A stretch of DNA of 64,000 bases from a bacterium (GCA_965213685.1 CBDBZY010000064.1:448001-512000); one strand, 5' to 3'; counted from the stretch's first letter, positions 1 to 64,000 are shown. Program-made: numbers and translations. The notes: a model not told the origin generated them from the sequence alone.

Positions 1-179
1 AGCAAGAATAGCAACTGGCTGTTAATCAAGGAATCTGTAATCACATACTGGCTGAATTTTAATGTATCAGACTAGGTGCCTTCAATTTCTGAAGGTACTG
101 CATGCATATGCCCTTGTCTTGGAGATCTACATGTATCTAGATTGCAAGTCCTTCATAGTTTATTCTACTCCATATACAG

Positions 180-15275
<15,096 letters not shown>

Positions 15276-16052
15276 ATATTAGCTTGTGTTTTCTTGTGTC
15301 AAAGAACATATATACTTATAATTATGTATGATGGACCACGTGTATTGTAGGAGTGTACTGGTTTCAAAGAATGCTATGATGTTTTGCTATTTTTTGTATA
15401 GTAAAAATATATACATACACTTTCTAACAATGAAGTTTTTGCTGTACTGTATTGCACATTTGTCTTTAGCAGGAAAACAAAGTTCAATATTGGAACATAA
15501 ATTGTGATGACTGCAATTTCTTTATAGGTAGAATACCACTGATCCATACCTCCATAGTTGCATAGAGCTATGTAATTGCATAGCTAAATTATTGCAGTTG
15601 AAAAAGTATGTCCATGCATGTACTTGTACCGTTTGTGATTGTAATAATGAACTTTGAAGTCTTTGCATTACCCTATACTATTGTGGAGGTGAAATAATGA
15701 ACAATATTGACCATCCATTTGTGTGATAGTGTTAGATATGACATCACCAAGATCCTTATATATAATTATATTACCCCACATGAGAACTCCAGCCAACATG
15801 GAGTGGGTTAACGTAGGAAGACTCAATTTAAGTGTTGTGTTTCTCAACTGTAGTGAAAAATTGTTTGAGCCCCGAATAAATAAATACACAGATATATGGC
15901 CCACATGGGCAGGGAGTTGCAAGTTCATATAATATATCCCTGATCTGTTTGTGAATGATATGCAGGATATGCATGGCCACATCCCTCATCATTTACCTGT
16001 CACCAGTCATAACCACAGTTATGGTATTAACTGTATCAACATAGGATCACTA

Positions 16053-16160
16053 TACAGTCACTGGGAGGCTGCAAAGCAGATAGGGTTCACCAGGTCAGCA
16101 TGCACTGTGCAAGCTGACCTGGTGAATCCCATCTGCTTTATAGCCTTCCAGAAGACTGTA
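16053..16160. repeat. ~108-bp hairpin (MITE-like)
   Basis: tacagtc actgggaggctgcaaagcagatagggttcaccaggtcagc...gctgacctggtgaatcccatctgctttatagccttccag aa gactgta. Confidence 0.7.
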
Positions 16161-16859
16161 AGGTAAGTTCTTCTGCCACAAGTGTGACCAAATCAGTGTT
16201 AACAGTTCGGAAGATGGAGGGTAATACATGTAACATCCACTCCCACACACAACCCTATTGTCAGTACCTTATTGATTCCTATAAGGTGTGTTCATGTATA
16301 CGTATAGTCATATCTTGTGTTTGTGTATGTTGCATATGAGAATGAACAGTAGTAAAGTCTACACAGCAAATTATGCCTGTCATGTGAGATGCAGTACTTG
16401 TTTGTTAACTTCTTTTTCACTAGAGGAGTGCACTGGGATGTTGTGTTGACCAGTCAGGAGGATGATTTCACGCTGGTATGCAGCCTAGAGCAAAGGAAAG
16501 TGTTTCTCAGAATTTGTAGTCCATTATCACTAGAAACGTTTCCAAGCCAGAGAAGCATCTTTTCTTTTGTTTACTCCAGGTGAGTTGTAGCTAAACATCA
16601 CACAACCAAAAGCACTTCTTAACCCAAATGCAAAGTAGCCAGGGACAAAGCTTCAAAGTCAGCCTGTATTGTACATACAAGGAGCAGACAGGTCATCCGA
16701 GTGGCAGCTGTGCAGGCTCTAATTCTCTTGTGTCTCTCTGCCTCCATGCAGGTTGTTCCTAACCTTGGAGTTGATGAGGTAAACATAGCTGATCCCTTAT
16801 GCACACTAGGTCTGTTGAGTTCTGAACCAAGCCTGGCACTCATCTGAGAAAAAGAGTAT

Positions 16860-18175
16860 AACTATAAAAGACAAGTAACTGCTGCATTGTTGAATGCTTC
16901 TTCCTGAAACCAAATTGTGATGAAGATATTGAGTTGGAGACAAAAGGAATGATTTTGTTGTATATTAGAACCTTAGAGATCATGCACAGGAGTGAAATAG
17001 GTCTATAGGTATTCATAAATGACTTATCTCCTGATTTGTAGACAGGTGTGCATGATTAGGTGAAAACGCCATTCTGTAGATAAACAGTGATGCTTGAAAC
17101 AAATATAGGTGGTGAATAGGCTTGAAACGTGCTAAGGCACAATGCTTTAGTATTTTTGCATTGATGCATGCTCATAGCTTTCACAGGGTTCAATGAAATT
17201 AGTCCTTCATATACATCAGATTCAGTTATAGTGATCTCACTAAGAGTTGGTTGTGGTAGCTCATCTTTCATCATTCCCTACCTGTAGTATCTGGAGTACC
17301 TCAAGGAAGTATTCTGGGTCCACTACTATTTCACATATGCATCATTGAGTATATTTCTCTTTGCTGATGATCTGAAATGCCTCTTACCTGCGAAAACTTT
17401 CTCTGATTGTCTCTCTTTGCAAAGAGACATACATAACTTGTGTTTGTGGAGTTTGAACTGGAAATTGAATTATAATTAACTCTTCTCAGATTTTCTTCTG
17501 GGTATCCACTATGGATACAATATCAAAGGCCATGATATTGCTGTTCAAGAGAATCACAAAGACTTGGGCATAATGATGTCTAGCGAACTACATATCTTGG
17601 AGTGAACACATAAAATATATTTTATCACCACAAAACTCTAGGTCTTATTCGAAGATCACTTAACGGTGGACATTGTCCTCAAAAAATTATATATATATAT
17701 ATATATATCTCATTCACCCTCCACTAACATACTGTTCACAAATGTGGCGACCACACTTCCTGAAGGATGTAATGGCCCTTGAAAGGATTCAAAGACGTGA
17801 AATCATCAGATTATAAATCTCGGTTAGTGGCCCTACAAATGTTGCCACTAATGATGCAGCTGGAACTCTATGACATCATGTTTTTTGTTCGATGCCTTAA
17901 AGGGCCTACCAACACTATCAACATTTATCACTTTCAGTTCTAACTCCACACTTTCTTCTACCTATTTCAAACTGAAACATTCTCTGTCTAGAACGAATTC
18001 TTTGCAACATTTCATTTGCTTTGGCTTTGAATATGAATCAATCAATATCCAGCATAAAAAAAGGAGCGTCCATCAATTCTTTTGGGATCACTTCATGCAA
18101 CACTTCAAGTCTGGCAATGTATGTACACATCACTGCTTATGTCCATGTTCCAAATGTTCCTGTCTGCCAGTTTGA
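16860..18175. mobile_element. Degenerate 5'-truncated, 5'-inverted CR1/L2-type LINE
   Basis: Minus strand 16860-17272 encodes EITITESDVYEGLISLNPVKA and SSSQFGFRKKHSTMQQLL. Plus strand from ~17275 encodes VVSGVPQGSILGPLLF and FADDLKC, ending in a Cys-rich C-terminus. Many stops and frameshifts. Confidence 0.8.
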
Positions 18176-18319
18176 TTTAAGTTTTCATCATGTACTATAA
18201 TCATGTACAATAATAATCATGTACTATAATTTAAGTCATGTACTATAATTTAAGTTTTTTAATAATTTAGTTTTTGCTAATGGACCTACAGTACACCTGT
18301 CTTTCATCCTTCATGTGTT

Positions 18320-18960
18320 TGCTTCAAGGTGATCAAGCTATCTTTCTACTGTTTCTGAGGGCAAATGGCACAGAGAGGGCCTTGTGGAACTTTGGCTAAG
18401 CTTTTGGCTTCACTACCAGGTCCTGGCTAACTCCAAAGGTTCTCATGTTTCCCAAACCCTCTCTGAAACTTCTTTGTACTTGTGGAGTAAGACTTGCATC
18501 TTTTGTTGGCTGCTTGCCACAGAGGTCATCCTAATATGCTGGCCCAATCCAGCTTTAACACCCCCAAACAGTCTCTTCCCAGCAAGCTTGCACCTTCCCC
18601 CTCAACCACATGAAGGCATAGTATAGCCCCTTGTCCCCCATCCTCACCTCAACCTCCATCTTCTCAGCCACTACCATCTGTCTTCATGTGTAGGTAGACA
18701 CACTCTTGCAATGGACCTCTCTCTCTGGGTTGCTGAGGTCCCAAAGTCTCCAAACCATGTCAGTGTCGCCACCTTTCAGCTTCCTGGTGTTCTTTTCTGC
18801 TGCTTGTGCACCTTGCGCAAGCCCAATGGCCTTTGCAAACATCAGCTTTGCTTCAGACAAGAGTTGTTTCTGGGTCTCGCTGTTATGGAGTCTGCATACG
18901 AAGCGGTCATTGGAATGCTGTGATAGTGCTCCCAGGCTCCATCAACTGGAGTTACTGACT
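18320..18960 (-). mobile_element. Ty3/Gypsy LTR retrotransposon gag-pol relic
   Basis: Minus-strand fragments NDRFVCRLHNSETQKQLLSEAKLMFAKAIGLAQG (gag), GRDCLGVLKLDW (protease end) and KFHKALSVPFAL (pre-RT). Confidence 0.65.
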
Positions 18961-19269
18961 GGCTAGAGTTTCAATTAGGTGCTGCCCCAGGCACACAGGA
19001 TGAGAGAGCTGCATGTGTTTTCTACTGCAGAGATCTACATGCACGCACTATGAGTGATTTTGCAGGTGTAGAGTGTAGAGGGACAGTCCCCACCACATGC
19101 ATAGCTAATGTGAGGCACATATCAGATCTCTCCTGGAGCACTCTGTTTATTTATTATTTGTGTACACAGCAAATGAACACATACTCTTCCAGGTAGGAGT
19201 ACACACCCAAGTGCTAATCTTCAAGTCAATACAGTGTGTACAATCACTACATAAGGAGTACATCTCTGC

Positions 19270-20059
19270 TCAGAGCTGCTCCAGGAGTGAGTCAGAGAGG
19301 CTGCAGGTGAGGCCAACACCATCTGGCTCTATGTACAGGGATTTCACCACTGAGTTCTCAACAACCATGGCATACCTGAGGACAGGGGGGGCAGAGGGAG
19401 GGTAAACAGGTGTACATGGCTAATGCACTACACTGCAGTACACAGTACACATGTACTGGAGTACCGTTTGGAACGGAAATTGCCCAGAAACTTCACGGCA
19501 TCTAACTCTAGATCCACAGCCTGCATGAGATCGTGACATGCTCCTGTCAACACACAGACGAGCACATGCCCCTGCGAGTCACACGCATCCCCTCACCTTG
19601 GTGAAGGTGCCATTTGTGTCAGCCAGCATTCTGATCTTGCCCTCTGCACCACTGGCCTCTCCCCACGCTGCCATCACGAAGGAATCATTCACAGAGATGC
19701 AGGCAATCACCTCCACCCCCTTGGCCTTCAGCTTCTCGTAGTCTTCCACGTAACCAGGAAGGTGAGTCTGTAGCATAAATACATGTACATATGTCTGTAG
19801 CAAGGCCTAAGAGAATGACCGTTTGGCCCTCCTCTCTACATCAAGCCCCACCTTGGAACAGCCTGGAGTGAAGGCTCCAGGCACGCCAAACAGTACACCC
19901 TTCTTCCCGGCAAAGAGTTCCTTCACGTTCACCCTGTCACTGGGAGTCCCTTCGTGGACGTCCACTGACGGGAGTGGATCTCCTACCTACGAGTGCGCGT
20001 GCTCGTCAAGTACGCAGGACCCCGGGTCAGCGAACACCCCCTCTCACCTTAATGGGCAT
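19270..20059 (-). CDS. PRDX5: Peroxiredoxin-5 (atypical 2-Cys), 5 exons
   Basis: MPIK | VGDPLPSV..KKGVLFGVPGAFTPGCSK | THLPGYV..IACISVNDSFVMAAWG..MLADTNGTFTK | AVDLELDA..GNFRSKR | YAMVVENSVVKSLYIEPDGVGLTCSLSDSLLEQL*. Confidence 0.93.
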
Positions 20060-20599
20060 CCTGAGAGCAGCAGCCCCTGACAGACCTCTTTTTCCCGACA
20101 CACGCAGCACGACATAATGAGATTAGGCTACAGGTACTCAGTACACATGCAGCAAATTAGGCCTAGTTATCAGTTGGTGCACGTGTTTTCAAAAAGAGTG
20201 TTCATTCAACACTTCCACAGCTACAGACTGCTGTACAAAAATTCTGGCAATGAAATTTGAGATGACATGGTCTAGTACTGGAACATCATGCTCACCGAAG
20301 CTTTATCCTCTCCACCTCTTCAGCTTGAAAGTCAGCATTGCAGTAAGGGCACAAAGAATCATGTGAACACACAGCACTCGACAGTTGCACTGCACTTACT
20401 CACTGAAGGTGGAGCCTACACATGGCATATGGGGTATGTCTCCACATCATGCTGCTTCCCCAGTAGTCAAAGAGTTCGCTGACCTGACAGGGGGAAAGGT
20501 GCAGGGCTAGAGTATTCCCCTCCTAATGCCATCCTACAATACACAACCCTACTGTCTCCAGAGTTATGTGGGAGATTTGCATGAAATGAGCAAACTTAA

Positions 20600-23500
20600 C
20601 CATTGCCTCATCCTCAACTGTGACTCCACCCTCAGCCATGGCCTCACCCCTACCTGTGACCTCACTCTCAACCATGTCATCACCATCCCCTGTGACCTCA
20701 CCTTCACATTTGCCAAATGACAAAAATGTGATATTTGAACCTAGAGTAACCAGTGAGGATTCTGTAAATGATTTGGTACAGAGTGATGAGGTTACCGATC
20801 CTGCTGCAGAGGACTTTGACAATCATGATCAGAATGCTGCAGGTACTTTTTTATCCCAAGTCTCAACAACACATACACTGTGTCGGGGTTCTGCAGAAGA
20901 CAAAAAGCTATCAACTCATCTACCTTATGAACAATGCTCCTTGTATTGTAGTATAGCAGCCTAACGTAATCACAATGGGCTTTTACATGTGGTGCAGGAG
21001 CTCTGTCTTCAGAGCTCACTGCTTGGCTAGATAGTGATGTGCAAAATGTAGAGATCTGCATTCCAAACTATGAACTGGTTCGCTTGGATAGAAACAGGCA
21101 TGGTGGTGGAGTTGCAATCTATGTTGCCAGTCATCTTCCTCTTTCAGTTGTTTCTTCAGGTTCTTATTGTCTTGAGTTTTTGGCAATTTCTGTAAAAACT
21201 CCTTATGGTCAATTTGTAGTAGCAGTTCTGTATATAGACCACCTTCTTCCTCCATTTCTTTCTTTGAAAATTTACATTTAGCATTGGAAGATTTGTATGT
21301 TACTGTATGTTCTAACTTCTTTATTTTTGGAGACTTCAATGTTGATGTATCAGTTCCAAGTTATCTGTGTAGTTGTTTGTGTAATGTAACTTGTCAGTAT
21401 GGCCTATCTATCATCCCTACAAGTCATACGCATGTAGCCACATCATCTGCTACCACTATTGATCTCATGCTTGCCTCTTCACCAGAATCTGTCATGAGCT
21501 GTGAAACTGTTCCTCCACTTGGCACATCTGACAATAATGGTATTCTTACTGATATATCACTACGCACCCCTTTAGCTGCTCCTCAAGTGAGTAGGAATTT
21601 TAAAGTCTGGAGATACAAATATGTAGACTTTGAACGTGCTCAAGAAATGCTCTCACAGATTGACTATAATAGTGTTGTTGTGGAAGGAGATGTCAATGCA
21701 TCATGGAAAAACTGGGAGAGGATGTTTTTGAATATTATGGAGATATGCATACCAACCACAACTGTGCCCACACGAAGGAACCTTCCATGGCTGTCCAAGT
21801 CTATTCTGCAACTGATAAAGAAGAGGAACATGTACTACAGAAAATCAAAGCAGTCTCCTCATTACTTTAATAAGCACAGACTTGCCCAAAGCAAGGCATT
21901 GTCTCATCTCAGATGTGAGAGAAGGCAATACCTTCAGCAACTCCAGACAGGTAGTAAATAGTCCTTTCATGCCTGACTAAAGCTTGTTCTTGTATCCCCA
22001 CTCTACAAACAGAGCATGTGATCGCAACCACACCTCAACAAAAAGTAGACCTTTTAAGCTCAACTTTTGAAAAGAATTTTAATGTCTCTGCTACACCTTT
22101 AACTCAAGAAGATGTACTTCCAGCCCCCATTGGGGTATGTCCTACTGATCTTCTATGTTCGGAAGATGATATTATCAGATTACTTCTTACCTTGGACACT
22201 ACTAAGGCTACTGGTCTAGATGGCATCTTGGCTACAATGCTTAAGAAGACAGCTGCAGCTGCTGCACTCTTCTTAAGCATTGTAGCCAAGATGCCATCTT
22301 CACCACTGTGAACACATCTATGCAACATGTCACGTATACATGGCACAGTCCCAGAACATTTGAAAACCTCCATGGTTGTTCCAATATATAAGCAAGGTGA
22401 TACATCCAAACCTGAGAACTATCGGCCCGTGTAATTGCTACCCATAATTAGTAAGATTCTTGAGTGATATATATTTGAAAAATTTTGCACCTTTTTATAT
22501 ATTTCAGACAATCAGTGGGATTTCAATCTTCAACAGGTGCAGTATTGTCTGCTGTTCATGATTGGCAGTATCATCCAGACAGGGGTGATGAAGTTCAAGC
22601 CATATTTTTTGACTTACAGAAGGCATTTGATACCATCCCTCATGCCAAGTTAATCTCAAAGCTAGCTGACCTTGACATACCACCACACTTTTTGTCATGG
22701 ATTTCAAGTTATCTGAAACAGCAAGTTGTTGTTTCTGGTGCAATGTCACCCTCCATCAACGTTGTATCAGGTGTGCCTCAGGGCTCAGTTTTGGCACTCT
22801 TCTCTTTCTAGTTTATGTTGATGGTCTAGCTGACATGCCTCTGCATGATGGGCACCTCATGGTGTTTGCTGATGATGCTCTGCTCTACAAGGCAATTCGT
22901 AGTTCAAATGACTTGCAGGATTTGCAAATGAATGTGGATGTGTTTACTAAATGGATTGATGAACATGATCTATGTCTCAATGTCAAAAAGTGTAAATCAC
23001 TGCTGCTATGAAGAAGACAGGAGCCACTCTGTACCTACACCATCAGAGTCAATGACCATCCTATAGAAAAAGTTCAGTCTTACAAGTATCTAGGAGTTAT
23101 TATATCTAGTGATCTATCCTGGGGCAATCATGTCTCTAGTGTGTCTTCCAAAGCTATGAAGCATATGGGTATGCTGTATCGTTGCTTCTACCGTGACTGT
23201 ACACCAGACACATTGAGAACACTTTATATTTCATGTGTGAGACCACTACTGGAGTATGCTGTACCTGTTTGGGACTCTCATCTAGTGAAAGACATTCACG
23301 CTTTGGAGTCTGTTCAACAATTTGCCACTAAGGTGTGTACAAAAACCTGGAGGGATGTCAGCTACTCTGAACGTCTTCCAACTCTTCAGGTTAGGTGCAT
23401 GCTTCTGAAACTCTGTTTGCTTTATAAAATCATTCATAGTAATGCCTTCATGCCTAACTGTCCTGTTAAGTTCAGACATAACCAATATTTACTCCACAAG

Positions 23501-23770
23501 GTCCAGTTGCTACAACATTCAAGTGCTTTTTGCTCGTACTGCAGGTTTTTATAACTCATTTTTCTGTCACTCCACTCGCCTATGGAACACTTTGCCTGTT
23601 GAAGTTCATCATTGTCATCTTTTAAGAAAGCTTGCAACTCCCTGCTTACACTGTGAGCTATATTATTTGTTATATATATTTTTCTCCTTTTTGGGTACAT
23701 GCACTGTATTAGCTTATTAGCTATCTATTGTATCCTATGTCTTGTACATGAACTATTATAGATATAAAAA
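20600..23770 (+). mobile_element. Degenerate CR1/L2-type LINE (ORF1 3' end, APE endonuclease, RT, A-rich tail)
   Basis: RLDRNRHGGGVAIYV, GDFNVD, FFDLQKAFD, SGVPQGSVL, VFADD and RPLLEYAVPVW motifs broken by stops; internal inversion 20856-21026; foldback 22218-22299. Confidence 0.9.
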
Positions 23771-23867
23771 CACACACACTGGCCAACTGGTATGGGAGCC
23801 TATCAGAACCTGCAGGTGTCTGTCCAACGGCACACCTTCCAACTGAGGGTGAGAAGACAAGATAGGT

Positions 23868-24292
23868 CTGGAGGTGGGGCTGAGGGTGGGGCTGGTTGTG
23901 GTACAAAGAGTGGGGCTGGGGGTGGGGCTGGAGGTGGAACTGAGGGTGGGACTGAGGGTGGGACTGAGGGTGGGGCTGGGGGTGGGACTGAAGGTGGAGC
24001 TGGAGGTGGGGTTGAAGGTGGGACTGAGGGGGGGCTGGAGGTGGGACTGAGGGTGGGGCTGGGGGTGGGACTGAAGGTGGAGCTGGAGGTGGGGTTGAAG
24101 GTGGGACTGAGGGTGGGGCTGGGGGTGGGGCTGGAGGTGGGACTGAGGGTGGGGCTCAGGGTGGGGTTGAAGGTGAGACTGAGGGTGGGGCTGGGGGTGG
24201 GCTGGGGGTGGGGCTGGAGGTGGGACTGAGGGTGGGGCTCAGGGTGGGGTTGAAGGTGGGACTGAGGGTGGGACTGGGGGTGGGGCTGGAGG
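23868..24292. repeat. G-rich ~12-bp minisatellite (gggtggggctga-like), G-quadruplex prone
   Basis: Direct reading of tandem units. Confidence 0.85.
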
Positions 24293-24801
24293 TTAGGCCT
24301 AGGAAAGCACAGTACATACATGTACATATTTACCTGATTGAAATCACATTTAAGAACAGTCACCTCAGAAGTGATCTCTGAGAAATACATGCTTGAATAC
24401 AGGAGTGAAGCAAGCACTCTGGGGGGTAGCTAGGGAGAAGTGAGGGAGGAAAGAGGGAGGGCATGAGGTCAAAAAGAAAGTCAATTAAGAGAGCAGGAGC
24501 TATACGTATACCACAGTGAGCTTGGTCTCAACAGTGGACAGCACTCAACAGTGGACAGCAGCTGCTGTACAAATGGATCAAACATAGTCCTCCTGCAGGA
24601 AAGTGAGGGTAGGGTCAAAGGTTAGTCTGGCATGCGAACCTTGTACCTCCACTTTTAAAATTAGGACAGAAAAGGAGTACAAGGTCAGCCTGCTAACTAG
24701 GGAGAGTATAGTCGTAACAAGGGCAGTGGATTTAACATTTGGACAGGGCAGAGGTACAAAGTCTACCTCCCAGCTTGGATAAAGGGATAGGGAGGGGTAG
24801 C

Positions 24802-25022
24802 GTGGTGTGGTGTGGTGTAGTGTGGTGTGGTGTGGTGTGGTGCGGTGTGGTGCGGTGTGGTGTGGTGTGGGGTGGTGTGGTAAGGTGTGGTGTGGTGTGG
24901 TGTGGTGTGGTGTGGTGTGGTGAGGTGTGGTGTAGTGTGGTGTGGTGTGGTGAGGTGTGGTGTAGTGTGGTGTGGTGTGGTGTGGTGTGGTGTGGTGTGG
25001 TGTGGTGTGGTGTGGAGTGGTG
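24802..25022. repeat. (GTGTG)n pentanucleotide microsatellite
   Basis: Direct reading. Confidence 0.9.
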
Positions 25023-25697
25023 AGGTCTTCTGTCTCCTCAGAGCTGCCTGGCTGACTTCAGTAGTGTGGTTGTCATGTTCAAGGAGTTGCAGCAGGCACT
25101 GGTGGGCTGTTCACTGCAGTATGCGCTGATGTGTGTTCCTGTGCAGATGGGTGTGAGACAATTGCAAGTTGTAGAGGAATTGGTGATCCCAGGAATACAA
25201 CCAGCAACTGAATTCTCTGTCCTATCTGGCAGGTAGACTACTTGTACCTCAGTTCAGTCCTATAATTTTATAAGTGGTGGTACAAGGTCAGACCAGTGAT
25301 TGAAGTGTTTACCCTCAGCCACATCCTTTCCGAGGTGTACGCAGCCTCTAAGGCCCTTGTTACAACTGTACTATCCTCCCTTACATGACATTGTACATGT
25401 AGTAGTTTCCTTCTAGTACTGTCAGATTAAGCCATAGAGCCCAGCTTATTGCACTTCATCTTGAAGAGTAGATAAGAAGGTAAAGTATTGTGGGAGAGGC
25501 ACTGGTTGTCACCTGCCTCCTTGCCTCCAGCTCCTTTGTTAGCTTCTTAGTGTTCTCAATGCTCCCACCAGTGTTATTCTGAGCATTACTTGAGCAACAA
25601 CACCCACACCCCTCACACCTCATACTCTCACTAGTCCCGCTCCCTCCTTCCCTCTCCCACCTCCTCTCCTCTTTATCAACTGAACATGTCTACTAAC

Positions 25698-25918
25698 ATC
25701 ACTCTCACACTGCTGGCACCACTCTCACACTCATACTGCTGGTATCACTCTCACACTGCTGGCACCACTCTCACACTGCTAGCACCATTCTCACACTGCT
25801 GGCACCACTCTCACACTGCTGGCACCATTCTCACACTGCTGGCATCACTCTCACACTGCTGGCATCACTCTCGCACTGCTGGAACCACTCTCTCACTGCT
25901 GACACCATTCTCACTGCA
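25698..25918. repeat. 20-bp tandem repeat ACTCTCACACTGCTGGCACC, about 10 copies
   Basis: Direct reading. Confidence 0.85.
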
Positions 25919-26631
25919 ATTTGTTGCTTGAGATCGTCCCAGCCCTAGCCTACAGCTTTTTGCGAAAATTTAGACCCGCGAAATATAAGTGCCATATGGT
26001 ATACAGCCCATCTTGTGTGACTGTGGCAAGAAGACCCACAACTGGCAGTGGTTTCCTCACTGCAAATATTTACAGACATGACTTCATTGGTGCATGGTAC
26101 TCATTGGAGCATGTTGGCTGGTATTTCAATGGCCCGTTTGAAAAGACAGTGGAACCTTTCTTAGCAGGGCACCCTATGATACCAACACCTTAAAAGTACT
26201 ATTCCTACACCAAATGCCAATTTTGACACGTGAAATGAGGAAGGAGGAGACCCATTTACTAAGGACAATCTTGTCCAATTAGTGGGTACTACTGGGTACC
26301 TTCTCAACTGTTGTGCTTTTTATTCCAAGAAGAAAATAAGAGTTTTGGGGTGTGAGCACGTAAGCAAAAGTTCTGTGGCAGTAAGAATCCTAGTTCTTGG
26401 TAACGAAGGAAGATGGCTTGACAGAAATGAAGGGGAGCTAGAGCCGGCCGGATCTCGGAGCTGCGCTAGCGGCGCGCGCCCGTGACTGGCGGCGCACGCA
26501 GCTGTACTGTATTTATTGTGGACTTTGTACTGTGCTGGCGTGGCTGAGTGAGTTACGACTGCGGGGTCGAGACTTCGTTTGCTGATTTACCGTGGTGCCT
26601 GCACACTCCATCCCCTACCACACGCCTAGAC

Positions 26632-27351
26632 ATGGAGCGCTATGTCCGCGTGCTGTACATCTTCGCCACGTGCCCCAGTGCTCCTGTGGTGGGTCTCTAC
26701 CTGCTCATGTGCTTCTCCGCACCTCACCTCATGAAGCTCTTCCGACCCTTTGACCTCCGACAACCCCTGGCGCTGCACAGCTTCATCTGCTCGGCCTTCA
26801 GCCTCTACTCCCTCGCTAGTTTTTTGATGGCCTTCAAGGAAGATAACGATGTATTTAGCACTGAAGACAAGGAGGGGACGTTGAAGCATGCAATCTTTGT
26901 GATCTGGATGTCAAAGTGGTACGAACTCCTGGACACAGTTTTCATGGTCTTACGACACAGGAGCAAACAGATTTCATTCCTCCACGTATTTCACCACGCC
27001 TCTGTTCCAATTTTAGCCGACTATGCCTACCACCATGCATGCTGGCCGGCCTTTCTGATCATTGGCTCCCTCAACTCATTTGTACATGTTGTCATGTATG
27101 GATACTACGGCCTCACTGCACTCTTCCCTCTCAAGGATTTCAGCTTCAAGAAGAGGATCACACAGCTACAGATGTTTCAATTTCTGGTTGCCACCCTGCA
27201 GGGAGTATGGGGATACTTGCACTATAAGTACTGCATCTACTCCTTCCTCTATCCTCTGGCACTGTTGGCTCTGTTTTCCAACTTCTATTACCAAGCTTAT
27301 CTCAGGCAAAAGAAAAGGAAAATTGCAGAAGTAGAGAAGAAGGTGGATTGA
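26632..27351 (+). CDS. ELOVL: Fatty acid elongase (ELO/GNS1 family), intronless, divergent from the other two
   Basis: SKWYELLDT, SFLHVFHH histidine box, LNSFVHVVMYGYY, ITQLQMFQF, Lys-rich C-terminus; first ATG at 26632. Confidence 0.9.
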   Translation: MERYVRVLYIFATCPSAPVVGLYLLMCFSAPHLMKLFRPFDLRQPLALHSFICSAFSLYSLASFLMAFKEDNDVFSTEDKEGTLKHAIFVIWMSKWYELLDTVFMVLRHRSKQISFLHVFHHASVPILADYAYHHACWPAFLIIGSLNSFVHVVMYGYYGLTALFPLKDFSFKKRITQLQMFQFLVATLQGVWGYLHYKYCIYSFLYPLALLALFSNFYYQAYLRQKKRKIAEVEKKVD

Positions 27352-28213
27352 ATCACAGACATTGAGATTTATACCTGGAACGTTTTTGTACAGTACCTTG
27401 TGTACATAAAATTATCAGACAAACTTGCCAAGTGTGGGACTATAATTTCAGCTGCTATAGAATGGCCTTACATCATAGACAATTGCTCTGTGCTTCAAAT
27501 GAGGATGAATGGTTGGTGAAGAAGCCTTGCTAAGCCCTAGCCTCACCTCAGCTCGCTCTCTCTCTATATATATAGTCCTAACCCTCCCCTTCACACCTTC
27601 TATTGTCTCCACTTCCTGCCTTTAACAATCCAATAGTTGATGGAATCTGGACCAAAGGAACTCTGCTCACATAGTTTGCAGGAGAGAGAGGTGACCCCTG
27701 TACTGTACATATTGTACAAAGTGGAGCAGGGTCATGCAGCAATGCACTAGTCTCATAGCTGGCCACACTTTTTGTGGGAAGAATAGAGAGGAGCACCTCT
27801 GACAACCACCAGTGCGAACATATAGTATCTTCAGGGTACCTTTGTAACATTAGATATTGTTTCTATCACATATATACACTTGTACAATACTGTCACACTG
27901 CCATTTCCTAAAGCTACACCAGTGCCACACTACATGCAGACACAGGTAGTTCAGTCCAGCCAGACCTGCAACAGCTATAATGCCCACTGGCACTCCTAAG
28001 GGTGGAGAGTTGCCTAACATGAGTAGCAACCCTGGCCTGGTTCACTCACACTTGCGTCACAATGCTCAGCATTCTACTAGTATAATTATAAAGATAATGA
28101 TTATACATAATTTCATAGACATTGCAGGCATTGATTGGACTAAGTGGAGCTTGCTAAGGCTCGCCCCACTAATTTGACGATAAAACATGTGACCAGTATA
28201 TGATACAGTTAGG

Positions 28214-32322
<4,109 letters not shown>

Positions 32323-32579
32323 ACCAAGACGTCGGCCACAGGTCTCTTTACTGACCTTTTATCACCACTTTGGCAGCAACATCGTTACGCAAAGTGCTCT
32401 AAGATACTCACTGCTCAGCCTCGCCACGCCTGTTTATTAGCTTCGTCCCCAGGCCCCGCCCCCCCAAATCCTTAGCGCTCTGTCGTACATTCCTGGCGGC
32501 GGATGGCGTCGCGCGTGTGTTGCCAAGAGGCGAGTCCTGGGCAGTGAAAGACCAGCCACAGATTTTACATCTGCACTAC

Positions 32580-32690
32580 TTGTTGTTGTTGTTGTTGTTG
32601 TTGTTGCACTACTTGTTGTAGTAGTTGTTGTTGTTGTTGTTGTTGTTGTTGTTCTTCTTCTTCTTCTTCTTCTTCTTCTTCTTCTTCTTT
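32580..32690. repeat. (TTG)n/(TTC)n compound microsatellite
   Basis: Direct reading. Confidence 0.9.
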
Positions 32691-32959
32691 TTCTTACTTC
32701 TCAGCAAGTGGCCTCAACAAAACGGGCGAAATAGATGGTATCCGGACCACAGGAACTCCGCTCACCATAGCTCGCTGGAGAGAGGTGACCCCTGTATTGT
32801 ACAAAGCTGCACGTAGCATTGCGTGCACCGTGTTTTTCTAACCAGCCGTGATTTCGGAAAACACACGGAAATTAATTACGGCTGGCTTGCATGAATAAAT
32901 CGAAAACTGGGCCTAGACGTTAACAATCACCCAATGCGCATGCATGATTGCACTGGGTA

Positions 32960-33145
32960 TAGTATATTTCTTCGGTACAGTGGAACGAAATAGGTTACCC
33001 GTTGAAGAGGGTGTCAAGTCTCTTTGGAGCAGTAAACTTAGGTCTACATGCGCCATTGCGAGCGTTATAATCTACATGCGCCATTGCGAGCGTTATAATC
33101 TCTGCCTTTCTTCATGTGGAGTCTCTCTCTCCCCCCTGTTCAGTG
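32960..33145 (+). pseudogene. Decayed 5' fragment of an ELOVL6-like paralog
   Basis: tacatgcgccattgcgagcgttataatctc (duplicated in tandem)...ttcatgtggagtctctctctccccctgttcagt matches ~39327-39401; also resembles the start region 39170-39215. Confidence 0.7.
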
Positions 33146-33371
33146 TGTACATGTACTGCTTGAAGAAAATAGTTCAAAGCAGCCATTAACAAACTGTTGA
33201 GCGTGCTTCTAATTAATAATAATAGTGAAGTCCGTACGAGTGAAAATCCTACGCTCGTGCTGTCTGGACAACCTGTGGCCCGTTTGGAGCGCTCTGGTGA
33301 AGCTACAAAATAGTCAGCTACAAAACAGTCAGCAGATATATGCCCACACCAATTGTGCAAATGTCAAGGAG

Positions 33372-34690
33372 ATGCCGCCTAAGAGGACGCAGTCTCGTGT
33401 GCAGAAGACGCCTGCAGGACAGGTGCCTGTTCAGACGCGAGCAAAGACAGAACACTGTGCTTTGTGCTGTCAGAAGATTGTGCACAACAAGGAGGATGTC
33501 TTGTTTTGTACTGCCAAGTGCAACGGTCCGATTCACCGTTACTGTGCTGGTGTCTCTGTTCTTCAGTTCGAAGAAATGAAAGCGACTTCTGCGACGGCCA
33601 CTGCACCTACCCCTGGTTCCAAGCGAGTACCATTTTTGTGCCTCGTATGCACACAGCACGCTCACAAAGAAGAGGTCCATGAGCTTAAGAGCATAATCGC
33701 TGCCATGAAATTTAAGATGCATGACTTGCAAGATACTGTGCAAAAGCTGTCAGTTTCCGTTGCTTCTTGTTGCAATGCTGGTCTCCCTTCATCGTTTGCT
33801 GCTGCTACGGCATCAAACCGTGGGCATGCTAAGCATAGGAAACATGCAGACAAGTTCAATAGAGGTGGGAATGGTGGAGTTGGGTCAGGTGGTGTGGTTG
33901 GGAGAGGTGAATTTGAAATGCAGGGTGACAGCTGTGATGGTGTGACTGGTGTGACCAGTGTGACTGGTATGGTAAGGAGTGGTGGTTGTGGGGCTGGTGC
34001 AGATGGCCGTGGAGGTGGGCGTGGTAGTGCTGGTGCTGGTGCTGGTAGTGGGCGTGGGTCTGGGGGTAGTGGTGGTGGGAGGAGTGGTGGAGAGGTTAGG
34101 AGGAGGTTGCACAGATTTGAAAGAGGTGTGCCAGTAGAGAATGCAAGAAAGATTTGGGGGACCCTGAAAACTACTACCTGTTCAGTTATCACCTCTGTCA
34201 TCAGAAAGTTTACATCCAAGTCACTTGCAGATAGCCTCATGGTGAAGAGGAAGTACAAGACCAGTCAGGATGGTTCACTAAAGAGATGGTGGTATGTGGT
34301 GTGTGGTGAGAAACCGGATGTGGAGAGGCTTGTGGTGAGAAACCGGATGTGGAGAGGCTTGAACGAAAATGGGAAGCCATTGCTATACACACTGGATGGA
34401 AACTGCAGGCCGTATTTCGTTTCGATGGTTGTGATGCAGCTACTCCCCTCTCCTCTGATGTTCCTGCTACACCCACTTCTGATAAACAGGTATCAGATAC
34501 ACAGCCTGCTGTTCAACACATTAGCTCTCACAATGGTGATGTATTTGAGCCTGTCCACTCATTGTCAGCCAATGATAAAGGCAGTGGTGGTGAAACCATC
34601 GTTGTCACTAACACTTCTAGCCCAACCAGTTCTTTTTTAGAGTCCCATCCAGAGTCTCCTCTACTGGAGATCAAATCCCCTCAGTGCTAA
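33372..34690 (+). pseudogene. LINE ORF1 (PHD finger, coiled coil, Gly-rich), frameshifted by a 29-bp tandem duplication
   Basis: CALC..C..CNGPIHRYC..FLCLVC; duplication at 34302-34361; native C-terminus continues ERKWEAIAIHTGWKLQ..SFLESHPESPLLEIKSPQC*. Confidence 0.8.
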
Positions 34691-37536
34691 ATTGTCCAAG
34701 GCATGCCGTGGAGGGTGTACGCTCTCATTTCAGTAATGAAAAGCAACTACAAGTATTGTACTTTAATGCAAGAAGTTTAACCCCAAAGTTGGATGAATTG
34801 CGTGTTCTCTGTGACTTAAGAAAACCAGACATTGTGTGCATTACTGAAAGTTGGCTATGTGAAGACATTGGTCCATCAGAATGCTCCATACATGGATACC
34901 ATTGTGTAAGATGTGATAGGCACAGACATGGAGGTGGTGTAGCATTGTTCATATCTGATCTGTTAGAGTCTCATGTAATTCTGTGTGGTCCTAACAAGCT
35001 AGAGCTGCTACTTGTCTCAGTTCACAATACACACCATCCCAACCACAAGTTATACATTGGTGTGTGGTATAGGCCACCAGACAACTCGGATGCTTTAGAT
35101 TCTTTATATTCTGTTCTGGAGACCCTTGACATTTCTATTTTTTCAAGATTTTTGTTGGTTGGGGACTTCAATGTTGATTTTTCAAACAAGCAGCATCCTC
35201 TCTTTTATAAGCTCCTCACTATATTGGATAGTTTTTTACTGGCGCAGGTGGTACCTGGTCCAACACACATCAGTTCCTCTGGAAATCAAACACTTATAGA
35301 CCTAGCCCTACTTTCAAATCCAGCTCTGCTGGTATCGTGTTCCATTACAGCACCTTTTAGTAACTCGGACCATGATGGAATAAGTATTTATCTCTTATGG
35401 AATAACATAGCATCCCCAAGCATTAAGACAAGAACAATATGGAGATATGAGTATGCGGATTTTGAGAGGGCCAATGTACTGATAAACACTGTTGATTGGT
35501 CACTCTTTTACACTGAGGCTGACATTGACAAGGCCTGGGAGTTGTGGTTGAGAACATTCTTGTCCATAATGAATGAATGCATTCCAAAGAAAACTATCAC
35601 CCAGAAGTGCACCCTTCCATGGATGAACAAGTTCATTCAGACTAAAATTAAAAAGAGAAACTCAGCATACAAAAGGGCAAAACAAACTAGAGTCTTTGAT
35701 GGTTACAAGAAACTTAGGAATGAGGTAGTGAATCTGTTGCGCATTTCGAAGAGAGACTATTTGAGGAAGTCATGTTTGGGAGGAAGTAAAAAGTTTTGGA
35801 AAGTTGTAAAGCATATCAAGAATTCATCCAACCATGCTATTCCAGCTTTAAGAGTGAAATCTACTGTTGCATCATCTAATGTTGAGAAAGCTACTCTATT
35901 GAATCTAACACTTGCAACTAACTTCAATCATAGTGTTCATCCATTGTCTCCTTCTAATATCCACATTTTCCAGGCAAATCCTTCATCACCAATATCCAAT
36001 GAAGTCCTTTGTGTAGAGGATGACATTTTTTGTTTATTAAACACTATTGATGTCACAAAAGCTTCTGGACCTGATGGAATATCTGGATACATGCTGAAGG
36101 GTACAGCGGAAGCTATCACACCAACAGTAACGCATCTGTTTAACCTGTCATTAAAATCTGGTAAGGTACCTGAGGCATGGAAAACATCATCTGTGGTTCC
36201 AATACCTAAGGCTCACAGACCATCTGATAATCCTATCAACTACAGACCAATTTCTTTGCTGTCTACAGTGAGCAAGCTTCTAGAAAAGCATGTTTATAAG
36301 CTGCTGTGGCAACATCTTAATGCAAATGGACTTGTATCTGATTCTCAATGGGGATTCTGCCCAAGTAGATCAACAGTTACAGCCTTACTGTCCACCTTTC
36401 ATGCAATATTTCAATTGTTGGAAAAGGGATCAGACGTGTGTCTAATATTCTTTGACTTGCGTAAAGCATTTGACAGTGTGCCACATGCTCCTCTACTTCA
36501 GCATCTAAAGGATATTGGGCTTAACTCACACATCCTCCAATGGATCTCCTCATATCTGTGTTGTAGAAAACAGTATGTTGTTGTTGAGGGAACATCATCC
36601 AGCACTACTTCTGTTCCATCTGGGGTCCCACAGGGATCTGTCCTGGGTCCCTTGCTCTTTCTGACATACATAAATTGTGTAGCTGATCTTGGCTTCTCTG
36701 ATGGAACATTGATCTCAATGTATGCTGATGACATACTTTTGTGGAAGCCCATCAAGTGCTCCAATGATTATGTCTACCTACAGACAGATATTAATAACAT
36801 TTCCAACTGTATTAAAAGCTTATATCTGTCACTGAACTCTTCTAAATGTAAGTACATCATTGCATCACGAAAGAGACAGCCTACACTACCATCTTCAGGG
36901 CTACATCTGAATGGTGAAGCTCTGGAACATGTTAGGAGTTATCAGTACCTGGGCATACTTGTCACTGAAACTCTTACTTGGTCTGAGCACATACAGCAAG
37001 TGTGCTCAAAGGCAAGAAAGCTAATTGGAATGATGTACAGGCAATTCTACTTCTGGACAAGCACATCTGTTCTTCGATCCATATACATAACATGTATTCG
37101 CCCTCACTTGGAGTATGCTGCTCAGCTGTGGGACCCGCATGTCAAGAGAAACATTCAAATGTTAGAGTCAGTGCAAAAGTTTGCATGTAAAGTGTGCTTG
37201 AAATGCTGGGACATGGACTATGATAACATGCTGCACTGTCTTGATTTACCTCTTCTTCGTGTCAGGCGTCAACATCTTAAGCTCATCACTATGTTCAACA
37301 TTATTAATGGAAACATAGTTTTTCCAGCAGGTATCTTCAATCTACACCAGCATTTGTCACAGAGAAACAATTCATCTGTATTTCACAGACTCCATTCTCA
37401 CACCAACTACTTCTATTTTTCATATGTACCTAGCGTTATTACTGTTTGGAATACTTTACCAGTAGACATAAGATCATCATCATCTGTTTCTGTTTTTAAG
37501 CATAACTTACCGCACTGGGCTCATGTCTTGTATTAG
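34633..37536 (+). CDS. LINE ORF2: APE endonuclease plus reverse transcriptase
   Basis: YFNARS, ITESW, GDFN, SDH, NYRPISLL, FFDLRKAFD, GVPQGSVLGP, YADD; open for over 950 codons; no ATG before 35569. Confidence 0.93.
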   Translation, partial: FFRVPSRVSSTGDQIPSVLNCPRHAVEGVRSHFSNEKQLQVLYFNARSLTPKLDELRVLCDLRKPDIVCITESWLCEDIGPSECSIHGYHCVRCDRHRHGGGVALFISDLLESHVILCGPNKLELLLVSVHNTHHPNHKLYIGVWYRPPDNSDALDSLYSVLETLDISIFSRFLLVGDFNVDFSNKQHPLFYKLLTILDSFLLAQVVPGPTHISSSGNQTLIDLALLSNPALLVSCSITAPFSNSDHDGISIYLLWNNIASPSIKTRTIWRYEYADFERANVLINTVDWSLFYTEADIDKAWELWLRTFLSIMNECIPKKTITQKCTLPWMNKFIQTKIKKRNSAYKRAKQTRVFDGYKKLRNEVVNLLRISKRDYLRKSCLGGSKKFWKVVKHIKNSSNHAIPALRVKSTVASSNVEKATLLNLTLATNFNHSVHPLSPSNIHIFQANPSSPISNEVLCVEDDIFCLLNTIDVTKASGPDGISGYMLKGTAEAITPTVTHLFNLSLKSGKVPEAWKTSSVVPIPKAHRPSDNPINYRPISLLSTVSKLLEKHVYKLLWQHLNANGLVSDSQWGFCPSRSTVTALLSTFHAIFQLLEKGSDVCLIFFDLRKAFDSVPHAPLLQHLKDIGLNSHILQWISSYLCCRKQYVVVEGTSSSTTSVPSGVPQGSVLGPLLFLTYINCVADLGFSDGTLISMYADDILLWKPIKCSNDYVYLQTDINNISNCIKSLYLSLNSSKCKYIIASRKRQPTLPSSGLHLNGEALEHVRSYQYLGILVTETLTWSEHIQQVCSKARKLIGMMYRQFYFWTSTSVLRSIYITCIRPHLEYAAQLWDPHVKRNIQMLESVQKFACKVCLKCWDMDYDNMLHCLDLPLLRVRRQHLKLITMFNIINGNIVFPAGIFNLHQHLSQRNNSSVFHRLHSHTNYFYFSYVPSVITVWNTLPVDIRSSSSVSVFKHNLPHWAHVLY

Positions 37537-37994
37537 CTTACAGCTATTTACATGTTGCCTCCCATATCTTTGTACTGTACTTCTTATCTCACTTGTATAG
37601 AAAAAAAAAACAAAAAAACAAAAAAAGTGCTGGTGGACTGCTGATTTCCCTAGCCTGGCGCCTCGTATCAAGGACGCGCCGAGTGGAGGAAGCACGTGCG
37701 GGGGGCCGCGTGCGGAGAAGGAATCTGGGTACTTTGTAAACTAGTCTACTACGCAAAACATTCAGTAAATGTTTACTGACAAGCGATTTCGATGCTGCGT
37801 TAACGTTGTTGTAGGTTTTGTCTTTAGTAAAGCAAGGCTAGAACGTGCTGAGCAAAGAGAGGTAGCTAGTATCCTTGGGACGCATTCTGCTTGAAGAAAG
37901 ACGTCTCTAGCTCTCTCTGGCCTGAAATCTGACTTGGACCCAGCTTCTGCTTGTTGCAAGCAACTGCGGAAATGAAAAGTAGGAGATAGCATGC

Positions 37995-38819
37995 GAGCAG
38001 GAAGGTAAGGTAGGGGCGGGGATTCCCGAACGGGTTAGCCTATTTAAGCGCTCTTGCATCAAACGAAAGCGTCACTGCTTTTGGTGCTAAGGTGAGCAGG
38101 TCTCCTTTGCTTCTGCTCCAGCGCTTAGCGCTATCCCTTTCTACTGTGGTTCCAGAGCTAAGGCGGCTAGAATAGCAATGGGTGGGGCTTCCAAAGTTCA
38201 AAACCTTTAGTACTCTATTTCACTAAAGCTAGACTAGCGCAAACCGTAAGAATATGCTGCCATCACGAAGCACGTGTATCTAGACTGAGGCGGAGAGATT
38301 CTCGCCCACGTTCGTTAAAGTTTTAAACTGCGCACGCGTGTTGTGGAGTTTTCAAATGGCATGCAAGAAAACACCCGCTACACGCAGGAAGATTTGCAAT
38401 TTGCTCTCCGAGCAAATTGCTATCACTCTTGTAGTCAGCCATAATCACAGCTGCTTTTTGTTCGTCTTATATATTATCTATGCCCTCACGTACAACTGTG
38501 TCACTCCATCATCATCAGATGTCCATTTTACTATTCTCACATCTAAAACAGTCCTTAGCAATTCTTTGAGCCCGAGTACAGCGACAAAAAGTCCATGGTT
38601 CTCGTCCGATAGCTTTGTTGCACGCGTTCGGGATTACCAGCCGCTCTTGAACGAAGTAAAACCCTCAGCGATAGAAGGTAGCGTATGAAGCGCAAGTCTT
38701 CAGAGGTCCGTTAGTGAAAATGGCATCGTTTTAAGTGAAGTACAAGAAAAGTTGTAGCGCAAGATATCAGACCAAGTTCAAAGTTTGTTCGGGAATCTCC
38801 GCCCTTACCTTACTTGCTC
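37995..38819. mobile_element. Candidate non-autonomous TIR element (~825 bp)
   Basis: gagcaggaaggtaaggtaggggcggggattcccgaac (37995-38031) versus gttcgggaatctccgcccttaccttacttgctc (38787-38819). Confidence 0.5.
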
Positions 38820-39197
38820 AATACTCCCGAACTGAAGAGGGCTCTGTAATGCTTCGACTCTATCGCACAAACACAGAAGCGGCTAAACGGTATGCGTACA
38901 TAGACATATTATAAAACCCGCTATCTCTTCTTGTTCTCACGTGCACTCCGTATTCTTGGCCAGCGTAATTCACTCCGTTCATGACACGCATGCGCAAGCA
39001 GTGTACCAGGCCTACACTCGACATCCAATAGCGCCAAACACAATCATCGCCATCTGAACGCTGTCAAAATTCATAATGATGGCTACACCCTAGAGGTGAC
39101 CCCGGTGCCCGCTGCCGCAGTTTTTGTATACAAAGGTGGGCGCGAGGTCACGTAGCTGAGTGACTATAGCGTATCTCCTAAGTACGGTCAACCGAAA

Positions 39198-40136
39198 ATG
39201 GATTACCTGTTGAAAATCGAGGAGAGGTTCGACAAAGCAAAGGCCGTCTCGTTCATGCAGAACTACTGGCACTACTCGCTGTACATTTCTGCTTTCTACG
39301 TGGTCAGTGTGTTCTCTTTGAAGCGGTACATGCGCCATCGCGAGCGTTACAATCTCCGCTTTCCTCTCTTCATGTGGAGTCTGTCCCTGTCCCTGTTCAG
39401 TATGGTGGGGTTCGTGGTTTCCGGAGTACGACACGTTACTCACCTCTTTCACAGCGGATGGGAGAGCAGCGTGTGTGATGATGTGTTCACCACCGGCAGG
39501 CCAGGTCTCTGGGCTTTCCTCTTTTGCTTCTCCAAGCTACCAGAGCTTACTGACACCTACTTTATCATTGCACGGAAACAGAGACTTATATTCCTTCACT
39601 GGTATCACCACATCACTGTCTTCGTCTACTGTTGGTACAACTATGGTTATCAAACAAACCCAGCTCAGTGGTTTATAACTCTCAACTACTTTGTTCATTC
39701 CATTATGTACCTGTACTATGCTGTTCGTGCATCGGGCCGGTTCCGTCCGCCGATATGGGTAAACATGATCATCACAGTGTTGCAGATCCTGCAGATGGTC
39801 CTGGGGGTGTACATCAATCTATATATCTACGTTAGAATGGCCCAAGACTCCAACTGGAAATGTGACAGAACCACGTACTCGTTTCTGTACTTGTCTTCTG
39901 CCATGTACTTCAGCTACTTCGTACTCTTTGCTCACTTCTTTTGGAGTACCTATTTCAGCAAGTCACTGAAATCCGACAAAAAGCCACGGGCAGAAGGAGA
40001 GCAATATAGTGGGAGCACTCCTGAAATGGATACACGTGTTCTCTGCAATGGCCTCTCAAGTAATAGATCAGTCATCCACAGGGCAAATGGGGTGGGCCCC
40101 AAGTGTCAGGGTGGTGTGATTGGCACAAGACATTAA
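39198..40136 (+). CDS. ELOVL6: ELOVL6/3-like fatty acid elongase, intronless, 312 aa
   Basis: SKLPELTDT, RKQRLIFLHWYHH, NYFVHSIMYLYY, ITVLQILQM. Confidence 0.92.
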   Translation: MDYLLKIEERFDKAKAVSFMQNYWHYSLYISAFYVVSVFSLKRYMRHRERYNLRFPLFMWSLSLSLFSMVGFVVSGVRHVTHLFHSGWESSVCDDVFTTGRPGLWAFLFCFSKLPELTDTYFIIARKQRLIFLHWYHHITVFVYCWYNYGYQTNPAQWFITLNYFVHSIMYLYYAVRASGRFRPPIWVNMIITVLQILQMVLGVYINLYIYVRMAQDSNWKCDRTTYSFLYLSSAMYFSYFVLFAHFFWSTYFSKSLKSDKKPRAEGEQYSGSTPEMDTRVLCNGLSSNRSVIHRANGVGPKCQGGVIGTRH

Positions 40137-40148
40137 TGAAACTGTCCC

Positions 40149-40587
40149 TCCCATCCCCCAAGATGCCTCTTACTCAAAATGAACCAGGCAATTCTTTTAT
40201 ATGGCAACTAGTTACATGTACATATACAAGTGTGTGTGTGACAACTCTACTATTTTGATGACGTTATTTGAATGGTTTGTAATTGACATAGATCATACAG
40301 TAGTATCATCCCACATACCATGTGCATACCATGCACAAGGCAAGATCACCAGACTGCAGGCCTGGTCCCATCCCCCAAGATGCCTCTTACTCAAAATGAA
40401 CCAGGCAATTCTTTTATATGGCAACTAGTTACATGTACATATACAAGTGTGTGTGTGACAACTCTACTATTTTGATGACGTTATTTGGATGGTTTGTAAT
40501 TGACATAGATCATACAGTAGTATCATCCCACATACCATGTGCATACCATGCACGAGGCAAGATCACCAGACTGCAGGCCTGGTCCCA
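40149..40587. repeat. 217-bp near-identical tandem duplication just downstream of the ELOVL stop
   Basis: Units begin at 40149 and 40366. Confidence 0.9.
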
Positions 40588-41053
40588 CAAAGGCAATTAG
40601 CAATGCCTAGTTCAGGTGACACGATAACATTCCTTTTCAGGGCCAACAGGTCACCTTAGTGCACAATGCAATTCATAACTCACCCTAGCTGCTGTCATAC
40701 CACTTATCAATCATACTACATGTGGTTACATGGGCTAGTGTTCAGCTGAACCACATTACAAAATACCTGCACTTCTATATTCACATCCCCACATGAACAT
40801 GATACTAGTATAGCAAGTTAGTACAGAGGCAAAGGCTAGATATTTTGCTGCCACAAATCGGTGAATGATCAATTCATCACCTAAAATTCTCACAATGTGT
40901 ACAATGCAACAAGAAAGACAAGAAGTGAAAATAAACATCAACAGAAATGTTGTCACATTATAGATGAAATGGCATTAATCTCTCTTAAAATTAAGTGCAT
41001 AGGTATACAGTGAACAATGCCACATAATAAGTATACAGTTAGCTGTTCAAGAG

Positions 41054-41980
41054 CTATCGAATACGGGGTACACCATTGGAGATCTGCCCATTTAGCTGAA
41101 CATGTCCACTGGTCACTTCCGATTTTAGCTTTGAAGCTAGCTCCCCTTCTTTCTTTAGCTCCTTCAACTTGCTCTCACTGCCCTTCTTTGGTGGACGCTT
41201 GTGCAGGTATGCCCAGTAGAAGAAATTACCAAACAAGATGGCATAGGAGACGTAGAAGAACACTGATATGCCCACATCAAACCAAGAAGTCCTGCATGTC
41301 TTTCCATTGAGTAGTGCGTTCACCCCAACATAGTTGATCCACATTCCAACAAACATCTGTGAGAGTTGGATGGTTGTGATAGAGGTAGCAATCCAGCGTG
41401 GTGGGCTACGGCCACTGGCCTTCACTGCATAGTAACCGTACATAATCCCATGCACCATCAAGTTAACAAAGCCAAACCAGAGCCCAGTGGATATCGGATA
41501 GGCATAGCTGTACCAGCAGTAGATAAACACACTGAAGTGGTGGTACACGTGGAGGAAACTGAGTTTCTGCTTACGTAAGACAATGAAGACTGTGTCGACC
41601 AATTCTGGCAGTTTGGAAAAGGGAAAGAGGAATGACCATAGGCCCGCGCCGTTACTGCCAGTGTAGGCCCACAGATCACAAAGTGCATGATTCCACCCAC
41701 CATAGTACACCATTTGGCTTGCATGGCGTGTGCCTCTGAACACAGCAAAGAAACTGAAGGCACAAAGGAGAGTGCTCCACATGCACAGAGCACGGCGAAG
41801 GTCCATTGGCTTCCGATTCTTCATGAAGCGCTGCCCATACCAAACAAGGAAAAGGTAGAGAGCAGAGAAGTAGAAGGACCAGTGCCATCGCTTAGTCATC
41901 CATGGAATTGCTTTCTTGTCATCAAACTGGCTCTCTATACGATCAAGAAATTCAAATGGATGCAGAAGATAGTACGTCAT
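41054..41980 (-). CDS. ELOVL6: ELOVL6/3-like fatty acid elongase, intronless CDS, convergent with the previous gene
   Basis: MTYYLLHPF..SKLPELVDT..RKQKLSFLHVYHH..HGIMYGYY..IQLSQM; acceptor near 42013 and a donor near 44083 suggest a 5' UTR intron. Confidence 0.9.
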   Translation of the reverse strand: MTYYLLHPFEFLDRIESQFDDKKAIPWMTKRWHWSFYFSALYLFLVWYGQRFMKNRKPMDLRRALCMWSTLLCAFSFFAVFRGTRHASQMVYYGGWNHALCDLWAYTGSNGAGLWSFLFPFSKLPELVDTVFIVLRKQKLSFLHVYHHFSVFIYCWYSYAYPISTGLWFGFVNLMVHGIMYGYYAVKASGRSPPRWIATSITTIQLSQMFVGMWINYVGVNALLNGKTCRTSWFDVGISVFFYVSYAILFGNFFYWAYLHKRPPKKGSESKLKELKKEGELASKLKSEVTSGHVQLNGQISNGVPRIR

Positions 41981-42073
41981 ATTGGTACAGGTAGTGAGTT
42001 GTACACAGTTGCCTGCAGGAAAAGAGGGACGGAGGGAGGGAGAGAGAGAGGAAGTGAAAGGTTGCCCACCCAT

Positions 42074-42184
<111 letters not shown>

Positions 42185-42267
42185 GCTATTTTTCCTTCCA
42201 CATCTCAACATGTTCATGACAAAGTGGACCAACATTTCTTCATTCTTGTGTGGTCAAGAAAGATTCA

Positions 42268-42337
42268 TTCCCTAATATCAGGAGCTTATGAGCGGCAAAG
42301 CCGGCCTCACCACTCATAAGCTCCTGATATTAGGGAA
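42268..42337. repeat. Perfect 25-bp-arm hairpin
   Basis: ttccctaatatcaggagcttatgag...ctcataagctcctgatattagggaa. Confidence 0.8.
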
Positions 42338-43065
42338 GGGATCAGTTGGTCTGAGACTACCAGTATATGAATGTACTGAATCCAGATACAATTCATCCTA
42401 ATGTAATACACTATAATCAGGGTGTACATTGGGGACCTACGTATGTTGCTTTGGCTGAAGACATTGCAGGCTGTCTTACATACCAAGGGCCAGGTAGGTA
42501 GGACTTTACAGTCAATAGCTGTGCTCCTGTAAGCACCAGGCCTGACTCCAGGAGTTTATCCAACTCGGGCCCTAGTTCATGAATAGCATGCAGGAAGCCT
42601 GGTACCTCGACCAGGCGAACCAGCTTGCTTAAGCGGAACTAATTATCCATCTATATAAACTTAGGTGTATGTGTGTGTAGTGTGAGAGTAGGTCTTAGCT
42701 GGTAACCATAGCAGCTAGATTTCTACTAGTACTCCATTCACAAGGACGCGTGTTTCCATTTAGCATTGTCCATAATGCCTGTGTTCCGTGCAGGGAGGGA
42801 GTCTGAAGAGCCATTTTCCTAGCATTTGGTTGGCTATCCACTCTAGCAACCACTTAAGCATTTTAGCCTGTTATTTGCCATCACTTCTTTGAGCTACAGT
42901 GCACTAGACATGAAAGGCTTGTGAAATGCTGAGGCTACCAACCATAGATCCACAAGTATTACTTATTGCACACCGTATGACGCAGTATGGTTTCATGTTT
43001 TGAAAAAGAATGCTGAGTAGCATCATGGACATGGGATCACACAATTCATGATCCATATCAATGGT

Positions 43066-43129
43066 TAACCTTGTTCCCAGGCAAAGGTCATACACGTGCG
43101 CTAGGGGGGAGAGCCTTGGAACAAGGCTA
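43066..43129. mobile_element. Mini hairpin element with 9-bp TSD
   Basis: taaccttgttcccaggc...gccttggaacaaggcta flanked by atcaatggt / atcagtggt. Confidence 0.7.
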
Positions 43130-44820
43130 ATCAGTGGTCTCTAGAGGACTAAGAAATGATTAGTTATACGGTTCCACTATATGTACATATTATACACATT
43201 TCAGTACAGAGTTTGGACCGATTTTAATTTAAGAGGACCATACAATTGATGCATGATAATGGTACTCCTATAGGGAGAACAACTCCCCAACTACAAAGCT
43301 GTGCATATTAGGAAGCAACCACCTTGGAAGCCATGGAGAAGGTCACTCCATACAACTGTGAGGTCAGAGTACAGTCCCACACATGTGTGCCATCAGTTTT
43401 TCAATGTGATTGTTAATTAGAAGGAGCAGAGGAGAACCCAAAGGAATGCAGGCTAAGAGGACTGAGGGGCACAAGAGGAAAGATGAAGAGGAGGAGGATT
43501 TGGGGTGGAGGAAGGAGCACAGGAGGACAAGGAGGGAGGGGGGATGGAGGGGGGGATATGTATGAAGTGAGGAAAGGGAGACAGAGGGTATAAGGTACTA
43601 CGGAATAAGCAGTAGCCAACCCTACAGTGCAGGGTGTGGGATGAAGATGGTCGGTGGAGAAAGGGTACAAAACGACCTCAGAATATGAAGTAGCCAGCTA
43701 TGTATGCAGTAGCCAACTGTAATATGTACCATACAGTGGGTGGGTTGTCAATACTCGTATTGATGCGTTGGCAGCACCATCTCTTTGTTCCCCTTGTTGT
43801 GCTTTGCACACATATTATTATACTGTATACATACTATGTTCTTTGAAGACCGCTATTTTACTAGTTGTGCCGTACATTACTAGTGGCATATAATGGTATT
43901 GGCAACGTTATTTCACTGCACGCAGCAATGAGGAGAGAGAGGCACTAGTGCAGCCCCTTCCTAATCTCGCAATTCTCCCCCCACGACTATCCCACCGTCA
44001 TTACAGACTCGGAAGGAGTCACAGCATAGCCAGCAGCCGTGCAACACGCACGTATCTGCATCAAAATGTATCAGAATACTTACCTCAGGTGTAACTTTGG
44101 GTCGTAAAAGGTAACTGCTTCAGCCTTCCCAGCTTTGTAGCCGTAATGGAGATTTCTGTTGTGGTACTCTAGTAATCTACAGTTCTACAGCACTTCGGCA
44201 GTAAGGGAGTGACCTTTCCATGTGTATTTGTGTCACGCGCTTACTTAAGTGGGCATTTTGCACGTGATGCGATCATCCGATCGCGCAGGCTTGGCCTAGA
44301 AGAGGTGACTTTCCGTCACAGGGAACAAAGGCCATGAGCGACTGCGTGGGCGGGAGTTTATATAATGGGATGCGTCGACGTGTCAACGAGCTGCGGTGTG
44401 GATTATCGGAATTGAGGACAATCGAGCCTAAATGCGCGATTATACGTTACATCCAACATCAATCGTCTATTTCTCTGGCCTTGAAACCGAATGACGACCA
44501 CAAGGTTGATCTACCTATCTATGCAGTTTCTTAATGGTGCCAATTTAGCAATTTTGCCAGCCCAAATAATCATTACCGTATTTGTGATTGCAGAATGGGT
44601 AGAGGAGTGGTTGTGTCGCAATATGAAATGGCTAGTACTAGTCGTGCTGTTGCCAGCGCTGTGAGTTCAAATCGTCAGTAGCGCAGCCACACCCACACGA
44701 CTGGTTCATAAGGTGAAGCCATCCTTCATACTGTGGAGCATCGCTGATTGGCATACATGCTTAGGTACATTTATGAATACCAATACGTCAGTCTATGCAC
44801 GTCTGATTATACTGTCCCTG

Positions 44821-44876
44821 TAGCCTCGTTCCCAGGCTCTCTACGCGTGCGCTAGGGGGGAAAGCCTGGGAGGGTA
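44821..44876. mobile_element. Mini hairpin element with 9-bp TSD
   Basis: tagcctcgttcccaggct...agcctgggagggta flanked by ctgtccctg / ctgtgcctg. Confidence 0.7.
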
Positions 44877-45278
44877 CTGTGCCTGTGGAGGCGTAGCCTG
44901 ACCACACCCTTCTAATCGCGCACACGCGAAAGTAGAGTCTCATTCCCAGACACTTTCACGCCTCACTGAGGAACGCGTGTATGTGGTTCCAAATTTTGTC
45001 AATATTCACAGGCTCCTGCTGATCGCGAGACTCGGCTGTTCTTCGCGAGCTGGAACGCTGTATGACAGCGTTCCTAGACGTTCACGCAGTACGCGAGATC
45101 GTCTTGGTAAGACGATTTAACTGTGTTTGTTGTGTTGTGATAGAAATCATTTTAGTAGTGACTCAATGCAGCATCAGCCAGTTAATTAAGATATAACTTA
45201 AAAGCATGGACCTCAGGAAACAATGCCGTTACGTCACAATGCATGTTAGCACGTGACAACTGAAGACTATTAATATTT

Positions 45279-45453
45279 CATAGGCGTAGGAAGGGGGGCT
45301 GGGGGGCTGGAGCCCCCCTCAATATTTTTCTGCAGGGGGCAGAGCCCCCCCAATATTTTAGGCCTGACTCTTGTTGACATAATCATAAGCTCCTCCCCAA
45401 AAGTGCTTAAAGGCTTTGTGCTCTCCAATATTTATGCCTCACATACGCCTATG
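45279..45453. mobile_element. MITE with CATAGGCGTA TIRs and 5-bp TSD TATTT
   Basis: tattt|cataggcgta...tacgcctatg|tattt. Confidence 0.75.
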
Positions 45454-45552
45454 TATTTGCGACGATGCCTCAACTTGAGCTGGAGTGCATCCTCCCATTC
45501 TGTAGTTACACGTTAATTGATCAACAGTCTACAAGTGCCAATGAATGATCAA

Positions 45553-45598
<46 letters not shown>

Positions 45599-45639
45599 TT
45601 GACACTGATCCTCCCCTCGGCTCAGTCAGCTGAGAGAAT

Positions 45640-47843
45640 ATGGGGGTCTCCACAAAGCAACAAACTGCCAACTATACCCTGAGGTATCTCCTGACTGTTT
45701 CAGCTTCTGATGTGGCAGAATTTGGTAGGTCCACGCACAGGAATAGATCAAGAACCACAAGTCCCTGGGCCATGAACGGACACATACATGTACATGTAGA
45801 CTTAACTTTGTGTTAAGACACAGCCAAAACGGGAACAATGTGGCATTGTGTGGGCTACATAACACTAGTAGTGAGCTATGGTACACTGAATTCTTGTGTA
45901 AGTAGGAGTTCAGAAGTGCGAAAGGTTTTGAGAACCGTACATGCTGTCCATACCCTTCGATATCTCCTCACTTCTCTCTTCCTCTGTTGCTATCCTCTTT
46001 GTGTCTCCCAGTAACCTTCCCACTAGACATCACAAAGACCAGACTACAGGTACAGGGTCAGTTAAACTGTACAGCTCCGTACAGAGGAATGACAAAGACA
46101 GCCCTGGGCATTGGTAAGGAAGGATTAAGATTCAGTGTACTAGGTTGAGTATGTGTTATATCCTTGGTGTTCTTGTTGCAGTCCATGAGGAAGGTTTCCT
46201 GAAGCTGTGGAGAGGAATACCACCTGCTCTTTTTAGACATTGCTGTGAGAATGTACAATGTCATGTAAAGACTTCATCTTAACAAATAGATTGTACGGAG
46301 ACTACATGTACTAGTTTGTACGACCGTTCTTGATTCATGATAGAGAACATTAAACATAGTTACATATGGTTTCTCTTAATCTCGTTTCTCTCTGCACACA
46401 GTTTACTCATCTCGAGTTCTGTTTTATGAGATTATCAGAAAACATGTCTTTAAACGGGACAAAAATGGCAGATTTCCACTCTGGTGAGGTGACCTTCAGT
46501 AACCAGTGTGCCTGTCAGTAGTGATCTGTTGCACTGTTGTTGCTGCTGCATGTTCTATGAACAACAACCGTGACACAGGAAATCAGTACCATCAGCAATG
46601 ATTGCTGGGGTGATGGGGCAGTTCTTGGCTAGTCCAACCGACCTGGTGAAGATCAGACTACAAGTGGAGGGGAAGAGATTGCTAGAGGGCCATCTTCCAA
46701 GGTTAGTGACATGAAGAAGGTGGTCAAGTAGAGCAGGGAGGCAGGGAGATTTGTAGGCACAAATCTTTCCTGGTAAAGCCTGCTTGAGAGGCGAAGCCTG
46801 CCAGGAGTAGTGCTTCCAACCTCTCTCCTAGCCACAAAGTGAGGGAGGGAGAAGGAAAAGTAGGGGAGAGAGAGAACAGAGATAATGAGTCCCTACTCTG
46901 ACATAGGCATCACGGCATGTGGGACGCATTCCGGGCTATAGTGAGATCAGATGGGGTAAGAGGACTGTGGAGTGGTTGGGTACCGAACTGCCAGAGAGCG
47001 GCACTGGTGTGTCTTGGAGGTAGGGATATCTGGTGACATGCTGAGCTACACCTTATTATGTCTCAACTATGCCACTTTCCACTGCAGGACTCACAACCTA
47101 TGACATAGCGAAGCAAATGATACTCAGAAACACTAGGCTTGAAGATGGTACAACTACTCATACTTTGTCAAGGTACACCTTCATATACATCTAATTTTAA
47201 TCTACTTTCAAACTTCTACTTTTGTTTTCAAAAGCCATTTTTAGTTTCTTTTGAAGTGTACAGTAGATGCTCACGTAGTTTCAATTTTTATGTTGTCAGT
47301 ATGCTGTTTCTCTCTTCTCCCACCCTCTCTCTGTCTGTCTGTCTGTCTGTCTGTCTCTGACATGTGCAGTGCATGTGCTGGTCTGGTAGCCTCTATTTTG
47401 AGCACCCCAGCTGACGTGATAAAGTCCAGGATGATGAGTCAGAGTTATGAGAATGGTAGAGGAATCCACTACCCATCAACTCTGCAATGTTTACACTTGA
47501 CTGTAAGAGCTTACCACTATGCATACAGTGCTCAACAATATTGCTAATGTAGATGTTATTTTCCAATTTCTCACAGGCTCCTCTTAGGTGTATTATTGTT
47601 TCCCATCTCCATACAGGTTCGTGGTGAAGGATTCTTTGCTCTCTACAAAGGTTTCTTTCCCACGTGGATAAGACTGGTGATTATGCAATACTCATAAACC
47701 TTCCACAACTACCAACATCAGATTCTGCTTCTAATGTACATACATTTCATTTCCTTATCCCCATACTGCAGGGTCCATGGTTGTTAACCTTTTGGATTGT
47801 GTATGAGGAGATCAGAGTATTGGCTGGAATTGATACTTTTTAG
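45640..47843 (+). CDS. SLC25A27: Mitochondrial uncoupling protein 4-like carrier, paralog A (multi-exon)
   Basis: VAEF|[91 protein letters not shown]. Confidence 0.88.
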
Positions 47844-48654
47844 TAAAATGTCATCAGTCAAAATTATTTATTTTAATGTTTTTATTACCTGTGTGGACAC
47901 TCAATATCACAGACGTAACTTATAATTAGGACTACAAAACTTCATGGTGGAATTATGCTCACTATAACATTAGCAATACAGTCCGGGAACTGAATAACTC
48001 ATTTTGGGTATGTGGGATGCACAGCAGTCGTCAATGTATATTCCTGACATCCTGTCACTGATCAGGAAGTCTTGTCTTAGTACGTACTCACGCTCATTTT
48101 ACTTTGAAGAGTTAGCCTGGTCAACTGGCCCTCCATCCCCGCATGGTGGAATGGTGAGACTCTCTGTTATAGGAGTTTATACGTAACTATGATACACCAG
48201 TCATGTAAGGGAACTCTCCGTACTATGTGTAAACCGAGTAGCTGTGGAACTTTACCTCGTAAATACTAGGGTCATGATAACAAAAAAGCTCTACATATAG
48301 ATTTGCTGCGTACATTTTGAATAGCAGCAAATTAAAATGGACAATGAAGTCCCCTAGCTTGGTAGCTCATTCTTCGCTCGGTTGTTTTATTCCCAAAGTT
48401 CTTGCAAAGATTATTCTGGTGGGAGGTAAGGTTCATCACCACTCGCGGTCTACATAATTATAGACCTACCCGATTTCCGGTTGGAAACTAGCCCCACCCA
48501 CCACAAAACCACCATCATGTCTGACCCTTGACCCTTCCACCACTTAGCGAAAACTGCAGGTGTGTAGCAACTCTGCGTGCGTTGAAGTGTAGCTCGGCCG
48601 ACGGTCAACCAATTCAAATGGTGTATTGCTTGTCCTGTGCACAGATCCAGTGGT

Positions 48655-51600
48655 ATGGCGCCTTCTCCCAGGGATAAGGACCCTTTTGTTCTGAAATACC
48701 TTCTGACAATATCAGCTGCAGCTGTTGCAGAGTTTGGTAAGGACTCTGAAGTGATAGAATACAAGTAGATAAGCCAAGTGGATACAGACATTCTAGAAGC
48801 AGCACACAGGTCTATTTCAACTGTTTTCTGTTTCCTTACAAACACAAGTAATAATGTGTTCATGTTAACCTTCACTCTGACTCTGTCAGTTCCTGTTTCT
48901 GTATATAACCTTCCTTCCTACTATCGCATCTTATGACCCAATCTCTGTCCTCACCCTCCTCTACTCTTCCTCCCTTTCTCACATCCTTTCTTTCATTTTC
49001 CTTTCTACCTCCCCTCGTTCTCCCATTCCTCCTCTTCCTCTCTCTCCACCTACTCTTCCGTTACTCCCTACTCCATGCTCCCTCTGTTTGTATCAACCAA
49101 ACTTCCACCCCTTCATCTCACTCACTTTATTCTCCTGCACGTATCTGTGTGTCATCTCCTTTCATTTTGTTTATTGTTTGCACTTCCCCTCCCCTCTCCC
49201 CTTTTCCCCTCCCCCCCTTTCTCTCTATGCCTCTTTACACTCCCCCTCCCTCCCTTCCCCCTCCGCCCCACCCCCCCCCACCCCCCCCCCCTTTCTCTCT
49301 ATGCCTTTTTACCCCCCCCCCCCCCCCCTTCCCCTCCCCCTTCTCTCTATGCCTTTTTGCTTCTTCCTGCTTTCCTCCCTTTGTATTTTAGTAACCTTCC
49401 CTCTGGACATCACCAAAACTAGGCTGCAAGTGCAAGGCCAATTGCAGTCAGCAACTCCATACAGAGGAATGATAAGTACTGCCATCGGCATAGGTCAGTT
49501 ACTTTTAAAACATCCCCACTCACAATTATTATGCTAAGTCTAGTGTGAGTGGTATAGAGGCATAATATTTCTTCATGTAGTTCGGGAAGAAGGATTCCGG
49601 AGATTATGGAGAGGGATCAAGCCAGCCATACTAAGGCACACTAGTAAGGCTAAAATGCAGGGTGCTAGATCTAGATGGCAACTCTGAAGGTTACATACAA
49701 GCTGTGTGACTATGAAGACTTAAGGCCAGCCATCTGTGTTGCACGTGCATGACATGTAATACCCACACTCCCAGTCACCCCAGCACAGCTGATGAGGCCT
49801 GGTATTGGCCGAAATGCATCCTGCGCATTGGGTGACTGTTTAACATCTAGGCCTAAGGGCTGTTCGCAGCTTAGGGAGTTGTGGTTCTCGACTTACTCAT
49901 GTATACTGTAGTTCACCTCAGTTGTGTATACATGTGAGTGTGTTGTATGTACAATGGAGGCATGGCTGCTAATTGTTCTTCCTGCAAGTCTATTCTGGAT
50001 GCCGGATGTCATTTTATGAGGCCATTCGAGACCACATATTCAAAAGAGATAGTTCAGGAAGATACCCTCTCTGGTAAGGCACGATGCACCTGTGTTTGGA
50101 GTTTGAATGTGCATGTATTTAGACAGACACATCTCAAATACATGTATATAAGATATTATCAATCCCTCATGTAAGTAGATTTACTATGGACACACCTTGT
50201 ACATATGCATATTCTGAGCAGTAACAGCATCAGTGCCACTTAGAGCGTTTTTGTAGCTCAGCCAGACACCTCTTACAGCTGAGTCTTGCCATGCATTTAC
50301 AGTAATTATCTATGGCATATTTCACTACATCTGAAAGCCATTCCTGATAATTTCTGAGGTAGTGTCATAAGCCTAAGCTAATAGATTGCTGGCCACAGTT
50401 TGTGGATTGCTACAGGCAGTAGATCACTTCTAGATAATACAGCCCTCCATTGCAAGTCTGTGTTCCCACATGCAGGAAAGCAATCCCAACTGGTATGATT
50501 GCAGGGGCAGGGGGACAATTTTTGGCTAGTCCAACTGACCTGGTGAAGGTCAGACTGCAAGTGGAGGGGAAACGAGTGCTAGAGGGTCACCCTCCAAGGT
50601 CAGTTACACACCCCAAAACTAACAAAGGAGAGGCAGGGGAGGGTTCTGCTACCCATCTTGCACCTGATGAGAGACGGGGTCTACTACAAGTGTCTGTGTA
50701 GTAAAGTGATAGACATAAATACACAAGAAGTGTACATGCACGTACATGTATTTTGCTTCATGCTGGCCACTACACATGCATGCACAGATGTGGAGTTAAC
50801 CATTTCTGAGCATGACTAGCTCACGTTCCTGAGTGTGACCAACATGTATATACATATGTACATGCATTGCAAGATAGATCCTGGATTAGTTTCCTCGCAC
50901 TAATGCACTCACTATTAGTGTTTTATAATCAGGCTTGACTGTAGGAATAGGTAGAAAGATCATTGGATATAGAGGCAATAAGATTGGGAAGGAGGGGAAC
51001 AGTTACTACACAACAGAAAGAAGTGAGTTCCACAAGCCTATCATGACCTCACCCTCTCTCCCAGGTACCGTGGCACATGGGATGCATTTCGCTCCATTGT
51101 GCGTTCAGAGGGTGTGAGGGGGTTGTGGAGTGGCTGGGCACCAAACTGCCAGAGAGCTGCTCTAGTGTGCCTTGGAGGTAGGAACATTCTTGTACAATTC
51201 ATTTTCATCAAGAGGTGGAGGGATGGTTTTATGTTTTACCTTCTTGTGGATACTGCACTGCCTACCTTTTCTTTCTTTGCTTCCTGGCCTGAAATTGCTA
51301 CATCTGCATGACAATAATTATAGTTGTCTCACTCTCTTTGCACAATAATAGCGGACATTAGTGTTTCAATCACTCTGCACTTCAGCTGTGCTAGAAAATA
51401 TAATGAACCAAATTTTTGCAGTGCTGGAACTCAAAATTGTAATTGTAAGAAAAAGATATGAAAGTGAAATGTAGCAACACATTTCATACTTGGGTTATAT
51501 AATTCAAAAGATAGACCAATAATTACATATGATGCTAAGTATGTTGGTGTTCACGAATGTAGAAAGCTCTATAGTCATGGTAGTGCTATCCCTGCATAGA

Positions 51601-52771
51601 GAGTGTGCCACCTCTCTGACATAGGCTATGTTGATACATATTATATGTAATAGCAGAAGAGAGTAGAGGGAGTATACTAAGGTTTATAGTGTAGAGTTGG
51701 GTAGGGTATAGATTATCTTCTTTCATGAGTGAAATTTCTTACCCATAGATCTTACTACATATGACACAGTGAAACAAGCAATACTCAGAAACACTAATTT
51801 AAAGGATAATGCCATTACCCATGCTATGTCAAGGTAGGTAATAAACAGTGTTTGTATTATATAGGCTTAGAGATTTGTGTCTCGGTTCAGTGCTCCTGTT
51901 CAACTGCTACCGTGTATGAATGTTGACACACATGTAGCGGGGCTTCAGGTCTAGTATCTGCTACCATGGGGACACCAGCAGATGTGGTAAAGACGAGAAT
52001 GATGAGCCAACCTTATGAAAATGGAAGAGGACTCTACTACTCCTCTACTATGGACTGCTTGGTCTCAACAGTCAGTGAAGCACACTGCTCTAGTTGCCTG
52101 TGTTTGTGAATATTATGATTTCAACTATGGTATATGTTTGTTCTCTCTCTACAGGTCAGACAAGAAGGAGTCTTTGCTCTTTACAAAGGCTTCATTCCAA
52201 CTTGGTCTAGAATGGTATATTTCTATTCCTCATTCATGTATCAATATTACCAAATACTTGGTTACTGAGTGTAAATTTAGCACCAGTGCTTTCCTTTGTG
52301 TACAGTGTTCCTACCATGCTTACTTTGTAACCTGACTCCTCCATATTATATTGGCTAAGAACTGCCTATTTCAAAATATAGTGTTATAATGTGAGTGTGC
52401 TGCAGCACTGCACTTAAGAATGTAAACACAAAAGAGTGATGAGTTCATACTCAAGAAGGTCATTTTTTCCAGCAGTTTCACCATTCCCATCACTCATAGT
52501 GCAACTCCTTGTTTATAGGAAGGCAGCTACTTATCTCCAGGTGCACCAATGACATTTATAGCTCCTATTTTCAATATTGCATTCCTCATCAATGAACAAT
52601 TTCAAAGCAGTAGCTCATTTTCTTTGGTGTGTCTGCATGCTTCCACGTAGTTTGTTAGTAGTTCTAATGTGCAATACTATGTGCTATCTCTCTCCTCAGG
52701 CTCCATGGTCACTAACATTTTGGCTGGTGTACGAGGAGATTAGAGTTTTAGCTGGTATTGGTAACTTTTAG
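48655..52771 (+). CDS. SLC25A27: Mitochondrial uncoupling protein 4-like carrier, paralog B (multi-exon)
   Basis: Same exon structure as paralog A: [63 protein letters not shown]. Confidence 0.9.
49772..49838 (+). ncRNA. Minimal type I hammerhead ribozyme (Penelope-like element type)
   Basis: cagtcaccc-ca-gcacag CTGATGA ggcc tggtatt ggcc GAAA tgca TC ctgcgc-att-gggtgactg: intact core, 4-bp stem II, palindromic stem III, extended stem I. Confidence 0.75.
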
Positions 52772-53296
52772 GTAGTAATATATCATGCTATGACAGTTAG
52801 GATTCAAATGTGTATTTATGTGAAACAATAGCACATAGTGTGAAATACAGTAAAGTATTTATTCATATATAACACCAACAAAATTGGCTGTATGCTATCA
52901 TACAAGAGATTAGTATAGTAAGATGGGGATTGCGTGTAAACAATGCAGTGCATGGTATATAGGTTAGGGGTACCATATAGGGAAGAAAGCAGTGAAATAG
53001 TGATCACAGTGTTAATTTAATTGAATGCGAGAGGTTATTGCTAATCGATTATAGTAGGCCTACATGATTGTAGTATAAAGTAAAATTAATGCTAGAATTA
53101 TGGGAGTGTGATAAAGATCAAGGGAGTTCAAGAACACGCAACAAGGCTGAAAGTTTAATTCAGGCAATCTTTTACTTCCACTGATGGTTGGTAAGTAATA
53201 CCTGAAGCAGGAGACGTTGCTGATAACGCCTGACAATTTTTGCTTCAATCCGTGACTATAACTTTACCTCACACATATGGCAGGAGACTTAGACCC

Positions 53297-53482
53297 ACAA
53301 GATGGGGCTGAAATATGTTGGTGCCAAAATCTTTATACACAACATTGACAATCTTTTGATAAATTATAATAAACAACGTTTCGGCCCCTGTCTTTCCTGG
53401 CCTGGCCGAAACTTTGTGAATAATATATGATTATCAAAGATTTTTGCAACAATCTTGGCACCAACATAGTCCAGCCTGTCTT
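53297..53482. repeat. Imperfect ~185-bp inverted repeat
   Basis: tatgttggtgccaaaat...tttgataa...gtttcggcc / ggccgaaac...ttatcaaa...atcttggcaccaacata. Confidence 0.65.
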
Positions 53483-53700
53483 CTATATCACTTGGAAATT
53501 TCTAGCTGCGACTGACTTCAATATGTCATGAGATGACAGGTACAAAATGCATTGTGCAATTAAAAAGATGTAGAAATTAGATTAATTGTGTAGTCCTAGT
53601 GTACCCTGTCTGACTAGTTTTCATGGTTTTATGGCGCTGCCATTCCTTTATACTTGTTCTTTGCTGTACAAAATACACAAAGGCAGACGCGGTTCTTGCA

Positions 53701-53778
53701 TAGTCCGGCGTAGCCTGACCACACCCTTCTAACCGCGTGTGCGCGATTAGAAGGGTGTGGTCAGGCTACGCCAGACTA
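53701..53778. mobile_element. 78-bp TAG..CTA hairpin element with perfect 9-bp TSD
   Basis: gttcttgca|tagtccggcgtagcctgaccacacccttctaaccgcg tgtg cgcgattagaagggtgtggtcaggctacgccagacta|gttcttgca; half copy near 44889-44925. Confidence 0.85.
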
Positions 53779-53979
53779 GTTCTTGCAGACTCCTTGCAGA
53801 CGCTAGCAAACAAATAGTAACCACAGCAGCTTTTGCTGTGTGTCAGAGTAAGGGAACAAGGGGACCACCACTTAGTGGGTGGGGCTGAGGCACACTAGAG
53901 ACACTAGTTAGCCCGGCTATAAAGTACAGCGTCCACACGTCGTGTATGTAACTCGTAAAACTAGCATCAATATTTGTTG

Positions 53980-54463
53980 TACAATAGTACAGTGAATTAA
54001 GATACGGCTCATACAAACTCATATCAGGCATAGAGAAAACTACAGTAGCCGCGAACGCTCGGGCGAACGAAAAATTTATAGGCGTGGTTTCGCGTGACCA
54101 GCCCTCACGTACTCCAAGAGTAGAGAAGTGTCTGGGGCTTCTAGTTTCTGATCACCAGGATTGGAAAGGTAAAAACATTCTGTTAGCAAAGGCACTACGC
54201 ACACAGAAATGGAGGAGATTCGTACGAGAATCACGGTGACATCTTCAGCCACTTGAAGAAAAAAAATGGAACGAACGATCACTGCTTCTTTTCAGTAAGT
54301 CTAGCGACGTCTTTTAGCCTTTAGAGGGTATCGTTGGATACAGAAACACTGGAATAGGATAGCTAAGCGCCCAGAAAGGTTTAGAACGGGAGTATTCGCC
54401 CGTGTTTAAACCTATGCACGCGCACCATGGGCGTGTTGGCGCCATCCCTTCTACGGACTCTGA
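53980..54463. mobile_element. Diverged solo arm related to the 10779-13400 foldback element
   Basis: gggtatcgttggatacagaa..gaatagga..agaaaggtttagaacgggagtattcgc..gcgcaccatgggcgtgttggcgccatccct..ctctga resembles 13245-13400. Confidence 0.7.
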
Positions 54464-54920
54464 TGTACCACTATCATAGTGAATTCAAAATCAAAACCAT
54501 ACATGTGTACTCCATCTACATTTTGCTCTGCATACTGTAACAGCTGTAATGTCATATCCAGCCTATATTCTTATCAAATATAATTGACGGTGTTCCAGAC
54601 CTAATTTTTTCGCATGTACTCCTTTGTTCCTGAAGCATGGTGCTGCTGTTACGAAGTCTGTAGCTGTGTGAAAGTTACTGCAGCAATATGGCAACCAGTT
54701 GTCAAGAGTAACCTGATCTACAGAGATCACAGTTCCTGACTAGTAACATGATCAGCAGAGATTACAATTCTTGTAACCTGATCTGCTTGAATGCGGAGTG
54801 CCAGACTTTACATAAGCAGGCATAATTAATGTTAATGAATGTGAAGCAGTGTAATAGCTGACCCACCCAAGGACCGTTGCTGATTCCCACTTTCAATCTT
54901 CCAATTGTTCAATAAAAATA

Positions 54921-56898
54921 TTAATAATAATAATAATAATAATAATACTTTTATTGACAACGGAAGCCGGGGTGGCTTATTTGCCATGCAGTGGTACACA
55001 AATGCAATTTAAATGACTTATACACAAAAGCAGATAGTTCACATAGAATGTGCACATTTGTGGATGTTAGCAGATATATGAACTTGTCAGTTGTGCTGAG
55101 CCACTGGAAAGGCGGATAATAAGCATGAACCATTGCAAAAAGTTCCCGACGTAATGTCGAGAATCTGGGACACACACAAATGAAGTGTATCTCATCTTCC
55201 ACCATCTGGCATCTCCGACACAGCCGAAGGGGTACAGGAGTAGGTGTTGGCTTATGATACCTGCCGACTTCAATTTCAAGGCGATGGCAGCTTAGTCTTA
55301 ATCGAGTGAGGGCCACTCTATGCTTTACATTTGCCACGATAGATAAATATGGTTCCTGCTCAAACTTTCTTTTAAAAAGTTGATAGGTTCTTAACTTATT
55401 TCTACCACTTCCTCTTGTACTAGTTGTTCTATGGAGCTTCTGATACCAGGATTGGATGTACTGGTCTCAGTAACGTAGCATTATTAAGTTGGTTAACTCT
55501 TTGTCACAGCCATTATATGTAAAGGCAGAAGCAAAACCTGCCCCCTCAAATATTGCTTGCACCTTGGTTAGCCAACATTGTTTGCCTTTTTCAAGCAAGT
55601 GCTTTAGATGAAGAATTGCATGTCTGAGTAGTACTGGAGCATCCTCTGAGCAGAGTCTGTTCCAGTATCTCAAAATCCTCTCTTTCCATAACAGATGGAT
55701 AGGTAGTTCACCAAGTTCACCTCGAATAGCTGCTGTAGTTGCATTAGGTGGGAGGTAAAGAACAAACTTAAGGTAGTGGTCTTCAACTCTCTCCAAATCT
55801 TGCCCTCATGAAACCCCCATAACTCACAACCATAAAATAGAATGGGTACAATCATTACATCATAAAATGTTAAGGCCACTGGGACTGGAGGGTAGAGCAG
55901 CTTGGAGAGTGCTGATTTAAGGGAAAAAACTGCCTTTTTTCCTTGATTACTAAGATGTCTTTTAGCTGTCCTGAATTCCCCATTTGATGTTACCCACACT
56001 CCCAGATACTTGTATGCACTCACTCTCTCCAGTGGGATACCTTCCCAGAAGAATGGCAATTTATCATGATTGTTACCAAATATGCAAATCTTAGTTTTCT
56101 CAGTATTGATTATTAGGTTCCACTTGTGACAGAATGTTTGCAGGGAGCTCAGGTGTTTTCTCAAACCATTTGCACTTGGAGACAATAGCAAAACATCATC
56201 TGCAAACATTAATATACTTAAAAACATATCATTTAATTGAGCTCCATCATGGTTGCCCAAAATGTCTGACTCCAGATCACTTATGAATAGGCTGAAGAGT
56301 AGTGGGCTAAGGTTGCATCCTTGTCTCACACCTTTCTGACTTGGAAATGGCTCTGTACTCTCACACCTGGACACTCTGACTCTCGATACAGCCTGGAGAT
56401 ACATTGATTTGATTACGTTAAGGCACTGCTGACTTATTCCTAATGCAACCAGTTTATTCCATAATAAATTGTGATTCACATTATCAAAAGCTTTACTGAA
56501 ATCCACAAAACAGGCAAAGAGAGCTCTCTTTTGCAACTTTGCACTTTGAATGAGACTGTTAAGGATGAACAAACAATCTGGTGTTCTCCGATTCTTCCGA
56601 AATCCAAATTGTGTTTCAGGTAGTAGCTATAGACCTCTCATTTCAGCCCAGTCATTAAGTCTGTTGAATAGCACAGTAGTGAAGAGCTTTCCAATACAGT
56701 TGAGTAGTGTTATTCCTCTATAATTATTAGGGTCCCATTTGCCACCTGCCTTGTGAATAGGGCATATAACTCCAGTAGACCAAGAAGCAGGATATTCACC
56801 AGTTCGCAAAACCTGATTTAACAGGATGGTAATTAGTCGTTCATTTAAGGCTTTGTATACATCTGGTGGGATTCCATCATCACCTGGAGATTTTCCTG
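54921..56898 (-). mobile_element. 5'-truncated RTEX-like LINE with (ATT)n tail
   Basis: PNNYRGITLL, FVDFSKAFD, GVRQGCNLSP, MFADD, and a C-terminal RLCRRC..EDEIHF..CP zinc knuckle; absent from the paralogous site at ~61900. Confidence 0.85.
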
Positions 56899-57650
56899 AT
56901 TAATGATACTCATAATTCAGTTGTTGTTCATTATTGTAACAGTAGTTCACAAAAGTTGCTAATACTCAAGCATTCTTCTGTAAGTACTAACTAATGTAGT
57001 AAATTGCTGAGAAAGCCTCTTCCCTTCCACATGCATGCACAATGCAGAGGGGTAGCAGGCACTAAAAATGTGGGGGGGCAAAAACTAAAGACCACATTTT
57101 CTTGTATTGCGTATCAATGGTGAAAGCATAATTTAGTACGCACGCTATACATTTATTGAAATAAATAGTGTCATCTGCCTATGCAGAGGCATTGCTAATA
57201 GCAAGAAATTGTTGGCAATAAAAAGTGGGGGGGGCAGCTACCCCCTCATGTGCCAGATGCAGCATGCATTGGCAAAATTCGTTGACCTTTAAAACATATT
57301 TTTCAGTAGCAAATACAACTCCAGAGTCCAAACACAGCACAGCTACTGTCCTATAGTGGCCTATAAAATATGCAGATACCTTACAAGAAAAGAGTTCCAA
57401 TGTATGTAGTTGGATACTATAATACTATATGTAATCGGCTAGTGACTGTCTCTACATAGGGATTCCTTACTACTGTATACTGTCATTTCCACGTCATCAA
57501 CACCTGTACAAATGGTAAATACATTCAGGAACTTTTGATGCTACCACGTAACAGGTATATATACCATACAATTATACTTTACGTCGCTATATTATTTTGC
57601 ATTCTATTTGACTGTAGAATGTGAATACATCAGTATACGTACCGTTGCAC

Positions 57651-58346
57651 TTAACGGCAGCGAGGAAGATGAACCCGAACACACACATCAGTGGGAAAGG
57701 CCTGCACGTAGACATCCACAGCTACGTTTCCCTTAGGTACTGGAACTGTGATTGGGACTTTAAGTGCCAGAGGACTGACTCGAGAACAGTCATTTGCAAT
57801 GGGCCTGTAGCACAGATTACCATTTCCTGTGGAGGGAAAGATTTAAGTTGTCAGCTCGCGAGTTGTTCAGTTGTAATGCCTTAACGCATGTATGCATATA
57901 GTAAGCCTAGAAAATCATACGATGTGCTACGTAAAACACTCACGGTCACAGACTCGGACATCCACAGTCACCCTTGCACCGAGGCTGATACCCAGGAAAT
58001 TAGTACCGCCAACATCCACCTTTACCCATCCACATTGGTTAGGCGTCACAGAGCAAACGTCCACGTTGACGAATGGAACATTCACGGGCACGCGGTCTCC
58101 CATACACTGTTGCTGCTGTACCTCCACCAACTCCCGAGGGTACTGCGGGTAATACATGGGCGAACGTGCCTCTGCGTCTTGAGCTCTCACAGACGCGAAC
58201 GGCTGGTAATACATAGGCGGCCGGTAATTAGAAGGAGCCCCAGCGTCATCAGCCATGGCTTCCTCAGTGTAAAGGGAACGAGCAGAGGCCGTGCACATGA
58301 GCCCCAACACGAGAATGGCTGACAGCGCGAGTCCAGCTGGATACAT
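57651..58346 (-). CDS. Unrecognised secreted precursor, copy 1 (192 aa, 2 exons)
   Basis: Exons 58346-57944 (GTGAGT donor) and 57826-57651. Signal peptide MYPAGLALSAILVLGLMCTASA, propeptide, QQQQ, then an 8-Cys Val-rich domain ending DVCVRVHLPRCR*. Confidence 0.8.
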
Positions 58347-58488
58347 GGTGCGTGGTCGTAACTGCTGAATGAGTGCGATAGTCTTCAAGTTGTCGACAGA
58401 GTATCGTGGAAACGGCTCTCCTTTGTCCTCCTTGTGCTGTGAGATTTAGTTGTTGTCGCTGCCGATGACTCCAGGCTGAGCGGTGGCC

Positions 58489-58498
58489 CTTTTATACT
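58489..58498 (-). promoter_or_regulatory. TATA box of secreted-precursor copy 1
   Basis: Minus strand gagTATAAAAgg about 145 bp upstream of the ATG; conserved in copy 2 at ~63543-63552. Confidence 0.6.
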
Positions 58499-59579
58499 CG
58501 TTCTTCCCCCCCGAGCTCAGAGGCCTCCCCCTCATTCCAGGAGCACTCCTGTTTCAGGAGTGCTCCTAGAAAGGGGGGGGGGCATGTCCGAATGAATGCT
58601 CCCAAACCCACGTAGGACCTAATTCGTTGGAATTGCCGCAAACGTACAGTGTAAATGCAACCTTCGTGGAATAGCTTTATCTGCATACCGAGAGGGTTTT
58701 GCTCATGAGTAACAAGTTCCCTGAATTTTAAACAAAAGGTTACCAACGGCCGGCATTAATTTACGTGTTGTACCAGGTTACAGAATTGTGCACGAACTGC
58801 AATATCAATGGCAACTGTCGCTACCGTTTGTTTATGCCCTCAATTTTATGCGCATTTACGAGGTGCGTTTGCGGGAATTTCAACGATTTAGCCAGGACTG
58901 GCCAGGGCAAATGGATATGCTGTGAGCAGTACGTTTTAGCAATGGGTGATATCCCATCTGGACCACTTGCTGTGTTGTTACTGCCGATGACTCCGCGCTG
59001 AGCAGTTGCCTCTCGTTCTTCCCACGGAGCACAGAGGCCTCCTCCTCCTTCCAAGAGCATCCGTTTCTGACAAAACTCACTCCGCAGATAAGGATGTTCC
59101 ACGAACCATGGAATTAAGGGACACATTTGAGGCTATTACAACGATTTAGGTTAAAGACATTGCTAGTACTAGCTAGTGCATGCATATTGGTCATTCTCAT
59201 AATTATTACGAGTCGTAAATATCCTGAATGTAAAAAAGAAAACAAAGGCCGGCCGTATTCTGGGTATTGTGTCAGGTTCCAAGATTGCATGTGCAGGGTT
59301 GCAATATCAATGGCATGCAGTTCCCACTACTGTTAGTTTATGCTCTAAATTGTATGCATGCTTACCGAGTGTTATAATACACTGACTGTCGGTCGTATGA
59401 AGAGTAGGGACAGGTGGCACAACTTCAGTTTGCCTTTTGGGGAACAGCTAGATGATAGCATACATTCCATTTTGATATAGGCCTAGTACCAGCACCAGTG
59501 TAGTCGTTGGCTGCTAATGCTATCACATGCTTGATAAGAAGTCTGACACAAAATGTGTCATTAGTTCGACGAGGATTGT

Positions 59580-59859
59580 CAGGGTTCTATGTAGAAAATT
59601 ACTTTTGAGGGGGAAGCGTCTTGCAGTGCAATGAAAACAATAGCTTACTACAGAAGTACACATTGTGTAGGGGGTCTGGGGGAGTATCCCCCAAGAAATA
59701 TTCTGATTTTGAGGTGTCTTTAAGTCATTTGATGCGATTTAGACCAAAAATCTCTTGGATGCCATGATCAGTGGCCAACTTTTGCGGGGGGAAGCTTGGG
59801 AGTTTGGGGGAGAAGCTTCCCCCCTGCCCCGCCTCCCCCCCCCAGTGGATAGAACCCTG
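59580..59859. mobile_element. MITE with CAGGGTTCTAT TIRs and 5-bp TSD ATTGT
   Basis: attgt|cagggttctat...atagaaccctg|attgt. Confidence 0.75.
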
Positions 59860-60539
59860 ATTGTTCTCTTTTCTATCACGCTTGCATGCATGACGGTTGT
59901 CTTCCACGCTAGCACGTATGTACATGTACGTGTCACATTATCGTGACCGTTAATTCGTGACATTTTCGTGTCCTCTGAGGAATAAAACACTCTTCTCTTA
60001 ACTTGTAAGTGGTGTGTTTGCTTTGCGAAGTACATATTACAGATTGGCACACCAGTTACACTTGGTAATAGCTGACTTCGATTGTGATAATTATGTCATA
60101 AGTCATAATGCGTTCGAAATTTGTGTGGGTGCTGTCTGCATCGCGGTACGTTGGGGCAGTAACTTCCTCCACTGCTCTCAAGTTACTATGTTTCGTGTAA
60201 TTCCCAGGACAGCTGATAGAATCTAAACAAGATTAAGGGCACCTTTCTCTGGTATCAATGGAATGCGTGCTTACCAAGTATTTCACTCGCACTGTCGGTC
60301 CCACGAATAGCTATTCACATTTCGCGTGCTTCAGAGAAAGCCGTGGACAGCTGTCACAACTTCAGTATACTTCCTGAAATCTTGTAGGAACAGATAATCT
60401 CATGCACACCATTCCATTTTCCTACTAGTGGACTCTCCCGGAATTCAAAGTGAGGCCTTAGCACAAGAAGACAAGTGTCATGTCCGCTGAGTTAATTGCT
60501 CCTGTGGCCAGTACTCAGGCAGTAGAACCCAGTTGGACC

Positions 60540-60733
60540 ATAAATACTATATTACCCACGTATCTGTGGTTGGACATACCTCATGATACTGTCTCAGCCA
60601 GTAATATACATACTTTTAAGTTACTTATATCTCCCTTATTTTCTTAATGTATTCATTTCTTTGGTTGCACTTGTATATTAGCTTACAGCTATTAGTGCTG
60701 CCTTGCCATGTGCAGAAAGTTATTATAAAAAAA
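60540..60733 (+). mobile_element. Short 3' fragment of a CR1/L2-type LINE
   Basis: IPHDTVSASNIHTFK-like ORF2 end, the tagcttacagcta stem-loop and an A tail. Confidence 0.6.
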
Positions 60734-62013
60734 GTACGTCTTGCCGTGCAAGATCGTACCACAAGTTTAACTTAGAACTATCTTCAGCCGTGTTACATCA
60801 TACGTCATAACGCGTTTAGCCCTCCTGCTAATATTTGTGGGGGTATAATTTCCGATCGCTCTCAGGGTACAGTATACCTGCCTAACTCCCAGGATCTGCT
60901 GATAGTCCTTAAAAAAGAGAGCACCTGATTCCCAGGTACTGACTCCTCGCCACAACAACACAGATTGAGAAGGACGAGCCAACATCGCACTCCGTATACT
61001 GATCCGTATACTTAGAATATGTTAGCACAGAGAAGTGATGGGACACCGCCCTTATCCAACACAGTTGGCACCCCACGGCAATATTGCAGGGTCGAATTCT
61101 AGCCACGCTATGATGTATCCACTGGCATTATGCACCTGCAAAATGCTAGGCCAAGCTGCCAGCCAGGTTGGAAACTCTCCTAGCAAAACTATATGTCGCT
61201 GCGGCGACGGAAAGTTTCAGATTCTTTAATACTTCACAAGCATGCGCCATTATAGCAGCAAGGCAAAACAAGAACGGGCAGCGAAAAACTACTCAGCAAT
61301 GAAGAGGGGAGTAGCAGGCTCTATAAGAGGAAAGAGGAAGCGGGGGTGGGGAGTTCAGGAGACGACTAGGGAGGCCTATCATGAATATATTGTTCCCCAC
61401 AGTAACAACTTACTCTGTGAATACCCTGCGACTGCGTGGATTGTTGTATCGTACCAGCTATCTAGGCTGGGTAAAGAGATTGGCTAGGTCCGTATTGATC
61501 CATTTCAGGTGTTATATGGGTGAAGTATACGGCAGTACTTCGTCGTCATTCCGTTGTCGTAATAATCGTACCTGGGAATCAGATCCACTCTTAATTGAAT
61601 TACAAACTTCATAGTATCGTTTTATCTGTAGAGCAAGTTTTGCTCAGAAATAGGGGTGCTCCTGGAACGAGGAGGAGGTCTCTGCGCTCCGCGCGTATAT
61701 AGTTCCTGACAAGTAACGTGATCAGCAGAGATTACAATTCTTGTAACCTGATCTGCTTGAATGCGGAGTGCCAGACTTTACATAAGCAGGCATAATAATA
61801 ATGTTAATGAATGTGAAGCAGTGTAATAGCTGACCCACCCAAGAACCGTTGCTGTCAAAGATTCCCACTTTCAATCTTCCAATTGTTCAAAAAAAATTTT
61901 AAATGATACTCATAATTCAGTTGTTGTTCATTATTGTAACAGTAGTTCACAACAGGGCACTATCAAATGTAGTAAATTGCTGAGAAAGCCTCTTCTCTTC
62001 CACATGCACAATG

Positions 62014-62238
62014 CAGAGGGGTAGCAGGCACTAGAAATGTGGGGGGGCAAACACCGAGAAAATTAAAGACCATTTTTTCTTGTATTGCGTATCAATGGTG
62101 ATAAATATTTAGTACACACACTATACATTAGATAGTGTCATCTGTCTATGCAGAGGCATTGCTGATACCAAGAAGTTGTTGGCAATAAAAAGTGTGGGGG
62201 CAACTGCCCCCCCTGCCCCCTCTTTTCCTACCCCTCTG
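62014..62238. mobile_element. MITE with CAGAGGGGTAG TIRs and 5-bp TSD CAATG
   Basis: caatg|cagaggggtag...ctacccctctg|caatg; damaged paralogous copy at ~57045-57247. Confidence 0.75.
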
Positions 62239-62658
62239 CAATGGGAACACAAATCCCGATCCTGCAGCATGCATTGGCAAAATTCTTAATGGTTGACCAT
62301 TAAAACATTTTTTTTCAGTAGCAAATACAACTCCAAACACAACACAGCTACTGTCCTATAGTGGCGTATAAAATATACAGATACCTTACAAAAAACGAGT
62401 TCCAATGTATATGTAGTTGGATACTATAATACTATGTAATGCTAGTGACTGTCTCTACATAGGGATTCCTTACTACTGTATACTGTCCACTATTGTAATT
62501 TCCACGTCATCAACACCTGTACAAATGGTAAATACATTCAGGAACTTTTGATGCTACCACGTAACAGGTATATATATCATAGAATTAACTATACGTCGCT
62601 ATATTATTTTGCATTCTATTTGTAGAATGTGAATACATCAGTATACGTACCGTTGCAC

Positions 62659-63401
62659 TTAACGGCAGCGAGGAAGATGAACCCGAACGCAAACATCAGT
62701 GGTGGGAAAGGCCTGCACGTAGACATCCACAGCTACGTTTCCCTTAGGTACTGGAACTGTGATTGGGACTTTAAGTGCCAGAGGACTGACTCGAGAACAG
62801 TCATTTGCGATGGGTGTGTAGCACAGATTACCATTTCCTGTGGAGGGAAAGATTTAAGTTGTTCAGTTGAAATGCCTTAACGCATGCATGCATATAGTAA
62901 GCCTATAGAAAATCATACGATGTGCTACGTAAAACACTCACGGTCACAGACTCGGACATCCACAGTCACCCTTGCACCGAGGCTGATACCCAGGAAATTA
63001 GTACCGCCAACATCCACCTTTACCCATCCGCATTGGTTAGGCGTCACAGAGCAAACGTCCACTTTGACGAATGGAACATTCACGGGCACGTGGGTTCCCA
63101 TACACTGTTGCTGCTGTACCTCCACCAACTCCCGAGGGTACTGCGGGTAATACATGGGCGAACGTGCCTCTGCGTCTTGAGCTCTAACCTGCTCCACAGA
63201 CGCGAACGGCTGGTAATACATGGGCGAACGTGCCTCTGCGTCTTGAGCTCTAAACTGCTCCACAGACGCGAACGGCTGGTAATTAGAAGGAGCCCCAGCA
63301 TCATCAGCCATGGCCTCCTCAGTGTAAAGGGAGCGAGCAGAGGCCGTGCACATTAGCCCCAACACGAGAAGGGCTGACAGCGCGAGTCCAGCTGGATACA
63401 T
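62659..63401 (-). CDS. Unrecognised secreted precursor, copy 2 (212 aa, 2 exons)
   Basis: Exons 63401-62942 and 62837-62659; carries an extra propeptide repeat relative to copy 1. Confidence 0.8.
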
Positions 63402-64000
63402 GGTGCGTGGTCGTAGCTGCTGAATGAGTGCGATAGTCTTCAAGTTGTCGACAGAGTATCGTGGAAACGGCTCTCCTTTGTCCTCCTTGTGCTGTGAGAT
63501 TTATTCGTTGTCGCTGCCGATGACTCCAGGCTGAGCGGTGGCTTTTTATACTCGTTCTCCCCCCGAACTCAGAGGTCTCCCCCTCATTTCCGGAGCACCC
63601 CTGTTTCTGACCAAAACCCTCTCGGTATGCAGATAACGCTATTCCACGAAGGTTACATTTACAAGGTACGTTTGCGGCAATTTCAACGAATTAGGTCTTA
63701 CGCTGGTTTGGGGGCACATGAGTAACAAGTTCCCTGAATTTTAAACAAAAGGTTACCAACGGCCGGCATCAATTTACGTGTTGTGCCAGGTTACGGAATT
63801 GCATGTGCACGGACTGCAGTATCTGTCGCTACCGTTAGTTTATGCCCTCAATTTTATGCGCTTTACAAGTACCGTTTTCCATAACATTTTTGCAACAAAA
63901 CAGTGCAAAGGACACATAATATAGCCAATCAGGGTATGCACCCTTTATTACTTTACACAGAGCAAAGTGTTTATAAAAAACGGAGCTTCAATATATTGTT

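What the first reader, a model, noticed from the sequence alone, without database searches (positions are those of the whole stretch)
34633..34690. Putative programmed -1 ribosomal frameshift fusing LINE ORF1 to an AUG-less ORF2
Seen: the native ORF1 frame reads tcT TTT TTA gag, a U UUU UUA heptamer in the correct register, and ORF2 is exactly the -1 frame and open across it. A stem (tccag-ag..ct-a-ctgga, or tctcc/ggaga) starts ~8 nt downstream. ORF2 has no ATG until 35569, after the whole endonuclease. Known: this is the HIV-1 gag-pol slippery sequence, whereas studied LINEs use reinitiation or coupling. Inference: retrovirus-style ORF1-ORF2 fusion in a non-LTR element, echoed at 20847.
Basis: partly seen in the sequence, partly recalled or inferred. 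Interest (0 to 1): 0.75.

Follow-up and report, generated by a model that had tools for sequence, protein, structure and literature searches.

The report
Conserved slippery site joining LINE genes
A jumping gene (LINE) in this animal-type DNA keeps the same "slippery" seven letters that HIV uses exactly where its two genes overlap, so its enzyme is probably made by a rare ribosome slip, as in retroviruses.

Summary
T TTT TTA (34633-34639) lies in the codon register of the family's native ORF1 frame. ORF2 (endonuclease + reverse transcriptase, 971 codons) is the -1 frame, opens 12 nt upstream and has no ATG for 316 codons. The native frame had to be established: this copy carries a private 29-bp tandem duplication in ORF1, which contigs from three other runs lack.

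The heptamer is conserved. Ten lineages whose flanks are only 28% identical all keep TTTTTT in register (A at position 7 in 7, G in 3). In a wider set, 11 of 13 relatives with an intact ORF1 and a -1 ORF2 carry a classical heptamer in register inside the overlap (U UUU UUA, U UUA AAC, A AAA AAC and others): 14 observed against 1.4 expected. A sister clade uses ATGA/TAATG stop-start overlaps instead.

The proposed hairpin exists but is no better than shuffles (z -0.40) and is not conserved. No RNA or protein data were available.

Best reading: programmed -1 ribosomal frameshifting gives a low-level ORF1-ORF2 fusion (about 0.7). Rivals are AUG-independent reinitiation, polymerase slippage on the T run, and a splice acceptor. 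This is a new variant of a known kind. The window copy itself is disabled.

The parts
33372..34302 (+). ORF1, 5' part (ATG 33372), up to the duplication. Contains a Cys/His-rich PHD-like stretch and a Gly-rich low-complexity region.
   Evidence: Pfam found no significant family. The PHD-like pattern was read by eye.
34303..34360 (+). 29-bp tandem duplication (two units), private to this copy. It shifts ORF1 out of its native frame, so the frame from the AUG ends at TAG 34638-40.
   Evidence: One search gives units at 34303 and 34332. In one search, contigs of X2, X9 and X12 join directly to 34332 without the first unit.
34332..34690 (+). ORF1, 3' part in the family's native frame, stop TAA 34688-34690. 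Without one duplicated unit ORF1 is 429 codons.
34618..34620 (+). TAG, the last stop in the ORF2 frame. It sets the 5' limit of the 70-nt ORF1/ORF2 overlap.
34633..34639 (+). Slippery heptamer T TTT TTA, in register in the native ORF1 frame. The predicted transframe junction is ...S-F-L / R-V-P...
   Evidence: T6 kept in 10 of 10 lineages; identical in the C18 copy; no difference in the X2 contig over 34611-34728.
34648..34671 (+). Two mutually exclusive weak hairpins: 34648-54 with 34661-68, and 34654-59 with 34666-71.
   Evidence: z is -0.40, 64 of 200 shuffles fold as well, and neither is conserved in relatives.
34621..37536 (+). ORF2 open frame, 971 codons, stop TAG 37534-36. Endonuclease nt 34759-35382, reverse transcriptase nt 36205-36957. 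First ATG at 35569.
34708..34710 (+). GTG in the ORF2 frame at the conserved [M/V/L]-[E/Q]-G-x-S motif, 18 nt after the ORF1 stop. It is the candidate start for the reinitiation rival.
37588..37626 (+). 3' end of the element followed by an A-rich tail.
   Evidence: all 6 copies compared end at the same motif, followed by A runs of different length and unrelated flanks.
20847..20853 (+). Same heptamer, in register, in the ORF1-like frame of a second, divergent, decayed LINE (ORF2 remnants 21021-23606).

Best explanation
[quoted passage not shown] In the intact family, ribosomes start at the ORF1 AUG. Most of them terminate at the ORF1 stop. A small fraction slips back one base on U UUU UUA, with tRNA-Phe in the P site and tRNA-Leu in the A site re-pairing on UUU UUU. 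Those ribosomes continue into ORF2 and make an ORF1-ORF2 fusion of about 1378 residues.

This would set a high ORF1p to ORF2p ratio and tether the enzyme to the RNA-binding protein, as Gag-Pol does in retroviruses.

Shown: the heptamer, its register, the frame relations, the lack of an AUG, and conservation across lineages.

Inferred: that ribosomes actually shift there, the efficiency (probably low, since no conserved stimulator was found), and that the fusion is the active form.

The window copy is disabled for this route by a 29-bp duplication in ORF1.
For: 1. Anatomy is correct.

2. The native frame is verified by contigs from 3 other runs that lack one duplicated unit.

3. Conservation in the clade. 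In an alignment of 10 lineages anchored on the site, T6 is present in 10 of 10. Position 7 is A in 7 and G in 3. The mean pairwise identity of the flanks is 28%, maximum 40%. In every one, ORF2 is the -1 frame, and the -1 frame carries a stop 2-15 codons upstream.

4. The T run is fixed at positions that are synonymous in ORF1. The preceding codon ends in T in 10 of 10, Phe is TTT in 10 of 10, and Leu is TTA or TTG, never CTN.

5. Wider relatives. Among 13 loci with an ORF1 of at least 250 codons and ORF2 in -1, 11 have a classical heptamer in register in the overlap. That is 14 heptamers in 708 overlap codons, against 8 in 4076 ORF1-body codons. The expectation is 1.39 and Poisson P is 3e-10.

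6. Register control over 69 non-redundant junctions: 30 heptamers in 26 loci in the correct register, against 10 (9 loci) and 16 (15 loci) in the other two.

7. Heptamers that are not homopolymer runs also occur in register: T TTA AAC in L057 and L099, C CCT TTA in L103. These fit ribosomal slippage, not polymerase slippage.

8. Three esterase-ORF1 relatives add a GC-rich 7-9 bp hairpin 10-11 nt downstream. Its sequence differs between loci while pairing is kept (L046, L090, L099).

9. There is no ATG between the ORF1 stop and the first conserved endonuclease motif in 4 lineages: the window element, A, C and L005/L006.
Against: There is no direct evidence: no RNA holder was listed and no proteomics was available.

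No conserved downstream stimulator exists in this clade. The window hairpin has z -0.40. Over 24 loci the mean z of the downstream 70 nt is -0.31, against -0.24 upstream.

Three lineages carry U UUU UUG. By recalled reticulocyte-lysate mutagenesis work this is a poor shifter in eukaryotes.

One fragmentary copy (C64:273662) keeps the ORF1 peptide P-F-L-D-N but reads CCA TTT TTG, with both changes synonymous in ORF1.

Two of 13 intact relatives (L121, L126) have no canonical heptamer.

Some lineages also have an ATG at or soon after the ORF1 stop: L011 has TAATG, F has an ATG 20 nt after, L016 35 nt after.

Register conservation inside one clade is not independent evidence, because any indel that changed it would break ORF1.
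Confidence: 0.7

Rival explanations
1. ORF2 is made as a separate protein by termination-dependent or otherwise unconventional, AUG-independent (re)initiation near the ORF1 stop, for example at the conserved [M/V/L]-[E/Q]-G codon (GTG 34708 here). The T run would then be conserved for another reason, such as the C-terminal P-F-L of ORF1p or an RNA element.
For: - ORF2 homologues share [M/V/L]-[E/Q]-G-x-S about 20-25 residues before the first endonuclease motif. In P0010 and P0022 the M is internal, so it is a true ATG.
- The residues at that position (M, V, L) correspond to ATG or near-cognate codons.
- A sister clade uses ATGA or TAATG stop-start overlaps: 7 of 14 rows in a clade with SH-aLRT 100.
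- L011 has both the heptamer and a TAATG.
- SART1 coupling is cited in PMC3708506 (passage).
- Human L1 ORF2 translation is AUG-independent (Alisch 2006, recalled; cited in the same passage).
- Copy C64:273662 keeps P-F-L without the heptamer.
Against: - It does not explain why synonymous ORF1 positions are frozen as T in 10 of 10 lineages.
- It does not explain why the -1 frame stays open from the heptamer to the endonuclease in all of them.
- It does not explain why unrelated classical heptamers sit in register in the overlaps of 11 of 13 intact relatives.
- Lineage C has AGT at the motif position, and L005/L006 lack the motif.
Confidence: 0.15
2. The T run works at the RNA-synthesis level. 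The polymerase stutters on T6 and inserts one U in a fraction of transcripts, which puts ORF2 in frame with ORF1.
For: The conserved feature in this clade is a homopolymer (T6, or T7 in L005/L006). A-run heptamers are common in relatives. Transcriptional slippage is an established route to -1 products (PMC5009743, passages).
Against: - Six bases is short for eukaryotic polymerase slippage (recalled).
- Relatives use T TTA AAC and C CCT TTA in register, which are not slippage-prone runs.
- Three relatives add a hairpin at frameshift-type spacing.
- Slipped transcripts that were reverse-transcribed would leave genomic copies with a T7 fusion. The one such case (L005/L006, T7) still has separate frames.
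Confidence: 0.07
3. CCTTTTTTAG|G is a 3' splice acceptor. A spliced subgenomic RNA would bring an upstream AUG to ORF2.
For: A pyrimidine tract followed by AG and then G is present in 7 of 10 lineages, and G at +8 in 9 of 10.
Against: - Three of 10 lineages read TTTTTTGG, with no AG.
- No joints were seen in the contigs laid. These were DNA or unknown-type contigs, so that is weak.
- Truncated genomic copies begin elsewhere: the C18 copy starts at window position 34371.
- A splice site does not need the codon register or explain the other heptamer types.
Confidence: 0.03

Closest known systems
HIV-1 and retroviral gag-pol -1 programmed frameshifting (U UUU UUA plus stem-loop)
   Same: The heptamer and register are identical. 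An upstream nucleic-acid-binding protein ORF overlaps a -1 enzyme ORF that has no start codon of its own. The logic of a low-ratio fusion is the same. That U UUU UUA is the HIV-1 site is recalled knowledge.
   Different: This is a non-LTR element with target-primed machinery (APE endonuclease). It has no protease to release the enzyme. No conserved stem-loop was found here, and there is no match to any Rfam frameshift element.
LTR-retrotransposon gag-pol -1 frameshifting
   Same: It is a retroelement with pol in -1 and classical heptamers. A review passage says 28 of 51 animal LTR elements had pol in -1 (PMC5009743).
   Different: The element class and the ORF1 are different. ORF1 here is PHD-like, or a GDSL esterase in relatives, not Gag.
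Dictyostelium TRE5-A and TRE3-A non-LTR retrotransposons
   Same: [quoted passage not shown]
   Different: They are amoebozoan tRNA-gene-targeting elements. I saw no statement of a conserved heptamer or comparative test there. Only passages were read.
SART1 UAAUG termination-reinitiation (Kojima et al. 2005, seen only as cited in PMC3708506)
   Same: It solves the same problem of expressing ORF2 from a bicistronic LINE RNA. A sister clade of the present elements has ATGA or TAATG overlaps.
   Different: It needs an ORF2 AUG at the ORF1 stop and gives a separate ORF2p. The window family has no AUG for 316 codons.
Human L1 unconventional ORF2 translation (Alisch et al. 2006, recalled; cited in PMC3708506 and PMC5009743 passages)
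   Same: ORF2 expression is AUG-independent and at a low level.
   Different: In L1 the ORFs are separated by a spacer, there is no overlap and no slippery site, and ORF2p is a separate protein.
2A-like 'StopGo' peptides of non-LTR retrotransposons (PMC3708506, abstract and passages)
   Same: It is another virus-style recoding device in APE-type LINEs. It is seen here at the ORF2 N-terminus of distant relatives.
   Different: It is a peptide-bond skip within one frame, not a change of frame. It is absent from the window element.

Membership tests
Canonical eukaryotic -1 PRF signal | X XXY YYZ heptamer in the 0-frame register | tested here: met
   tcT TTT TTA at 34631-34639 in the native ORF1 frame. 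The native frame was verified.
Canonical eukaryotic -1 PRF signal | The downstream ORF is in the -1 frame, open across the site, and lacks an initiation codon of its own | tested here: met
   ORF2 is open from 34621 and its first ATG is at 35569.
Canonical eukaryotic -1 PRF signal | A stimulatory stem-loop or pseudoknot 5-9 nt downstream | tested here: inconclusive
   A 7-bp bulged stem with an 8-nt spacer exists, but z is -0.40 and 64 of 200 shuffles fold as well. It is not conserved in 24 loci. Pseudoknots were not searched. Three relatives (L046, L090, L099) have a GC-rich hairpin at 10-11 nt.
Canonical eukaryotic -1 PRF signal | Phylogenetic conservation of the shift site against diverged flanks | tested here: met
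   T6 in 10 of 10 lineages with flanks 28% identical. In the wider set, 14 in-register heptamers in overlaps against 1.39 expected.
Canonical eukaryotic -1 PRF signal | A transframe protein is made at a set ratio | not testable with these tools
   No RNA holder was listed. No proteomic or profiling data were available.
LINE (APE-type non-LTR retrotransposon) | ORF2 with an N-terminal AP-like endonuclease and a reverse transcriptase | tested here: met
   Pfam Exo_endo_phos and Exo_endo_phos_2 (residues 47-254) and RVT_1 (529-779, E 2e-33).
LINE (APE-type non-LTR retrotransposon) | 5'-truncated copies, a common 3' end with a variable A tail, and no LTRs | tested here: met
   Searches show 5'-truncated copies at 98-99% identity. 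One search shows 6 of 6 copies ending at one motif plus A runs of different length. No target-site duplication of 8 nt or more was found for the window copy.
Named LINE clade (CR1 / L2 / Jockey etc.) | Placement of the RT domain among reference clade sequences | not tested
   No reference set (Repbase, Dfam) was on hand. Database names of distant hits say only 'jockey' and 'X-element'. ORF1 types in relatives (PHD, GDSL esterase) match what PMC4120745 (abstract) describes for CR1 and L2 lineages.

The most novel reading that the evidence does not exclude
Canonical -1 ribosomal frameshifting is a widespread, ancient way of expressing ORF2 in a large group of metazoan APE-type LINEs with PHD- or esterase-type ORF1. 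Different clades would use the three classical viral heptamers (U UUU UUA/G, U UUA AAC, A AAA AAC), some with a spaced GC hairpin. Sister clades would have switched to stop-start overlap or 2A peptides. In these elements the active replicase would then be an ORF1-ORF2 fusion, a true Gag-Pol analogue without a protease.
Probability: 0.5. Interest if true: 0.75.

Novelty: new variant of a known kind. Interest (0 to 1): 0.62.

Why it matters
How LINEs translate ORF2 from a bicistronic RNA is still described as unclear (PMC3708506, introduction passage). The major recoding review lists only HeT-A, TART and mammalian L1 under non-LTR elements (PMC5009743, passages).

A conserved textbook slippery site in LINE ORF1/ORF2 overlaps would have three consequences:
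- It would give a simple, testable answer for a large group of invertebrate LINEs.
- It would imply that their reverse transcriptase works as an ORF1 fusion, which bears on cis-preference and particle assembly.
- It would show that non-LTR elements draw on the same set of recoding devices as RNA viruses and retroviruses: frameshift, stop-start and 2A.

It also matters for annotation. Gene callers start these ORF2s at arbitrary internal codons.

Tried and rejected
- **Expression data.** The look-up of sequencing runs listed no RNA holder. All four runs laid were contigs of DNA or unknown type, with no joints. Nothing can be said on transcripts, splicing or U insertion.
- **Rfam.** A scan of 34400-34900 at E up to 10 gave only a chance SNORD74 match (E 5.5) and no frameshift element.
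- **Downstream structure.** MFE z-scores of the downstream 70 nt in 24 heptamer-bearing loci show no general excess over upstream windows.
- **Nucleotide copies in the window.** blastn found none, only an 82% 79-nt match of the 5' region at 39327-39404.
- **A second mixed genome (G001).** The search added only two decayed junctions without a clear heptamer (L169, L170).
- **Target-site duplication.** The search found nothing of 8 nt or more.
- **Literature.** Ten full-text searches found no paper describing a slippery heptamer for LINE ORF2. 'slippery' + 'non-LTR' + 'ORF2' returned 2 papers, neither relevant. Kojima 2005 and Alisch 2006 are not held. Older subscription papers that I recall proposing overlapping retrovirus-like ORFs in jockey-type elements could not be checked. 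Supplementary files were not consulted.
- **Chance.** Rejected as an explanation.

Full report
**Context**

The window is G000:C64:448001-512000. G000 is a mixed bin. Contigs of about 65% G+C sit beside long contigs of 42-53% G+C, among them C64 (1.6 Mb) and C18 (0.8 Mb), and these carry LINEs. The window is therefore eukaryotic DNA. Several runs that hold the stretch are labelled 'sponge metagenome'.

**The element**

- ORF1 starts at ATG 33372.
- ORF2 is open over 34621-37536 (971 codons). It matches Exo_endo_phos at residues 47-254 and RVT_1 at residues 529-779.
- The 3' end lies at about 37600 and is followed by an A-rich tail to 37626.
- Six copies compared in G000, including a 98%-identical copy on C18 that is 5'-truncated at window position 34371, end at the same motif. 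Each is followed by an A run of different length and by unrelated flanks.
- This is a recently active, poly(A)-tailed, APE-type LINE.

**Check of the observation**

All sequence statements hold.

- TTTTTTA lies at 34633-34639.
- The frame 34310..34690 reads tcT TTT TTA and stops at TAA 34688.
- ORF2 is the -1 frame. It opens after TAG 34618-20 and has its first ATG at 35569 (codon 317), beyond the endonuclease.
- Both proposed stems are present, the first with an 8-nt spacer.

The long ORF1 from the AUG is in a different frame at the heptamer and ends at TAG 34638-40.

- The cause is a 29-bp tandem duplication, with units at 34303 and 34332.
- When contigs of four other runs were laid on the stretch, those of X2, X9 and X12 ran from the upstream ORF1 sequence directly into 34332. 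They lack one unit.
- The fourth run, X10, begins at 34371, like the truncated copy.
The window copy is a frameshift mutant.

**Conservation within the clade**

tblastn with the ORF2 N-terminus found 22 candidate junction HSPs in G000. Seven of them have TTTTTTA just upstream.

Eight of the remaining 15 were inspected by eye:
- Four have T TTT TTG in register (C18:49222 and three copies of one family on C64).
- Three decayed copies of one family each differ by one substitution from TCTTTTTTAGAC.
- One fragment reads CCA TTT TTG while keeping the ORF1 peptide P-F-L-D-N.

The other seven were not looked at separately. At least three of them are second HSPs of copies already counted.

A second mixed genome supplied further lineages: L005/L006, L011 and L016.

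Ten lineages were anchored on the site:
- TTTTTT is present in 10 of 10.
- Position 7 is A in 7 and G in 3.
- The preceding base is C in 9, and base +8 is G in 9.
- The flanks are 28% identical on average, 40% at most.

In all ten, ORF2 is the -1 frame. The -1 frame is closed by a stop 2-15 codons upstream, and ORF1 stops 6-48 nt downstream.

The frozen T's include positions that are synonymous in ORF1. The 'F-F' of the ORF2 frame cannot be translated as such unless ribosomes are already in that frame. The constraint is therefore on the nucleotides.

**Wider relatives**

Scans of genome and metagenome collections gave 160 loci, L004-L163.

- These loci and the low-GC contigs of G000 gave 123 tblastn rows.
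- 74 of those had an upstream stop in the ORF2 frame on the contig.
- 69 were non-redundant.

Register test over the 69 junctions:

| Register relative to ORF2 frame | Classical XXXYYYZ heptamers | Loci |
|---|---|---|
| Correct for -1 shifting | 30 | 26 |
| Control register 1 | 10 | 9 |
| Control register 2 | 16 | 15 |

The L005/L006 site was missed by a boundary effect, so the first figure is an undercount.

Thirteen loci have an ORF1 of at least 250 codons with ORF2 in -1. Eleven of them have such a heptamer inside the overlap:
- TTTTTTA in 3
- TTTAAAC in 2
- AAAAAAC in 3
- AAAAAAT, AAAAAAA and CCCTTTA in 1 each

L121 and L126 have none.

In-register heptamers number 14 in 708 overlap codons, against 8 in 4076 codons of the ORF1 bodies. 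The expectation is 1.39 and Poisson P is 3e-10.

The ORF1 types differ. L090, L099 and L057 have a GDSL esterase, and L085 has a PHD finger.

On an RT tree of 63 rows:
- The window element sits in a clade of 8 (SH-aLRT 100). Six rows were scored as heptamer-bearing. The other two are decayed copies.
- A separate clade of 14 (SH-aLRT 100) holds 7 ATGA or TAATG stop-start overlaps.
- Junction type is clustered: 18 changes against a shuffled mean of 26.2, and 0 of 200 shuffles are as low. Near-copies contribute to that clustering.

**Downstream structure**

- The window hairpin has MFE -8.8 kcal/mol and z -0.40. 64 of 200 shuffles fold at least as well.
- Over 24 heptamer-bearing loci the mean z of the 70 nt downstream is -0.31, against -0.24 upstream.
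- No common hairpin was seen in the window's clade.
- Three esterase-type relatives do have a GC-rich 7-9 bp hairpin starting 10-11 nt after the heptamer. L046 and L090 differ at two pairs, both still pairable. L099 has a different helix sequence at the same place.
- Rfam gives no match.

**Rival: separate initiation**

ORF2 homologues share [M/V/L]-[E/Q]-G-x-S shortly before the endonuclease, and the M is a true ATG in some. In the window this position is GTG 34708, 18 nt after the ORF1 stop.

Some lineages have an ATG at or near the ORF1 stop: L011, F and L016. Four lineages have none before the endonuclease. Reinitiation therefore cannot be excluded, but it leaves the heptamer pattern unexplained.

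**Other rivals**

Polymerase stuttering on T6 fits this clade, but not the TTTAAAC and CCCTTTA sites of relatives. A splice acceptor (pyrimidine tract plus AG) is absent from the three TTTTTTGG lineages.

**Literature**

- Ten full-text searches found no description of a slippery heptamer for LINE ORF2.
- Passages read say that TRE5-A and TRE3-A need a -1 frameshift (PMC5911963).
- Paramecium LINEs may use a +1 shift or reinitiation (PMC5405496).
- SART1 uses UAAUG coupling, and the ORF2 mechanism is otherwise 'not clear' (PMC3708506).
- The 2016 recoding review names only HeT-A, TART and L1 under non-LTR elements (PMC5009743).
- Older subscription papers could not be checked.

**Verdict**

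The mechanism remains inferred, and the window copy is itself disabled.

Noticed in passing
whole genome G000 (window = C64:448001-512000): The assembly is a mixed bin. Contigs of about 65% G+C sit beside long contigs of 42-53% G+C that carry LINEs, so the window is eukaryotic DNA filed under a prokaryote genome. Many related LINE loci come from other records titled as bacterial or archaeal MAGs.
   Followed up: partly
window 34303-34360: A 29-bp tandem duplication inside ORF1, private to this copy and absent from contigs of three other runs. The resulting wrong frame happens to end at the TAG inside TTTTTTAG.
   Followed up: yes
L020, L043, L053, L056, L059, L074, L076, L082 (junctions): Relatives of about 30% identity end ORF1 with ...S-V-T-stop and overlap the ORF2 ATG as ATGA or TAATG. 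This is a stop-start arrangement like the one reported for SART1. They form their own RT clade.
   Followed up: partly
L018, L020, L032, L033, L041; proteins P0042, P0044 (ORF2 N-termini): 2A-like D[V/I]ExNPGP motifs lie upstream of the endonuclease, as described for APE-type LINEs in PMC3708506.
   Followed up: no
L046 about 480-540, L090 and L099 junctions: Esterase-ORF1 LINEs show a full textbook signal. The heptamer (T TTT TTA or T TTA AAC) has the ORF1 stop 0-3 nt after it and a GC-rich 7-9 bp hairpin 10-11 nt downstream. The hairpin differs in sequence between loci while pairing is kept.
   Followed up: partly
window 33044-33099 and 33073-33147 / 39327-39404: A 28-bp unit is repeated in tandem upstream of ORF1 (units at 33044 and 33072). 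A 79-nt stretch of this 5' region recurs at 82% identity about 6 kb downstream.
   Followed up: no
window 19000-24000 (+) and 55808-56893 (-): There are two further LINE remnants. One is a decayed relative with several frame breaks (34-44% ORF2 identity) that carries the 20847 heptamer. The other is a more distant RT fragment on the minus strand (29% identity).
   Followed up: partly
window 34640-34665; lineage C (C18 about 169457-169475), L016: C/U-rich tracts (for example CCCAUCC, UCUCCUCU, CCCUCUCC) follow the heptamer in several lineages but not all. I recall that a C-rich protein-binding motif stimulates frameshifting in arteriviruses. No test was made.
   Followed up: no
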